A stretch of 64,000 bases of DNA from an uncultured Clostridia bacterium (GTDB lineage Bacteria > Bacillota > Clostridia > Christensenellales > UBA1242): positions 2,642 through 66,641 of the forward strand of contig CALWEL010000006.1 in the NCBI GenBank assembly GCA_944377305.1, read 5' to 3'. The translations under genes and the position numbers were made by a program. Positions within the stretch are counted from its first letter, which is position 1. Every line of letters begins with the position of its first letter. Of the stretch, positions 1 to 64,000 are shown one piece after another. The notes under the pieces were generated by a model, which made no database searches, was not told the origin of the DNA, and saw nothing but the letters and a program-made list of their open reading frames with translations.

Positions 1-199
1 TATAAAAAAATGAATTGCTTTGTTCAGGTCTTTGTTGCAAATAAAAAAATGACGGATATATATTGATTGAATTCCAAATTCAAAATAATTTATTAATAAA
101 TATAATGAAACACTTATAAAAAATTAGGATCTTCGCCTATAAATGCTCTAGACAAAAAAATATAGGCAGACAATTTGCTCCTATTCCTCCACAATTATT

Positions 200-1285
200 T
201 TACAATAAAATAAGTTTGTCATTTTCAATTTTGATTCGTTTATCCACTAATTTTTCAAAGAATCTAATATTCCTATCTGCTGGCATAATAGCAAACAGAG
301 ATATCGTTCCTGCATTTCTTCCACATTTTGTAAGCGACAATAAATTCTTGGTCAAGACCAAATCAGTTGAATCAATTCCTGACAAGGAGAGCACATCATC
401 CACCGCTATCAACACATTTTCGCCTTGCTCAAACAAATGTTTTGCACGTTCAATTGCAATGACAATCAGCCTCTTCGCACTATCCATTTCTGCAGTTATA
501 CTAGAAATAAATAATTCTGCATTCTTCAACTTTTTCAAAAAATATTTATTCTTTTCCGCTATTGAAACATTGATATATATCTTTTTTTGAATTTGAGAAG
601 AATTAATTAAATCAATGATGATCTCAGTATTTTCTTTATTGTCCGATCCATACAAATACACACTCTCGCCTAATTTTATGTCGAATATATTATATTTTTC
701 TTGATCAAATATTAATGAATGTTTCGGTTCCACGTGCTCAACTTCATAATAATTTTTCCTAACTCGATTATATTTCATTATAGGAATATCATTGATATTA
801 AACACTGATTTCACTATCATCTGATTCTCAGCAGAAGAAACTTCTACTAATAATTTGTCTCCCGTCTTTATCCCATATTTTTCCACTAAATTTTCAGATA
901 TGAAATATTTTGAATAATTTTCATCTCTTCTATTCCATAAAAAAGCAGTGTTATTATTCAATAATTCCACATATCCTGAAATTGTCTTGATATCGTCAGA
1001 TAGATCATCAGAATTTTTTTGATTGAATGTATATGTCTTCGTCTCTTGCGCAAAATTCATATAAGATTTTGGCATCAAAATATCAGCGAACGAATATCCT
1101 ATATCTTTAGGTGGCCTCCCTTGCTTTGTTTTGGCAATGTGAGGCTGTTTCTTCCCTTCGCTAATATCAATAATTTCTCTAATTAATTCGCCCTTCTTCT
1201 TGCTCGTTGGAGCATACACACCAGTACGTCTAGCAAGCTCTCTAAGTGCAAATATACTAAGTTCATTTAATTGTTGTTCTGTCAT
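200..1285 (-). CDS. Rho-like protein (Rho N-terminal domain, OB-like RNA-binding region, RecA-like domain with degenerate Walker A)
   Basis: 361-aa ORF. LNELSIFALRELARRTGV..KKKGELIREI resembles Rho_N. ISGYVELL..AFLW..GIKTGDKL resembles the Rho OB domain. ERAKHLFEQGENVLIAVDDVLSLS aligns with the Rho Walker B region. The P-loop position reads YGSDNKENT instead of PPKAGKT. Confidence 0.6.
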   Translation of the reverse strand: MTEQQLNELSIFALRELARRTGVYAPTSKKKGELIREIIDISEGKKQPHIAKTKQGRPPKDIGYSFADILMPKSYMNFAQETKTYTFNQKNSDDLSDDIKTISGYVELLNNNTAFLWNRRDENYSKYFISENLVEKYGIKTGDKLLVEVSSAENQMIVKSVFNINDIPIMKYNRVRKNYYEVEHVEPKHSLIFDQEKYNIFDIKLGESVYLYGSDNKENTEIIIDLINSSQIQKKIYINVSIAEKNKYFLKKLKNAELFISSITAEMDSAKRLIVIAIERAKHLFEQGENVLIAVDDVLSLSGIDSTDLVLTKNLLSLTKCGRNAGTISLFAIMPADRNIRFFEKLVDKRIKIENDKLILL

Positions 1286-1496
1286 CTAAACCTTTTATTA
1301 ACCTATTAGATTATATTGTATATATTATCACAAAAATGATATAAAGTAAAGGAAAATGAAAACAAATTCGACATTATCAAAAATTAATTGTTCGGATTAT
1401 TCGAATTTAATGAAAAAATTTTTAGATTTTTTTGATTTTTGTATATAAAATTATATATAATATCTGGTTAAAATATTTAAAATTCTCTGTTTGAAG

Positions 1497-1841
1497 CTAG
1501 GCAGTTATCCCTAAGCTGATCATAATCGCAATATCAACTTTTTGCATAGTGATATTATCTATCGTGCATACTTTTTCTTTCAATCTTCTCTTGTCTAATG
1601 TCCTTATTTGTTCTAATAAAACCACGCTATCTTTCTCCAACCCGTATTCTTTTCCCAATTCTATATGCGTAGGAAGTTTTGCCTTGCTTAGCTGACTAGT
1701 AATAGCTGCAATGATGACTGTAGGGCTATATCTATTGCCGACATCATTTTGCACGACCAAAACTGGACGTACTCCGCCCTGCTCGCTTCCGACAACCGGA
1801 CTTAGATCAGCATAATAAACATCTCCCCGATTAACTTCCAT
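1497..1841 (-). CDS. mazF: Type II toxin, MazF/PemK (EndoA-like) endoribonuclease
   Basis: 114 aa. [29 protein letters not shown]...[10 protein letters not shown] is the typical MazF/PemK signature. The start overlaps the stop of the upstream ORF at 1841. Confidence 0.85.
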
Positions 1842-2032
1842 TACTCTCCTTTCAAATGTCGCAATGTAAGATCATAATCATCTATATTTTCAAAGTCGTG
1901 TATGATCTCATAAATTGCTGTGAGGTATTCATTGTCAGTATATGCTGAAACATCTATTCTTGGCATTAATGGTCTTTTGATCTCTTCCAACTTTGACAAA
2001 TATTCAATATATGCGATGACCTCTTCGTTCAT
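1841..2032 (-). CDS. Putative cognate antitoxin of MazF (no recognisable MazE/RHH signature)
   Basis: 63-aa acidic ORF with a strong SD (AAAGGAG) upstream of its ATG. It is translationally coupled to mazF. Confidence 0.4.
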
Positions 2033-2054
2033 ATAATCTCCTTTTATTTGAAAG

Positions 2055-2495
2055 TTAAACCTTGCTAAGTAGTTTTTTTAGTTTTTCGTAAAAATCTTCT
2101 TGCATTTTTAAAAATTCTACAACCAATTGATTAATGTTTTCATCCTTTGCGATGATATCATTTTTTGCTTTTATACAATCTATAATCCCCATCACCGTGC
2201 CTGTTATCATCATCTCTACAATATGTCTATTTGATTTATCTGTCCACAACGAAAAATATATCATTGCAGTTTGTTTAAACTTTTTGAATGTGCTATTGTC
2301 CTTTATTTCTTCATCTGCATTCATTGCAATCGTGTCACATCTATCCGCAAATTTTGAATATTCCTCAAATTGTTTTCTAAGTAATTTATTTAAATTTTCA
2401 TTGGTTGACTTTTTCAATACTTTATCAATAGACTGCATTCCTATTCTTGCATCTTGATAAATTCTATTGAGCAAATCTAAATCTTGTTTTTCCAT
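2055..2495 (-). CDS. Hypothetical helical (four-helix-bundle-like) protein
   Basis: I placed the start at MEKQDL because GGAGGAG lies just upstream. The track start at 2540 is a TTG with no SD. I recognise no family. Confidence 0.5.
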   Translation of the reverse strand: MEKQDLDLLNRIYQDARIGMQSIDKVLKKSTNENLNKLLRKQFEEYSKFADRCDTIAMNADEEIKDNSTFKKFKQTAMIYFSLWTDKSNRHIVEMMITGTVMGIIDCIKAKNDIIAKDENINQLVVEFLKMQEDFYEKLKKLLSKV

Positions 2496-2673
2496 ATCTC
2501 CTCCAGAGTTAGTATCCTCTGTAATTTTGGATTTATACAAAAATTGATACTCAAAAAAAATATAAAAACTTTTTCAGACGAAAAGATAAAGATTCATTAA
2601 TCTGTTTTATTTTTCATCAATTCAAAAAATTTTTGAAAAAAATCGAGTTTCCTCGATCCTTTATGTTGAATTT

Positions 2674-3690
2674 CTAAATAAAATTTAATGAATATCCTAA
2701 TATCAAGCTAGGTATGATTAACATAGCAATAATAAAAATGTTTTCTTTCCAATTTTTGTTTTGTTTAAACAATATAATTAATCCTAACCCTGCATTCACA
2801 CATAACCCAGCCACCAGCGCTCCAAATGATAGTCCTCCCATCAAGAATAGTTGTGTCAACACCACACTTGATGCACAATTTGGTATTAGCCCAATCAATA
2901 CCGCAAGCAAAGGTTGCAAGAATATGCTTTGTGTCAAAAAGTCGGTGAGAGCTTCTTCTCCTATCCATATATGAGTGATGCAACCGAAAATTATATTAAT
3001 TATTAAAATAAATGCACTTATTTTCAAGCAATGCAATAGCGGATGCAACCAATCAAACGATTTGCTCCTAACGTGATGATGACAACATCCACCGTGAGGT
3101 TCTTGCACTATTGTTTTTTCTAGCGAATCATCTGAATGAACATCCTCATTATGAATATGACCATCTTGATCTAAATGATTGTCATTTGATATAGAATTAG
3201 GATTTGTTTTTTCTTCGTGTTCTTTTGGCAAATCAGAGTCCTGTGCTTGATCGGCATCTCCATTTACTATTCCCTTGGATCTTTTGAATATCAAGTTGTA
3301 CAACCATATTGATAAGTAGCCCACGATTATAGCAAATGCTATTTTCACTCCAATCAGCGCCAATAACCAAGGAATGCTATTCGGCTCAGATATCATTAAT
3401 GGAATAGCCTCATCACTAGTTGCGATGTATACTGCCAACAAAGCTCCAATGGACACTGTACGTTTTGTATATAAATCTGTGGTCACTACTGAAAATCCAC
3501 ACTGAGGAACACATCCTATCACAGCACCTATTACTGGACTTGCCTTGCCTTTCAACAATTTGTTGTTTTGAAATTTTATAGCATATTTAAATTCAATAAG
3601 TTCGATCAAATAGTATACCACAAAAAGAATCGGCAATAATTTTGCCGTATCTATTAATGCTTCTAATATCACGTGCCAATATTCTTCCAT
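2674..3690 (-). CDS. Multi-pass membrane permease, ArsP_2-like (putative 10-TM metal exporter) with a His/Cys-rich loop
   Basis: GCVPQCGFS and IPNCASS motifs lie in TM segments. The central loop contains HGGCCHHHV. The start was chosen at MEEYWH because AGGAG precedes it. Confidence 0.55.
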   Translation of the reverse strand: MEEYWHVILEALIDTAKLLPILFVVYYLIELIEFKYAIKFQNNKLLKGKASPVIGAVIGCVPQCGFSVVTTDLYTKRTVSIGALLAVYIATSDEAIPLMISEPNSIPWLLALIGVKIAFAIIVGYLSIWLYNLIFKRSKGIVNGDADQAQDSDLPKEHEEKTNPNSISNDNHLDQDGHIHNEDVHSDDSLEKTIVQEPHGGCCHHHVRSKSFDWLHPLLHCLKISAFILIINIIFGCITHIWIGEEALTDFLTQSIFLQPLLAVLIGLIPNCASSVVLTQLFLMGGLSFGALVAGLCVNAGLGLIILFKQNKNWKENIFIIAMLIIPSLILGYSLNFI

Positions 3691-3875
3691 AATTCTCCTA
3701 AATATGAAAATTATTGTGAATAAAAATTCTTGCTCTAGCAAGAATTTTAACCTATAAATCCACACTGATAGCAAACGCTAAACACGACTACCAGAACGAT
3801 AAATAGCAAAACGATTTTCAAAATTTTCATAGATTTATTATACACTAAAAGGCAAATAAATGCAAGCCTTTTCTA

Positions 3876-4382
3876 TCAAATAAAACGACAACAGAAGCAC
3901 GCTATTATCGCACAAGCAACATTACAAATCAATGCTATAGGAATTGTAAGTAAAGTTTTCTTTACGCTAGTGGACGCAAAATAAATACTACTGACATAAA
4001 ATATCGTATCACTGCTACCCATAATCACGCTAGCACATTTACCTATATAGCTATCCACTCCATAAGTCGAAAATATATCTCGCAAAAGCACGTACGCCGC
4101 GTTTGAACTAAAAGGTCGAATCAAAGTCAATTCGCACACTTCTGGTGGAATACCGATCGCCCGAAATAATGGAGAAAGAAAATTGCATAAATATGCACTT
4201 AGGCCGCTATTTCTAAAGAGTTCTACAGCAACGAACATTGCAATAATATACGGCATTAAAGATGCCATAAGCGGAAGTGCTCCCTTTGCTCCATTTACAA
4301 ATGCCGAATAAGCGTCCACCCCTTTTATAAGAGCAAAAATCATAATAAACGCTATTAAAATAGGAATAAAAAGATCAGCCAT
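3876..4382 (-). CDS. spmB: Spore maturation protein B-like (nucleoside-recognition/Gate domain membrane protein)
   Basis: 168-aa membrane ORF that overlaps the upstream spmA-like ORF by 8 nt. This is the typical spmA-spmB pairing. Confidence 0.7.
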   Translation of the reverse strand: MADLFIPILIAFIMIFALIKGVDAYSAFVNGAKGALPLMASLMPYIIAMFVAVELFRNSGLSAYLCNFLSPLFRAIGIPPEVCELTLIRPFSSNAAYVLLRDIFSTYGVDSYIGKCASVIMGSSDTIFYVSSIYFASTSVKKTLLTIPIALICNVACAIIACFCCRFI

Positions 4383-4941
4383 TTTTCTTCCGCCTTCTAT
4401 AGATCACTGCTACTAACAATATCCCTAAAATCGTGGGTAAGAAAGTAGAGACAATAGTTGGCCAAAGAATGCAACTTGGGCTAATACTTCCAGCCATTGC
4501 ACGCATACCAATTACCGTAGTGGGTAATAATTGAATACCTGTAGAATTGATCACGACAAGCATTATCATAGCGCGAGTAGCACGCTTGTCCCCTTTGTCT
4601 AACCCTTGCATTGCTTTTATACCATACGGAGTGGCAGCACTGCCGATGCCTATGATATTTGAAGCAATATTGAGGCATATATTCTTTTCAGTCTCAGCAT
4701 CCGTTTTGCCAAAAATGTATTGAACTGGTCGTGATAAAATTTTGGATAGTTTGTGACTGAGTTTGCAATCATCCATCACCTGCATTATACCCATCCATAC
4801 CGCATAGATACCTATGAATTCTATGCACATTGTGACTCCCATCTTTGCTGCTTCCATCATAGTTCCCACGACTTCGGTCGGAGAAAAAACAGCTAATGCA
4901 CATAGACTGGATATTATCATCACTATCCATATTTTACTCAT
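4375..4941 (-). CDS. spmA: Spore maturation protein A-like (nucleoside-recognition/Gate domain membrane protein)
   Basis: Membrane ORF with GIGSAATPYGIKAMQGL, a SpmA-like motif. The start was chosen at MSKIWIVM; the track start lies in low-complexity upstream sequence. Confidence 0.7.
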   Translation of the reverse strand: MSKIWIVMIISSLCALAVFSPTEVVGTMMEAAKMGVTMCIEFIGIYAVWMGIMQVMDDCKLSHKLSKILSRPVQYIFGKTDAETEKNICLNIASNIIGIGSAATPYGIKAMQGLDKGDKRATRAMIMLVVINSTGIQLLPTTVIGMRAMAGSISPSCILWPTIVSTFLPTILGILLVAVIYRRRKKNG

Positions 4942-5131
4942 AAAATAATCTATGCTAAAATTAAAAAATAATAACTCAACTTGTACATAAAAAAATAGTT
5001 TATCTATTAGAAAATTTTTAACTACCAATCAATTATTTGTTTTTATTTTTATCACAAATTAAAATTATTTATATTGATCAAAATGAATCTTATTGTGAAA
5101 CTAATAAACTATATAATTTTTCAATTTTTTA

Positions 5132-5157
5132 TGAAAAAATCCACAAAATTGTGGATT
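5132..5157 (-). terminator. Intrinsic terminator of the TasA-like gene
   Basis: AATCCAC..GTGGATT hairpin overlaps the stop codon and is followed by a T-run on the minus strand. Confidence 0.6.
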
Positions 5158-5857
5158 AAATATTGATTTTCCCTTCATACGCCTTATATATTGCACTCAT
5201 AATCTCTTGACATCTATCGTCTAGACTGTCTTCGCTTGAAAAATTGAAAGTACCAGCACCAATTGCAAAAGCTTGAAACAAAAAACTTATTTGCATATTT
5301 TGAAATTCATTACCCCAACTACTAGGTATTGATAAGGCATTCTCCTCAATGACTGTAATATACTCATTTGTTTCAGTGGCAAGTCGTGCTGTCTTGGTAA
5401 TTAAACACCTATATCTCACCTCTTCACAATCCCCATTGGATGTTACAAACAAATAATCATACCAAATGCTATCCTCATCCAAGCCAATGTTGATCAATGG
5501 CTTCGTATCGTCATAATTTTCTAGAGGCTCCCCTGTATCAATATCAGAGGCATTAACCTTGTATATTATAGAGAGATAGATAGGCGTGTTAGATTCATTG
5601 ACCACTATCAACGGAGTGTTCTCTAGAGGTTGACCAGGTACAAATACACCATTAGACACCAAAATTTCACTCGAAGCGCTCGCTCCTTCTCCTGCTTGCA
5701 AACTGATATTAAGATTCGCCATCACGATTCTTCCTGATACTTTACTAGTAGTAGTACTATAATAGGCATATACTCCACCAAAACAAGCAGTCAATAACAA
5801 TAATATAGATAATATAATAATAGCGATTGTTTGTCCGCTTAATCGTTTTTTTACCAT
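5156..5857 (-). CDS. TasA/camelysin-like secreted protein with a SipW-dependent-type signal peptide
   Basis: N-terminus KKRLS..hydrophobic..FGGVYAYYSTTT, then G-x-I/L and VPGQ. This matches the SipW-cognate signal peptide pattern (GGTxAxF/Y) of the TasA/CalY family. Confidence 0.65.
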   Translation of the reverse strand: MVKKRLSGQTIAIIILSILLLLTACFGGVYAYYSTTTSKVSGRIVMANLNISLQAGEGASASSEILVSNGVFVPGQPLENTPLIVVNESNTPIYLSIIYKVNASDIDTGEPLENYDDTKPLINIGLDEDSIWYDYLFVTSNGDCEEVRYRCLITKTARLATETNEYITVIEENALSIPSSWGNEFQNMQISFLFQAFAIGAGTFNFSSEDSLDDRCQEIMSAIYKAYEGKINI

Positions 5858-6054
5858 ATATACCCCTGTTCAGTAATAATTGTATATAATTATGCCTTAA
5901 TTGTCAAATAAAACTAAAAAAATTTAATAAATATTACTTCAATATTAAATTTGGTAATTATTCAATTTTTTCATCAATTTATGCTTCATTTAATTTATGA
6001 TATAATTAATGTATAGATTATTCTAAATATAATTTGTAGTAAAATTTCATCATA

Positions 6055-6099
6055 ATTTTGTACAAAATATTTGATTTTTGTAAAATAATGTTTTATAAT
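6055..6099 (+). promoter_or_regulatory. GTAC-palindrome operator module plus promoter (TTGATT-17-TATAAT)
   Basis: Perfect palindrome ATTTTGTACAAAAT at 6055-6068. -35 TTGATT at 6071-6076. Degenerate second box ATTTTTGTAAAAT lies in the spacer. -10 TATAAT at 6094-6099. ATG at 6106, 6 nt after the -10. Confidence 0.5.
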
Positions 6100-6105
6100 T
6101 TTTTT

Positions 6106-6465
6106 ATGCTAAGTGATTTTACCAAAATGCCTATTGATTTGCTTACCAATAAAGTAAAAGTTTGCATTTCAACTTTAGGAATGAATGAAAGATACAACTC
6201 ATTTGAATATTTGACTATGATCCTTGTATATATGTTGAAAAATGATACAGATAGTATCGAAGCTTTTCGCACCGCACTATCGCTTGTAGAAAAAAGATTT
6301 AATATAGGTGAGCGCACAATATGTTATGGAATCAATAAATTATTCAAAATGTGCAACACAGACCTAATAAAATCACGTGTACAATACCAACTTTCAAACA
6401 ACAGTACATTAAACAAAATCAGAGTGATCAAAGCATATATTTTGACCACTAAGCAATATCATTAA
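6106..6465 (+). CDS. Stand-alone Spo0A C-terminal (DNA-binding) domain-like protein
   Basis: ISTLGMNERYNSFEYLTMIL...VEKRFNIGERTICYGINKLF resembles the Spo0A_C helix pattern (IGVP.H.KGY.YL; ..RVERAIRHAI). The start is uncertain (6088, 6106 or 6127); 6106 fits a leaderless transcript. Confidence 0.55.
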   Translation: MLSDFTKMPIDLLTNKVKVCISTLGMNERYNSFEYLTMILVYMLKNDTDSIEAFRTALSLVEKRFNIGERTICYGINKLFKMCNTDLIKSRVQYQLSNNSTLNKIRVIKAYILTTKQYH

Positions 6466-6811
6466 CTAAATAATTTTTAATTATATATATAAATTCGCAA
6501 CAGCTAGGTTTTTCATCCCTTAGCCAAAATTTTGCGAGTTTATTTTTTAATCTATAATCCCACAAAACATTGATAATATTGCGTATGTCTCGTTCAATAG
6601 TACAATCATTTTTATTATATTTTTTTGCAAGCATTGGATACACTTCACGCGAAAAAGATCGTACCACTTTTGATTCATTTATCAATTGATCCAAAATATC
6701 TACCAGAAAATAATACCCCGTATACTGTTCGGTAATTCCTAATTCTCTCATTTTGCCCATAACATAATAATTGTGTACCACAATATCCTCATATTTTATT
6801 GTTTTTTTCAT
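6449..6811 (-). CDS. Stand-alone Spo0A C-terminal (DNA-binding) domain-like protein
   Basis: 120 aa. LGITEQYTGYYFLVDIL...VYPMLAKKYNKNDCTIERDIRNIINVLW...EKPSCCEFIYIIKNYL parallels B. subtilis Spo0A_C. SD is AGGGGAG. The 3' end overlaps the convergent paralogue by 17 nt. Confidence 0.7.
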   Translation of the reverse strand: MKKTIKYEDIVVHNYYVMGKMRELGITEQYTGYYFLVDILDQLINESKVVRSFSREVYPMLAKKYNKNDCTIERDIRNIINVLWDYRLKNKLAKFWLRDEKPSCCEFIYIIKNYLVNDIA

Positions 6812-6843
6812 TTTACTCCCCTTGCTTTTGCCCGTACTTACTT

Positions 6844-6910
6844 AAAATATCACTATTTCTTCTTCAAGTCAAATATTTTTGTACAAAAATAAAGGATTTT
6901 GTACAAAAAT
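6844..6910 (-). promoter_or_regulatory. Two GTAC-palindrome boxes upstream of a TTGACT-17-TATTTT promoter
   Basis: ATTTTTGTACAAAAAT (6875-6890, perfect 16-nt palindrome) and ATTTTGTACAAAAAT (6896-6910), centres 20 bp apart. -35 TTGACT at 6872..6867 and -10 TATTTT at 6849..6844, minus strand. Confidence 0.5.
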
Positions 6911-7004
6911 ATTTAATAATGTTAATTTAATAAAAAATCTCTCATTATGATATGAATTGGTACATACAAATGAGAGAACATATTGATTTTTATTAAACTT
7001 ATAA

Positions 7005-9158
7005 TTAATCTATTCCTTTCATTGTAAGAGATATACGTTTTTTCTGCAAGTCGACTGAAAGGACTTTTACTTTTACTTTTTGACCAACGGTCAACACCTC
7101 GCTAGGATGAGAAATGTATGAATTGCTGATTTGAGAGATGTGAACCAAGCCATCTTGATGGACTCCGATATCTACGAATGCTCCGAAATCAATGACATTT
7201 CTAACCACTCCATCTAGAACCATATCTGGCTTCAGGTCTTCCATAGATAAAATATCACTTCTAAGTTCTGGAAGAGGCATATTCTCACGAATATCACGAC
7301 CTGGTTTCAATAATTCTGCTACAATATCTTTTAGCGTAGGTACACCGACTCCGATTTCCTCCGCCACCCGACTTTCTCCTTTGTTTTCAATCAGGGATGG
7401 CAAAAGTGTCAATCCACCCTCTTTGATTTGAGAATCGGTGAGATTAAATATTTTCAACAATTTTTCCACAGCCTCATAGCTCTCTGGATGCACAGCGGTG
7501 TTGTCCAAAATATTATCTCCATCCGTAATTCGCAAGAATCCTGCACATTGTTCGTATGCCTTTGGCCCCATTTTCTTCACTTTCATCAATTCATTCCTAT
7601 TGTTGATATGCTTTACTTGCGAGCGATAATCAACAATATTTTCAGCTAAACTGCCTGATATTCCAGACACATACGAAAGCAAGCTGACGGACGCTGTGTT
7701 CAAGTCTACACCAACACTATTGACGCAGTCTTCTACCGTATTGTTGAGCACTTCTGTCAATCTATTTTGTGGCATATCGTGCTGATATTGCCCCACACCT
7801 ATTGACTTCACATCAATTTTGATGAGTTCGGCAAGCGGATCTTGCAATCTTCGCGCAATAGACACCGCGCTACGCAAGTTTACATCATAATCTGGAAATT
7901 CCTTTGCCGCCAACTTTGACGCACTATAAACGGACGCTCCCGCTTCGTTCACCATTGCATAGCTTACTTTCCTTGGACAAGTTTTGATCAAATCTGCCAC
8001 CAATATTTCACTTTCCTTGCTGGCAGTTCCATTGCCTATCGCTATGATATCTACATTGTTTTTCACTATCATATCTGTGAGTTTTTTCTTCGCTTCTTCC
8101 ACCTTGTTTTGTGGCGGAGTAGGATAAACTACTGCCGTATCTAGCACATCACCTTTTTGGTCTATCACCGCAATCTTGCATCCATTGTAATATCCTGGAT
8201 CGTAACCCATAATCACATTATTTTTCAACGGAGCTTGCAACAAAAGTGGTTTCAAATTCAATTCAAACATCTTAATTGCTTGCTCATTTGCCCTATCTGT
8301 CAGCGCCGTCCTACACTCTCGCTCAAGTGATGGGAACAACAATCTATCATAACTATCCAATATGGTTTCATCCATAATTTCATTTGTATATTCGCAAGCC
8401 TTTTTGTATACTTTCTCTATTTCAGTTATGGTGAGTTTTGGATTGATTTCAACACTGACTTTCAAACATTTTTCTTTTTCTCCACGATTGAGTGCTAATA
8501 TCCTATGACTTGGAATTTTCGCCACTTCGCCTGAAAAATCTTTGTAATTTTCATAGGTCTTGTTTTCGTCCGCCGTCTCATCCCAAACAGCTTTGATTTG
8601 CGCTTTCTTTGCAATTATTTCACGCAAAGTTTTCCTTAAATTTGCATCATCACTTATTCGCTCTGCAATAATATCCTTCGCGCCTGCAAGCGCTTCTTCT
8701 GCCGACTTCACGCCCTTTTCTTCGTCAACATATTCACTAGCGTATTCAAGCGCGGGTTTATTGAGATCTTGCGCCATAATGATATCTGCCAATGGCTCCA
8801 ATCCCTTTGCTATAGCAACTGTGGCACGCGTCTTTCTCTTTGGCTTGTATGGTCTATATATATCTTCCACTTCTGTCAGCGTGAGTGCATCGGCTAATGC
8901 CTTTTCAATCTCTGGCGTCCATTTTTCTTGCTCACGGATGACTTTTTCCACTTTTTCTTTTTCTTTGTTCAAATTGCGTAAATAGTTTAACCTATCCGCA
9001 AAATCGCGCAATACCTGATCATCACACGCTCCGTGCATCTCTTTCCTATAGCGCGCGATGAAAGGTATAGTGTTGCCTTCGTCTATCAAATTGATAATGT
9101 TCTCTGCATAGACTTCTTTTAGATTAAATTCGTATGCTAATTGTTTTTGTAATTCCAT
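7005..9158 (-). CDS. tex: Tex-like transcription accessory protein (YqgF/HHH/S1 domains)
   Basis: 717 aa. N-terminal TIPFIARYRKE motif and a C-terminal S1 domain (GVVRNVIDFGAFVDIG). Confidence 0.9.
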   Translation of the reverse strand: MELQKQLAYEFNLKEVYAENIINLIDEGNTIPFIARYRKEMHGACDDQVLRDFADRLNYLRNLNKEKEKVEKVIREQEKWTPEIEKALADALTLTEVEDIYRPYKPKRKTRATVAIAKGLEPLADIIMAQDLNKPALEYASEYVDEEKGVKSAEEALAGAKDIIAERISDDANLRKTLREIIAKKAQIKAVWDETADENKTYENYKDFSGEVAKIPSHRILALNRGEKEKCLKVSVEINPKLTITEIEKVYKKACEYTNEIMDETILDSYDRLLFPSLERECRTALTDRANEQAIKMFELNLKPLLLQAPLKNNVIMGYDPGYYNGCKIAVIDQKGDVLDTAVVYPTPPQNKVEEAKKKLTDMIVKNNVDIIAIGNGTASKESEILVADLIKTCPRKVSYAMVNEAGASVYSASKLAAKEFPDYDVNLRSAVSIARRLQDPLAELIKIDVKSIGVGQYQHDMPQNRLTEVLNNTVEDCVNSVGVDLNTASVSLLSYVSGISGSLAENIVDYRSQVKHINNRNELMKVKKMGPKAYEQCAGFLRITDGDNILDNTAVHPESYEAVEKLLKIFNLTDSQIKEGGLTLLPSLIENKGESRVAEEIGVGVPTLKDIVAELLKPGRDIRENMPLPELRSDILSMEDLKPDMVLDGVVRNVIDFGAFVDIGVHQDGLVHISQISNSYISHPSEVLTVGQKVKVKVLSVDLQKKRISLTMKGID

Positions 9159-9534
9159 AATTTTTCCTTTTAAGTATAAACAAATTAATTATATCAAATT
9201 TTTTTTATTTTTACAAATATTTTTCAAAATTATAAAAATGATTTTACAATTTTTGATAAATAATAGATGAAATTCATATTTTTAATTCGTCTTCATAAAG
9301 CATAATAATTAAATTTTATACATCTATAAACTGTCAAAAATTATATGTTAAAATTAATTTATAAAATCAATTTATTTTTGATATTGCAATAAAAATAATA
9401 GAGAAAATTAAATATTTATCAGCAAAAAATCAGCAAAAAAGATGATTTATATTATAGGTATGAATTTGAAAATGATTTATCACGAAAAGTCAATTGCATT
9501 GTTTAAATAGCACTTTTTATATTAGAATTTAATG

Positions 9535-9654
9535 TAAAAAATAACACCACTATGAAAGTGGTGTTTTGATAAGGGCTATCCATTAAAACTCCTGTCTTCC
9601 CTTATCTGGAACCTACTGCATTGCGGTTCTGTCATTTAAGACCTCAAGGGAGTT
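9535..9654 (-). ncRNA. Candidate small RNA of about 120 nt (unknown family)
   Basis: It is bracketed on the minus strand by a near-consensus promoter (9661-9689) and an intrinsic terminator (stem 9543-9550/9558-9565 plus a U6 tract). The body is G+C-richer than the flanks. It has a perfect 8-bp stem GAUAAGGG/CCCUUAUC and a 5' CUCCCUU motif. Confidence 0.45.
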
Positions 9655-9660
9655 ATTTAT

Positions 9661-9689
9661 ATAATATCAAAAGGAGAATTATATGTCAA
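9661..9689 (-). promoter_or_regulatory. Sigma-A-type promoter TTGACA-17-TATTAT
   Basis: -35 TTGACA at 9689..9684, 17-nt spacer, -10 TATTAT at 9666..9661, read on the minus strand. Confidence 0.5.
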
Positions 9690-9730
9690 GAATATTTCAA
9701 AATAAGAATAAAGATTTAGCAAAATTAAAA

Positions 9731-9767
9731 AATGAAGAAAATTTATTTTTTTGTCATTTTCTTCATT
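9731..9767. other. Perfect 12-bp AT-rich hairpin in the nifJ-tex spacer
   Basis: AATGAAGAAAAT (9731-9742) pairs with ATTTTCTTCATT (9756-9767) around a 13-nt loop. A T-rich tract follows on the minus strand. Confidence 0.35.
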
Positions 9768-10046
9768 AAAAATCGCATATTTTTATATATTTTTTTAATA
9801 TTTTTAAAATTTTTTTGATTTTAATTGTAAATTTACATTCATCTTTTTAATAATAATATATCTAATTAATAAGAATATTATTTATAATGATACAAATATA
9901 AGAAAATAATATTATTTTAAATATAATATAGACTATATAAATATTTTTCAATATTTATTCATATATGTATTTACTAATAAATTTATTTCTATTAAAAATA
10001 TTATAAAATTATAATGAAAATTTTTTAATTATTTCAAAATTTTTAA

Positions 10047-13000
10047 TTATTTTTTATTGTCAAATTTTTCTTGATTTTTATAAGATTTTCTCCTATTGAT
10101 TGCATCTTGTTCACTTTGTTTCAACAATTTATTTTTGTTCGCTTTGTTCACTTTTTCTAGGATTGAAAATCTGTTTTCCGTCTCAACATAATCACGATAA
10201 TTCATTGTAGGATCAAAACTATCTATATGCATCGGTTCATCATTGTTTGGATTGTATCTAAATAATGTATTGTATCCACTCTTTACCGAATTGAATGAAT
10301 GATTTTCGCTATAACGCATATCATAGCCGTGATTTATACAAGGCGCGTATGCTATGATCACACTCGGTCCGTCATACTTCTCCGCTTCGACGAATGCACT
10401 CACGCACTGATCAGGATTTGCGCCCATTGCCACTGTGGCAACATACACATCTTTGTATGTCATCAATATGCTTGCCAAATCTTTTTTCTTTGTCGATTTG
10501 CCCATCATATTGAACTTCGCACTCGCACCCCTAGGAGTTGATTTGCTGGTCTGTCCGCCCGTGTTTGAATACACTTCAGTGTCCAACACCAAAATATTTA
10601 CATTCTCACCGCTAGCCACCACATGATCTAACCCGCCAAATCCAATGTCGTACGCCCAACCATCCCCACCAATTATCCAAATGCTAGGGCTGGTGATCAA
10701 TGATAAATTGTCATAAATATAACTATCATCTCCGCGCAGAATATGCCCCTTTTTGTACTTCTTCAAATCAAGAACCAATTGTTTGTTATATTCGTGATTT
10801 TCAGTATTTTTGATGAAAGGTGCCAACATATCTTCTAGCTTTTTGCTAAATTTTTTCGTCTTTAAATGTGCTATGAAATTTTTTCGCTCGTTCTTTTTCG
10901 CCACCGCTATCCCATAACCAAATTCTGCATTGTCTTCAAATAAAGAATTTGCCCAAGTAGGACCGAAGCCATCCTTGTCCTTGCTGTACGGACAGGTCGG
11001 GAATGTCCCTCCGTAAATGCTTGAGCACCCTGTCGCATTGGCAATCAACATTCTATCGCCAAAAAGTTGTGTAGCTAGTTTGATATACGGAGTCTCTCCG
11101 CAACCTGCACACGCACCACTGAATTCAAAATATGGACGTTTGAATTGCACTCCTTTCACCGTATTTGGAGTAAATGGTGTAATTATAGGAAGAGTGAGCA
11201 TAAATTCTTCATTTGCGATCTCTTTGTCTCTGATCTTCTCACTTTCCGTCATAATCAGCGCCTTCACAGGACAGACTTCGCTACACACTCCGCAACCTGT
11301 GCAATCGAGCGTATTCACTTGCATACGATAATTTCCCTCGCAAACAAAGGCCTTTCTACTCGTGAATGTTTTTGGCACTTTGTGCTTAGGGTCAAAAATT
11401 ACAGGACGGATAGCTGCGTGCGGGCACATAAGCGTACACCTACCACATTGAATACATTTTTCGCTGATCCAATTTGGCATTTCAGTCGCTAGGGCGCGTT
11501 TTTCGAATTTCGCCGTATCTGTAGGCATCCTGCCATCTTCACTAAATTTGCTGACTGGAATTTCATCTCCTTCCTGATTGCTAGTTGGCACTATGACATC
11601 TTCATAATAATCAGATTGTCGCACTTTGCACGCCAATGCATCGTTTAAGGTGAAGCGGGTGCAATCAATCTTTTGTACTTTATCCTGTATGTTTTCAATG
11701 GCGGATAGATTGGCCTTGACAATCTTGTCCCCTTTCTTTGAATAGGTCTTGATAATTGATGATTGAATATTTTTCATCGCCACATCTTCTGGTAGTATTT
11801 TTGAAATATAAAACATCGCTGTCTGCATAATTGTATTTATCTTCCCGCCCAGTCCGCTTGCGTGGGCGATCTCGTTTGCATCAATGGAATATAATTTAAT
11901 ATGCTTTTCAATTAGATCCATCTTAATTTTGTTTGGCATTTTTTTATCAAGCATTTCAAACGAATAATTTGAATTGATCAGCATTGTGCCATTATCTTTC
12001 AAGCAGTCTGTCAAATCATATTTTTCAATGTAACCTACATTGTTGTTCATAACAAAATCAACCTTTCTTGGATTGAAAGGTGCAATTATAGGCAAAAATG
12101 AACTCCTCAAATGTGATATGGTGAGACTTCCTGATTTTTTGGAATCATAATCAAAATATCCCTGCATATAACTAGTGGTTTCTTCACCCAAAATTTTGAT
12201 TATGTTTTTCACTGAACTAACACTTCCGTCACTACCCAGTCCGTACACTCGCATACTGAAATCTGAAATGTCATCTACGAATCTGTCTTTCACTTCTAGG
12301 TTAGTTTGGGTGACATTGTCATACACTCCGAGCGTGAAAAATTCTTTTTTCTTATGTAACATATTGTCAAATACGCTCATTGCCATATCTGGAGTAAATT
12401 CTTTTCCGCCCAAACCATAAGATCCCGTATATGTCTTTGCATTAATCTTATTTTTTTGAAGAGCAGATAGCACAAAACTCGTCAAGGAGTCCACACCGTT
12501 TACATCTAAATTTCGCTCCAGTATCGTTATATTGCGTACTTGTTTTGGTAATTTTTCTATAAATGTCTTTTCATCAAATGGTTTCAGTAGTCTTACCTTT
12601 ATTATCCCAGCTTTGCCTTTGTATTGTTTTTTTGCCAAAGTCAGCACATCTGCTGCGGTGCCTATAGCCACCACTACATCGCGAGCGTTCGCATCTCCAT
12701 AATACTCTATCGTATCATATATCCTATTAGTAATCTCGCTTTGTTTCTTTAGCGAAGATTTGACAATGTCTATAACGTCTCTATATCTATCCAGTGCGCG
12801 CACTCTACTCTGCATATACACATCTGGGTTTTGATTTGTTCCTGCCGAAAATGGCTCGAAATTATTCATCGCACGCTTTTTAAATTCTGCAATATCGTTG
12901 TAGTCTACTACCTTTTTCACATCATCCAATTCGGATACATAAACTGTATTCAATTCGTGACTGGTCCTAAATCCGTCAAAGAAACAAATGAATGGCGTAC

Positions 13001-13484
13001 GTGACTTCATACTCGCAAGTTCTGTCGCTATAGCAATATCATTCACTTCCTGCACGCTTGAGCAATTTATGATATTAAATCCCGTCTTCAGACAAGCATA
13101 TATATCACTATAGTCGCAAAAGATGCTGAGGGCCTGAGTCGCCACAGTCCTAGCAGCTACGTAAAAGACCGTGGGTAGCCCTTCGCCTGCAATTTTGTAC
13201 ATATTTGGAAGCATCAGCATCAGACCTTGACTGGATGTAAATGTGGTCGTCTTAGCCCCCGCCATCAGACTTCCGTGCACTGCACCCGCAACGCCTGCCT
13301 CGCTCTGCATTTGCGTTATATACAACTTGTTGCCAAAAATATTTTGCTTGTTTTCATAAGCAAACTGATCGCAATTTTCCGCCATAGGGCTACTAGGCGT
13401 AATTGGATATATACACGCCACATCGTTGAACATATATGCAATGTTAGATGCAACGAAATTTCCATCTACTGTCAACTTTTTCAT
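10047..13484 (-). CDS. nifJ: Pyruvate:ferredoxin (flavodoxin) oxidoreductase
   Basis: 1145 aa. Two 4Fe-4S motifs (CIQCGRCTLMCP, CTGCGVCSEVCP) and a TPP-binding GGDGW..D region, with domain order typical of single-chain PFOR. Confidence 0.92.
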   Translation of the reverse strand: MKKLTVDGNFVASNIAYMFNDVACIYPITPSSPMAENCDQFAYENKQNIFGNKLYITQMQSEAGVAGAVHGSLMAGAKTTTFTSSQGLMLMLPNMYKIAGEGLPTVFYVAARTVATQALSIFCDYSDIYACLKTGFNIINCSSVQEVNDIAIATELASMKSRTPFICFFDGFRTSHELNTVYVSELDDVKKVVDYNDIAEFKKRAMNNFEPFSAGTNQNPDVYMQSRVRALDRYRDVIDIVKSSLKKQSEITNRIYDTIEYYGDANARDVVVAIGTAADVLTLAKKQYKGKAGIIKVRLLKPFDEKTFIEKLPKQVRNITILERNLDVNGVDSLTSFVLSALQKNKINAKTYTGSYGLGGKEFTPDMAMSVFDNMLHKKKEFFTLGVYDNVTQTNLEVKDRFVDDISDFSMRVYGLGSDGSVSSVKNIIKILGEETTSYMQGYFDYDSKKSGSLTISHLRSSFLPIIAPFNPRKVDFVMNNNVGYIEKYDLTDCLKDNGTMLINSNYSFEMLDKKMPNKIKMDLIEKHIKLYSIDANEIAHASGLGGKINTIMQTAMFYISKILPEDVAMKNIQSSIIKTYSKKGDKIVKANLSAIENIQDKVQKIDCTRFTLNDALACKVRQSDYYEDVIVPTSNQEGDEIPVSKFSEDGRMPTDTAKFEKRALATEMPNWISEKCIQCGRCTLMCPHAAIRPVIFDPKHKVPKTFTSRKAFVCEGNYRMQVNTLDCTGCGVCSEVCPVKALIMTESEKIRDKEIANEEFMLTLPIITPFTPNTVKGVQFKRPYFEFSGACAGCGETPYIKLATQLFGDRMLIANATGCSSIYGGTFPTCPYSKDKDGFGPTWANSLFEDNAEFGYGIAVAKKNERKNFIAHLKTKKFSKKLEDMLAPFIKNTENHEYNKQLVLDLKKYKKGHILRGDDSYIYDNLSLITSPSIWIIGGDGWAYDIGFGGLDHVVASGENVNILVLDTEVYSNTGGQTSKSTPRGASAKFNMMGKSTKKKDLASILMTYKDVYVATVAMGANPDQCVSAFVEAEKYDGPSVIIAYAPCINHGYDMRYSENHSFNSVKSGYNTLFRYNPNNDEPMHIDSFDPTMNYRDYVETENRFSILEKVNKANKNKLLKQSEQDAINRRKSYKNQEKFDNKK

Positions 13485-13501
13485 AATTTCCCCTCAAGTT
13501 T

Positions 13502-13530
13502 AGTATAAAACAAGTTTTTTAATTTGGCAA
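13502..13530 (-). promoter_or_regulatory. Promoter TTGCCA-17-TATACT for nifJ
   Basis: -35 at 13530..13525 and -10 at 13507..13502 on the minus strand. A short leader with SD GAGGGG follows. Confidence 0.5.
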
Positions 13531-13534
13531 ATGT

Positions 13535-13562
13535 TTGCGATAATTTTCAAATATGTTATAAT
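13535..13562 (+). promoter_or_regulatory. Promoter TTGCGA-16-TATAAT for truA (leaderless geometry)
   Basis: -10 TATAAT at 13557-13562 lies 6 nt before the ATG at 13569. No SD is present. Confidence 0.45.
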
Positions 13563-13568
13563 AAATAT

Positions 13569-14288
13569 ATGAGATATCTAATGATAATTACTTATAATGG
13601 AAGAGAATTTTCGGGCTGGCAACGTCAAAAGAATTCAAACAGCATTCAAGAAGTGCTTGAAGATAAATTGACCTTTTTACTAAAGGAAAATATAAAATGT
13701 ACAGCAAGCGGAAGGACGGATGCTAAGGTCTCTGCATATTTTCAACCTGTACATTTTGACTGTGAGAGAGATTTCAATATGGGAAAAATCAAAAATTCAT
13801 TAAACGCTCTTCTACCGAATAGTATAAAAGTGTTGTCCATTGAGCATAGCAATTTGCACGCACGATTTTCGGCAAAAAAGAAAACTTATCTATATAAAAT
13901 GTATCTATCCAACATAGAAATGCCACTCTTCACCGATGCTTTAAGAGTTGATCCAAATATTGATATTAGAAAAATGAAAAAATTTATCCGACTTCTTCGC
14001 GGTACGCACGATTTTTTAGGCTTTCGTGCAAGCAATGCGCAAAACGAATCAAATGTTCGTACGATTTATAATGCGAAATTGAAAAGAGTCGGTCCGTATC
14101 TCTATTTCTATATCACAGGCAACGGATTCCTATATAAAATGGTACGAAACATTGTGGGCACAATGCTTGAAGTTGGGGCAAATCGGCTCAATTTGAAAGA
14201 TCTGAAAAAAACAATTTTCAAAACTTTCAAATCTACTCACACCGCAAAGCCTGAATATTTGTATTTGTTCCAAGTCGATTATCTATAA
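13569..14288 (+). CDS. truA: tRNA pseudouridine(38-40) synthase TruA
   Basis: ITYNGREFSGWQRQ and SGRTDAKVSA motifs. The start was chosen at MRYLMI; the track start at 13524 is TTG. Confidence 0.85.
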   Translation: MRYLMIITYNGREFSGWQRQKNSNSIQEVLEDKLTFLLKENIKCTASGRTDAKVSAYFQPVHFDCERDFNMGKIKNSLNALLPNSIKVLSIEHSNLHARFSAKKKTYLYKMYLSNIEMPLFTDALRVDPNIDIRKMKKFIRLLRGTHDFLGFRASNAQNESNVRTIYNAKLKRVGPYLYFYITGNGFLYKMVRNIVGTMLEVGANRLNLKDLKKTIFKTFKSTHTAKPEYLYLFQVDYL

Positions 14289-14446
14289 ATTTTTTGCCAC
14301 CTACTTTCTATTTCAAATGATGCAACTAAAGTATTTAAGAGTCATCATAAAATTTTTGAATCAGTGAATTTCGAAGATCTGAACTATGTAAACGAATTGT
14401 TTTTTTGTCGGCTTAAATATATCTTCTGAATAATATTGATATCATA

Positions 14447-14475
14447 TTGACAAATATAATCAGTGTGATTATAAT
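14447..14475 (+). promoter_or_regulatory. Perfect consensus promoter TTGACA-17-TATAAT
   Basis: TTGACA at 14447-14452, 17-nt spacer, TATAAT at 14470-14475. SD GGAG and the ATG at 14494 follow. Confidence 0.6.
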
Positions 14476-14493
14476 CACTTTAATGGAGAAATT

Positions 14494-14730
14494 ATGATAG
14501 ACAAAATTATATGTAATGAAATCGCAAAGGATATCAAGAATTTATCAAAAGGAACAGTTTTTACTCTAAAAGATTTCTATGATAAATACAAGATTATAAA
14601 CGACATGACGACAAAGTTTGAATATACAAAAGTAATTATGAAGAAAATCAAGAATTTTGTTGATGTTTATGCTGAAGACAAAAATTTAACAATTAGTCTG
14701 CCTTTTGTCGTTAGACTAATTAGAGTATAA
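14494..14730 (+). CDS. Hypothetical 78-aa protein
   Basis: ORF with a GGAG SD behind a consensus promoter. I recognise no family. Confidence 0.55.
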   Translation: MIDKIICNEIAKDIKNLSKGTVFTLKDFYDKYKIINDMTTKFEYTKVIMKKIKNFVDVYAEDKNLTISLPFVVRLIRV

Positions 14731-14840
14731 ATTTTAGATTGTTATAAACAATTGACTTTTGATTGTTTTTTGTATTAGAATTGATTATTGAAAGTTATAT
14801 TTTAAATATATTTTCAAATTCAAATTTTTTAGGAGTATAT

Positions 14841-15563
14841 ATGAATAAACAAGCTAAAAAATCTATGCTTATTGCTCTCTTCATAAGCCTTGCAGTCTGC
14901 ATTGCAGGTGCTATTATTTGGGGATTAATGTATCAATTGGGAGTATTTTCCACTCTGGTGTCTGCAATTAGTGCAGTGCTTGCTCTCCTCGCTTATAGAA
15001 AATTCTACAAGCTTAATTGGATCGCATATCTTTGGGTAATTCTTTGGTCAATATTATTAAACGAACTTGCTATGCTAATAGTTGAAGCAATCATCGCCAC
15101 TAATGAATTGAATGTTAATTTTTCTGAAGGATTTAGCATAATATGTAATTTAATAGCTACCAATAGTGATGCCAAATCAATATTTGTCAGCAATTCTATA
15201 TGGAGTGTAGCATTCACTGTACTTGGTGCAATCTTAACAATCATTTCTCTCCGCAATCAGGAAAAGAAAAATCAATTGAATCAACAAATACTTCAAGATG
15301 CTGAAAATCAAAGGGTATATAGTCTAGATGAAAAATTTACTATAGCCTTATCTTCATTCAAAACAATAATTGATGCTTACAATATGGACAAAGACAAAGA
15401 AAAATTTAAAACTAGTTCTGAAAAATTAGTAAATGGAATATTATCTAATTTAGATTTACTTGAAAAGGAACAAATTAGATTGAAAATAAAAGAGATGCTG
15501 ATTGATCCAAGCACTTCTAGTCAAGACAAAAAAGCTTTGACTATAATGGAAAAAATGATTTAA
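14841..15563 (+). CDS. Hypothetical membrane protein (4-5 TM plus helical C-terminal region)
   Basis: The start was chosen at MNKQAKKS because AGGAG precedes it. Hydrophobic segments are followed by a charged C-terminal region. Confidence 0.55.
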   Translation: MNKQAKKSMLIALFISLAVCIAGAIIWGLMYQLGVFSTLVSAISAVLALLAYRKFYKLNWIAYLWVILWSILLNELAMLIVEAIIATNELNVNFSEGFSIICNLIATNSDAKSIFVSNSIWSVAFTVLGAILTIISLRNQEKKNQLNQQILQDAENQRVYSLDEKFTIALSSFKTIIDAYNMDKDKEKFKTSSEKLVNGILSNLDLLEKEQIRLKIKEMLIDPSTSSQDKKALTIMEKMI

Positions 15564-15619
15564 TTGTTTTCAATTGATTGCCAGCAAAAGAACATAATAT
15601 TAAATAAAAATATAAAAAG

Positions 15620-15643
15620 ATGAGACACTAGTCTCATTTTTTA
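15620..15643 (+). terminator. Intrinsic terminator
   Basis: ATGAGAC-ACTA-GTCTCAT hairpin followed by TTTTTT. Confidence 0.7.
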
Positions 15644-15835
15644 TCAATTCTAGCATAATTAAGCAAAATTAATTGCTAGAATATATATTCGTTGATGATT
15701 TCAAATTATAATTTTATTATAATAAATCAACTTCAAATAGATTGAACTTTCTATAGTTGATGAGTCGACATCTTTGAATTAGCAATTATTTAGAGAATTA
15801 ATTACTTCATATATTTTAAAAAAATAATCGTACTA

Positions 15836-16702
15836 TTATATCAGAGAAGTATATTCTATGTTTTTGCCGATATTTTTCGATTTTTTTATCTTTTTTTCAA
15901 TATATTTAGATAATTTTTCACTAAAATTTCGATTTGCCAATTCCTCAAAAATTTTGTTTGCCAAAATCCTATTTAAACAACTTGAATTCACTTCCAAAGC
16001 ATATTTTGCAAAAGCATATTTTATATCAATATCATCAGGATTTTTTTCGTATGCTGATTTGATCTTTCTACCAAAATCTACGAGCAATTTTTCATTCCAC
16101 TTACCATCTAAAATTACTCCATATTTTGAATATATTGTTTTCAATTGTAGCAAAATTGTCAAACGATCTGAAAAATTGATATATGGCGAATTCAACTTCA
16201 TTTCTGCCGTTTTACAGATATCTTTGAGTATTTTTACAAATTCAGATCCCCTTAATTCTGCAGTGATCAATTCACATTCCATTTGTTTGATCAAAAACTT
16301 TTTCTCCAAACTTTTTATCTCATTAGGACATTTCTGATAATTATTTTCTAATTCATCTCTTAATTCTGCCAACTCTCTGCTTTTGTTGTTATATAAACTA
16401 ATTAATTCAAATGTTTTTTTATCTTTTAATAGCCTTATTTCCGCAGATAATTTGTTGAAATATGCATATTTCTCAAAATAGGTAGCAATCGTCTTTTTAT
16501 CAATATACGTTTCAATTTTTCTATTCATCCTGAGTTTTAATTTTGATCTCCCACGCATTTGATAGTAATAAATTATCGCATTTATCTGCCCCAACTCTGC
16601 AAGATAAACAAAATCTTTTAAAATTTTTTCTTGTGGATAATTCAAATAAATTCTTGAAGTTAATGTAATGTAATCATTATCTAAATCATTCAATTTCCTC
16701 AC
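15836..16702 (-). CDS. Hypothetical 288-aa helical protein
   Basis: Long ORF with a GTG start preceded by a GGGGG SD. Lys/Glu-rich and helical. No family recognised. Confidence 0.5.
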   Translation of the reverse strand: MRKLNDLDNDYITLTSRIYLNYPQEKILKDFVYLAELGQINAIIYYYQMRGRSKLKLRMNRKIETYIDKKTIATYFEKYAYFNKLSAEIRLLKDKKTFELISLYNNKSRELAELRDELENNYQKCPNEIKSLEKKFLIKQMECELITAELRGSEFVKILKDICKTAEMKLNSPYINFSDRLTILLQLKTIYSKYGVILDGKWNEKLLVDFGRKIKSAYEKNPDDIDIKYAFAKYALEVNSSCLNRILANKIFEELANRNFSEKLSKYIEKKIKKSKNIGKNIEYTSLI

Positions 16703-16879
16703 GTCTTGCCCCCAAATTAGTCGTAGTATATCACCCTATCATTACCCTGTCAATATAGCTAATTTAATAATTTTGATAATTATTTAAAATTTTATTATTG
16801 AATATTGTGATATAGTACATAAACAAACCCCACTTTAGATTATTATTGCGTTATATTACAATTATTTTATCAAATTCTA

Positions 16880-16908
16880 TTGACAATCAATTTATTTTTT
16901 TATATACT
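16880..16908 (+). promoter_or_regulatory. Promoter TTGACA-17-TATACT for rplM-rpsI
   Basis: TTGACA at 16880-16885, 17-nt spacer, TATACT at 16903-16908. Confidence 0.6.
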
Positions 16909-16914
16909 AAAAAA

Positions 16915-17013
16915 GTATTGCTCAAAGATTTGATTCTTTTGCCACACGGAAGAATTGAAATCTTATCGTAGCCTGAACGCGAAATAAGGGCTAATTTATT
17001 TAAGGAGAGAATT
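16915..17013 (+). promoter_or_regulatory. Structured 5' leader of rplM (possible L13-type ribosomal-protein leader)
   Basis: About 100-nt UTR with a hairpin AGATTTGATTCTT..AAGAATTGAAATCT and a second stem TAGCC..GGCTA just before the SD. Firmicute rplM operons are known to carry an L13 leader. Confidence 0.35.
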
Positions 17014-17451
17014 ATGAAAACAATTATGGCAAAGCCTGCCACAGTTGAAAAAAAATGGTACATCATTGATGCTGAAGGAAAAGCTTTGGGTCGTGTCGCT
17101 AGCGAAGCTGCCAAATTGCTTCGTGGCAAACACAAACCTACTTTTACTCCAAATGTAGACTGTGGAGACAACGTTATTATTTTAAACAGCGATAAGCTTG
17201 TTTTGACAGACAAAAAGGAAGAACAAAAATATTTTAAAAGATATTCAGGTTATCAATCTGGATTGCACTTAACTCAATATAAGACTATGATGAAAGATCA
17301 TAGTGATGTCGCTCTACTTCGTGCAATCAAAGGTATGCTTCCAAAAAATTCACTAGGTAGAAAGATGGCAAAACACGTTCATATCTATAAAGGTGCTGAG
17401 CACGAAAATCAAGCACAAAAACCAGAAGTTTGGAACGGAGGTAATAATTAA
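17014..17451 (+). CDS. rplM: 50S ribosomal protein L13
   Basis: [29 protein letters not shown] is canonical L13. Confidence 0.95.
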
Positions 17452-17993
17452 TGAGTGAAGAAATCAAAGAAGTAAAGAAAACGACTAAAAAACCTATAGA
17501 AAAAGTTGAAAAAACTGAGGTTAAGAAAGCTAAAGAGACCAAATCTCCAACAACTAGTGAAACCAAAACTAAAAAATCTTCAAAAACAAAAACTAGCAAA
17601 GCAAAAGCCCAAGAATTTTTAGGCACCGGTAGAAGAAAATGTTCTGTAGCACGTGTCAGAATAACTACTGGTAGGGGGGAGATCACTGTCAACGGAATGA
17701 AATTGGATGAATATTTCGACCTTGACACATTGAAAGCAATTGTTCGTCAACCTCTAGCATTGACTGATACTATTAATAGTGTTGATATTGTAGCAAATAT
17801 TTATGGTGGTGGAAAATCAGGTCAAGCAGGTGCATTGCGTCACGGTATCACTCGTGCATTGATCGAGTTCAGACCTGAACTTCGTCCTGAATTGAAAAAA
17901 GCGGGCTTAGTTACTCGAGATGCAAGAAAGAAAGAACGAAAAAAATATGGTCTCAAGAAAGCACGTAAGGCTCCTCAATTTAGCAAACGTTAA
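17451..17993 (+). CDS. rpsI: 30S ribosomal protein S9 with an N-terminal Lys/Thr/Glu-rich extension of about 53 aa
   Basis: [12 protein letters not shown]...[23 protein letters not shown] is canonical S9. It is preceded by a low-complexity extension. TAATG overlap with rplM. Confidence 0.93.
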
Positions 17994-18002
17994 TATCAAA
18001 AA

Positions 18003-18027
18003 ACAACACGGAAGTGTTGTTTTTTTA
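18003..18027 (+). terminator. Intrinsic terminator of rplM-rpsI
   Basis: ACAACAC-GGAA-GTGTTGT hairpin followed by TTTTTT. Confidence 0.8.
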
Positions 18028-18336
18028 CAGCTGTTTTACCAACAAGGATTTCTATCTACTGAGGATTCTATATATTTTTTTTTATAAAAAAAAAATTATC
18101 ATTTAAATCATATTTTAGCTCAAATTCTGATTAAAATTGAATTAAAAAAGAGAGACGTTTTTTACACTCGAAATCGCAAATCATCTAAGTAATAATATTG
18201 ATAATCAATATTAGAACAAATATTACGATTTTTTTAGAGCATAGAACTATCTCTCTAGATGTAAGGATATACCTTACAATAGTATATTGTGAGAAAATTA
18301 AATAATTATTCATCATTTTTAAAATTTTTTATTACT

Positions 18337-20253
18337 TCATTTATGTTTGATATTATCTAATATTTTTAATATTTTTTTCGCAATTGTATTGGAAGTAAAA
18401 CCATATTTTTTCTTTAAATTAGCTTCATCTCCAGTCGATCCAAATTCCTTGATTGCAAATATTCTATCTTCATTTGTATATTTCAAATATTTCACTGCCG
18501 TACTACTCTCTATTACAAATATAGGTTTAGAGAGTATAGAATTTTTATATCTAGTCGTTTGCTCTTCAAATATTTCAATACTCAACATACTGACAACGTT
18601 AAGATTGTATTTACCCTCCAATTTATCCATCACTTCAATCGCGAGGGGTATTTCACTTCCTGACGAAAGAATGTATCCATCGGTTGAGTTATCAATAAAT
18701 AATCTATACCCACCTTTGATGACTTCATAATTTGACGGACAATATTCTATATCTCCACGAGATAGACACAGGCACACTGGTTGATTACGAGTAAAAAGCC
18801 AATTATATGACTGATAAATCTCCGCGCTATTAAAAGGTCTGCATACTAATAAATTTGGGGTCAACCTAAGCTGATCAAGTTGCTCCACTGGTAGATGAGT
18901 GATCCCATCTGGAGTATCATAGATTGACGAATGAGAAAAAGTGAACATAATTGGTAAATGCATTATTGATGCCATACGAATTGCCGGCAAAAGATAATTC
19001 GAAAACGTCAAAAACGTAGAACAAATGACATTGAATCCTTTATGCAAAGCGATTCCATTCGCTATCGCTCCCATTGCGTGTTCTCTAATACCTACAGCAA
19101 TATTTTTACCTAGGCGATTAGTAGCAGAATATTCTGAATCTTGTTCAATCTTAACTTTTGTACTGCTTGATAGATCAGCAGATAATACGAGAATGTTTTC
19201 CACCTCTTTGGCTATCTCATTTAACACTTTGTTGTTCATCTGCCTAGTCGAACTATTTTCAATAAATTCTTTTTCTTTATAACTAAAATCATTATTTATA
19301 AAATTGATATATTTTTTATGCAATTCTTTATTTTTATCTAAAAAATTTGAATATCTATCCGATTTTTTTTGATATTTTTTAGAAATCTCTTGTTTGATTT
19401 TATTTAATCGTTGCTTGGTATCTTCTGACAAATCTAAAATTGGACTAGTTACATTTAGTTTATTTCTAAGCTCGGCAATCTCTTCTATACTAAATACTTT
19501 TCCGTGACTTAGATTGCTACCAGCCAGTCTTGTGTCTTTGCCAATAATTGTATGAAATATTATTACAGTAGGTCTGTCCTTTTCCTGCTTTGCTTGCGTG
19601 ATTAAATTATTGATTTCATCAATATTGTGTCCATCGCACTCCAAGACATTAAAATTCATAGATTTAAACTTCATTACCATATCATCAGTGTTTGACTTCT
19701 CTAATTTGCCATCAAGTGTAACATCGTTTTTGTCATACAATAATATAAATTTATTCAATTTATATAATCCTGCAACTGAAAGAACTTCTAGCCCTACGCC
19801 CTCTTCTAGACAACCATCGCCCACCATACAATAAGTATAGTGTGTTAGATTAAATCTAGCATCTAATATACTTTCAGCAATTGCCATTCCAACTGCGTTT
19901 CCCACACCTTGACCCAATGGACCAGTCGAGGCATCTATGCCTGGTATTTCTATCTCTGGATGACCAGTGAGTAGTCCATTGAATTGTCTAAATTTTTTTA
20001 ATTCTGTAATATTAAAATAATTTAAACCAGCCAAAATAGCATACAAACCCGCACACGCGTGCCCATTGCTAAGCACAAATCTATCTCGATCAATTGCGTT
20101 TCCTTTTTCATCTGATAGCAAATGTTTCGTATATAAGGTATACAAAATGTCGCCGGCAGATAAAACAGAACCAGAATGACCACTGCCAGCATTGTTAATT
20201 TCCTCTAAAGCCAAAATTTTCAATTCATTTGATATTTTTTGATCAATATTCAT
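18337..20253 (-). CDS. tkt: Transketolase
   Basis: 638 aa. GSGHSGSVLS, GDGCLEEG and GPLGQG motifs. Confidence 0.92.
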   Translation of the reverse strand: MNIDQKISNELKILALEEINNAGSGHSGSVLSAGDILYTLYTKHLLSDEKGNAIDRDRFVLSNGHACAGLYAILAGLNYFNITELKKFRQFNGLLTGHPEIEIPGIDASTGPLGQGVGNAVGMAIAESILDARFNLTHYTYCMVGDGCLEEGVGLEVLSVAGLYKLNKFILLYDKNDVTLDGKLEKSNTDDMVMKFKSMNFNVLECDGHNIDEINNLITQAKQEKDRPTVIIFHTIIGKDTRLAGSNLSHGKVFSIEEIAELRNKLNVTSPILDLSEDTKQRLNKIKQEISKKYQKKSDRYSNFLDKNKELHKKYINFINNDFSYKEKEFIENSSTRQMNNKVLNEIAKEVENILVLSADLSSSTKVKIEQDSEYSATNRLGKNIAVGIREHAMGAIANGIALHKGFNVICSTFLTFSNYLLPAIRMASIMHLPIMFTFSHSSIYDTPDGITHLPVEQLDQLRLTPNLLVCRPFNSAEIYQSYNWLFTRNQPVCLCLSRGDIEYCPSNYEVIKGGYRLFIDNSTDGYILSSGSEIPLAIEVMDKLEGKYNLNVVSMLSIEIFEEQTTRYKNSILSKPIFVIESSTAVKYLKYTNEDRIFAIKEFGSTGDEANLKKKYGFTSNTIAKKILKILDNIKHK

Positions 20254-20255
20254 AT

Positions 20256-20672
20256 TTATCTCCTAACTATCATTAATATATCATTTGCCTTGATTTCATT
20301 TTTATTAAACGCAAATTTTGTATATTTTTTGATCAAATTTTGTATTTTCATACGTGTTTTATCTAAATTTTCATCCATAATTATTATTGAAGTGGAGAAT
20401 TCAAATTTTTTATAATGCTCGTTTGATAAAAACATATCATCTGAAATACTGATTATAGTTTTATCTTTGGTTAGCAATTCGTCTATCAAATGACTTTCTT
20501 TTTGTACCAATATTTCATCTAATAAAAACATTGGATAATTGTTGTTAGCAAGCAATATTTTGTCAAATTCTTCATTTGCATCTATATAATTGTATCCTAG
20601 TTTATCTGCAATATTTTTTGCAAAAGATTTGACAAAATCGTTATCAATGCCTACTATGGTTAAATTTTTCAT
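20256..20672 (-). CDS. Shikimate-kinase-like protein with a degenerate P-loop
   Basis: NLTIVGIDNDFVKSFAKNIADKLGYNYIDANEEFDK aligns with AroK [20 protein letters not shown]..L...F.D.D..IE, but GxxGxGKS/T is replaced by GIDNDFVKS. The start was chosen at MKNL because GGAGGA precedes it. Confidence 0.45.
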   Translation of the reverse strand: MKNLTIVGIDNDFVKSFAKNIADKLGYNYIDANEEFDKILLANNNYPMFLLDEILVQKESHLIDELLTKDKTIISISDDMFLSNEHYKKFEFSTSIIIMDENLDKTRMKIQNLIKKYTKFAFNKNEIKANDILMIVRR

Positions 20673-20743
20673 ATCATCCTCCATAGTTATATCAATTTTA
20701 ACAAAAAAGTATGCAATAAACAAGTAATTTTTTACATTTTAAT

Positions 20744-21763
20744 CTATCTCTGTTTTTCCTTTTTTAACAATAGTATGCATACGCAAACTAACATTATTAA
20801 ATCAAATACTAAAATAAAAAATCTATAGTCAATAATAAATCCTGTAATGTTATACTCTCCTGTCAATAAATCAAAATTATTTTCCTCCCTTACAGAGAAA
20901 AGGATATTTCCTGCAATGTCTGTTCTCATTGTAGTCGCATCCACCTCTGTAATATTGTTGAGCACAATGTCTGTAGGATGCCCATAACTATTGGTTCCAC
21001 ACGAAATCACAGCATATTTGGGAGAAACTGCCTGCAAAAATTCTAAACTTGATGAGTATTTGCTACCGTGATGTGCAATTTTAATAATATCTGAATCTAT
21101 TTCATTATAATACTCTAATAACAAAAGATCTTCAATCTCCGTTGATATATCTCCTGCAAATAAAAAACTTACATTTAAATATTCTAATCTGATTATTGGG
21201 CAAGTATCATTTGCGTCAGACGCCTCAAATGGACCAAATATTTGTACTCCATATTCATTGGATACCAAATCATCAGATAAATCAGTTATTAGATTGTAAT
21301 CGCCATTTTTTATGAAATTTATAAGTTCTAAATAGGTTGAAGATGTGGATTCTAGAAATGGAACATAAATATTTTTTACTTGAAATTCGTTCAGCAAGCG
21401 CAGAGCTCCTCCTATATGATCTGCATCTGCGTGAGTCAATATTAAATAGTCTATTATTCTATCTCTACGATTGTTCAATACTTTATCTTTTATATAATTT
21501 GTAAATGTAACTGCCGTACTTTTTGGTCCAGTATCTATCACTAAAATTTCATCATTTGGCAAATTCACCGCTATAGCATCTCCTTGTCCAACCGATATGA
21601 AATGAACCATCATTCTATTATTACATTCAATGATAGAAAAATAATCAATCAAAAAATTTTTTAGGTTATTACTAATTTTGTCAGCAAAAAGATAAGTTAA
21701 TGATGCAACGAGCATTAAAATTAAAAATATTATTATCTTATTTTTCTTTTGTATCTCTTTCAT
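20744..21763 (-). CDS. Membrane-anchored metallo-beta-lactamase-fold protein (ComEC/Rec2 C-terminal-domain-like)
   Basis: N-terminal TM segment, then VGQGDA, LTHADADHIGG and AHHGS motifs typical of the ComEC MBL domain. No competence channel domain is present. Confidence 0.7.
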   Translation of the reverse strand: MKEIQKKNKIIIFLILMLVASLTYLFADKISNNLKNFLIDYFSIIECNNRMMVHFISVGQGDAIAVNLPNDEILVIDTGPKSTAVTFTNYIKDKVLNNRRDRIIDYLILTHADADHIGGALRLLNEFQVKNIYVPFLESTSSTYLELINFIKNGDYNLITDLSDDLVSNEYGVQIFGPFEASDANDTCPIIRLEYLNVSFLFAGDISTEIEDLLLLEYYNEIDSDIIKIAHHGSKYSSSLEFLQAVSPKYAVISCGTNSYGHPTDIVLNNITEVDATTMRTDIAGNILFSVREENNFDLLTGEYNITGFIIDYRFFILVFDLIMLVCVCILLLKKEKQR

Positions 21764-21766
21764 TAA

Positions 21767-22597
21767 TTATTTTTTCTTATATTGCCCCAAAAACAATCTT
21801 TTTATCTCAGGTATCATTTCAACAGTTGCTCGATATCCAGCTTCTATCATCTCATCCTTACCTTGAACTTTTAGTGATGCGAATTTTTTCATATCTGGAC
21901 ATACAACTATATCACTACATTCTATTCCTCGCTTGGAATTATTCACAGACATTATTCCTATACTTGTAGTGAATTGTGTAAAGAAACTTTCGCTTGTAGT
22001 TCCTCCACCACGCGTACAATTGCAATCGATCGTTATCACAAAATCACATCCATTCATTTTCAACACATCCGCAGGTATATTATTGCGTACTCCACCATCA
22101 ATCAAGGTCATATTTCGATATTTGACTGGATAAAAAACGCCTGGAATAGCGCAACTTCCAGAAACTATGCTAGCTATATCTCCCTTATTAAAATGAATTT
22201 CATTTCCAGTTTTTAAATCTACTGCCACCGCATAAAATGGAATTGGCAACTCCTCAATATTTTTTACGGGCAATATGCTCTTGATTAAAGTTTGTAAATT
22301 ATCCATTTTAGATGGCAAAAATCCTAGTTTTGACTTTCTAAAATCGCTATTCTTTACATTCTTTGATAATTTGTACATTTGTTCATATTTCATTTTTGTA
22401 GCATATAAAGCTCCAAACAAACTTCCAGCACTAGTCCCTGCTACAGCATTGAATTCTATTCCATTTTCTTCAAATGCTTTAAATGCTCCGAGATGAGCAA
22501 AACCTCTAGTCCCCCCTCCGCTAAGACATAATCCAACTTTATATTTTTTCTTAAACCTATTTAATTTCCGTTTTTCAAGATAATCTCTCAATTTCAT
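21767..22597 (-). CDS. Patatin-like phospholipase
   Basis: GLCLSGGGTRG oxyanion motif, GTSAGS nucleophile elbow and a DGG motif. Confidence 0.85.
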   Translation of the reverse strand: MKLRDYLEKRKLNRFKKKYKVGLCLSGGGTRGFAHLGAFKAFEENGIEFNAVAGTSAGSLFGALYATKMKYEQMYKLSKNVKNSDFRKSKLGFLPSKMDNLQTLIKSILPVKNIEELPIPFYAVAVDLKTGNEIHFNKGDIASIVSGSCAIPGVFYPVKYRNMTLIDGGVRNNIPADVLKMNGCDFVITIDCNCTRGGGTTSESFFTQFTTSIGIMSVNNSKRGIECSDIVVCPDMKKFASLKVQGKDEMIEAGYRATVEMIPEIKRLFLGQYKKK

Positions 22598-22773
22598 AAG
22601 AATATTATAAACTAATAATGGAAATTTAGGTACTAATTTGACATATTTTTTTACTGAATATTACATTTTATTAATTAAGTAGATTGACACTAATTAAAAA
22701 AATCTTTCTTATAATATTAATTTCTGATATAATAAATTTAATTTTGTGATATACTAATTTTTGAAATGAATCG

Positions 22774-22802
22774 AAAAAAATCCTGAAATTCAGGATTTTT
22801 TA
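22774..22802 (-). terminator. Intrinsic (bidirectional-looking) terminator
   Basis: AATCCTG..CAGGATT hairpin flanked by an A-run and a T-run, immediately after the stop of the 22803-24002 gene. Confidence 0.7.
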
Positions 22803-24002
22803 TTATTTATTCTGCTCTCCGTCCGATCCAGAACCTTTCTTCTCACGAATTTTTGCAAGAATCTGTTTTGTACTTTCAATATCAGCCTCTAAGTTTGCAA
22901 TTTGATTTTCAAGAATATTATTCGTATGCTCAAGTATCGGATATCTATCTTTATTGGCATTAATTACTTCTTCGCAATGACTAACGCTTAATCTAAGTCC
23001 TTCAACCAATTCGGATTCATTTAATACATTTTCAGCTTTCTCTTTGTCCAAATCAACATAATTGTTTACTCCATAAAGAGAGATTTTTTTGTTTGCAAGT
23101 TGAGCATCTTTCTTTCTTAATTTTCTGATATATTTTTCGTATTGTTTCATCACTCTTTGAAGAGGACGGAATTCCTTCATATTTATTTTATAGTCTTTCT
23201 TTGCGGCTTTTAATCTTTCTTCAAGTGTCGCAAGACGCTCCAGACATTCATCTTCTGTCATATTGATAGATACTTCTTCTTTAACTGTTCTGGCATCTTC
23301 AAGTTTTTGATTCATTTCTGCAAGTTGTGCTTTCAAAGTTTCAATTTCTTGATTGGCTTTTTCCAACTCTTCACTATTATCTTCGAGATCTTCAGGTTCT
23401 TCCAACTCTTCAGGTTCTTCCTCTACCACTTCTTCTGGTTCCTCTTCCTCTTGGATATTATTTAAAATATCATCAATATTATATCTAGAAAGTATTGAGG
23501 TTTGGTTATTATTCTCTTCGTTAATCCTGTCTTTCTCCTCATCAACAACATCTCCAGATATCTCATCAAGCAAACTATTCAAATCTTCATCGGCATCTTC
23601 TTCTACTGGAGCAGTAACAACTGGAGCTGGAGCTGGAGCTGGCTTAGGCTGTTCTTGATTTTTCAATCTCTCTTCAATCTCTTTGATGTCATCGTCAGAA
23701 TCATTATTTTCCAACAATTTAAATAATTCGTCATCTTTATTATTGTTCTGAAGTTCTTCTTTTTCTTTTTGCGCCTTAGCCATATTGATTGTAGAAAAAT
23801 CGTATTCATTCGTCCTTGAATCTGAATTTTCTAATTGTTTATATTGACTATAATCCAAAGCTTCAGTTTTAGTATTAGTAGCTTGCCTATCCTTATCGAA
23901 TACACCGATTATCATATGACCTAAAAATGCAATGATACCTCCAGCAATTACAACAATAGCTACAATAGCTATAATGCTAACAAAAGCCATCCATGCGTCC
24001 AT
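22803..24002 (-). CDS. Hypothetical membrane-anchored acidic coiled-coil protein
   Basis: N-terminal TM segment, PAPAPAP linker, highly acidic region and long heptad-like C-terminal half. Confidence 0.6.
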   Translation of the reverse strand: MDAWMAFVSIIAIVAIVVIAGGIIAFLGHMIIGVFDKDRQATNTKTEALDYSQYKQLENSDSRTNEYDFSTINMAKAQKEKEELQNNNKDDELFKLLENNDSDDDIKEIEERLKNQEQPKPAPAPAPVVTAPVEEDADEDLNSLLDEISGDVVDEEKDRINEENNNQTSILSRYNIDDILNNIQEEEEPEEVVEEEPEELEEPEDLEDNSEELEKANQEIETLKAQLAEMNQKLEDARTVKEEVSINMTEDECLERLATLEERLKAAKKDYKINMKEFRPLQRVMKQYEKYIRKLRKKDAQLANKKISLYGVNNYVDLDKEKAENVLNESELVEGLRLSVSHCEEVINANKDRYPILEHTNNILENQIANLEADIESTKQILAKIREKKGSGSDGEQNK

Positions 24003-24137
24003 AATATTTCTCCTTTAACTATTTGAGTTTTTACTATTATACAGCAATAACGATAAATTTTCAATACCTTTTTTAAAAATTTTTCAAAAAAAATGAAAAA
24101 TAAGCAAAAATTTGCAACTTTTTAAGCATTTTTTGCT

Positions 24138-25445
24138 TTAATTGAAAATTCTAAGACCTTTAGGATATAAATTTTTAAATTTACCATCACTAATTTTATA
24201 GCCACCTAACGCACATCCCGAAATTAATACAGCACCATAACCATTTTGCTCCTGAATTTCCAAGGTTTCACCACGTAAATATTTTTTGACTTTTTGATCG
24301 GTATAATCTAGATTTATTTGATTTTTAAATTTTAATCCAAGCGATGAAAAAAGATTATGATTTAATTCATAATATTTTTTTCTATCCTGCCCAGCTCTAA
24401 CGCCTATTGTCAGATAATTTATTCCTTTTTTAATTAAGTTCTCATTTTTAACAATATATGAAAAATCTTTATAATCATATACTTTTGGTTGAAAATTTAT
24501 ATAATTGCTTAAAAATTTTTCAAATTTCTCATTTTCTTTTAAATATAGATGACCATTTGATAAAAATTCATTTTTTTCTAATTTTTTCATTACTGCTACA
24601 AATTGACCTTCACCTCTCACTTCGTGAGGATATAATCGCACAGCCTCCGGCATATCTACACCTCTTGAAAACGGATATTCTATATTTACCAATTCATAGT
24701 TGTGCTTAGCTAAAAATGATCGTATAACATTTTCGTTTTCTTCAAGCGAATAAGTACAAGTTGAATAAATTAAACATCCATTTTCTTTTAGACATAAATT
24801 CGCCTGTTCTAAAATTTCAAGTTGGCGAACGCTACACATTTTGGGTAAATTTTCATTCCATTCTTTAATCACCTCTTCACCACGTCTGAACATACCCTCG
24901 CCACTACATGGAGCATCAACCAAGCACACATCTATTTCGTTTGCATAAGCGCGTGCAATATTCTTTGGATCATCATTTGTGATTATCACATTATCTAGCC
25001 CCATACGCTCTATATTTGAATATAAAATCTTGGCACGTGCGTTTATAATTTCATTACTGATAATTATCCCTTCGGGTATTCTATTCGCTATTTGAATTGA
25101 TTTCCCTCCTGGACTAGCGCATAGATCCAGAACAATTTCATTTCCTTTAAATTCAAATGCATTGACAGTAAACATTGCACTAGGATCTTGTATATAAAAG
25201 GCTCCAGCACAATGCAGAGGATGTTTCCCTAATTTTAAATTATCAATATAAAATCCAGATTTTTCATACGCAATAGGACTTACTTGGAAATCTACAATAT
25301 CAACAAAATCTTCAGTAGAAATCTTGTGATTATTGACAAAAATACCTTTTTGTTCACTTTCATTAAGGCAAGATAAAAACGAATCATATCCTCTACCTAA
25401 TAAAATTTTCATACGCTCTAAAAAATATTTATTGAAATCTAACAT
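24138..25445 (-). CDS. NOL1/NOP2/Sun-family RNA m5C methyltransferase (RsmF/RsmB-like)
   Basis: DLCASPGGKS SAM motif and DAPCSGEGMFRR and YSTCT catalytic Cys motifs. Confidence 0.8.
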   Translation of the reverse strand: MLDFNKYFLERMKILLGRGYDSFLSCLNESEQKGIFVNNHKISTEDFVDIVDFQVSPIAYEKSGFYIDNLKLGKHPLHCAGAFYIQDPSAMFTVNAFEFKGNEIVLDLCASPGGKSIQIANRIPEGIIISNEIINARAKILYSNIERMGLDNVIITNDDPKNIARAYANEIDVCLVDAPCSGEGMFRRGEEVIKEWNENLPKMCSVRQLEILEQANLCLKENGCLIYSTCTYSLEENENVIRSFLAKHNYELVNIEYPFSRGVDMPEAVRLYPHEVRGEGQFVAVMKKLEKNEFLSNGHLYLKENEKFEKFLSNYINFQPKVYDYKDFSYIVKNENLIKKGINYLTIGVRAGQDRKKYYELNHNLFSSLGLKFKNQINLDYTDQKVKKYLRGETLEIQEQNGYGAVLISGCALGGYKISDGKFKNLYPKGLRIFN

Positions 25446-25540
25446 ATTGAAATTATAGCAAATGTATAAAAATATTTCTACATTTTCTTGATTTTTTTTT
25501 TAATTTTAACTAAACTATAATATATAAGGGGTACAAATAT

Positions 25541-26293
25541 ATGCGCGCATTAGATATCATTAGACAAAAACGTAGATTCGAGATGTTCAGCGAGAAGACA
25601 AAAGATAAGGTGTTGGAGCTTAATTCTTTTTTCGGCAAATATAATATGCATTTCGAAGAAAAAATCAAAAAGACTTTTACATATTATGATACTCCCGACC
25701 ACGATTTGGAAAAATCTAATATAGTTTTATATAAAACGCAGATAGGGAAATTCACCGAACTAAATATGGCCACCGAAAAAATCAACACAAATTTCAAATA
25801 CACGGTGCGCACAAATTACAAACATTTCACAAAAATCATCAAACCTTATGATAAGATATTGAGACATAAAGACTTTTTGGTAAATAATTTCAAAGCAATG
25901 TTTATGTCTTCAATCAATTTTGATCCAGAGTTTTTAATGCAAAAATTACAAGTTGCATACGTGATTGAAACAACTAGTCTAGAATATCGCAGTGCAAATG
26001 TAACAGGATTGAAAATCACATATTCTTTTGATAAAGACTTATATACAAATTTTTACAACAAACAAAAGTCAAATGCAAATATACTTACAATATATCAACA
26101 CAGTGCATCGAATACAGATGAAGATTTTGGCGATTTGATTAGCAAATTGATTAGATATCTAAAAGAATTAACCCCCACAAAAGAGACAAAAATAATGATA
26201 GCAAGGCGAATGACTGCAACAAAAATAATACCGACAAATAAAGACAATAAAACTGACAAAAAGAATTCAAAGGACCAAAAGAAAAAGAAGTAA
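25541..26293 (+). CDS. Hypothetical protein (possibly CYTH-like) with a Lys-rich tail
   Basis: SD AAGGGG. TFTYYDTPDHDL..IVLY is weakly reminiscent of the CYTH N-terminal strands. The C-terminus is DKKNSKDQKKKK. Confidence 0.4.
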   Translation: MRALDIIRQKRRFEMFSEKTKDKVLELNSFFGKYNMHFEEKIKKTFTYYDTPDHDLEKSNIVLYKTQIGKFTELNMATEKINTNFKYTVRTNYKHFTKIIKPYDKILRHKDFLVNNFKAMFMSSINFDPEFLMQKLQVAYVIETTSLEYRSANVTGLKITYSFDKDLYTNFYNKQKSNANILTIYQHSASNTDEDFGDLISKLIRYLKELTPTKETKIMIARRMTATKIIPTNKDNKTDKKNSKDQKKKK

Positions 26294-26443
26294 AATTATT
26301 TACTTCTTTTTTCATCTATTACTAATATTTTTTCAAATTAAATAATCAATTTTTTATATCATTGGTATAAATTTGGATTTTAAATAAATTGATTGTATCA
26401 ATATTTTATTTCAAATAATGCGAAGATTACTATCGTACAAAGA

Positions 26444-27883
26444 TTAAGCGGTCTCTTCTGTCTCTTCCTGATTTGCATCCTCTTCTTCCGGTTCAGGGAT
26501 ATCGTCTTCTAGATAAACACCGAGCATCTCCTCTGTCTCGCCATAATTGTTGTTGACAATCAATCTATGAAGGTAATTGTTGCTACCTACAGTTTTGTAA
26601 AAATACACATATTCATTATCTAGATCAAAATAGTACTCCTCGCTTAAATCGGTAATGGTTGCTAATGTCTTAATTTCTGATTCACTTCCAGCAATTAAGT
26701 TGGCATAACTTACCATTTTAATAGCATTATTGTTGTCATAATAAAAGATATTTCCATTAGCAAAACCTATTATGTTAAGATCCGTCACTTCTTCATCTTC
26801 ATCTACTACCGTTCTAATAGCGGGACTAGTATCACCATTAATGAAAAACTCAATAGTATTATCAGTCACTGCAACTATACAATTACCTTCTGGAGTCATA
26901 TTCAAACTTGAATATAGACTCGTATCAATAGGACCACTTCGCTCAAAACCTGATTCGTCAATGAAATTCGAACGCATCATAATATTTCTACTATTCGCAT
27001 TATCTGTAATGTATACATAATTATTTGTGACAAAAGTCGCAGTTATCGATGTGGAAGATGTCATATAAGATGATGAAGCATTCGATACTATATTATATTG
27101 TTTCAAACTATAACTATTGTCATCACTGTCTTGCTCAACATAAAATATTTTCTCATAACTGTTTGAAATATATTCATTGCTAAGACTAGGCATCACGACA
27201 CTGCCAACATCTGTTGCTACAGTCGTCACATCTTTTGAATTGGCATCGATTCTAAGCAGACGATTGCTAATATCCGAGTGATCCAAATTCGTCTCTTTTT
27301 CGTAAACTAACAAGTACACATTCAAATTGTTGTAATAATATTCATACTCCAAATTCGAATGCTCAACCTCCGTTTGATACAATCTCTCCACATCTCCAGA
27401 CTTATTCAATCTAATACGATAAAAGTCTACACGATTTTTTGCCCAAACTTCATCCCCTGACTCATTTTCTTGACACGGACTAGTGAAATACAAATAATCT
27501 CCGAAAATATATAAGCCTGTCGCTTCAAATCCACACAATTTGTCGCTCATAGTGCGATAATATTCATCGTCTAACAAATCATCTTCATTCAAAATCAAAT
27601 TGCCATTACTATCAAGTTTGGCTATCATTAATGCTCCTAAAGTGTAGCTAGCATTTTGACTCTCCATATCTTCAGAGGACTGATACCCATTCACAAAATA
27701 GATATAATCGCCTTTTTGCACCGCAAGACCACCGTTGCCAAACGTCTCGTCACTAGATGTCGGATAAACATAATTATCATTAGAGCCTTTGCCACAAGCA
27801 GATAAACAAAATGCAAATATACATAAAATTAAACACACAAATATTTTAATAAAATTTTTTAATTTTAAATTCAAACTTTTCAT
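26444..27883 (-). CDS. Lipoprotein with beta-propeller-like repeats (DUF5050-like)
   Basis: Lipobox LSAC-G. Recurrent GDYIYF/GDYLYF/NNYVYI/NEYVYF repeats. Acidic C-terminal tail. The start was chosen at MKSLNL. Confidence 0.6.
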   Translation of the reverse strand: MKSLNLKLKNFIKIFVCLILCIFAFCLSACGKGSNDNYVYPTSSDETFGNGGLAVQKGDYIYFVNGYQSSEDMESQNASYTLGALMIAKLDSNGNLILNEDDLLDDEYYRTMSDKLCGFEATGLYIFGDYLYFTSPCQENESGDEVWAKNRVDFYRIRLNKSGDVERLYQTEVEHSNLEYEYYYNNLNVYLLVYEKETNLDHSDISNRLLRIDANSKDVTTVATDVGSVVMPSLSNEYISNSYEKIFYVEQDSDDNSYSLKQYNIVSNASSSYMTSSTSITATFVTNNYVYITDNANSRNIMMRSNFIDESGFERSGPIDTSLYSSLNMTPEGNCIVAVTDNTIEFFINGDTSPAIRTVVDEDEEVTDLNIIGFANGNIFYYDNNNAIKMVSYANLIAGSESEIKTLATITDLSEEYYFDLDNEYVYFYKTVGSNNYLHRLIVNNNYGETEEMLGVYLEDDIPEPEEEDANQEETEETA

Positions 27884-28165
27884 TTCCATCCTCGTAAACA
27901 TTATTGCCAAATAGTTAGATTAATAATACCATATTGCAGATTTTATGTCAATTCCTTAGCATTCAAAAATCGAAATCTTTATATAATACTGATCGAATTT
28001 TGTCATTAAGTTGATATTAAGGACAAAGTATTAATATATTAATTTTTTTGGTCAAATATTCAAAAAACAAAAAAATACATCTTTTTCACACTTATTTTAT
28101 GAAAATATATATTTTTCAACAAAATTCTTGTCATATATAAAAACTTTCAATGCTATAATATCAAT

Positions 28166-29092
28166 ATGAGAAGTAAAACCATTATAATTTCAAATGTAGA
28201 TCAAAATTCGTCATCTGGCAGAGGGATATTGACTTTGTATCAAGAAAATAGCAATACTTTGAAATGCAAACTAAGACTATATCAAATGGAAAAATTAAAT
28301 AGATTTTGCAAATTAGGAATCTATCATAACGATCAAGTATATTCTGCCAATTTATTAGACAAAGGGGAAAGTTATGAAAGTTCTTTGCTAGGGAACTTTG
28401 ATATGAATTCTGATTTTTACACTGCCATTATAGATACTTCATCGGACAACAAAGTATTATTGGCTGGAGGCACTTATGCTGGATATTACTTCGATGATAC
28501 TTCAGTATTCTCTGACAGAGACAAATATTACAAAGATGAAAAATATATTGGTGAAAAAAATGAAAATGTAAGCGATTGTGAGATTGACAAATGTGCAAAT
28601 TGTGAATACAAAAAATGCTTTTATGACAACTCATTTCAGGAATACAAAAATATTGAAGTCAATAATGATGTTGCGACTGAAATATCTGAGGAAAAAATCA
28701 ATACTTTCAACAATCGAAATAATATGGATAATCTTGAAGAAAAAAAAGAGGAAAATACTGCCCCAAACATACTAGACGCAATAATTCCACAATTCAAATA
28801 TATATTCGAAAATTATCCTGAAGATGAAGATTTGAACAAATTGATTGAAAACAGCAAATTTGTAAAAATAGGCGAAGATGGCGAACAATATTCTATTGGT
28901 GCCATCTATGAAAACGACCAAATAAAATATATATGCTATGCTATTAAATGCAATTACAATTCTCCAGTGCCAGAAGAATTGGGTAAAAATTATCAATGGC
29001 TTCCATTGGATCAAGAAGATCCATTGAGCGAAGGGTATTATATAGTATATCAAGATGCTGTGGATTTGAAAATAGTCGAGATAGAGAGATGA
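28166..29092 (+). CDS. Hypothetical 308-aa protein
   Basis: Long ORF with a central Cys cluster (CEIDKCANCEYKKC). Its TGA stop overlaps the first nucleotides of repeat A1. Confidence 0.55.
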   Translation: MRSKTIIISNVDQNSSSGRGILTLYQENSNTLKCKLRLYQMEKLNRFCKLGIYHNDQVYSANLLDKGESYESSLLGNFDMNSDFYTAIIDTSSDNKVLLAGGTYAGYYFDDTSVFSDRDKYYKDEKYIGEKNENVSDCEIDKCANCEYKKCFYDNSFQEYKNIEVNNDVATEISEEKINTFNNRNNMDNLEEKKEENTAPNILDAIIPQFKYIFENYPEDEDLNKLIENSKFVKIGEDGEQYSIGAIYENDQIKYICYAIKCNYNSPVPEELGKNYQWLPLDQEDPLSEGYYIVYQDAVDLKIVEIER

Positions 29093-29148
29093 TTTGACCT
29101 TTATTATCGTTTTTCGGCAAGCGAAAAACTTCTCTTTCGGTCAATCAT
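29091..29148 (+). repeat. Repeat element A, copy 1 (58 nt)
   Basis: GATTTGACCTTTATTATCGTTTTTCGGCAAGCGAAAAACTTCTCTTTCGGTCAATCAT. It contains the inner hairpin GTTTTTCG/CGAAAAAC nested within TTGACC..GGTCAA. Confidence 0.85.
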
Positions 29149-29163
29149 CTCTCTTTTATGAGG

Positions 29164-29302
29164 GGGCAAACTAACTTTCCCCCTCATTACTCCCCCTTTG
29201 TATTTCATAAGTATTATTAAATGTGATTTGACCTTTATTATCGTTTTTCGGCAAGCGAAAAACTTCTCTTTCAGTCAATCATTCGTCACAACTTGATTCT
29301 TT
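29164..29302 (+). repeat. Composite repeat B+A+extension, copy 1 (139 nt)
   Basis: By manual alignment it matches 29393-29531 at all but 4 positions. It contains TTTCCCCCTCATTACTCCCCCTTTGTATTT followed by element A. Confidence 0.85.
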
Positions 29303-29321
29303 ATTCATTTGCCAATATGTT
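29293..29321 (+). promoter_or_regulatory. Candidate promoter TTGATT-17-TATGTT inside the repeat region
   Basis: TTGATT at 29293-29298 (in the repeat extension), 17-nt spacer, TATGTT at 29316-29321. The -10 is weak. Confidence 0.3.
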
Positions 29322-29327
29322 GGCAAA

Positions 29328-29500
29328 TTCTTCTCTTCATCAGTTGTTCCTCTCCCCCTCCTCAACTCCGTTTCGTGGGGTCCCCATCTTCAGGGCAAAC
29401 TAACTTTCCCCCTCATTACTCCCCCTTTGTATTTCATAAGTATTGTTAAATGTGATTTGACCTTTATTATCGTTTTTCGGCGAGCGAAAAACTTCTCTTT
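29328..29500 (+). ncRNA. Candidate C-rich small RNA (four C-run motifs plus the element-A hairpin as terminator)
   Basis: CUCCCCCUCCUC, GGGGUCCCCA, UUUCCCCCUCAU and CUCCCCCUUUGU motifs, then GUUUUUCG-GCGAG-CGAAAAAC followed by UUCUCUUUC. Confidence 0.3.
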
Positions 29501-29531
29501 CGGTCAATCATTCGTCTCAACTTGATTCTTT
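29393..29531 (+). repeat. Composite repeat B+A+extension, copy 2 (139 nt)
   Basis: Direct repeat of 29164-29302 with a 229-nt period. Confidence 0.85.
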
Positions 29532-29659
29532 CAATCATTTTATTAATACAATTTATAAATTATTAAAATAACCCCTTTAATATGTTAAAATTTAATATTT
29601 GATTTCATTATAAATACAATAAGAATCGTTCTCAACGCCACTTGAACGCTAAAGCAAAC

Positions 29660-29689
29660 AGCAAAAACTTGCTAACGCGAGTTTTTGCT
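29660..29689 (-). terminator. Orphan terminator-like hairpin, a paralogue of the 29936-29966 terminator
   Basis: AGCAAAAACTTGC-TAAC-GCGAGTTTTTGCT is a 13-bp stem. It shares the core AAAAACTYGC..GCGAGTTTTT with the terminator of the TasA-like gene. Confidence 0.4.
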
Positions 29690-29935
29690 ATCAAAATCAA
29701 AAATTTCTATCATATATTGAAAAAGTGTCAACCGTAATTTGTATTTATTATAAAATATTTAATTTTACTCCAATAAACAAGGAGAAATATTCAGTAGTGT
29801 ATAAATCCATATTAAAATTTTCCGATTGATTGTGATATGTTTATATTTGTAAATTTCTATTATAAGAACTTGCAAATTATGCACATAAGTACATATCTGA
29901 ATCTGTAGCGGTCGACTAGCAAATTAATATAAAAA

Positions 29936-29966
29936 GTATGAAAAAACTCGCATTAGCGAGTTTTTA
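29936..29966 (-). terminator. Intrinsic terminator of the second TasA-like gene
   Basis: AAAAACTCGC-ATTA-GCGAGTTTTT hairpin overlaps the stop codon, with a T-run on the minus strand. Confidence 0.7.
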
Positions 29967-30710
29967 TCCTTGGTCAGGGTCAGGACTATGTGGGAACAAT
30001 AATTTAGCGATTCCGTTAACTGTAGCATCAGTAGCAGTATCACTAGCACTAGCGTCTCCACCATCGTTCCAGTTTTTTGATTGTACTGATCTAGCCTCAA
30101 TAGTAATATTGAGTGTAGCACCCATCAATTTACTATCACTGATGTAATCTGCGCTACCATCTGCTTTAGTTTGATCCCAATTGTCGCCCCCTTTGAAAAT
30201 CAATGCAGCATCAGTGATTTTGATCGTTTGACCTGTAGCTACAGCTGTAGGAGTGGTAGTAGCTGCCAATACAAATACATTTGTATAGTTTTCGTCGGTA
30301 CCTGCTACCCATTTAGATCCTGTGGTTGGCTCAGTTGCTAACAATCCAATTGCAGATGCCAGTGATGTACCAGCCAAATCCAATTCTTCATCATTAGCAT
30401 CAGTCGCTTTAATCGTTACTTTAATTGCTATGTACGAATCTGTACCAACAGATGTCGTAGTCAAAGTCAAAGGACCAGTGGTCAATGCATCACCCGGAAC
30501 TACGTTTGTTAATCCCGTTTCGAAAGTTGCGTCATCATTAGCTTCCAACTTGATACTACCAGTGGTAAACTCACCAGTAGATTTCTTAGTAGCAGTAGCA
30601 GTAAAGTAAGCGTAAGTGCCACCGAAGGCAAGCATAGCGACCATAACAACTGCCATTATAATGATGGCAAAAGTTGACTTGGACATTTTCTTTTTCTTAG
30701 TTTTTGTCAT
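29964..30710 (-). CDS. TasA/camelysin-like secreted protein with a SipW-dependent-type signal peptide
   Basis: KKKKMSKSTFAIIIMAVVMVAMLAFGGTYAYFTATAT..TGSIKL..VVPGD matches the SipW-cognate signal and the TasA/CalY N-terminal pattern. Thr/Ala/Gly-rich, and visibly G+C-richer than its neighbours. Confidence 0.7.
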   Translation of the reverse strand: MTKTKKKKMSKSTFAIIIMAVVMVAMLAFGGTYAYFTATATKKSTGEFTTGSIKLEANDDATFETGLTNVVPGDALTTGPLTLTTTSVGTDSYIAIKVTIKATDANDEELDLAGTSLASAIGLLATEPTTGSKWVAGTDENYTNVFVLAATTTPTAVATGQTIKITDAALIFKGGDNWDQTKADGSADYISDSKLMGATLNITIEARSVQSKNWNDGGDASASDTATDATVNGIAKLLFPHSPDPDQG

Positions 30711-31196
30711 TTTTTACCCCTTATAAAATTTTTATGGTTTTCGACTAACCATTGTCCTTTCGGACAGATTTCATTATTTACAAATTGAATCGCAAACATT
30801 TTGAAATCTTATTCGAATATGTCAATGCATTTAACATATTCAATGTTTGGAATACCAAACAAATTTGCAAATTTATTTGTGAGTTTTCACTCTAAACATC
30901 CTACATCGACAATCGGATATTTATAATTTAATTGTAGGAAATTAAAATTTATAAGTCAACCATTTTAAGGGAATTTTGCAAAATAAATTAATTATTATCA
31001 ACAAATATTGAAAAAAATCGTGAAATTCCAGTAAATACTTATTTATAAGTCATCCGCAATAAAATAAACTAATAAAATCTAATTTAATATATCAAATTCA
31101 CAAAATAAAAAAGAAAATTTAAAATCTTCTTTTTGATAAATTTCTAATTTTCAGTTTTTATCTTTTCATTATATAAATTGAAAGCAATACAATATC

Positions 31197-32327
31197 CTAA
31201 TCTAGACGCGAGGATATGTATGCGCTTGAATTATCTGTCAATGCAAAAGACAACTCTTCAATCACTTTATTCACATCCTGAATGAACATTTTATCATAGT
31301 TTTTGCAAGCTTTTGCCACCTCTGTACAAAAAGTTTTGTATTTCTTCCCGCGCAAATATACGTCTATGTCATCCCCATAAGATGAGTCTTGAAATATGTT
31401 CCATCCACCAGATTCTTTCCACTCTGCACCAATTCTTTTTATTTCGTAAATAGTTCGCTGAATGTCATCAAAATAGTGATAAAAATTCATTATATACTTA
31501 GCTTCTCTATTTTCACTTTTCATTTGAAATAATTTTGGTCTAATTGAAGATAAAATTCCCTGACATTGCTTAGCAGTAATTCCACCTAAACTTCTCACTA
31601 TATCATCATAAACCCTTGAGATATCTACGTCTTTATATAGATAATGTCCTTGATTTTCCATAAAAGTCGGACGCAGGTATATCCTAAAATTTCGTTCTAA
31701 TATTTTGCAACCACGATAAATACGCAATAAGTCAAGCTGATTGCCTTGGTCTAGATCCTTGTACACCGCTTTGAAGCGAAGCGAATTTTTCAATGGAATA
31801 TCAATCGAATGATTGAGAATATGATACATTAACCAAGTTCTCACTGCATAATTTTGCAAATTTTCCAGACGCTTGTGCTTGTTTATCTTGGCTTGCACCG
31901 TCCTATTGTTGCGTGCAAATTGTGAAACCAAGTTTTTCTCTGAATTATCTAAATTTTTCGCAAGCAGGTCTATGTCCTGCTCAGTGTTTGACTGCAATAT
32001 ATATTCTGGCAGTTGCAATTCATCTATGTTCTGAGAATATTTAGTATAAAATCTATATGCAACGCTAGAAAACATAGTTCGTACGGTATTTGCGTATTGT
32101 CCATATCTTAGCCAATCGTAAGCTTCAGAATCAGTCCTAGCACTATTTTGCTTGTCTCTAAAATATTGCGGATCAAATTCGGGCGGAATCGACACAGGAT
32201 TTTCTTCCTTTGACTGTTTGAGCATTGATCCCTGTATTGATTCTGAATAGTGATCCCATCTTTCAGGTTTTATATACTCGCCAGTTTCTTCATCTCGCTC
32301 TCCGCTACTATAATATGCAAAACTCAT
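31197..32327 (-). CDS. Hypothetical 376-aa protein
   Basis: ORF with a strong SD (AAGGAG), 20 nt downstream of mnmA. No family recognised. Confidence 0.55.
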   Translation of the reverse strand: MSFAYYSSGERDEETGEYIKPERWDHYSESIQGSMLKQSKEENPVSIPPEFDPQYFRDKQNSARTDSEAYDWLRYGQYANTVRTMFSSVAYRFYTKYSQNIDELQLPEYILQSNTEQDIDLLAKNLDNSEKNLVSQFARNNRTVQAKINKHKRLENLQNYAVRTWLMYHILNHSIDIPLKNSLRFKAVYKDLDQGNQLDLLRIYRGCKILERNFRIYLRPTFMENQGHYLYKDVDISRVYDDIVRSLGGITAKQCQGILSSIRPKLFQMKSENREAKYIMNFYHYFDDIQRTIYEIKRIGAEWKESGGWNIFQDSSYGDDIDVYLRGKKYKTFCTEVAKACKNYDKMFIQDVNKVIEELSFALTDNSSAYISSRLD

Positions 32328-32347
32328 ACCATCTCCTTTATAAATAC

Positions 32348-33427
32348 TTATCTTATGATCACGTCAATTTTTCCGCCACCATAGCACATTCCATCCTCAT
32401 CATATAGTACTGCAAACTGACCCAACGTCACAGACCTCTGTTTGATATCAAACATCAATTCTATCGTGGAGTCATCTATTATCTTCAGGTGGACTTTTTG
32501 ATCAGGCTGGCGATATCTCAATTTTGCATACACGGTGCAGGGCTCAGTCAATTTGTCAGTTATCCAATTGAACTCACGCACTATGCACCCACGCGAATAC
32601 ATTTCTTCGCATTCTCCACAATTCACAATCAAAGTATTCGTCTTGACATCCTTATCTACAACAAACCATCTAGCATTTTCATATCCATCTTTTCCGCCAA
32701 TATTTAATCCTCGCCTTTGACCTATAGTGTAGTACATCACTCCATCGTGCTCACCTACAACATTGCCTTTCAGATCAACAATTTTTCCTTTGCTTGCTGG
32801 TAGATAATTCTTCAAAAACTGTCTGAAATTCCTCTCTCCTATGAAACATATACCTGTGCTGTCCTTCTTCTCTGCGGTGACTAAACCTAATTCTTTTGCA
32901 ATCTTTCTAACCTCTGATTTGTCTATGTCCGCCAGCGGAAATAACGCATATTTCAATTGCTCCTGACTCAATTGATTGAGAAAATATGTCTGATCTTTAT
33001 TTTTGTCGTGGGATTTGTATAAATATACCTTGCCATCTCTATCCACACGTTTGCAGTAATGTCCTGTAGCAATGTAGTCCGCACCCAATTCTAGTGCATA
33101 TTTTAGGAATGGTCCGAATTTGATCTCTTTATTGCACAGAACGTCTGGATTGGGAGTCCTTCCCCGGCTGTATTCTTCTAGAAAGTATTTGAAAACCCTA
33201 TCCTGATATTGCTTGGCATAATTGACTGTATAATATGGAATGCCAATTTTGTTCGCCACTCGTTTCACATCCTCAAAATCTTGCTCCGCTGTGCAATATC
33301 CATTTTCATCCTTTTCTTCCCAATTGAGCATAAAAAGTCCTACGACATTGTATCCTTGCTTCTTCAACAAATATGCCGCTACAGATGAATCTACTCCTCC
33401 ACTCAATCCTACAACAACAGTTTTCAT
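32348..33427 (-). CDS. mnmA: tRNA 2-thiouridine(34) synthase MnmA
   Basis: VVGLSGGVDSSVAAYLLK PP-loop, and NPDVLCN and TGICF motifs. Confidence 0.93.
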   Translation of the reverse strand: MKTVVVGLSGGVDSSVAAYLLKKQGYNVVGLFMLNWEEKDENGYCTAEQDFEDVKRVANKIGIPYYTVNYAKQYQDRVFKYFLEEYSRGRTPNPDVLCNKEIKFGPFLKYALELGADYIATGHYCKRVDRDGKVYLYKSHDKNKDQTYFLNQLSQEQLKYALFPLADIDKSEVRKIAKELGLVTAEKKDSTGICFIGERNFRQFLKNYLPASKGKIVDLKGNVVGEHDGVMYYTIGQRRGLNIGGKDGYENARWFVVDKDVKTNTLIVNCGECEEMYSRGCIVREFNWITDKLTEPCTVYAKLRYRQPDQKVHLKIIDDSTIELMFDIKQRSVTLGQFAVLYDEDGMCYGGGKIDVIIR

Positions 33428-33614
33428 ATATTTTTTTACCTCAATTTTTAGACTAACTTTTTTGTAAAATTATCATTTGGTCAAGTTTATTAAATATCCA
33501 TCTAAGTTGATATTTAAAACTAAATCACTATTTTTTTGATAGACGCTGTTTTCAAATCAATAATTCATATTAAGGATATCTTCCATAAATTGAATTATCC
33601 TATAAATAATCATT

Positions 33615-34088
33615 TTATCTAGGTAGACTTACTGGTATTTTGAATTTATTTAGTGCAACTTTAAATATATCAATTATCCACAAGAAAATCACAATTCCCC
33701 AAATCAATACCAAAAAGGTAAATATCTCCCACAATTCACCACTTGGCTCGATTCTCAATATCCCAGTGATGATTGCATTGACTATACCTACTATAAAGAA
33801 TATAGTGAAAAACACACCGCGTTTCGTCCTGCCAACATAATAGTTGTGCATTCCGATGAATCCAAAAAATATCGTCAACAATAGCAATTTCCATCTAGCA
33901 ATATCACTAGGACAGCCTGATCTGTATACTACACGATCGTATTCTCTTTGCTTTAATGCTCTCTTACCCTCTATATTGGTGGCTTGCTCAAATTTTGAAT
34001 AATTTAGCCTACACTTTGGACAGGTCATTATCTCTTTTGGCATTTTGAAATTGCATCTTGGACAACGTTTGTTTTCAAATATAATCAT
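33615..34088 (-). CDS. TM2-domain membrane protein with an N-terminal zinc ribbon
   Basis: CPRCN..CPKC ribbon, and FFGFIGMHNYYVGRTKRG, a TM2 motif. Confidence 0.7.
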   Translation of the reverse strand: MIIFENKRCPRCNFKMPKEIMTCPKCRLNYSKFEQATNIEGKRALKQREYDRVVYRSGCPSDIARWKLLLLTIFFGFIGMHNYYVGRTKRGVFFTIFFIVGIVNAIITGILRIEPSGELWEIFTFLVLIWGIVIFLWIIDIFKVALNKFKIPVSLPR

Positions 34089-34195
34089 ACATTCATTATA
34101 TCATATAGATCAATATTTGTAAAGACTAGAAAAGTTTTTATATCACTAGATTTTTTTTTAATTTTATTGTACACTATAAGAATAGGAGATATATT

Positions 34196-34618
34196 ATGAT
34201 TATTATTTCGTGTGACCACGCAGGATACGATTATGCTCAAAAACTGATGGCGTATTTTGATAAAACTCAGATAGAATATAATTATATGGGACCAGCAGTT
34301 TATAATAAAGATGATGACTATCCTGATTTTATTCAGCCAGCTAGCGAAGAAGTGCTGAAAGATAAAAATAATTGGGGAATCTTCATCTGCGGTAGCGGAA
34401 TAGGTGCAAACATTGTTGCCAATCGCAATAAGGGCATTCGAGCAGTGTGTGCATACGACTATGCAGTCGCATATCTTGCTAGAAAAGATGAGGATGCAAA
34501 TGTGCTAACTTTAGGTAGTAGGCTCACCTCTTTTAGATCAGCATTGAAGATCGTGAAAGTGTTTTTGACTAGCGAATTTGAGGGAGGTAGACATTCTAGA
34601 CGTATTGCTAAATATTGA
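34196..34618 (+). CDS. rpiB: RpiB/LacA/LacB-family sugar-phosphate isomerase
   Basis: IIISCDHAGY and ICGSGIGANIVANR motifs. Confidence 0.85.
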   Translation: MIIISCDHAGYDYAQKLMAYFDKTQIEYNYMGPAVYNKDDDYPDFIQPASEEVLKDKNNWGIFICGSGIGANIVANRNKGIRAVCAYDYAVAYLARKDEDANVLTLGSRLTSFRSALKIVKVFLTSEFEGGRHSRRIAKY

Positions 34619-34729
34619 TAATAAATTTTTTAAAAAATAAAATATTTTAAATTATTTTCAATCATAAAATCTCAATTTGATCAAGAATAAATGTCTATAT
34701 TGAATTGTCCTAATTTGATTATTTTGCCA

Positions 34730-35590
34730 CTATCTAAATTTCGGAGTATATTTAGAATCCGCACTAGACAGATCTTGCACATAAGCATTTTTGAGCCCCA
34801 ATTTGAGAGCATAATTGACCACGCGCTTATATTCAATGGGTTTGATCTTTCGATTAATTTCGAAATACTGCTTCGCGTCATATCTAGGTTCATATTGGCT
34901 CATAATGCTAACGATACTATCTTTCCCTAAATTGTTTGCGACAAACTCCAAACACTTCACACTGTCTGATGTGTGCGTTGGCAAAATTAGGTGGCGGATA
35001 ATAATGCCCTTTTTCATAAGGCCATTTTCTATTATATCTTTTGGCTGAATCGATTTCATCTTGATCAGGGCTTTTGTAGAATTTTCCACATAATCTTTCG
35101 CTCCACTATATTTAAGTGCGAGTGAATTGTCAGAATATTTGAAATCTACTAGAAAAATATCCACGAGTCCACGTAGCATCTCCAACATCTCTTCGTTTTC
35201 ATAACCATTTGAATTCCAAACTATCGGAATTTTTGGCTTATATACCTTAAGAGCAGAAACTATGCTAAAAGCATATTGCGTAGGTGACACTAGATTTATA
35301 TTATGTGCACCCCTTCTTTCCAACTTTTTAATCATATCAATGAATTCAGATATTGTGACAAATTTGCCCTTTCCGCCCTGGCTAATGGGATAATTTTGGC
35401 AAAAAACGCACTTCAGATTGCACCCAGAAAAGAAGATTGCTCCGCTTCCTCTATTTGATCCACTAATTATCGGTTCTTCATACTTATGTAACATTACCTT
35501 CGCTATCTTCAATTCGTCAGTTTGACCACAAAATCCTATATCTTTTTTTCGGTCTATATTGCACTTTCTTGGACATAAATTACATTTCAT
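34730..35590 (-). CDS. Radical SAM protein, PflA/PflX-like activase family
   Basis: CNLKCVFCQN radical SAM cluster motif and an N-terminal CNLCPRKC motif. Confidence 0.8.
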   Translation of the reverse strand: MKCNLCPRKCNIDRKKDIGFCGQTDELKIAKVMLHKYEEPIISGSNRGSGAIFFSGCNLKCVFCQNYPISQGGKGKFVTISEFIDMIKKLERRGAHNINLVSPTQYAFSIVSALKVYKPKIPIVWNSNGYENEEMLEMLRGLVDIFLVDFKYSDNSLALKYSGAKDYVENSTKALIKMKSIQPKDIIENGLMKKGIIIRHLILPTHTSDSVKCLEFVANNLGKDSIVSIMSQYEPRYDAKQYFEINRKIKPIEYKRVVNYALKLGLKNAYVQDLSSADSKYTPKFR

Positions 35591-35676
35591 ATTATGAGTT
35601 TAATTTGTAATTTTAGTTTTGTCAACTATGTTCTAATAAAGATGACTTGTACATATAATGAATTGAGGTAATTGAT

Positions 35677-36363
35677 ATGAAAAAGAAAATTTTAATGTTT
35701 TTGTTGCTTGCTGTAGGTCTAATCTCATTTTCTGCCTGCGGTAGCACCAAGATAGACTTGTCTCAATATTTGATTGAAAAGCGTACAACACTATACACCG
35801 CTGAAGATGAGTTATATTCTGTCACATTCTCCTCTGGAACGCGCGAGCAAGATTACGAATTGGACGGAATAGTTGGAGAAATGGTTGATTTTGGTATTGT
35901 CACTCTATCAAGACTAGACAATGCTCCCCTTGCCGATGATACATATACTTATACAGTGCAGATCAATGATCAAACATATACAGGATTTTTAGAAAAAAGC
36001 AGTATTGACAATTCATATTTGGCAGATATAGGCGCCTGTGCTCCAGCAGATGCCATAGTTAAAATTCAAATTACTTTCACTGGTTATAGTTTCAATGAAG
36101 AACTTAGCAACACCTCAAATCTATTCAGTGTGGACGTGAATAGAGCGATTGAGATAGCTAATGAAAGCTTGAAAGAAGAATTAAATAACATAACTTCAGA
36201 CAAAAATAATAAAATTGAAGTAGTTGTTAAAAATCTAAAAGATTATTCAAATAGTGAAGTAAAAAATTATTATTGGTATGTAGGCGTGATATCTACAAAT
36301 GGTGATACATTAGGAATTTTAATAGACGCATCGACAGGCGATGTGATTGCAAAAAAAGTTTAG
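35677..36363 (+). CDS. Lipoprotein
   Basis: Signal peptide with lipobox FSAC-G. 228 aa. Confidence 0.65.
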   Translation: MKKKILMFLLLAVGLISFSACGSTKIDLSQYLIEKRTTLYTAEDELYSVTFSSGTREQDYELDGIVGEMVDFGIVTLSRLDNAPLADDTYTYTVQINDQTYTGFLEKSSIDNSYLADIGACAPADAIVKIQITFTGYSFNEELSNTSNLFSVDVNRAIEIANESLKEELNNITSDKNNKIEVVVKNLKDYSNSEVKNYYWYVGVISTNGDTLGILIDASTGDVIAKKV

Positions 36364-36371
36364 ATTCTCAT

Positions 36372-36797
36372 CTAAACTTTTTTGTAATTTGGAATTAAAT
36401 GCTTATATTTATTTACAAAATTAAAGGCGTCAAAAATCGCTTTTTCTTTGTTCGGAGAAGCTAAAATTGCTATCATTTTTTCTATAAAATTAATACCATC
36501 AAATTTTACACAACTCAAATAATAGGGTGCAATATTGATTTTTATGTCTAAGATTCGAACAATCACCTCTGCTGTAAGAGTTGAAAAAATACTAAAAAAT
36601 TCATTTCTATAATTGTATGTACATTTTATCCCCAAGACTTTGCATAGTTTCGCTACACATATTTCTTTGATCATCTCCTCCTTCGTCTTACTGAACAAAA
36701 TAGGTTTTTCTATGTTCATAAACTGGCAAACTTTATCTACAATCTCCCTAATCGATCGTGTATTATTTCTATCTATTTCACAAATTACATTATTCAT
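36372..36797 (-). CDS. Hypothetical 141-aa protein under a GTAC-box promoter
   Basis: The ATG lies 8 nt after a TATATT -10 element, which is leaderless geometry. No family recognised. Confidence 0.5.
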   Translation of the reverse strand: MNNVICEIDRNNTRSIREIVDKVCQFMNIEKPILFSKTKEEMIKEICVAKLCKVLGIKCTYNYRNEFFSIFSTLTAEVIVRILDIKINIAPYYLSCVKFDGINFIEKMIAILASPNKEKAIFDAFNFVNKYKHLIPNYKKV

Positions 36798-36805
36798 ACT
36801 TTTTA

Positions 36806-36852
36806 AATATAAAATAATTTTGTACAGAAGTCAAATAATTTTGTACAAAAAT
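36806..36852 (-). promoter_or_regulatory. GTAC-palindrome operator module plus promoter (TTGACT-17-TATATT)
   Basis: On the minus strand: AATTTTGTACAAAAAT (GTAC at 36843-36846), 8 nt, -35 TTGACT at 36834..36829, a second box TTCTGTACAAAAT inside the spacer (GTAC at 36822-36825), and -10 TATATT at 36811..36806. Confidence 0.5.
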
Positions 36853-36864
36853 ATCTTATTATAT

Positions 36865-37206
36865 TTAAATAATTGACATTTTTGACAAAAGAGTATGTTC
36901 CTGCTCATATCTAATTTTCATTTCTTTATACTTTTCACTTAGATCAAATATGTATTTTTGCTTTCCTTCTAAAGATAATGTATTATAATATTTGTTATCT
37001 ATTAACTCTTTTATAGGATTGATCACAATTTCATCTCGTGATAAAATTTTGCACACTCGTTCATATAATTCCTGATCATACACATTGAAACTGACTTTTG
37101 AATATGGGATCTGATTAAATATTGATTTTTCTCTATTATAATTTCTCATACGTGACTTGGCATCTCGTGCCATAAAATACAATTTACCTTTGATTTTTTT
37201 TCTCAT
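36865..37206 (-). CDS. Hypothetical 113-aa basic protein
   Basis: The start was chosen at MRKKIKGK because a GGGGGA SD precedes it. No family recognised. Confidence 0.5.
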   Translation of the reverse strand: MRKKIKGKLYFMARDAKSRMRNYNREKSIFNQIPYSKVSFNVYDQELYERVCKILSRDEIVINPIKELIDNKYYNTLSLEGKQKYIFDLSEKYKEMKIRYEQEHTLLSKMSII

Positions 37207-37440
37207 CTTTGTTTCCCCCACAATTTAGGATACTAGATAAAAAGATATATTCAAAACAAAATGGATGAATAACTTTGTCTTTTTTTGTCAAATTTAGAAA
37301 TATAATACACTAATAAGGGTATTTTCCAAAATATAAAAAAATAAGCAATTTGAATCACCATAATAAGAAAATTACTTTAATATTCATAATTAAAATAATT
37401 GAGTAAACAGTACAAATAAATTTTAATTATAATTTGTTAA

Positions 37441-37471
37441 AAAAATAAAAAGATGTAGATATTCTACATCT
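37441..37471 (-). terminator. Intrinsic terminator
   Basis: AGATGTAGA-TAT-TCTACATCT hairpin followed by TTTTATTTTT on the minus strand. Confidence 0.75.
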
Positions 37472-37473
37472 AA

Positions 37474-37923
37474 TTATTCCTTAAATTCGTGACCACATTT
37501 TTCGCAAAATGCAGCCGCTCCACTGTTTTTCGTTTTACAATTCGGACACTCTTTTAGTCCTAAACCTGTTTGTTGTTTAGCACCGCAATGCTCACAATAT
37601 TCTGCTTTTTTCGTAATTACTCTACCACATTTATCACACAATCTAGTGTTTGCAATTCCTTTTGCTTTGTTGCCATCGCGTACGCTCTTTGATGATCCTA
37701 TTAAACTAAAAGAAAACAATATTAAGAAAATACCTAAAATAGCCAATAATAAACCAACAATACTAGCAACCGTAATAATCACATATTTTGACCAGTGAGA
37801 CATATGCATAACGGCATAAATGCCACCATATATTGCACCTCCTGCCAAAGCAAGAATGACCAAAGCGATTAGAACGAATGTAAATTTGCCATATCTTTTT
37901 TCTCTATAACTAAACAATCCCAT
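37474..37923 (-). CDS. Membrane protein with C-terminal double zinc ribbon
   Basis: Two or three TM segments, then CDKCG..CEHCG and CPNC..CEKCG. Confidence 0.65.
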   Translation of the reverse strand: MGLFSYREKRYGKFTFVLIALVILALAGGAIYGGIYAVMHMSHWSKYVIITVASIVGLLLAILGIFLILFSFSLIGSSKSVRDGNKAKGIANTRLCDKCGRVITKKAEYCEHCGAKQQTGLGLKECPNCKTKNSGAAAFCEKCGHEFKE

Positions 37924-37935
37924 AATTCACCTACT

Positions 37936-39057
37936 CTATTTTATTTTCTCGCCACAGTCAGGGCAGAATTTTGCTTTGGCACCCAACTCTTTTCCACATT
38001 TTGGACAAACTTTTTTCTTGATATCAAGTTTTTCACCACAATTTACACAAAATTTACTTCCTTTTGAGATTGGTTCGCCACATTTTGGACAAGACAATGC
38101 TTGGGTAGCACCACATTCTGGACAGAACTTTGATTTGCCAGGAATACTAGCCCCACACTTAATGCATTGTACAACTTGCTGACGTTTGCTATCCTTCGCT
38201 CCTGCAATCGACTCAGTGAATAAATTGCCCATATTGTAACCTGCGCCCAAACCAACACCTAATCCTGCCAAGCCACCACCACTAGGATTTTTCGCAATAT
38301 CTCCCATAGCATTGGCTGCCTTGTATTGAGTGTATGTACCCATTTTATCAGAAATAACGCCCATCTTGGTGCGTTCATCTAACATTTTTTCAACATCCTC
38401 TGGCAATGATAAATTTTCAATTACAAAATTGGACAACTTCAGTCCGATAGGAGCAAACTCCTCTACACTGTTTTTCTCTACAATATCTGCAAGATCACTA
38501 TAATGAGCAGCAAGGTCTAATGCCGACAATTTGCTCTCGCCAATCGCATCAGTCAGCAATTGAATGAGGGTGGATTTGTATTGTGTAGCAATATCATTCA
38601 CTCTATAAATAGCATTTGTGCCAAACACTTCTTTCATAAATTTTGAAGCATCTTCCACTTTGAACGCAAATGTACCATATCCACGCAAACGAATATTCCC
38701 GAAATCCACATCACGCATCATAATAGGGTTTTGAGTACCCCATTTTAGTCCCATAAATCGTTTTGTATTTACAAAATACACTTCAGCTTTTATCCTAGAG
38801 TTGCCCAAAGTGCTCAAACTTAGCAATTTGGTCAAAAAAGGAATATTTTCAGTCGAGAGTTTGTATGTACCCGGTCCGAACACATCTGCAATCTCGCCTT
38901 TATGAATAAACATTGCAACTTGGCTTTCTCTTACTACCAAAGTAGAACTATTCATAATTTCATCTCTATCTGTCAATGGATAACGATAAACTATGATATC
39001 ATTGCTACTATCCTTCCATTCTATCACTGACAAAAATTGTTTTTTAAAAAATCCCAT
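37936..39057 (-). CDS. SPFH-domain protein with C-terminal zinc ribbons (YdjI/COG4260-like)
   Basis: N-terminal FLSVIEWKD...VVRESQVAMF.. SPFH-like region, a Gly-rich linker, then four CxxC..CxxC ribbons. Confidence 0.75.
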   Translation of the reverse strand: MGFFKKQFLSVIEWKDSSNDIIVYRYPLTDRDEIMNSSTLVVRESQVAMFIHKGEIADVFGPGTYKLSTENIPFLTKLLSLSTLGNSRIKAEVYFVNTKRFMGLKWGTQNPIMMRDVDFGNIRLRGYGTFAFKVEDASKFMKEVFGTNAIYRVNDIATQYKSTLIQLLTDAIGESKLSALDLAAHYSDLADIVEKNSVEEFAPIGLKLSNFVIENLSLPEDVEKMLDERTKMGVISDKMGTYTQYKAANAMGDIAKNPSGGGLAGLGVGLGAGYNMGNLFTESIAGAKDSKRQQVVQCIKCGASIPGKSKFCPECGATQALSCPKCGEPISKGSKFCVNCGEKLDIKKKVCPKCGKELGAKAKFCPDCGEKIK

Positions 39058-39113
39058 ATCTTCTCCTTAACTATATTATTCCATATTATTTGATTTCCGT
39101 CAAGCAAATAATG

Positions 39114-39371
39114 CTATCTACGTCTCCTAGGGCCTCCTCTTAGTCCTCTTAGCATTCCACCCATCATCATACCACCCATCATTGAACCTAGCATACCACC
39201 AAAATTAAAATCATCGTCATTATCATTTTTCGGCGGTGTGATATCTTCCACCACAGGTTCAACATATTCCACATTTGGCGTACCGCAATACGAACACACC
39301 TTTTCATTTTGCCTAATACTTGCTCCACAACTTTGGCACTTGCCTTTGATTTTCTTTTCTTTTTCCTCCAT
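39114..39371 (-). CDS. Small zinc-ribbon protein with a Gly/Met-rich, Arg-terminated tail
   Basis: CQSCG..CSYCG ribbon. The tail reads GGMLGSMMGGMMMGGMLRGLRGGPRRRR. Confidence 0.6.
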   Translation of the reverse strand: MEEKEKKIKGKCQSCGASIRQNEKVCSYCGTPNVEYVEPVVEDITPPKNDNDDDFNFGGMLGSMMGGMMMGGMLRGLRGGPRRRR

Positions 39372-39483
39372 ACTAACCCTTTCTTATATTAATATTATAT
39401 CATATTATAAAATAATTGGCAATTTTTTGTATCTCATTTATATAAATTGTTCTTCCATTGTATTTAATTTTCAAAGCTATATA

Positions 39484-40617
39484 TTATACTTCCTCTTTGT
39501 TTTTTGTTAATGAATTGGATTCTATAATTTTTTGACTTTGATTATTTTTATTTGATGTATCAATATTTCTTGGTTCAATTTTTTCGTTCAATATACCTGG
39601 TGCGAATTCTGTTTCCATTGCAATACTAGAAAAATCCTTGATTTTATCTTTTTTTTCATTCTCTATCAAAAAATTTCCATTAGAAATAGAATTTATTTTA
39701 TCATCCTGTTTTTTAATAGGAAGCGAATTCTCTTTCGTTTTTTGTTCTTCAGGCAAAATATCTTTATCAAAATTATCTTGATTGTTATCTACATTTTCTG
39801 AAATCTTTTGATTATTTTTATCGGTAAGAAGTTCAATATCTTCATTCATAACCTGTGTTTTTTCTGCCGTTTCAGAATTTTTATTTTTTCGCCTAAATAA
39901 ATAATTGATTATATCATCAATTTTATTTTTGTATCTAACACTTAGATAGAATAATACTGCAATAGCTATAATTATTATCCCCCACACGATCAAGCCCCAT
40001 CCTCTGAAAGGAATGATGGCTCCGCTTCCGAAAAATACTGTGCAAGCAATCCCTATACCTCTAGCTAAAATGTTTGTCCAAAAGAAAAATGAAAAACTCA
40101 TATTCGTAAGCCCTGCCACTACACATAGTATATCGTCAGGGAACATTGGGAACAACATCATTAGGAAAAAAAGGTATTTACCTCTGCTCATTCGGTCTAT
40201 CCATTTTTCACTTGTATCTTTGCCTATCATCCAGTTTAGAAATTTTCTACCTGCCTTCCTACCTACCCAGAACATAATTAAACTGCCTATCATCACGGCT
40301 ATATAGCTCATAATAAATGCTGGCCATCTACCGAATATCACCGCTCCTGCGATAGTGACAAAAATCGCAGGAATCTGCAAGATAGTGGTTTGCAAGATTT
40401 GAAAAATGATAAATATCAAAAAACTAAACATTCCGCCACTTTGCACAATGTCTCTAATTTTATCAATTGAATTGACCTTCTCCCACGCTCCTGTGGCTTT
40501 CAAAATAAAGTATGCCACAACAAAAATTAGCACAAGGATAAGCACGAACAAACTAGCTCGCATTATCTTGCCACGAGTGGTTTTGGTATCAAATAATTTT
40601 TTTATCTTATCTTTCAT
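39484..40617 (-). CDS. TVP38/TMEM64 (SNARE-associated, DedA-related) membrane protein with a long hydrophilic C-terminal extension
   Basis: GAVIFGRWPAF...WVGRKAGRKF...FPDDILCVVAGLT motifs, plus a polar tail of about 140 aa. Confidence 0.75.
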   Translation of the reverse strand: MKDKIKKLFDTKTTRGKIMRASLFVLILVLIFVVAYFILKATGAWEKVNSIDKIRDIVQSGGMFSFLIFIIFQILQTTILQIPAIFVTIAGAVIFGRWPAFIMSYIAVMIGSLIMFWVGRKAGRKFLNWMIGKDTSEKWIDRMSRGKYLFFLMMLFPMFPDDILCVVAGLTNMSFSFFFWTNILARGIGIACTVFFGSGAIIPFRGWGLIVWGIIIIAIAVLFYLSVRYKNKIDDIINYLFRRKNKNSETAEKTQVMNEDIELLTDKNNQKISENVDNNQDNFDKDILPEEQKTKENSLPIKKQDDKINSISNGNFLIENEKKDKIKDFSSIAMETEFAPGILNEKIEPRNIDTSNKNNQSQKIIESNSLTKNKEEV

Positions 40618-41010
40618 CTTAATTTATTATATTCTATCCTAATATAAATAATTTGTGTAATTAAACATAATAATATTAGAAATGGTCAAATTTGTAAATC
40701 AATTGAAGTGACTACAATGATTTTAGTTTTAATATTATTGTTATTTTCTATCAATTCAGTATTCCAAATCGGAAAATTCATCAATTGATACAAACGTCAA
40801 TGATTGTAGAGATTTCAAATTTCAGAATAGTTTTCCTTATCTATTAGCTTAACTTAATTTTTATAATATTGGCAAAATCCATAAAAGTTATATAAATATG
40901 TGATATAAAAATTTAATTAACTAAATTATTAATTTTTGTATAATGGAAACGACAAATATATTTTATCCAAATTTTTTTGATGGAATAATTTTTAACCTCT
41001 TGTGACAAAT

Positions 41011-42420
41011 TTATTTCACAGTATCAATTTTTATCAAATTTGTACAACCGTTTTGCTTTGGAGTGCCACACGTTATTATTATAGTGTCTTTCGCTTTTGC
41101 AAATTTTTTCTTTTTGACTATTTCATCCGCAATCTTGAACATTTCATCAGTAGAATTATATTCACTGGTCAGCACCGGTATAACTCCCCAAGACAATTCC
41201 AACTGTCTATATACTTTTTCATTAGGTGTGGCTCCAATTATTGGTACGAGCGGACGAAATCTACTGATCATTTGTGCACTGGTTCCAGATTGTGAGAACA
41301 CTACAATTGCTTTTGTATTTTGAATCAGACTTGCACTCACAGCACTGTGTGATACCACATCTGTTGTATTTGTTATTTTGTAATTACTAGTTAAGAATCT
41401 CTTTGCATAATTGATATGTTTTTCCGTCTCGCGAGCAATCTTTGCCATTGTCTCCACCGCTTGAACAGGAAATTTGCCCATTGCAGTTTCTCCAGACAAC
41501 ATAACCACACTCGTGCCATCGTATACTGCATTAGCCACATCGCTGACCTCTGCACGCGTAGCTCTATTATTGTATATCATACTCTCCAGCATTTCGGTCG
41601 CCGTAATCACGGCCCTTCCCTTTTCTTTGCTTCGCTTGATTATAATCTTTTGCAATTCGGGCAACTTTTCGACTGGGACTTCTACTCCCAAATCTCCACG
41701 TGCCACCATAATACCATCTGACGCATCTATAATCTCATCCAAATTCTTAACCCCACAACTAGATTCTATCTTAGAAATAATTTTCATATCCCCGCCATTT
41801 TTTTCAATAAAAGATCTTAGAGCTATAACATCCTCTTTTCCATTTACAAAACTTGCAGCAATAAGTTCAATGTCATTTTTTATTCCCCATAAAATATCTT
41901 GTTTGTCTTGGTCATTTAAATATGGTGTACTATATTTCACATTAGGGATACTTAAACTCTTCCTGTTTGACAAAATTCCTGAATTCATAGCTTTTGTAAT
42001 TACATCTTGCTCTTTCACTTCTAAAACTTTGAAAGTAAGCAATCCGTTGACTGCCAAAATTTTATTTCCTGCTTTTATACAGCGCACAATCTCTGGCGTA
42101 TTGAAACTGACTTCTTGCTCATTTCCAACAATATCTCTACCTGTGAAAATGAACTTTTGCCCCTTTTTGATATTCACACTATCATTTGCAAAAGTCTTGA
42201 CTCTTACTTCTGGACCGCGAGTATCCAACATAATAGGCAAAGGAAGTTTCAATTCTTGTCTGAGTTTTTTTACATTATTCAAAATCTTTTCCATATCATC
42301 TACTTTTGCGTGTGAAAGATTAATTCTTACAATATTAAGTCCCGCAAGTACCAATCTTTTCATCACCTCATACGAATTGCTAGCTGGTCCTATCGTCCCA
42401 ATTATTTTAGTTTTTCTCAT
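41011..42420 (-). CDS. pyk: Pyruvate kinase
   Basis: MRKTKIIGTIGPAS, MVARGDLGVE and MLSGETA motifs. Confidence 0.93.
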   Translation of the reverse strand: MRKTKIIGTIGPASNSYEVMKRLVLAGLNIVRINLSHAKVDDMEKILNNVKKLRQELKLPLPIMLDTRGPEVRVKTFANDSVNIKKGQKFIFTGRDIVGNEQEVSFNTPEIVRCIKAGNKILAVNGLLTFKVLEVKEQDVITKAMNSGILSNRKSLSIPNVKYSTPYLNDQDKQDILWGIKNDIELIAASFVNGKEDVIALRSFIEKNGGDMKIISKIESSCGVKNLDEIIDASDGIMVARGDLGVEVPVEKLPELQKIIIKRSKEKGRAVITATEMLESMIYNNRATRAEVSDVANAVYDGTSVVMLSGETAMGKFPVQAVETMAKIARETEKHINYAKRFLTSNYKITNTTDVVSHSAVSASLIQNTKAIVVFSQSGTSAQMISRFRPLVPIIGATPNEKVYRQLELSWGVIPVLTSEYNSTDEMFKIADEIVKKKKFAKAKDTIIITCGTPKQNGCTNLIKIDTVK

Positions 42421-42759
42421 AAATAAATATTCTCCTCATATATACAATATTATTATATCATAAATTCAAAAAAAAGAAAATAATAAATAACGTTTCTAAT
42501 AAATGTAAATTTATTGGATTGTATAAGCAAATTGAAAAAATTTTGTAAAATTAATTGAAATTTTTGTTTTTAAATAATTTATATGCATTCTTTAATCTTT
42601 TATCCTAAAGTTTGAAATGTTTATGAAGCAATCTATTCAATTGATCATTCAACCATTATTATTTATGCCGACTTTTCTATTTTATTTAAACAAAAATCGA
42701 ACAAATATAAATAATTATGTATATTCTTCTTCACTAAAATATTAAATCTTTATTTAATC

Positions 42760-42788
42760 TTGACAAATATTCATTGGTTTAGTATTAT
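42760..42788 (+). promoter_or_regulatory. Promoter TTGACA-17-TATTAT
   Basis: TTGACA at 42760-42765, 17-nt spacer, TATTAT at 42783-42788. SD AGAGG and the ATG at 42806 follow. Confidence 0.6.
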
Positions 42789-42805
42789 AAGTTTAGAGGT
42801 AGTTT

Positions 42806-45697
42806 ATGGAAATCAATGTAATCACAAGAATCCAATTTAATAACATTCTACGAATCCACGGTTTTGATAGATATTATGACGAGGACGCAAAGACTGAATT
42901 GTTTAATTATTTTGTACGCCACAATTTTCCCGAACAAATGGTGAAAGAAATTATGAATGGAGCCAAAAAGCGTGCCATTATTTCAAACGATAGATATATA
43001 AAGTTTTCAGACGTAAAAGATATAATTCTCGCTAGTAATAATTCAATTGATTTGGCAATGCTAAAAAAATTAAACGATATTGATCAAAAGTTTAAACAAT
43101 TTTATAGAGAGCATAATTTAGATTGGTCAAAAATTGATGTGTTGATAAAAGACTGCTGGAAGACGGCAATTCAAGTTTCAGATGAAGTGAATCAAGACAT
43201 TACCGAATTCACGAATGAAAGTATAAACACTTTATATTCACTCGCTTGTATTTATTATGCTATAAGTTCACACACCAGTGGTAAATACGCAACTGTAGAT
43301 AATCAATATAACAAATCATTTATCCGTCTTGCAGATATGATAATGATGAAAAAAGTCAACAAACTTACAGCTCAAACCCTCAATAGATTATCAATTTATT
43401 ACCCTAATCAAAACTATAAAACTCAAGCGGAACTATTTGGAGAGTTCTTAGATGAATTAGCAAATAAAGATGCAGATGTCGCGGAAAATGAAGTGTTTAC
43501 TAGCGGTGATATAGCAGTACTATTAAATCATACATCTTCATTAGTAGCATTTGCCTCAAAGCAAAAATTACAAGGTGCTAGATCTGCTCTCAGCTTATAT
43601 CTAGATTCTGTATTAGACTTATCAAAAGATAAACCAACTTTGAAAAATTTCACTACCAAAAATATTTTCTTGCGAGCAGGGTCAATTCTTGCAATTTCAC
43701 CAGAAAAATTGAAAAATACGGTACGTTTGCTCCTAGGTGAAAAAATTTCTAATCTTCCAGACAGATATTCAAAAAATAACTTTAATAATTCATCTTATGC
43801 AAGACTTCACATATTGCAAACCCTATTCCCTAATATGAAAGTCGAAGGGATGAATCCGAATAAACACAATTATATACTCCAAAATAGAAATACAATGTTT
43901 ATCACATTAAATACCAACAACATTTATGATGCGACAACATCTATTATAAACTGCCTATACGATGGATATGGTCTCAATGAAAATATAGATGTCTCTTTGA
44001 TTGAGAAAAAACAAGCGCTAGAAAATCTTGGATTTGATCTTGAAAAACTTTACCACGGGGATAATATCTTTGATATATTCCCTTCAAAATTCGTTGTTCC
44101 ATCTAAGACAATAAACTCAGACAAAATGAATTTTACATCAAATATTTCATTGCTATCTAAAATAGTTTCTGCTAAAAATATTCAAAAAATTATAAATCAC
44201 AATTTCAATTTTTTAACCCAGGATGAAAATATAATAATAAATGAATTGCAAAATATATTCAAGAAATCAAAAAATTATGATGAATTGAAATCTCGAATAA
44301 GCGATTTTATCAATACCGCTATCAAACTAAAGGACTCATCAACTCAATCAAAATCTTCAAAATCAAAAAATGTTCGAAGCAAACTTATAAAAGAAACAAT
44401 TTCAATTGATGAATTAGCTTTGAATATAGAAGAGCTGATAAAATTAGGTTTCAAAATTGAAGACAATATAAAATCTTCTACATTTATTAAAAATGGAAAA
44501 GGAATTCTAAAAAGTGATAAAAAATATATGCCGAAACCTGATGATTCGACTAAGAATAATGAATTGTATCGTTTAATTGATTATGTTGAATCTAATCCAA
44601 AAAAAGATGATGACGAATTGAATTTAGATAATGATGAACCTGAAGATATCCAAATAATTGATGCTGAAAATCCTCAAAAAGAGATATATGAAAAATATTC
44701 CAAATTGGCTCAAGAAATTAGCGACATTATCAATTCTCCTATTAATTTATCATCAAAAACCCCAAATACTGATGACTATTTCTCAATCATCGATGATATA
44801 ACTCAATATGTTAATTCAGAAAATGTAAACGAATACGCTTCTGCCAGACTATTTGGTAAAATAAAAAAATTGAATAAATCAATAGAGGAATTAATAAAAA
44901 CTAGCAAATCTGACGAAGATCTTAAATTGATGATCAAAGGACTTGCCGACAATCTATCACAAGCGAAATCCGGATTGTTTATGATAATAGAAACTATTGA
45001 TTCAAATATGGTTGAATTAAAAGAACTTGTAAAAATGTTCCTTGATACAAAAAAATCAGAAAATATAACAACAATCTCAGAATATGACTCTAGCATTGAA
45101 GAGAGCAATGGTATAATAAAAGGATTAATTGCTAAGAAAAACAAATCAGATAATAGAGATGAAAGACGACTGATAGATTCTATTTTGAATAGAAACAAAT
45201 ACAATTTGAAAGACTTGCGTAAACTCCGTTCACTAGAATTAAAAAATGATCCTGAAAATTTAAGAAAGAAAGAAGATAAACAGCAAATATATTTGGATTC
45301 ATTAACCGAATATCAAAAACTGGCTGTAGCAAAAACTTTGTTGACAGAATATATTAGTGTAATCAATTATGCTGAAGACCAAATCGCCAAATTATCATTC
45401 ACTTCCAGAAATTCGCAAAAGATAAATAAAAGCGAATCTATGGAAGATCAAATATCTGCTTTAGAGCAAGAAATAAGTGAATTGAAATCAAAATTAGAAT
45501 CAAAGATACAACTATTAGCAAAGAAGGAAAAAGAATTCAATAGCACATACAAACATATTGAAATCCTTAGCAATGGGCACGGTCAGAGGCTAAAAGATAG
45601 AATTGAAAAATTGCGTACAGAAATAGAAAGCATTGCCGAGCAAATAAAATTCAAAGAGGACAATTTGGCGAGTTTATCATCTGCTTTGAATAGATAA
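42806..45697 (+). CDS. Hypothetical 963-aa protein (helical-repeat N-terminal half, coiled-coil C-terminal half)
   Basis: Uninterrupted long ORF behind a strong promoter and SD. The C-terminal roughly 350 aa are heptad-like and Lys/Glu-rich. Confidence 0.7.
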   Translation: MEINVITRIQFNNILRIHGFDRYYDEDAKTELFNYFVRHNFPEQMVKEIMNGAKKRAIISNDRYIKFSDVKDIILASNNSIDLAMLKKLNDIDQKFKQFYREHNLDWSKIDVLIKDCWKTAIQVSDEVNQDITEFTNESINTLYSLACIYYAISSHTSGKYATVDNQYNKSFIRLADMIMMKKVNKLTAQTLNRLSIYYPNQNYKTQAELFGEFLDELANKDADVAENEVFTSGDIAVLLNHTSSLVAFASKQKLQGARSALSLYLDSVLDLSKDKPTLKNFTTKNIFLRAGSILAISPEKLKNTVRLLLGEKISNLPDRYSKNNFNNSSYARLHILQTLFPNMKVEGMNPNKHNYILQNRNTMFITLNTNNIYDATTSIINCLYDGYGLNENIDVSLIEKKQALENLGFDLEKLYHGDNIFDIFPSKFVVPSKTINSDKMNFTSNISLLSKIVSAKNIQKIINHNFNFLTQDENIIINELQNIFKKSKNYDELKSRISDFINTAIKLKDSSTQSKSSKSKNVRSKLIKETISIDELALNIEELIKLGFKIEDNIKSSTFIKNGKGILKSDKKYMPKPDDSTKNNELYRLIDYVESNPKKDDDELNLDNDEPEDIQIIDAENPQKEIYEKYSKLAQEISDIINSPINLSSKTPNTDDYFSIIDDITQYVNSENVNEYASARLFGKIKKLNKSIEELIKTSKSDEDLKLMIKGLADNLSQAKSGLFMIIETIDSNMVELKELVKMFLDTKKSENITTISEYDSSIEESNGIIKGLIAKKNKSDNRDERRLIDSILNRNKYNLKDLRKLRSLELKNDPENLRKKEDKQQIYLDSLTEYQKLAVAKTLLTEYISVINYAEDQIAKLSFTSRNSQKINKSESMEDQISALEQEISELKSKLESKIQLLAKKEKEFNSTYKHIEILSNGHGQRLKDRIEKLRTEIESIAEQIKFKEDNLASLSSALNR

Positions 45698-45703
45698 CTG
45701 AAA

Positions 45704-45731
45704 GGACGAACAATATTGTTCGTTCTTTTTG
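45704..45731 (+). terminator. Intrinsic terminator
   Basis: ACGAACAATATTGTTCGT palindromic hairpin followed by TCTTTTT. Confidence 0.8.
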
Positions 45732-46017
45732 ATTTTAATTAAAAAATGTATTCCTATCAATAATTGTTGATCAAATAATTGATTTTCAATATATTCATAT
45801 TCTATTTGAGTAGTGTATTCTTTTTATTACGACTTCAACTCTTGTTTACAATTCTTTTTAAAACCTATACCAAGCCTCTACACTTTGAAACTGCTAAAAA
45901 ATTGAAATCAATATCAATAATAAAATTTCTAAAAAATCAATGATTTAAATCAAATCTTTATTAATTTTTAACATATCTTATACAAAAATAGAAAAATTAT
46001 AAATTCCAAGCAATGTA

Positions 46018-46046
46018 TTGCAAATTTTTTATATTTATAGTATAAT
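46018..46046 (+). promoter_or_regulatory. Promoter TTGCAA-17-TATAAT for ssrA
   Basis: TTGCAA at 46018-46023, 17-nt spacer, TATAAT at 46041-46046, 9 nt before the GGGG 5' end of the tmRNA. Confidence 0.6.
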
Positions 46047-46055
46047 GTATTATAT

Positions 46056-46405
46056 GGGGATGAATTAGTTTCGACTGATATAAACCTAAATTATACGCAC
46101 GTCGTGTGGTGGCACGCAAAATACACGGTTCGTTAAGACGAATTAAAATAAACGCAAACCAAAATAAATTAGCTTACGCTGCTTAAGCGTGGCCGTCAGT
46201 TTAGCGGTACCGATACGTTAAAATCTGACGTCAGATATCGGTGAACTTCATCATGCATTTCCTAGTGTATGATGAGGACAATTAGGATAGCAATCCTTCA
46301 GTGTCAATGTTAATGAATGATTGTGAATATAGTCATTGACTAAACGTGTAGTGTATGGTTTACATTTATGTTAGGACACGAGTGCAACTCTCGTCATCTC
46401 CACCA
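46056..46405 (+). ncRNA. ssrA: tmRNA (transfer-messenger RNA)
   Basis: 5' GGGGAUG pairs with 3' CAUCUCC-ACCA and includes a G3:U pair. GUUUCGAC at the 5' side. T-arm GGACACGAGUGCAACUCUCGUC. Tag ORF GCA AAC CAA AAT AAA TTA GCT TAC GCT GCT TAA (46154-46186) encodes ANQNKLAYAA. Confidence 0.92.
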
Positions 46406-46412
46406 CTCTGAG

Positions 46413-46439
46413 CCACGGTCGAAATGCCGTGGTTTTTTT
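46413..46439 (+). terminator. Intrinsic terminator of ssrA
   Basis: CCACGG-N8-CCGTGG hairpin followed by TTTTTTT. Confidence 0.85.
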
Positions 46440-46565
46440 ATTTATATATGGCGATTTATTTGACTTTTTATAAAAATTATGATACTCTTTTTTCAAATGA
46501 AACAAAGCCGATGAAAGGGGGATCGGTGCTTTATAAATTTTAATATTCTTTTTTATTAAAAAAAT

Positions 46566-46600
46566 ACAGCACCGGTCTTGATAACTGGTGCTGTTTTATT
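46566..46600 (+). terminator. Terminator-like hairpin upstream of the TIGR02391-like gene
   Basis: ACAGCACCGG-N9-CTGGTGCTGT followed by TTTTATTT. An A-run upstream makes it look bidirectional. Confidence 0.5.
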
Positions 46601-46703
46601 TAGCAAATAGATTTGTGTCTTCATTAACCCCAGTTATATGTTAACACATTTCACGCAGTCGATCAAGCGTTTTGCGAAAATTTTTATACAAAGGAGTAAA
46701 TTT

Positions 46704-47402
46704 ATGGACGAGAATATAAAACAATTGACTCAAAGAATAGTCGATTTACGAAAAATATGTGAAGATTATAAATATCAAGATGGTACTTATTCTTCTATTG
46801 TTTTTGAAATTGAACACCTTGTTATTTCCATTGCTGGAAAGCAAAGCGAAGAATATGTTAATTTTACATCAATATATAAATCAAACATGTATGAATTTAA
46901 AAAGTTGGAATTTTTAAAAAGTATTCTTGGTGCATTGAAAAATCAGTTGTTAATAAATGGAATTAAGTCTAATTCTAACTCAAATTGGGAAGAATTATTG
47001 CATCCCGTTATCTTTAAATGTTCTTACAAAAAGTTTGAAGATGGTTATTATTCTGACGCTGTCGAATCTGCAATAAAAGAAGTAAACACAAGACTGAAAA
47101 ATTTATACTTAAAAAATAAAAGTAAAGAATTGGATGGTGCAACTTTATTTGCCGCTGTATACAACGAAGACAAAGATAAAACACTTTTAATTGCAAACCA
47201 CAAGCTTGAAACAACAAGTGAAAAAGACGAGCAAGCAGGATATCGTTTTATGTTAATGGGAATGTGGATGGGTTTAAGAAATCCAAACGCTCATGCAAAT
47301 AATAACATAACAAAAGAACAAGCAATTGAACGTTTGTTGTTTGTTAGCATGTTAATGAAAAAAATTGATGAAAATATAAAAACAGCAAATTTACAAGAAT
47401 AA
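46704..47402 (+). CDS. TIGR02391 (Hypoth_Ymh)-family protein with an N-terminal helical extension
   Basis: SD AAGGAG. The C-terminal half (FEDGYYSDAVESAIKEVN...LDGATLF...GYRFMLMGMWMGLRNPNAHA...AIERLLFVSMLMKKID) matches my recollection of the family, including the RNPxAH motif. Confidence 0.65.
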   Translation: MDENIKQLTQRIVDLRKICEDYKYQDGTYSSIVFEIEHLVISIAGKQSEEYVNFTSIYKSNMYEFKKLEFLKSILGALKNQLLINGIKSNSNSNWEELLHPVIFKCSYKKFEDGYYSDAVESAIKEVNTRLKNLYLKNKSKELDGATLFAAVYNEDKDKTLLIANHKLETTSEKDEQAGYRFMLMGMWMGLRNPNAHANNNITKEQAIERLLFVSMLMKKIDENIKTANLQE

Positions 47403-47426
47403 CTTCGGCTACTTTATGCCGTGAAA

Positions 47427-47552
47427 GGTTCTTGACGTGAGTTAGAATGATTTAGGCTTATCGCCAAGGCAAATAAGAAATCGCTTTGCGATTGTCTGTC
47501 TTGCCCCTTTTCCTAGAAAAATCATTCTATCGAGGCTCAAGTCAAGAACACC
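47427..47552 (+). other. Long imperfect rod-like hairpin (structured RNA or DNA element)
   Basis: GTTCTTGAC/GTCAAGAAC (9 bp), TGAG/CTCA, AGAATGATTT/AAATCATTCT (10 bp), GGCAA/TTGCC and an apical AATCGC-TTT-GCGATT. The apical region contains CCCCUUUUCCU. Confidence 0.4.
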
Positions 47553-47639
47553 ATGGAACAAATTAGCCGTGTTAGACATGGAATTTAATTTCCGAATATC
47601 TTGTGTTTAATATCAAACCGCACTCTTTATAAGTGGAAT

Positions 47640-47686
47640 AATCATGACTACCGGCTAAGCCGGTAGTTATGATTTTCCTTTATTGA
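47640..47686 (+). terminator. Strong intrinsic terminator (16-bp stem)
   Basis: AATCATGACTACCGGC-TAA-GCCGGTAGTTATGATT (one G:U pair) followed by TTCCTTTATT. It may also terminate the convergent minus-strand genes. Confidence 0.65.
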
Positions 47687-47748
47687 ATAGTTTTTAGTCA
47701 AACGAAATCATCTATTGAATTCATATTATCAGTAAAAAAGTGATTTTA

Positions 47749-48267
47749 TTATTTTTTTGAATTCAAAAATTCTCTTAGCGATTCAGTTCCAGACATCGCT
47801 CTAAACAGAGTGAAATTGCCATGTTTTGTATAGATTTTTAAATTGCCTTCTTTTGTATAATCTTCAACGTCTGAGATTTTATAAATCTTTGCTTTAATTA
47901 TTGGTCGTTTGACAATTATTATTTCGTTATTGTACGCAGCTTGTGTCAACAGAAAATAAATCATAACATTATCAAAAATTAAAATTATCCACAAAAAAAT
48001 GATAGTAGCCAAATAATTGAAACCAAAAAATTCTGTCACAATTTGCGGAAAAGCAATAAATACTATTCCAATAATATCTAGAAAAATTAATGTAATCAGA
48101 TATCCCGTCGCCATGCCCTTATTTAATTTTACAATTTTTAATTCTTTTGCATTTTCTTCATCTTTGATCTCTTGTTTTTTGAACTTGGGCACAGCATATT
48201 CAAATATCATATTAAAAGAAATAATCAAAATAATAATCGTTATAATATCTATAATCAGTTCTGTCAT
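47749..48267 (-). CDS. Hypothetical membrane protein (3 TM plus small C-terminal soluble domain)
   Basis: 172-aa ORF with three hydrophobic segments. No family recognised. Confidence 0.55.
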   Translation of the reverse strand: MTELIIDIITIIILIISFNMIFEYAVPKFKKQEIKDEENAKELKIVKLNKGMATGYLITLIFLDIIGIVFIAFPQIVTEFFGFNYLATIIFLWIILIFDNVMIYFLLTQAAYNNEIIIVKRPIIKAKIYKISDVEDYTKEGNLKIYTKHGNFTLFRAMSGTESLREFLNSKK

Positions 48268-48297
48268 AGCATTTCCTTAAATATAAACAATGCATCA

Positions 48298-48714
48298 TTA
48301 AACATTCAAATTATTTGATTTGATAATTCTATTTTCATTCGCTTTGTTTAAAATTGATACAAGGTTACCTGTCAAAATTTTATTTATTAAATTCGGTTCT
48401 ATTTTATATAATTCTCTTATGAATGCGTATGTAAAAAGTTTTGAACCAATGACTTTTTTGAATTCCTGATCTAATAGATCTAAATGATGTTTCAAAAAAC
48501 AATATGTACCATAAACTATAAGTTTTTCTTCTTGGTTTATCATCTCCAATTCTTCTGTTTGTTTTAAAAATTCGCTATATTTCAACTTTAATTCATATAT
48601 GCTTTTATTCATCTGCGTATCCATTGGATCAATAGTATATTCACTCGCTTTTTTAACAAATCTAATAGATGATTTCAATTGCTCTCTATACTTCTTCTCT
48701 GTATCTTTATCCAT
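48298..48714 (-). CDS. Hypothetical 138-aa helical protein
   Basis: ORF 20 nt downstream of smpB. No family recognised. Confidence 0.5.
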   Translation of the reverse strand: MDKDTEKKYREQLKSSIRFVKKASEYTIDPMDTQMNKSIYELKLKYSEFLKQTEELEMINQEEKLIVYGTYCFLKHHLDLLDQEFKKVIGSKLFTYAFIRELYKIEPNLINKILTGNLVSILNKANENRIIKSNNLNV

Positions 48715-48734
48715 AAATAACCTCTAAAATAATC

Positions 48735-49175
48735 TTATTGATTTCTTTTCTGCCTATCCAACTCTCTTTTCTTTATAGTTTCCCTTTTATCATACAACTT
48801 TTTCCCACGCGCGACTGCAATTTCGACTTTCAAATTGCTACCCACAAAATATGCTTTCGTTGGAACAAGAGTAAGGTGATCCGCCTCAATCTTTTTTTTG
48901 ATCTTTTCTATCTCTTGCTTATGCAATAAAAGTTTTCTATCTCTTTTTGTCGTCTCGTTGTGCCTTGTAGAATCAAAAGAATTTGCATATTCTTTAATAT
49001 AACTATTCCTTAAAAAACATTCATCATTTTTCACAAACCCATAGCAGTCATTAATCGAAAAATGACCAAGCCTAATTGACTTGATCTCGTCACCCGTCAA
49101 CATTATCCCAGCTTCATATTTATCCAGTAGTTCATATTCAAATTTTGCTTTTCTATTTTCTGCAACAATTTTCAT
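48735..49175 (-). CDS. smpB: SsrA-binding protein SmpB
   Basis: IAENRKAKFEYELLDKYEAGIMLTGDEIKSIR and a C-terminal KRE..R basic tail. Canonical SmpB. Confidence 0.92.
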   Translation of the reverse strand: MKIVAENRKAKFEYELLDKYEAGIMLTGDEIKSIRLGHFSINDCYGFVKNDECFLRNSYIKEYANSFDSTRHNETTKRDRKLLLHKQEIEKIKKKIEADHLTLVPTKAYFVGSNLKVEIAVARGKKLYDKRETIKKRELDRQKRNQ

Positions 49176-49614
49176 AATTGTATTATATCACATATTTGCT
49201 CTTATTGCAAATTCTATCAAACTAAAATTCTTCAAATATTTTTTGGTTATAAAAATTAAATAAATATAAGAAATATCATTAAAATATTTCAATTTAATTT
49301 TTACTATGAAATTTAATTAATATTTAATACTTTAAATATGTATAATTAATTTTTTTATAATATTATTTTTAATAAAGTACTTTTAATCTTTTATATATTT
49401 ATTTTTTTCGATATAAATAACTCGTTTATTAAATAATTAATTATGCATTATTTTTTTAATTGATTATTTAAATATTATAAATATCTACAAAAAAAAATAA
49501 AATATTCTAAAATTGATTAGAATATTTAATGATTTTTTTATTATATTTTATTATTTTTTATTAAAAATAATTTTATTCTATTTTTTTGATATAAAATTTT
49601 AAATATTAAAATTG

Positions 49615-51819
49615 TTATCTTCTTTTTTTTCGTTTAGAATTTTTGGCCTTAGAAATTTTTGCAGTTCTCATATCTAATTTTTTTGATCTTTTATCTTTCT
49701 TTTTTACTACAAAACTTCCTAAAGTATTCTTCTCCACTCCTACCAAATCAAAATCAATTTGTCTAAGTCTTGTATTTGCATTAGCGACTATGACGCGCAC
49801 ACTATCTCCTATGGTATAGTGATGCTTCGCTCCTTTTAATGTCATTGCTCTTTCATCAAATTCATATTCATCACTAGGCAGATCTTCTAGACGAACTAAT
49901 CCTTCCACCCCATTATCTAACTCTACGAAAATGCCAAATTCTTGCACTCCAGAAATTGTACCTACAAACTGCTCTCCGATGAATTTAGTCATATACACAG
50001 CTTTCTTGTAATCATCAACCTCTCTTTCCGCTTCATCTGCTATTTTCTCTGTTTCGCTAGACTGTTCGCTAGCACGAGAAACTATTGTAGTATATTTTAA
50101 CTTTAAGTCCTGCTTTGGCACACCATTCAAATAACTTTTGATTATTCTATGAATCATCAGATCTGGATATCTTCTAATTGGACTAGTGAAATGACAATAA
50201 TATTCACTAGCGAGTCCAAAATGCCCTAAACATATTGGAGTGTAACGTGCCTTCATCATTGAGCGCAAGATCAGTTTTGTCAGAGTCGTTTCGCTAGGAT
50301 TATCCTTTATTGATTCAATTATTTTTTGATAACTTATAGGTTTGTCTCCATCAATTTGCAACTGATTTGCTACACCCATATTTTGTAGCAGTTCAGATAA
50401 TCTCAAAACTTTTTCACTATCAGGCTTTTCGTGCACACGATACACAAATGGAATTTTCAGATCAAAAAATGTCTTTGCTACACATTCATTGGTCAAAATC
50501 ATCAAACTCTCTATAATTTGATGTGCTTCGTCCTGAACCCGTTTTTCAATACTAACTATTTCACCCGACTCGTTTTCTAAAATATAAGGTTCGGGTATAT
50601 TCATCCTTATCTCTCCGCGATCGTGACGTTTTTTCAGTAATTTTCTAGACATCTCTTGATAAATCAAAATATCATTGTATACATCTTGATATTTTTCAAT
50701 CAAAAATTTATCACCCTCCAAAATGTTTTTTATTTCAGTATATGTCATCCTATGATGGCTATGTATCACAGCTTCAACGATTTTGCTATCTACAACATCA
50801 CAATTATTATTTAGGTCTATCACTACAGATAGCACTAATCTATCCACACCCTCGCTGAGAGAACAAACCCCATTTGACAATTCTTTTGGTAGCATTGGTA
50901 TCACTTGATTGGAAAAATATACGCTAGTTCCTCGCTTGAACGCCTCTTTATCTAGATGTGAATTCTCTTTCACATATTCTGATACATCCGCTATGTGAAC
51001 ATATAATTTGTATCCATAGTCCGTTTTTTCCACTGCTATAGCATCATCAAAATCTCTAGCATCTTCGCCGTCTATTGTAATCACGCGCTGAGATGTGAAG
51101 TCTAGTCGTTGCTTATATTGATTTTTATCTACTATTTGAGATATGGCACGCGCCTCCTTTAGAGTTTCAGTATCAAATTGGTCAATTAATTTGAATGAAC
51201 GTATGATCGACAACTGTTCTGCTTTTGGAGTATTTGCCTGCCCTAAGATCTCAACAATTTTTCCACAGACATCTTTTGTATCTAATGTATCTGCATCCAA
51301 TTCAACCCAGACTTTTTCATTGTTTTTGGCGTTTTTGCTATTATTTTTCAAAATTCTAATCTGTGGTAATTTTTCATCATCTGGGAAAACTACATTCTTA
51401 CTTTTGCCAATTATGTATGTGCCTACAATATGTGTAGTGTTGTGATGCAAAACCTTCACTACTTTCCCTTCTATTTCGTCATCATTCTTTCTTGATATAA
51501 TCTCTACCAAACAATCATCTCCATCATAAGCTCCATTAATTGCAAATGCCGGCACAAAAAAGTCAGGATATCCCTCCACCTTTGCAAAACCATAACCTTT
51601 ACGATTCAGCGTAATTTTTGCTTTAAAGTATCCTTTGTCAGCCGAAATCGAAATTTTATTTTGCTCATCCAAATATAGTGTACCTTCATTTATCAAGGAA
51701 TTAATCTGAAGTTTTAAATCATTTTGTGATTCCCCTGTTGTTTTCATCAATTCTTTTGTGAGCGAATCCAATTTTAAATATATTAACTTATTTTCTCTAA
51801 TAATTTTTATTAAATCCAT
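49615..51819 (-). CDS. rnr: Ribonuclease R
   Basis: 734 aa. RNB domain (IDGEDARDFDDAI), C-terminal S1 domain and a Lys-rich tail. Confidence 0.92.
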   Translation of the reverse strand: MDLIKIIRENKLIYLKLDSLTKELMKTTGESQNDLKLQINSLINEGTLYLDEQNKISISADKGYFKAKITLNRKGYGFAKVEGYPDFFVPAFAINGAYDGDDCLVEIISRKNDDEIEGKVVKVLHHNTTHIVGTYIIGKSKNVVFPDDEKLPQIRILKNNSKNAKNNEKVWVELDADTLDTKDVCGKIVEILGQANTPKAEQLSIIRSFKLIDQFDTETLKEARAISQIVDKNQYKQRLDFTSQRVITIDGEDARDFDDAIAVEKTDYGYKLYVHIADVSEYVKENSHLDKEAFKRGTSVYFSNQVIPMLPKELSNGVCSLSEGVDRLVLSVVIDLNNNCDVVDSKIVEAVIHSHHRMTYTEIKNILEGDKFLIEKYQDVYNDILIYQEMSRKLLKKRHDRGEIRMNIPEPYILENESGEIVSIEKRVQDEAHQIIESLMILTNECVAKTFFDLKIPFVYRVHEKPDSEKVLRLSELLQNMGVANQLQIDGDKPISYQKIIESIKDNPSETTLTKLILRSMMKARYTPICLGHFGLASEYYCHFTSPIRRYPDLMIHRIIKSYLNGVPKQDLKLKYTTIVSRASEQSSETEKIADEAEREVDDYKKAVYMTKFIGEQFVGTISGVQEFGIFVELDNGVEGLVRLEDLPSDEYEFDERAMTLKGAKHHYTIGDSVRVIVANANTRLRQIDFDLVGVEKNTLGSFVVKKKDKRSKKLDMRTAKISKAKNSKRKKRR

Positions 51820-51879
51820 ATATTTATTTTAACAATTTATTACATAAATAACAAACTAATTAATACAAAATAAGAAAAA

Positions 51880-51920
51880 AAGCGGATAAATTTTGCAAAT
51901 AACAATAAAATATTCCGCTT
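51880..51920 (-). terminator. Possible terminator after secG
   Basis: AAGCGGA..TCCGCTT stem (large 27-nt loop) followed by TTTTTTT on the minus strand. Confidence 0.35.
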
Positions 51921-51942
51921 CCTTGAACTTCAATTCATAATT

Positions 51943-52245
51943 CTAATACAATGTAGGTATTTTCATAAACACAAAGTATAAGATACTAAACAAAGCTATC
52001 AAACCAATTGTGATATATATAAGCCTAGTTATTCTACCTTCACGCGAGCCTGCTTTATTCTGTGCATAATAACTATCTTGATTGCCTGTAATCACATTGT
52101 TTGTATTGCTTCCTCCAGTTATTTGCATAAACACTAACACAATTAAAATAAGAGCCAATAGCGCCAAAAGCACTAAACAAATGCGTTCAAATATAGGAAA
52201 AGTTTTGCTCATCCACGCAGGAACTGTCGCCAATAAAAAATTCAT
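51943..52245 (-). CDS. secG: Preprotein translocase subunit SecG-like
   Basis: Two TM segments flank a Gly/Ser/Asn-rich loop (MQITGGSNTN..). It sits directly upstream of rnr-smpB as in Bacillus. The start is uncertain. Confidence 0.55.
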   Translation of the reverse strand: MNFLLATVPAWMSKTFPIFERICLVLLALLALILIVLVFMQITGGSNTNNVITGNQDSYYAQNKAGSREGRITRLIYITIGLIALFSILYFVFMKIPTLY

Positions 52246-52305
52246 ATTTCCTCCAAATGCTTAAATAGTATAGCATAATTAAATATTATTTACAAGCCTT
52301 TTTCA

Positions 52306-52530
52306 TTATTTTCTGATATAAGTCAACCATACCAACAAAGCAAATAACAAAATGGCGAGAATTATCATACTTCCTTTTACGAATTTTTTGTTTTCCTTGC
52401 TATTCTCTTTAAAAAAAGTCATCACACTCAAAAGTATAGCCACTACTAATCCTAACCAAATCAAAACAAACCAAGCAGAACTCATCTCTTGAATAAAATT
52501 CACAAATTGATAATAATAACTTTTCAACAT
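52306..52530 (-). CDS. Small two-TM membrane protein
   Basis: 74-aa ORF with two hydrophobic segments. Confidence 0.45.
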   Translation of the reverse strand: MLKSYYYQFVNFIQEMSSAWFVLIWLGLVVAILLSVMTFFKENSKENKKFVKGSMIILAILLFALLVWLTYIRK

Positions 52531-52579
52531 ACAACTAACCCTTTCGTTGATATGATTTTAACAAAATAGATATAATTTG

Positions 52580-54073
52580 TCAAGATTTGACTATCAAACT
52601 GGTACCAGTGAAATATCTATTTGGAGCTAAATCAAGTAAAGCTAAGAATGTTGGCGCTACATCCTTCAATTCACCTTTGCTCTTGAATTTATATTCTTTA
52701 TCCTTTTCTAGTGCCAAACAAATAACCTTATTGAAAGTGTGCGCAGTGTGGGGCTCTCCAGATTCAGTACGCATCATCTCGCAATTGCCGTGATCTGCAG
52801 TAATTAAAATAAAATAACCTGATTTTTCTGCATAACTCAATACTTTTTTCACACATTTATCTAAATATTCTAATGCATCTATGGTTGCTTCATAATTGCC
52901 AGTGTGCCCCAACATATCAGGATTTGAATAATTGACTATAATCGCATCATAATCATTGTCAATTGCTTTCAAAACTTCTTTTGTAATTTCTCCTGCACGC
53001 ATCTTTGGCGTTTTGCTAAAATTATCTACTTTGATCGTTGGAACGTGCACTCTATCTTCTAACAAAAATGGCTTTTCTATTCCACCGTTCAAGAAATAAG
53101 TGACGTGAGCATATTTGGTACTTTCACTAATTTTTATTTGTCTTTTCCCTTGTTTTGACAAATATTCACTCAATGTGTTTTTCACGATTTTGGGTTGATA
53201 CAATACTGTAGTTTTGGTCCCACCAACGCTTGACATAGTTATAATATTATGATTCAATTTGTAAGTTTCAGCGACAATTTGTCTAAGTCTATCTTCTCTG
53301 AAATTAAAAAAGAAAATTAAATCACCTTTTTTCAGTCTGGAATCCTCTTTTGTATCAATTGAAATTGGATGAATATATTCATCACTAATGCCTAAACTAT
53401 GTTCACTTTTCAAATAGCTGTCTATATCTTTGTTCTTTAAATTAGATTTTGTATTGGTCAAATTAAACATTGTACGAATTGCCGTAGTTGTTCTGTCTAG
53501 GTTGTTTTCTCTATCCATAGCATAGAATCTTCCACAGACACTAGCAATCTCTGCATTCGTAGTCTTTTTAATGACTTTATTCAATGAGTTTAGATATTTT
53601 AAGCTATCTTCTCTGCCAGAATCTCTACCATCAGTGATAAAATGAATAAATATATTTTTTGCCTTATGTTCAAATAGTCGCATAATTTCAAATGCGTGAT
53701 TAATATCACTATGAATATTTTTGTCACTCATTAGCCCTATCAAGTGCAAATTGCCATTAGAGATCTTTAAGTCGTCAATCTTTTTTTGCAATTTCACATT
53801 CTTTTCAAATTTGTGAGACAATATATCATCGTGAATTTTTTTTGCTGTTGAGGGTATGACTCTTCCCGCACCTATCGTTGTGTGTCCGACCTCACTTCCC
53901 CCCAGTTCGCCCGAAAAAAGCCCAACTGCTTCACTATCAGTCTTTAAAAGCGAATAGCTATATTTTTTTAGTGCGTGCAATGTGGGTGTATTTGCATTTT
54001 TTACTGCATTATATGGTCCGTCATCACCTTCGCCATATCCATCCAAAATCATTAAAATACCTTTTCTAATCAT
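52580..54073 (-). CDS. gpmI: 2,3-bisphosphoglycerate-independent phosphoglycerate mutase
   Basis: ILMILDGYGEG, SEVGHTTIGAG and ITADHGN motifs. Overlaps the tpiA stop by 8 nt. Confidence 0.92.
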   Translation of the reverse strand: MIRKGILMILDGYGEGDDGPYNAVKNANTPTLHALKKYSYSLLKTDSEAVGLFSGELGGSEVGHTTIGAGRVIPSTAKKIHDDILSHKFEKNVKLQKKIDDLKISNGNLHLIGLMSDKNIHSDINHAFEIMRLFEHKAKNIFIHFITDGRDSGREDSLKYLNSLNKVIKKTTNAEIASVCGRFYAMDRENNLDRTTTAIRTMFNLTNTKSNLKNKDIDSYLKSEHSLGISDEYIHPISIDTKEDSRLKKGDLIFFFNFREDRLRQIVAETYKLNHNIITMSSVGGTKTTVLYQPKIVKNTLSEYLSKQGKRQIKISESTKYAHVTYFLNGGIEKPFLLEDRVHVPTIKVDNFSKTPKMRAGEITKEVLKAIDNDYDAIIVNYSNPDMLGHTGNYEATIDALEYLDKCVKKVLSYAEKSGYFILITADHGNCEMMRTESGEPHTAHTFNKVICLALEKDKEYKFKSKGELKDVAPTFLALLDLAPNRYFTGTSLIVKS

Positions 54074-54776
54074 CGTCTATCCCTTTTACTATCTTTATAA
54101 ATTCATCAATCCTAAGTGACACTCCGCCCAAAAGCAATCCATCAATTTGTGATAACATAATTTCTTTGAAATTGTTACTATTGATACTTCCACCATAAAG
54201 TAGTATACAATTTTGATATCCTAAATCCGTAATCTTGGTTCTTATTTTTTTACTCATTCGATTGATTCGTGATACTTCAGGAAGCTTACCTGTACCTATT
54301 GCCCAAACTGGTTCATAAGCAATAATTGGTATTATATTTTTGGGCGTATTTTTTATTGCCTGTTCGACTTGAAACAAAACAGAATCTAATTTATCAGATT
54401 TCTTCTCTTCGCCTACGCAAATTATTGGCTGTAATCCATTATTTAAACAGATCTTAACTTTTTCATTGATTTGCTCATCCTTCTCACCTAGTTTTCGTCG
54501 TTCGCTATGTCCTACAATTACATATTCTACCTGAAATTCCAATAGCATTTTGGGACTAATCTGCCCTGTAGATTTAGAATTATCTTCATTCGTAATATCT
54601 TGACAGCCCAATGAAACAAATCTATTTTTCAACCTAAATTCATCAAGATAAACAAAAGGCGGACACAAAACAATTTTTGTGTCCATAACTTTCAGTTTAT
54701 TGATCTTCTTTATTATAGTAGCATATAGTTTTTTGCTACCATTCATTTTGTAATTCGCGACAATTAATTTTGGCAT
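54066..54776 (-). CDS. tpiA: Triosephosphate isomerase
   Basis: IVANYKMNG, VIVGHSERR, AYEPVWAIGTG and YGGS motifs. The start was chosen at MPKLIV because SD AGAGG precedes it. Confidence 0.92.
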   Translation of the reverse strand: MPKLIVANYKMNGSKKLYATIIKKINKLKVMDTKIVLCPPFVYLDEFRLKNRFVSLGCQDITNEDNSKSTGQISPKMLLEFQVEYVIVGHSERRKLGEKDEQINEKVKICLNNGLQPIICVGEEKKSDKLDSVLFQVEQAIKNTPKNIIPIIAYEPVWAIGTGKLPEVSRINRMSKKIRTKITDLGYQNCILLYGGSINSNNFKEIMLSQIDGLLLGGVSLRIDEFIKIVKGIDDD

Positions 54777-54783
54777 ACTACCT

Positions 54784-55968
54784 CTAAACATCATCTATCA
54801 CTTCAACACAAGGCAATTTTTTCCCCTGTAATAGCATCAACGATGCTCCGCCACCTGTTGATAGATGTGTCACTTTTTTAGCAACTCCCAAAGATTGAAT
54901 AGCTGCCACGCTATCTCCTCCACCTATGACTGATATCGCTTTGCTCTTCGCTACATATTTAGCAATTTTGTTGGTACCCTTTTTAAATTTCTCATATTCA
55001 TATACACCGAGAGGACCATTCCAAACGATAGTCTTCGCTTTTTTGATCACTTTTTTGAACGATTTAATAGTCTTTGGTCCAATGTCCATACCCTGATAGC
55101 CGTCAACAAAGAAACCACTATTAAATAATTTTGATTCCGCATCTTCGCTAAATTCTTTCGCTCCAACATTATCTATTGGTAGAATGATCTTCACTCCTTT
55201 TTCTTTCGCTCTATCTAAGATTTCATTCGCCAATTCAATCTTGGTATTGTCTACAATAGACATACCCACATTTCCACCAATAGCTTTGATGAATGTATAT
55301 GCCATCCCACCACCAATCAAAATTGTGTCCACTTTATCAAGCAGATTTTCAATAACAGGCAATTTATCCGCAACCTTCGCTCCGCCTAAAATTGCCACAA
55401 AAGGATGATCCGGATTGTTCAAAACCTTATCAAAAATCAAAAGCTCTTGCTCTACCAAAAATCCAACGGAAGACGGAAGCAATCTTGCCACACCATAAGT
55501 AGATGCGTGTTTCCTATGTGCAGTTGCAAATGCTTCTAGAACATAGATATCTGCTAGGCTAGCAAGATATTTTGCAAATTTCTCATCATTTTTATCTTCT
55601 TCTTTATAAAATCTAATGTTTTCAAGCATTAGCACATCCCCGTCGTGCATTTTATCAATCAGTTCAACTGTCGATTTGTCCAAAATATCCTCTGCAAAAG
55701 ACACTGGTTTATCTAAAAGTTTCGATAATCTAGCCAAAACTGGACGAAGAGACAGCTTAGGATCCACTTGACCATTTGGTCTCCCTAAATGCGAACACAA
55801 AATAACTTTAGCATTGTGTTCAATCAAATAATTAATTGTAGGTAATGTAGCAGTGATACGAGTATCATCCACAATTTTCAATTCTGCGTTCATCGGCACA
55901 TTATAGTCAACTCTAACAAAGACTCTTTTGCCACTGACGTCAATATCTCTAATAGTTTTTTTCATCAT
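54784..55968 (-). CDS. pgk: Phosphoglycerate kinase
   Basis: KRVFVRVDYNVP, SHLGRP and STGGGASL motifs. The start was chosen at an ATG after GGAG; the track start is TTG. Confidence 0.93.
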   Translation of the reverse strand: MMKKTIRDIDVSGKRVFVRVDYNVPMNAELKIVDDTRITATLPTINYLIEHNAKVILCSHLGRPNGQVDPKLSLRPVLARLSKLLDKPVSFAEDILDKSTVELIDKMHDGDVLMLENIRFYKEEDKNDEKFAKYLASLADIYVLEAFATAHRKHASTYGVARLLPSSVGFLVEQELLIFDKVLNNPDHPFVAILGGAKVADKLPVIENLLDKVDTILIGGGMAYTFIKAIGGNVGMSIVDNTKIELANEILDRAKEKGVKIILPIDNVGAKEFSEDAESKLFNSGFFVDGYQGMDIGPKTIKSFKKVIKKAKTIVWNGPLGVYEYEKFKKGTNKIAKYVAKSKAISVIGGGDSVAAIQSLGVAKKVTHLSTGGGASLMLLQGKKLPCVEVIDDV

Positions 55969-56028
55969 TGTCTCCAAAATAAAAATATCAATGTGTATTT
56001 ATTGCCTCTATTATATCACAGGTTAAAA

Positions 56029-56544
56029 TTATTTCAAAATAATTTTAGAAAATTTGTGAAATTTTCTTTTTAATTTTCCTTTTTCGATCAGACAAACACC
56101 AAATTTATCGCAAAATATATAAATCTTTCGTTTTGAACAATGTTCAATATTTGGATATATACGTTTGGAAGAAAGTATTATCTTATTATTAGACTTATAT
56201 TCAGTGTTTTCGTCTCCAATTATAAAACAAGTTTTCCTAATGCAAATCTTAGCCCCAATTTTGGCTTTACTAATATGAATTTTCTCACCGTCGCAAACTA
56301 TTATTGATTTATCAACTTTTTCCTTAAACACAATATTTACACCCGCAACTACAATACAGCGTAGTTTCTTTGATAACATCATTAGTTCACGCGTGACAAT
56401 CGATTGACGTGTCAATTCATCGCAAATATCATAATCATAGATTATGCCGAAATTGAAAACCAATAGATCACACTTATATAATTTTACAAAATAGTTCAAA
56501 TAAAACGATTTATAACTGCCACCCGCCACACAAACAATCTTCAT
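56029..56544 (-). CDS. Hypothetical 171-aa Cys-rich protein
   Basis: ORF on the same strand as pgk. No family recognised. Confidence 0.45.
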   Translation of the reverse strand: MKIVCVAGGSYKSFYLNYFVKLYKCDLLVFNFGIIYDYDICDELTRQSIVTRELMMLSKKLRCIVVAGVNIVFKEKVDKSIIVCDGEKIHISKAKIGAKICIRKTCFIIGDENTEYKSNNKIILSSKRIYPNIEHCSKRKIYIFCDKFGVCLIEKGKLKRKFHKFSKIILK

Positions 56545-56641
56545 ATTTCATTGTATGCTTATGAATAAAATTTGACAAATTATAAATTTAATGTAATTCT
56601 AGCTGGATTGAAATTTTTATAGCATATAAAATTAAATAAAA

Positions 56642-56974
56642 TTAAATGCAATCAACGGTAGCATTCAAAACAGACTCTATATTTGGATTTTTTATGTAAT
56701 ATATTATATTCTTACCATTTCTATCTGAAGCCACTATATCTATTGATTTCAAAATCTTCAATTGATGGCTAATTGTAGTTTGATTTTGTGATAAAATTAG
56801 TGATATGTCTCCCACACATAATGGTTTGATCGTCAATAGAATAATAATTTTTAGGCGCGTATCATCACTAAATGCATAGAAAAATGTAGTCAAATTTTTT
56901 AAATCATTTTTATTTGGCATATAATGTCTCAATGTAATTTCTTCTCTACAATCTAATTTATTATCAATATTCAT
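56642..56974 (-). CDS. ArsR/SmtB-family transcriptional regulator
   Basis: FYAFSDDTRLKIIILL..PLCVGDIS..QTTISHQLKILK is the winged-helix ArsR pattern. Confidence 0.8.
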   Translation of the reverse strand: MNIDNKLDCREEITLRHYMPNKNDLKNLTTFFYAFSDDTRLKIIILLTIKPLCVGDISLILSQNQTTISHQLKILKSIDIVASDRNGKNIIYYIKNPNIESVLNATVDCI

Positions 56975-57077
56975 AATAAAAGAATATCAGAAAAATTATG
57001 ATCAAAAAACGTTTCACAATATCTAATTTTGACGAATATATAAAATAAACGAAAAAAAATATACAAGGAGTGAGAAA

Positions 57078-57260
57078 ATGAACACAGCATTTTATATCTT
57101 ATTCGCCATTTTAATATCTATTATTGCTCAAGCGACCAATACAAATCTTGCAAACAATACTACCTTTTTATTATTACTGTTACTTGCTCTCGGCGCATAC
57201 AATCAAAACAACGATAGGAACAACTGTTGTTGCTTTGGTCAACAGCGAAGTTTTATTTAA
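57078..57260 (+). CDS. Small membrane peptide with a C-terminal CCC motif
   Basis: 60-aa ORF with a strong SD (AAGGAG), two hydrophobic segments and a C-terminal NNCCCFGQQRSFI. It is divergent from the ArsR gene. Confidence 0.5.
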   Translation: MNTAFYILFAILISIIAQATNTNLANNTTFLLLLLLALGAYNQNNDRNNCCCFGQQRSFI

Positions 57261-57294
57261 AAAATTAGCACTCTCTAATAATTGAGAATGCTAA
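57259..57294 (-). terminator. Intrinsic terminator of the CoA-transferase gene
   Basis: TTAGCA.TCTC-N8-GAGA.TGCTAA hairpin followed by TTTTTT on the minus strand. It overlaps the stop of the small plus-strand ORF. Confidence 0.6.
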
Positions 57295-57307
57295 AATTAG
57301 TACATAT

Positions 57308-58870
57308 TTATTTTAATTCATAGCCCATCTTTTTCGGTAAAAAAATCTTTTTATCCATTCTTTTTAATGTTTTTGAAATAATAGGTTTGAAATCCATATT
57401 TGCCAAAATATCCTTATTTAAATCCATATTCGGCGCTATCTCAATCAATTCTACTCCCTTAGGAGTGAGTTTGAAAACCGCCCGTTCAGTAACATAAGTA
57501 ATATCTTGCTTATTTTTGATTGCATTTTTTGCTGAGAAAGTAATTTGCTGAACTTTATCCACAAATTTTTTTGCTTTACCTTCATTTTTTATCTTCAGCC
57601 CACGACTATTAACTTGAACGTCAAGATCTCCAGAAGTAAATGTGCCTATAAAAATAATTTTAGGAGTGTTTTGTGTAATGTTGATAAATCCTCCTGGACC
57701 AGTCACGCGTTTGCCAAATTTAGAAACATTGACATTTCCCTCTTTGTCTACCTGAGCCAACCCTAGCACAGCGCAGTCCAGCATACCACCATCATACAAA
57801 TCAAACATATCTGCATCTCCGATGATTGAATCTGCATTGAACGCCACTCCGAAAGTTACTCCACTCTGTGCCACTCCTCCTGTAATGCCCGTTTCAATAG
57901 ATAAAATAATGTCTGATATACCGCCTTCTTCATTCAACACATTGGCTACTAATTCTGGCATACCTACACCCAAATTTACCAACACACCTTTATTCAATTC
58001 CATCATTGCACGTCTAGCACATATTTTTCGTTCATTCAATTCAACAGGCTTTATCTCACTTAATTCAATCTTTTTTTTGCCAACTAATCCCGGAACGTGC
58101 TTAGGTATATTATAATCCCCTTTTGATCTGTCTGGCTTGGTTACAACAACAAAATCAACAAGTCTACCAGGAATAAGCACATCTTTTGCTTTCAGTGTCC
58201 CATATTCAACGATTTTTTCAACTTCAGCAATCACTATACCGCCAGAATTATGTGCCGCAGCTGCCAATTGAAATTGTTCCCCAATAATTGGCTCCCACTC
58301 AAGTGATAAATTTCCTTTGGTATCCGAATATGTTGCCTTGATAAGTGCCACTTGAATAGGAAACGATTTAAAAAATAATTTTTCTTCTCCGCCGATTTGG
58401 ACTAATTCAACAATAGGGTCTGCGTCTTTTGCTTTTTCATTTTCTCTAGCACCCTCTATTCTTGGATCAACAAAAGTATTAAGTCCAATATGTGTGACGA
58501 CTCCAGGTTTTTTGCCGGCAATCGCTCGTAAAAGATGAGTATACACACCTAATGGTATTCCAAAAGCAGGAAATTGATTTTCACCTATTGCAATCCCAAA
58601 TTTTTTACCCATACCTAAATGTGCACATATCGCTTTGCCTACCAATCCTGGTTCTGCTAAACAATTCATTCCCACATCCTCGTAAGTCAGATTGCCTGGA
58701 GAAATCCCCGCTACTACTGTTAAATTCTTTGGACTGTTTGTTTTTTTATATCTTTTGAGAATCTCTTGTAACACTGCTTCAGGTGAACCGCTACCTCCTG
58801 AACCGCTTATCCCTAAAGTATTATTAGATTTTATAAGTTTTACTGCTTCATTTACACTAACTATTTTCAT
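57308..58870 (-). CDS. Acyl-CoA:acetate/3-ketoacid (propionate) CoA-transferase family protein
   Basis: 520 aa. N-terminal NTLGISGSGGSGSPEA and overall single-chain family I CoA-transferase (COG4670-like) organisation. Confidence 0.8.
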   Translation of the reverse strand: MKIVSVNEAVKLIKSNNTLGISGSGGSGSPEAVLQEILKRYKKTNSPKNLTVVAGISPGNLTYEDVGMNCLAEPGLVGKAICAHLGMGKKFGIAIGENQFPAFGIPLGVYTHLLRAIAGKKPGVVTHIGLNTFVDPRIEGARENEKAKDADPIVELVQIGGEEKLFFKSFPIQVALIKATYSDTKGNLSLEWEPIIGEQFQLAAAAHNSGGIVIAEVEKIVEYGTLKAKDVLIPGRLVDFVVVTKPDRSKGDYNIPKHVPGLVGKKKIELSEIKPVELNERKICARRAMMELNKGVLVNLGVGMPELVANVLNEEGGISDIILSIETGITGGVAQSGVTFGVAFNADSIIGDADMFDLYDGGMLDCAVLGLAQVDKEGNVNVSKFGKRVTGPGGFINITQNTPKIIFIGTFTSGDLDVQVNSRGLKIKNEGKAKKFVDKVQQITFSAKNAIKNKQDITYVTERAVFKLTPKGVELIEIAPNMDLNKDILANMDFKPIISKTLKRMDKKIFLPKKMGYELK

Positions 58871-59090
58871 ATCCCACCCCTAAATTATAATTAGTTTAAC
58901 ATACTTTCGACAAAATAAACAACTAATTTGTATCCAATCATAAATTCTATTGTAATATAAACAATGATTTTCAGAATTAAAATTTGTATTTATAATGTAA
59001 TAGTATCAATTGAATTAAAAAAAATAAAAAACTAAAATTTATTAATCATTGAATAAGTATAAAATTTTTTAATACTTTTGAAAATAAGTT

Positions 59091-59130
59091 GAAAAAATAC
59101 AAGTATTGAAATCAATGCTTGTATTTTTAT
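59091..59130 (-). terminator. Intrinsic terminator
   Basis: ATACAAGTATTG-AAAT-CAATGCTTGTAT hairpin (one G:U pair) flanked by an A-run and a T-run. Confidence 0.7.
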
Positions 59131-59140
59131 AATCTAATGA

Positions 59141-60820
59141 TTATTTAGTTTTCTTAGTAGTAGTTTTCTTTGCACTAGTGGTTTTGACTGAAGAGCTAGC
59201 AGGTTTTTTAGTCGTAGCACTCTTTGCTGTTGTAGAATTTTTAGGTGCTGCCTTTCCACCAGATTTAGCAGTTCCTTTTTCTGTAGTAGTTGTTTGTGCA
59301 TTAGTCTGTTTTGGAACAGATTTTGTACCTATCGTACTACCTTTTGAAACTGTTTTAGGAGTCGATTTTCTCTTTGGCTTTGTTTCGACTTGAATTTCCT
59401 CCACCTGAGGCTCTTCACTTTCTTCTTGCAAAACTTCTGCACTGACTGACTCATTAGTTTCAGCTACTACTGCTGGCACAGTCTCACCATTATTTGTTGC
59501 AAGCACTGGTGTTTGAACGGTTTTATTCTTTTTGATGACGAACTTGTCCATCAAGAATTTAACAACACAACCTAGTACCACAGAAATTGCAGTAACTACC
59601 CAGAACACTTCAGCCCAAGAATATGGAGTAGCTGGATTTTTGCCTCGAATTTCAACATAAAAGTAGATGAAAGGCATATGAAGCATATAGATATATAATG
59701 CTGAACCACCAAGATAGTCCAAAACTTTTGCTGTATACTTATTGTTTAATAATGCCGTCACATAATCTTTTCCTAATAAAGTCAAAGTAACCAAAACGAT
59801 ACACAACAAATGAATTGTCGTCCTGTATGTCCAATTGTTGGTAACCACCGAAGGGACATCTCCACTAGCCACTGAATTGTTGATGATAAATTCACCTGCA
59901 AGCCACTCAGGTTGAATAGTAAACATCACAATTAGCACAGCAACTGCTAAATATACGATAGTCAAAATCACTTTGGTAGCGATATTGTAATTTAATTTTT
60001 TCAACTTTTCGACAGCGTAATAGATTATTACTCCACCACACATTCCGATAAGCACGAACAACAAGCCATTGTTGAATCCTATCACGCCAGTGCTGACAGC
60101 GGAACCAGTCACGCTAGGGTTCGTTGAATATTGTTCACCTAAAGTTGAGAAAGCTGCTTGAGAAGCACGTGTACCGCTCCAAGCCCACCATCCACCTAAG
60201 AACACGAACAAGAATGGTGCGATGAATCCTGCGAATACATCTTCATTTTTACACATTGCCCAATAGATAATGTAAGAGCATATCAAAAGTCCTGATATGA
60301 ACCACATAGCGCCATTTGCCTGACTATAGGCAGCTGGATAACCTGCAGCATACAATCCCAAGAATTCCCACAACCCATTAAATACTGAGTTAATTGCTAC
60401 TGCAAAAGTACTTTCTTGGAAAATAGCAACTGCTATCACGCCCAAGATAATGCCTAATGCTAGCACAGGAAGCAATGCTTTGATTCTACCCCAAAGATAT
60501 TCCCAAGCACGACCACTGGCAGTCCTTGAAGCATATTCAGGATTGGCTTGCAATCTTTTGAAATGCTTGACTAAGAAATAACCAGCAGTTAAGGTGAACA
60601 CAAATAGAATTTCACCAGCCCCAGCCATCCAGGTAGCCGCTTCTATAATTCCTGCCATAGCGCGAGGAGCCAAGATGGTACCGATGTGATAGCCGAGAAT
60701 TGCAATAGCGAAGAAGAAACGCCAAAATTCAATAGCATGATTTCTCTCCGACTTCTTTTGAGCAACCGTCTGAACTTGCTGAGTTTCAACAGGTTGTTCA
60801 TTCACGATTTCTTTTGTCAT
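59141..60820 (-). CDS. Acyltransferase family 3 membrane protein with a C-terminal Lys/Thr-rich tail of about 120 aa
   Basis: ERNHAIEFWRFFFAIAILGYHIG N-terminal motif and about 10 TM segments. The tail reads ..KPKRKSTPKTVSKG..TTKKPASSSVKTTSAKKTTTKKTK. SD is AAAGGGGG. Confidence 0.78.
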   Translation of the reverse strand: MTKEIVNEQPVETQQVQTVAQKKSERNHAIEFWRFFFAIAILGYHIGTILAPRAMAGIIEAATWMAGAGEILFVFTLTAGYFLVKHFKRLQANPEYASRTASGRAWEYLWGRIKALLPVLALGIILGVIAVAIFQESTFAVAINSVFNGLWEFLGLYAAGYPAAYSQANGAMWFISGLLICSYIIYWAMCKNEDVFAGFIAPFLFVFLGGWWAWSGTRASQAAFSTLGEQYSTNPSVTGSAVSTGVIGFNNGLLFVLIGMCGGVIIYYAVEKLKKLNYNIATKVILTIVYLAVAVLIVMFTIQPEWLAGEFIINNSVASGDVPSVVTNNWTYRTTIHLLCIVLVTLTLLGKDYVTALLNNKYTAKVLDYLGGSALYIYMLHMPFIYFYVEIRGKNPATPYSWAEVFWVVTAISVVLGCVVKFLMDKFVIKKNKTVQTPVLATNNGETVPAVVAETNESVSAEVLQEESEEPQVEEIQVETKPKRKSTPKTVSKGSTIGTKSVPKQTNAQTTTTEKGTAKSGGKAAPKNSTTAKSATTKKPASSSVKTTSAKKTTTKKTK

Positions 60821-60893
60821 TTTACCCCCTTTTATCCCTAACTAAGAAAACGTTAGATATAAAGATTATGTGCAAAAAAAACAAAAAAGTCAA

Positions 60894-61451
60894 TTATTTT
60901 TTATTTATTTTGACTTTTTCCTTTCTTTTTGTTAAATTTTCTCGCAATTTATTGAATTCTTGCATTGTTTTATTGCTCATACACTGTTTTTTTAGCAAAA
61001 CAATATTTTGTTCTTTGAACACTAAAAATATATAATCTTTTTCAACTTTCAAATTAGATAAATCACTCACCAAATATTTATTGACACCCAAAATTTTTTC
61101 TTTTATTAAAAACGTTTCACTGACTTCATCTTCTTGAAATGTGACTCGTACTTTCGTTACTTTGGATAGATCAGATGATAGAAAAAACTCTTTTTGTTTT
61201 TTCTGATTTTTCCATAATGCTATTTGGTCCACCATAAAATATCCAACAATCAGAATAATACTAGCTATCCCAATTGTCCAATAACTTTGTCGTGCAATAA
61301 TACCTCCTATCGACACCATCAAACCTAAGATTGAGACACCTATCACCAATAGATTGACTATACCTGTCTTTCTTCTATTTTTCAACTTAAATAGATATTT
61401 GGTCGCCGCCAAATTGTCATCCAATGTGTAGTTATATATGCATTCATTCAT
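60894..61451 (-). CDS. Hypothetical membrane protein (YcxB-like topology)
   Basis: Two central TM segments followed by a soluble C-terminal domain. The family assignment is tentative. Confidence 0.45.
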   Translation of the reverse strand: MNECIYNYTLDDNLAATKYLFKLKNRRKTGIVNLLVIGVSILGLMVSIGGIIARQSYWTIGIASIILIVGYFMVDQIALWKNQKKQKEFFLSSDLSKVTKVRVTFQEDEVSETFLIKEKILGVNKYLVSDLSNLKVEKDYIFLVFKEQNIVLLKKQCMSNKTMQEFNKLRENLTKRKEKVKINKK

Positions 61452-61531
61452 TTATCTTATATTATCAAAAAATGATTGAAAAGTAAACAAATTTTTGTCT
61501 AGTTTGAAGCAAACATTCTAAAAGGAAAGAA

Positions 61532-62575
61532 TTAATTGAAATAATTAATCCCCATACTTGTCTTTAATTTGATAACATTTTTTTGAGCGACATCTCTTGC
61601 TTTCATTGTGCCATCATACAATATTTTCATAATTGCATCAGGATTTTTCGCCAACTCTTTTCTTCTCTCTCGTATTGGTGCCAATAATTCTTGCAAGATT
61701 TCATTCAAAAATTTTTTAATTTTCATATCTCCAAGTCCACCTCGCGAATAATGTGCTTTCAATTCACTTAGAGATTTATATTCGGGTAAATATTTTTCAA
61801 AATGCTCAGGACGAGAAAATACATCCAAATATGTAAACACTGTGTTCTCCTCAATCTTGCCAGGATCTTGCACGTGTATATGACCCGGATCTGTATACAT
61901 TGAAAAAACTTTTTGCTTGATCTCATCTGGCTCATCCGATAGATAAATACAATTATTTAAACTTTTACTCATCTTCGCCTTTCCATCTATTCCTACCAAA
62001 CGATACGAATTTTCATTGTCTGGAAGTAACGCTTTGGGTTCAATTAAAGTCTTCCCATATAAATTATTGAACGAACGAACTATTTCTCTTGCCTGTTCAA
62101 GCATCGGAAGTTGGTCATCTCCGACAGGCACTATATTCGCGTTAAATGCTGTAATATCTGCAGTTTGGCTAACTGGATAAGTCAAAAATCCCATTGGTAT
62201 TGAATTGTTGAAATCTTTTTGTTTCAGTTCTTCTTTCACTGTAGGATTTCTTTCCAGTCTTGATAATGTCACTAGATTCATATAATAAAAAGTAAATTCC
62301 GTCAATTCACTCACCTCGCTCTGAATGAAGAAATTCACCCTGTTAGGATCTAGTCCTACAGCCAAATAATCTAACATAACTTCCATCACATTATCTCTAA
62401 CCTTTTGCACATTGCCAAAGTTGTCTGTGAGAGCTTGTGAATCTGCAATCATAATATAAAATTTTTCATATCCGCCTTTATTCTGAATTTCCAATCTTCT
62501 TTTTAAACTGCCCACATAATGTCCCAAATGCAAACGTCCTGTTGGTCTATCACCCGTCAAAATAATATTTTTCAT
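61532..62575 (-). CDS. trpS: Tryptophan--tRNA ligase
   Basis: TGDRPTGRLHLGHY (HIGH-type) and KMSKS motifs. 347 aa. Confidence 0.93.
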   Translation of the reverse strand: MKNIILTGDRPTGRLHLGHYVGSLKRRLEIQNKGGYEKFYIMIADSQALTDNFGNVQKVRDNVMEVMLDYLAVGLDPNRVNFFIQSEVSELTEFTFYYMNLVTLSRLERNPTVKEELKQKDFNNSIPMGFLTYPVSQTADITAFNANIVPVGDDQLPMLEQAREIVRSFNNLYGKTLIEPKALLPDNENSYRLVGIDGKAKMSKSLNNCIYLSDEPDEIKQKVFSMYTDPGHIHVQDPGKIEENTVFTYLDVFSRPEHFEKYLPEYKSLSELKAHYSRGGLGDMKIKKFLNEILQELLAPIRERRKELAKNPDAIMKILYDGTMKARDVAQKNVIKLKTSMGINYFN

Positions 62576-63111
62576 ATTTTCTCCTCTCCTATTTTATCTA
62601 AAATTTAATTAAAATGCAAATGATTAAAATCTAAATTTATTAAGCAATGATCTTTTATATTAATTAATTTATTATTTTTAAAAAACACTAATGATTTTCA
62701 TTCCTTCTTATAAAAATAAATATATATTTTATATTTTTTTAATTTATTGCAAATATAATTGTTTTTATTTATATAATAATTATTGTTTTTAATTATTTCA
62801 TAATAATTCAATAAATTTCCCTATTTTATTTATAAAATAAATATAAAATTTAATTATTAATAGATATTTAGTCTTTTATTTTGAAAATAATTAAAAAGAA
62901 AATTTAATCTAACAAAGTATAATTTTTATTTATATTAGAAATTTCAAAAGAAATCAACTTTGATCAATAAATTTCAATTTTAATAATATAATTTTTAAAT
63001 TTAATATATTTACTTATTTTAATAATTAATTTTTACGATTTTTGATTAAATTTTAAGTATTTTTTATTAATATAAAATATTTTTATAATTTAATTTGTTT
63101 AGAAAATTAAT

Positions 63112-63139
63112 TTCACCAATATATCTCTGTTGTTATAAT
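63112..63139 (+). promoter_or_regulatory. Candidate extended -10 promoter (TTCACC-16-TGT-TATAAT)
   Basis: TGTTATAAT at 63131-63139, with a weak -35 TTCACC at 63112-63117. Confidence 0.4.
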
Positions 63140-63145
63140 AGAATT

Positions 63146-63246
63146 TGTTTTCATTTAAATTTTTATAAACAAACTATTTGCTACAATCCCTCCTAAAATA
63201 AAAATACTGTCAATAACTAACTATGCTATATGACAGTATTTTAATT
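63146..63246 (+). ncRNA. Candidate small RNA of about 100 nt with an anti-SD-like UCCCUCCU motif
   Basis: The promoter-like element is followed by AAUCCCUCCUAAA (63185-63198). Then comes a perfect 10-bp hairpin AATACTGTCA/TGACAGTATT (63203-63212/63231-63240) and a U-rich tail. No ORF is present. Confidence 0.4.
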
Positions 63247-63470
63247 TAAAACTACAAACAAAAAACTATACATATAGCATATTATATGCAATACCAAGAT
63301 TTTGTGCTTTTGTTCAAACCTTTTTTCATACACCTTATATTATAATAAAAAGCATAAAATGTCAATAAATTTGCTCTATGTTCAAAATTTAGTCGATAAC
63401 TATTTAAACTTGACTTTCAAAATGTTTTTTGCTAAAATAAAAATGTAATTAATGTAATTTAGGAGTATAT

Positions 63471-64000
63471 ATGTTATATAAAAAATTTGAAGGAAAAAAT
63501 TTATATTTTGCACCAATAGATAACCAAAATCTAGAGCTCTGCACAAAATGGATGAATGATGAAACTTTGACTAGAGGGTTAGGACAAACTTCTAATATTT
63601 ATACAGAAATCAGCGAACGTGAATATATGGAAGAACAATCAAAGAAAATAAACAACTATCAGTTTTATGTTGTTAGAAAAAATGATGACAAAATTTTAGG
63701 AATTTATGATCTCCATAACGTTCAACAGATTCATCAGTTTGCCGAAGCGGGCGGTTTCATTGGAGAAATTGACGAACGCGGAAAAGGATATGGTAGTGAA
63801 GCTTTGAGAATGATATGCGATTTTGGATTCAATATTATTAATTTGAATACTATAGTTGGACGTATTTTCTCATTTAATTTCGGTTCTATAAAATCTGCTG
63901 AGAATGTTGGTTTTAAAAAGGTTGGGGAAATTAGCAATAGATATTACTATCGTGGAAAATTCTATAACGAAATCATCTTGGAAATTACAAAAGAAGAATT
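63471..64000 (+). CDS. GNAT-family N-acetyltransferase (partial, runs off the window end)
   Basis: ATG at 63471 preceded by AGGAG, open to the window end. RGKGYGSEAL acetyl-CoA-binding motif and a RimJ/RimL-like pattern. Absent from the ORF track because no stop falls inside the window. Confidence 0.75.
   Translation, partial: MLYKKFEGKNLYFAPIDNQNLELCTKWMNDETLTRGLGQTSNIYTEISEREYMEEQSKKINNYQFYVVRKNDDKILGIYDLHNVQQIHQFAEAGGFIGEIDERGKGYGSEALRMICDFGFNIINLNTIVGRIFSFNFGSIKSAENVGFKKVGEISNRYYYRGKFYNEIILEITKEE

Follow-up and report, generated by a model that had tools for sequence, protein, structure and literature searches.

What does the effector domain of Spo0A do once evolution, and not a geneticist, has removed phosphorylation? 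Spo0A is the textbook developmental master regulator gated by a phosphorelay; in Bacillus and Clostridium it consists of a receiver domain (REC) and a DNA-binding effector domain (Spo0A_C), recognizes the 0A box TGTCGAA, and is autoregulated through 0A boxes. The question is raised by two convergent genes, ORF1 and ORF2, in a 64,000-nt stretch of DNA (the whole stretch that was analyzed, hereafter the window) from an uncultured Clostridia bacterium. A first-pass annotation had described both as receiver-less Spo0A_C-like regulators, each behind a GTAC-centered palindrome and close to a TasA-like gene. The reading that we favor, and to which we give about an even chance of being right, is that ORF2 is a Spo0A-type, phosphorylation-independent protein that binds a 0A-box-like palindrome beside the -35 box in its own promoter and in a few others.

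ORF2 and its diverged convergent paralogue

ORF2 (6449-6811, minus strand) encodes a 120-aa stand-alone Spo0A_C-domain protein, as judged by Pfam and by a profile of its own family. Residues 20-115 align with positions 4-104 of the 104-position Pfam profile PF08769 (E = 7.6e-21; 74.5 bits vs. a gathering cut-off of 25), and the family profile finds two Spo0A C-domain structures, 1lq1 and 1fc3, with E = 2e-14. The full-length Spo0A model TIGR02875, which has a cut-off of 200 bits, matched in its C-terminal part only and reached 49.6 bits, so that ORF2 does not qualify as an equivalog of the full-length protein. The domain begins at residue ~20, an N-terminal receiver with a phospho-acceptor Asp is absent, and a promoter and Shine-Dalgarno sequence lie directly upstream of the gene, downstream of the terminator of tex. 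The description of ORF2 as a receiver-less Spo0A_C protein was therefore correct. Orthologues were found in 30 species-level genomes; 31 orthologous loci (Christensenellales-type MAGs; 46-91% identity) were compared, and at 31/31 the domain is preceded by only ~20 residues (protein length ~120 aa, with the start inferred by alignment). The family is chromosomal and syntenic across the 30 species, lies between tex and spmAB with no recognizable spo0A neighborhood, and has no relatives in the phage contigs of IMG/VR. The host organisms are abundant uncultured gut Clostridia of chicken, rabbit, sheep, and human.

The recognition helix of ORF2 (C-T-I-E-R-D-I-R-N-I-I-N-V-L-W) carries the signature of that of Spo0A (S-R-V-E-R-A-I-R-H-A-I-E-V-A-W), and the E, R, I, R, and W of this signature are invariant in 22 aligned proteins of the ORF2 family, where the invariant residues are T71, E73, R74, I76, R77, and W84. 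The E-R-x-I-R core, invariant in the aligned proteins, is also present at 31/31 loci, and the longer core T[IV]ER[DN]IR is found at 28/31, T being replaced by S or I at the other three. We suggest that ORF2 is a Spo0A-type transcription factor cut down to its DNA-binding effector domain and that, because of this reduction, its activity would be set by the amount made and not by phosphorylation.

ORF1 (6106-6465, plus strand) encodes a 119-aa protein that BLASTP, hhalign, and HMM comparisons identify as a diverged paralogue of ORF2. The coordinates given for both genes and their 17-nt overlap (6449-6465) were confirmed; moreover, a partner gene is present at 14/31 orthologous loci and the convergent 3' overlap has been retained at 14/14. 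The paralogy proposed for the two genes stands, although it is very remote and for ORF1 is a profile-level relation: BLASTP aligned ORF1 with ORF2 at 28% identity over 50 aa (E = 3e-4), hhalign of the two families gave a probability of 96.3% (E = 1.5e-9; 100 columns), and the reciprocal HMM matches were at 1.1e-7 and 3.9e-9. PF08769 was matched by ORF2 alone, ORF1 having no match in Pfam or NCBIfam at E <= 1, and the ORF1 family profile found nothing below E 0.6 among PDB sequences. An AF2 model of ORF1, built from a shallow alignment (pLDDT 69.7), is all-helical, and its highest-TM match in the PDB is Spo0A (1fc3_A), a weak one (TM 0.54; E = 2.1). At the E-R-x-x-R DNA-contact positions ORF1 has C-Y-G-I-N, and these positions vary across 12 partner sequences; more generally, the T-x-E-R-x-I-R helix signature that is invariant in the ORF2 family is replaced by variable residues in ORF1. 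By these alignments, ORF1 is a remote paralogue in which the DNA-contact residues of Spo0A have been lost, and not, as had been supposed, a Spo0A_C-like regulator on a par with ORF2. Since the recognition-helix signature has been replaced, ORF1 is more likely to act as a modulator than to share an operator with ORF2. With its fold apparently kept and its base-contacting residues gone, it would most likely modulate ORF2 or RNA polymerase.

It had also been noted that no terminator lies between the two genes. There is indeed none that is intergenic, because ORF1 and ORF2 have no intergenic space, but each gene has a terminator-like hairpin embedded in the 3' coding end of the other. The hairpin and U-run of ORF2 (6423-6450, minus strand) lie within codons for the conserved C-terminus of ORF1 (NKIRVIKxYILTT). 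Here 75.6% of alignment cells were paired, compared to 36-49% in slid controls, and double-sided changes were seen in 5 pairs; these values were counted on a hand-drawn structure, as RNAalifold gave no consensus (alignment gaps). The hairpin of ORF1, followed by U6 (6489-6550, plus strand), is antisense to ORF2 codons for CCEFI and LKNKL and folds at -15.6 kcal/mol (z = -3.46). A hairpin with at least 5 U is found at this position in 14/14 partner-bearing loci and is patchy where the partner is absent; two of its pairs show compensatory changes, and the consensus energy is weak. The predicted antisense overlap of the two transcripts is ~130-140 nt. Rfam and tRNA scans of the locus returned nothing. 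Reciprocal terminators embedded in two overlapping coding ends would be a compact example of dual coding constraints.

Palindrome and promoter architecture

Three palindromes had been reported, ATTTTGTACAAAAT upstream of ORF1 (6055-6068) and ATTTTTGTACAAAAAT (6875-6890) and ATTTTGTACAAAAAT (6896-6910) upstream of ORF2, the latter two spaced 20 bp center to center; all were found as described, and their core is the 12-bp palindrome TTTTGTACAAAA. The inventory was incomplete, a further pair at 36818-36829 and 36839-36850 having been missed. In the whole window, five matches with at most one mismatch were found against 1.41 expected, a number reached by 0/100 shuffles. When the intergenic DNA of the window (12.2 kb, 22% GC) was modeled as a first-order Markov chain, 0.018 exact motifs were expected and four were seen; with at most one mismatch, 0.47 were expected and five were seen (0/500 simulations reached five). 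The palindrome is thus far above the AT-rich intergenic background. None occurs in the 51.8 kb of coding DNA in the window, and in ~6 kb around each ORF2 orthologue the motif is almost solely at the ORF2 and ORF1 promoters.

The ORF2 promoter is of the sigma-A type (TTGACT, 17 nt, TG-n-TATTTT; 6844-6872, minus strand), with a predicted 5' UTR of ~26 nt and a Shine-Dalgarno-like AAGGGGAG 5' of the ATG. The proximal palindrome (6877-6888) is centered near -45.5 and the distal one (6897-6908) near -65.5. At 31/31 loci two motifs 8-9 nt apart are followed, 3-4 nt on, by TTGACW and, after 17-18 nt, by the -10 box. The proximal motif is 3-4 nt 5' of the -35 box at every locus and exact at 27/31, a placement that has remained fixed although the ORF2 proteins have diverged to 46% identity. 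The distal copy lies 8-9 nt 5' of the proximal one at most loci, is degenerate at some (L015, L017), and is unrecognizable at L020. This conservation greatly strengthens the earlier proposal that the palindrome is a specific element of these promoters. Co-variation of the recognition helix with the motif is uninformative, since there is hardly any variation in either among loci.

ORF1 has a single palindrome (6056-6067) centered near -44.5, in front of a sigma-A-type promoter on the plus strand (TTGATT, 17 nt, TATAAT; 6071-6099), and the motif or a one-mismatch variant is present 3-4 nt 5' of TTGATT at 11/14 partner-bearing loci. Between the end of the promoter and the ATG at 6106 there are 6 nt, and a Shine-Dalgarno sequence is absent; therefore, a leaderless mRNA is predicted, from which ORF1 would be translated. 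A -10 box lies 6-8 nt before an in-frame ATG or GTG at 13/14 partner loci.

The additional pair precedes a gene for a 141-aa protein (36372-36797, minus strand), the third conserved gene behind the motif; contrary to what had been proposed, the candidate operator is thus not private to the ORF pair, and it also fronts the full-length spo0A of another lineage (see below). The promoter of the 141-aa gene (TTGACT, 17 nt, TATATT, 8 nt, ATG) has an exact palindrome (36839-36850) centered near -45.5 and, 21 bp away, the one-mismatch palindrome TTTTGTACAGAA (36818-36829) centered near -24.5, in the spacer between the -35 and -10 boxes. Both positions are retained at loci L079, L113, L277, L278, L280, and L282, and two motifs precede the gene in at least 8 species (the window and seven other species-level loci). 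The family falls into 44 clusters at 50% identity, and the motif arrangement is found down to 25% protein identity. The 141-aa protein has no match in Pfam or the PDB, and it was rejected as a third Spo0A_C paralogue (hhalign probability 0.1-0.4%).

The position of the motif raises the possibility that it is an intrinsic contact for the alpha C-terminal domain of RNA polymerase, similar to an UP element, and not a regulator site. The consensus core of UP elements is TTTT-N3-AAA at about -50 to -41; the proximal copy covers about -51 to -40, its T4-N4-A4 layout resembles that core, and the core promoters downstream are strong sigma-A types. However, UP elements do not require the invariant GTAC core, and the copies at -65.5 and -24.5 are outside the UP position. 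Furthermore, since only 3 of ~50 intergenic regions in the window carry the motif, it is not a general promoter feature. We regard this explanation as very improbable.

Alternatively, the paired motifs could act as nucleic-acid structure, either a 12-20 bp hairpin that ends or stabilizes the transcript of tex or of a 118-aa gene, or a cruciform. Self-complementary 12-mers 8-9 nt apart can form such a hairpin. Indeed, the predicted fold of 6855-6925 (minus strand; -19.6 kcal/mol, z = -6.5) is a perfect 20-bp hairpin, the pair upstream of the 141-aa gene has a folding energy of -15.4 kcal/mol with a U-rich tract behind it, and the outer flanks stay complementary in close relatives (ATAT/ATAT in the window, ACAT/ATGT in L009); the pairs of certain Bacteroidetes-like contigs (see below) are flanked by T-runs and A-runs that lengthen the stem. 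Yet the single ORF1 motif (-5 kcal/mol; z = -0.7) cannot form such a hairpin and has been kept at 11 of the 14 loci, the nearly invariant proximal copy is accompanied by a distal copy that degenerates without compensation at L015, L017, and L034, and the distance of 3-4 nt to the -35 box is fixed in every promoter. Moreover, tex (7005-9158) already has a terminator-like hairpin with U6 upstream of the pair (6931-6977, minus strand; -18.1 kcal/mol, z = -4.0), so that it does not depend on the pair for termination; at L004, too, a similar terminator separates tex from the motifs. The U-tract after the ORF2 pair is also poor (UUGACUU), and the loci of the second spo0A lineage have three copies together with a separate GC-rich terminator for cysK. 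A structural role is therefore improbable in our estimate.

The first-pass annotation had connected the regulators to the neighboring TasA/camelysin-like gene (5156-5857, minus strand), which encodes a 233-aa membrane-anchored beta-sandwich protein and is syntenic at many orthologous loci. This link is weak: the gene has a strong promoter of its own (TTGACA, 17 nt, TACAAT; 5907-5879, minus strand), 150 bp from the motif and with no motif adjacent. The family assignment held in part. Over its N-terminal ~100 residues only, the protein resembles a second protein of the window (29964-30710) in hhalign (98.5%; E = 2e-15), and that second protein matches PF12389 (Peptidase_M73) at 33.4 bits vs. a threshold of 22.5; the 233-aa protein itself scored 11.6 bits (E = 0.25; N-terminal 44 residues), below the threshold, the best value among 10 orthologues being E = 0.004. 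NCBIfam gave no match, none of 95 homologues is named or has a Pfam domain, and a profile search of PDB sequences found no match. The AF2 model (pLDDT 77.9) shows an N-terminal helix and a beta-sandwich; no PDB structure reached E <= 0.001 in Foldseek, and the 50 matches listed include no TasA entry. In its N-terminal ~100 residues, the 233-aa protein thus appears to be a distant relative of the TasA/camelysin family.

The factor that may bind the palindrome

The palindrome had been described as unlike the classical 0A box, and it proved closer than claimed. Compared to the extended 0A box, TTTGTCGAAAA, the form TTTGTACAAAA agrees at 9/11 positions, the two central bases being different. Five TGTCGAA/TTCGACA boxes occur in the window, none of them near the ORF1/ORF2 locus. 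A literature search by motif sequence returned cloning primers only.

The motif also occurs upstream of a full-length spo0A (REC + Spo0A_C) of the Candidatus Gallimonas type, on contigs of ~50-60% GC, where the gene is flanked by cysK and ftsK/spoIIIE. Three motifs spaced 21 bp apart precede TTTACA-17-TATAAT; all three are exact at 5/6 loci examined, and they are the only copies in 12.7 kb. Therefore, the motif follows Spo0A-family genes across very different lineages. The receiver of this protein differs from that of B. subtilis Spo0A at DD (ES), D56 (S), and T84 (G), substitutions that probably make it phosphorylation-independent; we found no description of such a degenerate-receiver Spo0A from this group. 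Its recognition helix, SKVERAIRHAIEVAW, hardly differs from the B. subtilis one, and upstream of the gene there is also a canonical TGTCGAA box. Because of this helix and this box, the palindrome in the Gallimonas-type lineage could belong to a different factor.

From the sequence relationships above, we infer that TTTTGTACAAAA is the operator of ORF2, a 0A-box variant placed directly 5' of the -35 box in sigma-A-type promoters. Candidate sites would lie at -45.5 and -65.5 at ORF2, at -44.5 at ORF1, and at -45.5 and -24.5 at the 141-aa gene, and with an operator at its own and at other promoters, ORF2 would autoregulate and control a small regulon. Sites abutting the -35 box from upstream would fit activation, as at Spo0A-activated sigma-A promoters, and the spacer site of the 141-aa promoter would fit repression. 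However, with core promoters that are already near consensus (TTGACW, extended -10), the need for an activator is not obvious. What counts against ORF2 as the binder is the symmetry of the candidate site, which is perfectly palindromic, whereas the Spo0A dimer on 0A boxes is arranged head to tail in tandem (structure 1LQ1).

Also counting against this reading, the 12-mer pair is used in unrelated contexts. Double-motif matches in metagenomes (120 rows) were mostly on Bacteroidetes-like contigs of 40-50% GC with SusC-like proteins and several motif copies per contig; we rejected these as part of the same system and regard the 12-mer as being used separately there, so that the relevant matches were limited to the low-GC and Gallimonas-type ones. 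In viral contigs, the motif followed by TTGAC was dominated by one phage family of ~55-59 kb with TGTACA operators in its early region. No Spo0A_C, ORF1-like, or 141-aa-like genes were found near the viral matches, which are therefore uninformative on the ORF2 system.

The palindrome could instead be the operator of another regulator, for example a symmetric dimer of the GntR or Xre type or a canonical full-length Spo0A encoded elsewhere in the genome, which would control the Spo0A-family genes, with ORF2 and ORF1 as its targets. Perfect dyad symmetry is what a symmetric dimer would favor. Operators of the GntR family typically have GT-Nx-AC cores with AT-rich arms, and the AraR site of B. subtilis, ATTTGTACGTACAAAT, resembles the palindrome as well; the TGTACA-type operators of the unrelated phages and the Gallimonas-type array beside a 0A box point the same way. 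Against this, in none of ~45 loci is the motif linked to a gene for a candidate regulator, and the sole DNA-binding proteins that travel with it, in lineages of ~30% and ~50-60% GC, are of the Spo0A family. A separate factor would have to persist in both lineages with the same placement. We consider another regulator a possible explanation but an unlikely one.

Relation to known Spo0A systems

ORF2 shares with the Spo0A of Bacillus and Clostridium the effector domain and the E-R-x-I-R recognition-helix core, and its candidate operator, a 9/11 match to the extended 0A box, lies beside the -35 box of sigma-A-type promoters, its own included, in parallel with Spo0A autoregulation. Unlike Spo0A, ORF2 has no receiver domain and hence no phosphorelay input; its candidate site is a GTAC-core palindrome at 20-21 bp spacing, whereas Spo0A uses tandem 7-mers ~10 bp apart. 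The gene is also outside a recognizable spo0A neighborhood. The Gallimonas-type Spo0A shares TTTTGTACAAAA upstream of its promoter, as three tandem copies, but unlike ORF2 it keeps a receiver-like domain, a canonical recognition helix, and a TGTCGAA box in a genome of ~50-60% GC.

The small, related non-binder that ORF1 may represent, together with a DNA-binding regulator beside a TasA-family gene, is reminiscent of SinR and SinI, which adjoin tapA-sipW-tasA in Bacillus subtilis. SinR is an Xre-type HTH protein, and the SinR/SinI families are unrelated to those of ORF2 and ORF1; moreover, the TasA-like gene at the ORF2 locus has its own promoter and only N-terminal homology over ~100 residues. 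The only report of stand-alone Spo0A_C proteins that we found concerns human-gut phages, which carry receiver-less spo0A homologues truncated to the DNA-binding effector domain and expected to be independent of host phosphorylation signals (Schwartz et al., 2023; PMC10294663). The ORF2 family likewise consists of the effector domain alone but is chromosomal and syntenic, with no relative in IMG/VR, and a conserved candidate operator, a degenerate paralogue, and a small regulon have been described for none of the phage homologues. Our search found nothing in the literature linking Christensenellales to a receiver-less Spo0A.

Together, these results point to a small, previously undescribed, self-controlled regulatory circuit in a lineage of gut Clostridia. 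A broader scenario, which we offer as speculative and rather doubtful, is that a Christensenellales-type branch (Candidatus Onthoplasma, perhaps also Candidatus Gallimonas) has uncoupled Spo0A from phosphorylation, its receiver decayed in one lineage and lost entirely in another, and that control would instead be exerted by transcriptional feedback through a self-bound, 0A-like palindrome and by an antagonist paralogue made from a convergent leaderless gene with antisense overlap. If true, dosage and an anti-factor would take the place of the phosphorelay in driving the Spo0A switch, whose small regulon may include cell-surface proteins. A chromosomal receiver-less family, conserved across species, whose candidate operator is sharply defined, whose promoter architecture is fixed, and whose target promoters are few makes the opening question directly testable: TTTTGTACAAAA is a ready DNA probe, and the -45/-65, -45 alone, and -45/-24 layouts can separate activation from repression. 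Considering that the sporulation capacity of these Clostridia is currently guessed from gene content, including matches to spo0A, receiver-less or pseudo-receiver Spo0A proteins would mislead such predictions.

A receiver-less Spo0A protein and its convergent partner

The 120-aa product of ORF2 (6449-6811, minus strand) matched the Pfam profile Spo0A_C (E 7.6e-21), with residues 20-115 spanning the whole profile, and the profile of its family matched crystal structures of the Spo0A effector domain (E 2e-14). Judged from sequence, ORF2 is unambiguously a Spo0A_C domain. A receiver is absent, as the protein starts about 20 residues ahead of the domain, and the 190-bp spacer upstream is taken up by a Shine-Dalgarno sequence, the promoter and the tex terminator; the first-pass annotation had therefore rightly proposed a receiver-less Spo0A_C protein. 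Among the family proteins aligned, T-x-E-R-x-I-R ... W is invariant and corresponds to the Spo0A recognition helix. Scanning one genome per species, we found ORF2 orthologues in 30 species, at 46-91% identity to ORF2. All hosts are MAGs of uncultured Clostridia, some of them assigned to Candidatus Onthoplasma or labelled Christensenella, from the gut of chicken, rabbit, sheep, and human. The gene order tex, ORF2, (ORF1), 233-aa gene, spmA, spmB, arsP is kept to at least 61% identity.

ORF1 (119 aa; 6106-6465, plus strand) is convergent with ORF2, and the 17-nt overlap reported earlier agrees with the coordinates. Only 14 of the 31 ORF2 loci have the gene, and in all of them it converges on ORF2 with an overlap of 4-21 nt. 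Although it had been described as a Spo0A_C-like paralogue, ORF1 matched nothing in Pfam or NCBIfam and shares only 28% identity with ORF2, over 50 residues; the paralogy holds at the level of profiles. A profile built from 12 ORF1 orthologues out of related loci aligned over 100 columns with that of the ORF2 family (96.3% probability, E 1.5e-9), and each family's HMM recovered the other ORF within the window (1e-7 and 4e-9). A shallow alignment gave an all-helical AlphaFold model of ORF1 (pLDDT 69.7), whose highest-TM match in the PDB was a Spo0A effector domain (TM 0.54), a match that was not significant (E 2.1). Considering the profile alignment and the reciprocal HMM matches, these results indicate that ORF1 is a true but very remote paralogue of ORF2. 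The recognition-helix positions read C-Y-G-I-N in place of the residues invariant in the ORF2 family, and they differ among ORF1 orthologues. ORF1 probably retains the fold without the DNA reading head.

The earlier remark that the ORFs lack a terminator between them is literally correct but functionally misleading, since hairpins sit inside the coding ends. On the minus strand, just beyond the ORF2 stop, a terminator-like hairpin of 10 bp with a U-run behind it (6450..6423) is written in the codons that specify the conserved C-terminal residues of ORF1, NKIRVIKxYILTT. Most species bearing ORF1 have a hairpin here, with another stem sequence in locus L009, while a clear terminator is absent there from the distant loci L020 and L026. 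In a hand-drawn consensus, 75.6% of cells were paired, compared with 36-49% for the slid controls; in five of the pairs both sides had changed. For ORF1, a terminator-like stem with U6 lies beyond the stop on the plus strand (about 6489-6550; z -3.5), antisense to the stretches of ORF2 that encode CCEFI and LKNKL; stem and U-run were found in all 14 loci with ORF1 and patchily in the remainder. Provided both predicted terminators function, the two mRNAs would overlap by about 130-140 nt. A dual constraint, from protein and from RNA structure, is possible on the C-terminal codons at 6423-6450 and 6489-6550.

A palindrome at three promoters of the window

A scan of the window located exact copies of the 12-mer TTTTGTACAAAA starting at 6056, 6877, and 6897, and the longer palindromes quoted in the first-pass annotation were right as written. 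Missing from that account was a further pair, a fourth exact copy at 36839 and, 21 bp away, a one-mismatch copy at 36818, directly upstream of a 141-aa ORF (36372-36797, minus strand). The overall GC content is 31.7%; as background we used a Markov model of intergenic DNA from the window itself (12.2 kb, 22% GC). Four exact intergenic copies were observed vs 0.018 expected and, allowing up to one mismatch, five vs 0.47, a count reached in 0 of 500 simulations. The 51.8 kb of coding DNA in the window contains no copy, and only 3 of ~50 intergenic regions bear one. Since the motif lies far above the intergenic expectation and is missing from coding DNA, the earlier concern that it might be equally frequent in background DNA is answered: the motif is no by-product of AT-rich spacers.

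In all 31 ORF2 loci, the promoter consists of a proximal motif (exact in 27), 3-4 nt, TTGAC(T/A), 17-18 nt, and a -10 box, often with a TG extension; in most loci, a distal motif lies 8-9 nt upstream of the proximal one. Counting the transcription start as 7 nt past the -10 box, the motif centres fall at -45.5 and -65.5. The ORF1 promoter (TTGATT, 17 nt, TATAAT-like) carries the motif 3-4 nt upstream of its -35 box in 11 of 14 loci. Within ~6 kb around each ORF2 orthologue, the motif occurs almost nowhere beyond these promoters. Since the ORF1 -10 box ends 6-8 nt ahead of an in-frame start codon (ATG; GTG in two species) that has no Shine-Dalgarno sequence, a leaderless ORF1 mRNA is predicted. 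At the 141-aa gene (motifs at 36818-36850), one motif at -45.5 precedes TTGACW and a second sits in the spacer at -24.5, ahead of the -10 box. Besides the window, no fewer than seven species-level loci keep this layout, with protein identities down to 25%, and the gene start is usually leaderless in layout. The gene always lies downstream of a 113-118-aa gene (homologous loci L079, L113, L277-L282), and its family forms 44 clusters at 50% identity. The protein has no relative in Pfam or the PDB, and comparison ruled it out as a Spo0A_C relative.

Could the motifs act as a hairpin or as a polymerase contact? Folded, the pair upstream of ORF2 would give a perfect stem of 20 bp (-19.6 kcal/mol, z -6.5), and co-variation is seen in the outer flanks of this pair among close relatives. 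However, promoters with a single motif are conserved, decay of the distal copy is not compensated, motif and -35 box keep a fixed distance, tex and cysK each have a terminator of their own, and the Gallimonas-type loci described below carry three copies, so that a hairpin seems improbable. An UP-element-like contact is very improbable: the GTAC core does not vary, few promoters carry the motif, and copies also lie at -65 and -24.

The motif in other lineages

A metagenome scan for the double motif revealed contigs of about 50-60% GC with three copies, at exactly 21-bp spacing, ahead of TTTACA-17-TATAAT. All three were exact in five of the six such Gallimonas-type loci examined, and the array holds the only copies in 12.7 kb. 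The gene behind it (L283:5856-6756; also L052, L057, L103, L074, L284, and L285) encodes a 251-aa Spo0A with Response_reg and Spo0A_C domains. It is widespread (listed in 508 index blocks), with one member of its cluster assigned by annotation to Candidatus Gallimonas intestinigallinarum. This Spo0A has a canonical effector domain, with the recognition helix SKVERAIRHAIEVAW, while the receiver is degenerate relative to that of B. subtilis Spo0A (DD to ES, phospho-acceptor Asp to Ser, conserved Thr to Gly). From these sequences, the Spo0A-family protein appears unable to accept a phosphoryl group in both lineages. Since this array also precedes a spo0A gene, the motif accompanies Spo0A-family genes in two lineages of very different base composition.

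It is nevertheless conceivable, if rather unlikely, that another regulator owns the palindrome. The site is a perfect dyad with a GntR/AraR-like GT..AC core, and a canonical 0A box (TGTCGAA) stands 24 bp upstream of the Gallimonas-type array; against this, no other regulator was linked to the motif in about 45 loci.

In two distant loci, L016 (about 810-830) and L026 (about 2800-2830), the canonical 0A-box sequence TTTGTCGAAAT occurs upstream of the ORF2 orthologue and precedes the palindrome pair by a few tens of bp, an arrangement also seen in the Gallimonas-type locus. Bacteroidetes-looking contigs (many of the loci in L037-L156; 40-50% GC, SusC-like proteins) contain TTTTGTACAAAA-N8-9-TTTTGTACAAAA in intergenic DNA, several per contig (e.g., a single 183-kb contig has L037, L046, and L101), bordered by a T-run and, on the opposite side, an A-run that extend the inverted repeat to about 50 bp; these pairs are apparently unrelated to Spo0A. 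About 90 loci (L157-L276) from ~55-59 kb IMG/VR contigs of 45-50% GC represent one phage family, whose conserved early region (TTTTGTACAAAAgagTTGACTTGTACAGnnnnCTGTACTATAATACAG...) has dense TGTAC(A) repeats around a consensus promoter and resembles a cluster of phage-repressor operators.

Neighbouring genes and a possible regulatory circuit

The 233-aa gene (5156-5857, minus strand), previously called TasA-like, is a conserved neighbour of ORF2, also where ORF1 is absent. Its product fell below the Peptidase_M73 threshold (11.6 vs 22.5 bits, N-terminal 44 residues), and none of 95 homologues carries a name or domain. Its AlphaFold model (pLDDT 78), a membrane-anchored beta-sandwich, has no significant neighbour in the PDB, and no TasA entry is among the 50 matches listed. 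By sequence, the closer TasA-family candidate is a 248-aa Peptidase_M73 (camelysin/TasA family) protein (29964-30710, minus strand; E 5e-8, 33.4 vs 22.5 bits), whose gene lacks an upstream TTGTACAA site. This protein matched the 233-aa family (98.5% probability, E 2e-15) over the N-terminal ~100 residues only, i.e., the signal anchor and first strands, and to that extent the earlier name stands. The 233-aa gene is served by a separate near-consensus promoter (5907..5879) that lies 150 bp from the motif, and we found no sign that it is a direct target. Elsewhere in the window are a MazF/PemK-type toxin gene (1497-1841, minus strand; Pfam E 7e-37) and a tmRNA gene (46056-46405, plus strand; tag ANQNKLAYAA) about 2.3 kb from smpB (48735-49175).

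Gut phages are reported to carry spo0A homologues that lack a receiver (PMC10294663), and Pfam already implies the domain-only architecture. We found no description in the literature of a chromosomal, syntenic, receiver-less Spo0A family, of a palindromic operator of such a family, of a degenerate convergent paralogue like ORF1, or of a Gallimonas-type pseudo-receiver Spo0A.

Given that the motif goes with Spo0A-family genes, it is simplest to suppose that a Spo0A-family protein binds the palindrome and would thereby regulate its own gene. Such a binder also fits the likeness of TTTGTACAAAA to the 0A box and the position of the site, which abuts a sigma-A-type -35 box. The extended 0A box of the B. 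subtilis literature is TTTGTCGAAAA, and TTTGTACAAAA agrees with it at 9 of 11 positions; Spo0A activates from sites abutting the -35 box of sigma-A-type promoters. The layout suggests that sites at -45/-65 and at -45 would activate, and that the second site filling the spacer (-24.5) would repress. Since its reading head is lost, ORF1 may act as a modulator. Binding, sign of control and the role of ORF1 are all steps that we infer, and we give the model as a whole about an even chance. If it is correct, the ORF1/ORF2 arrangement would resemble, by analogy only, the SinI/SinR pair beside tasA in B. subtilis.
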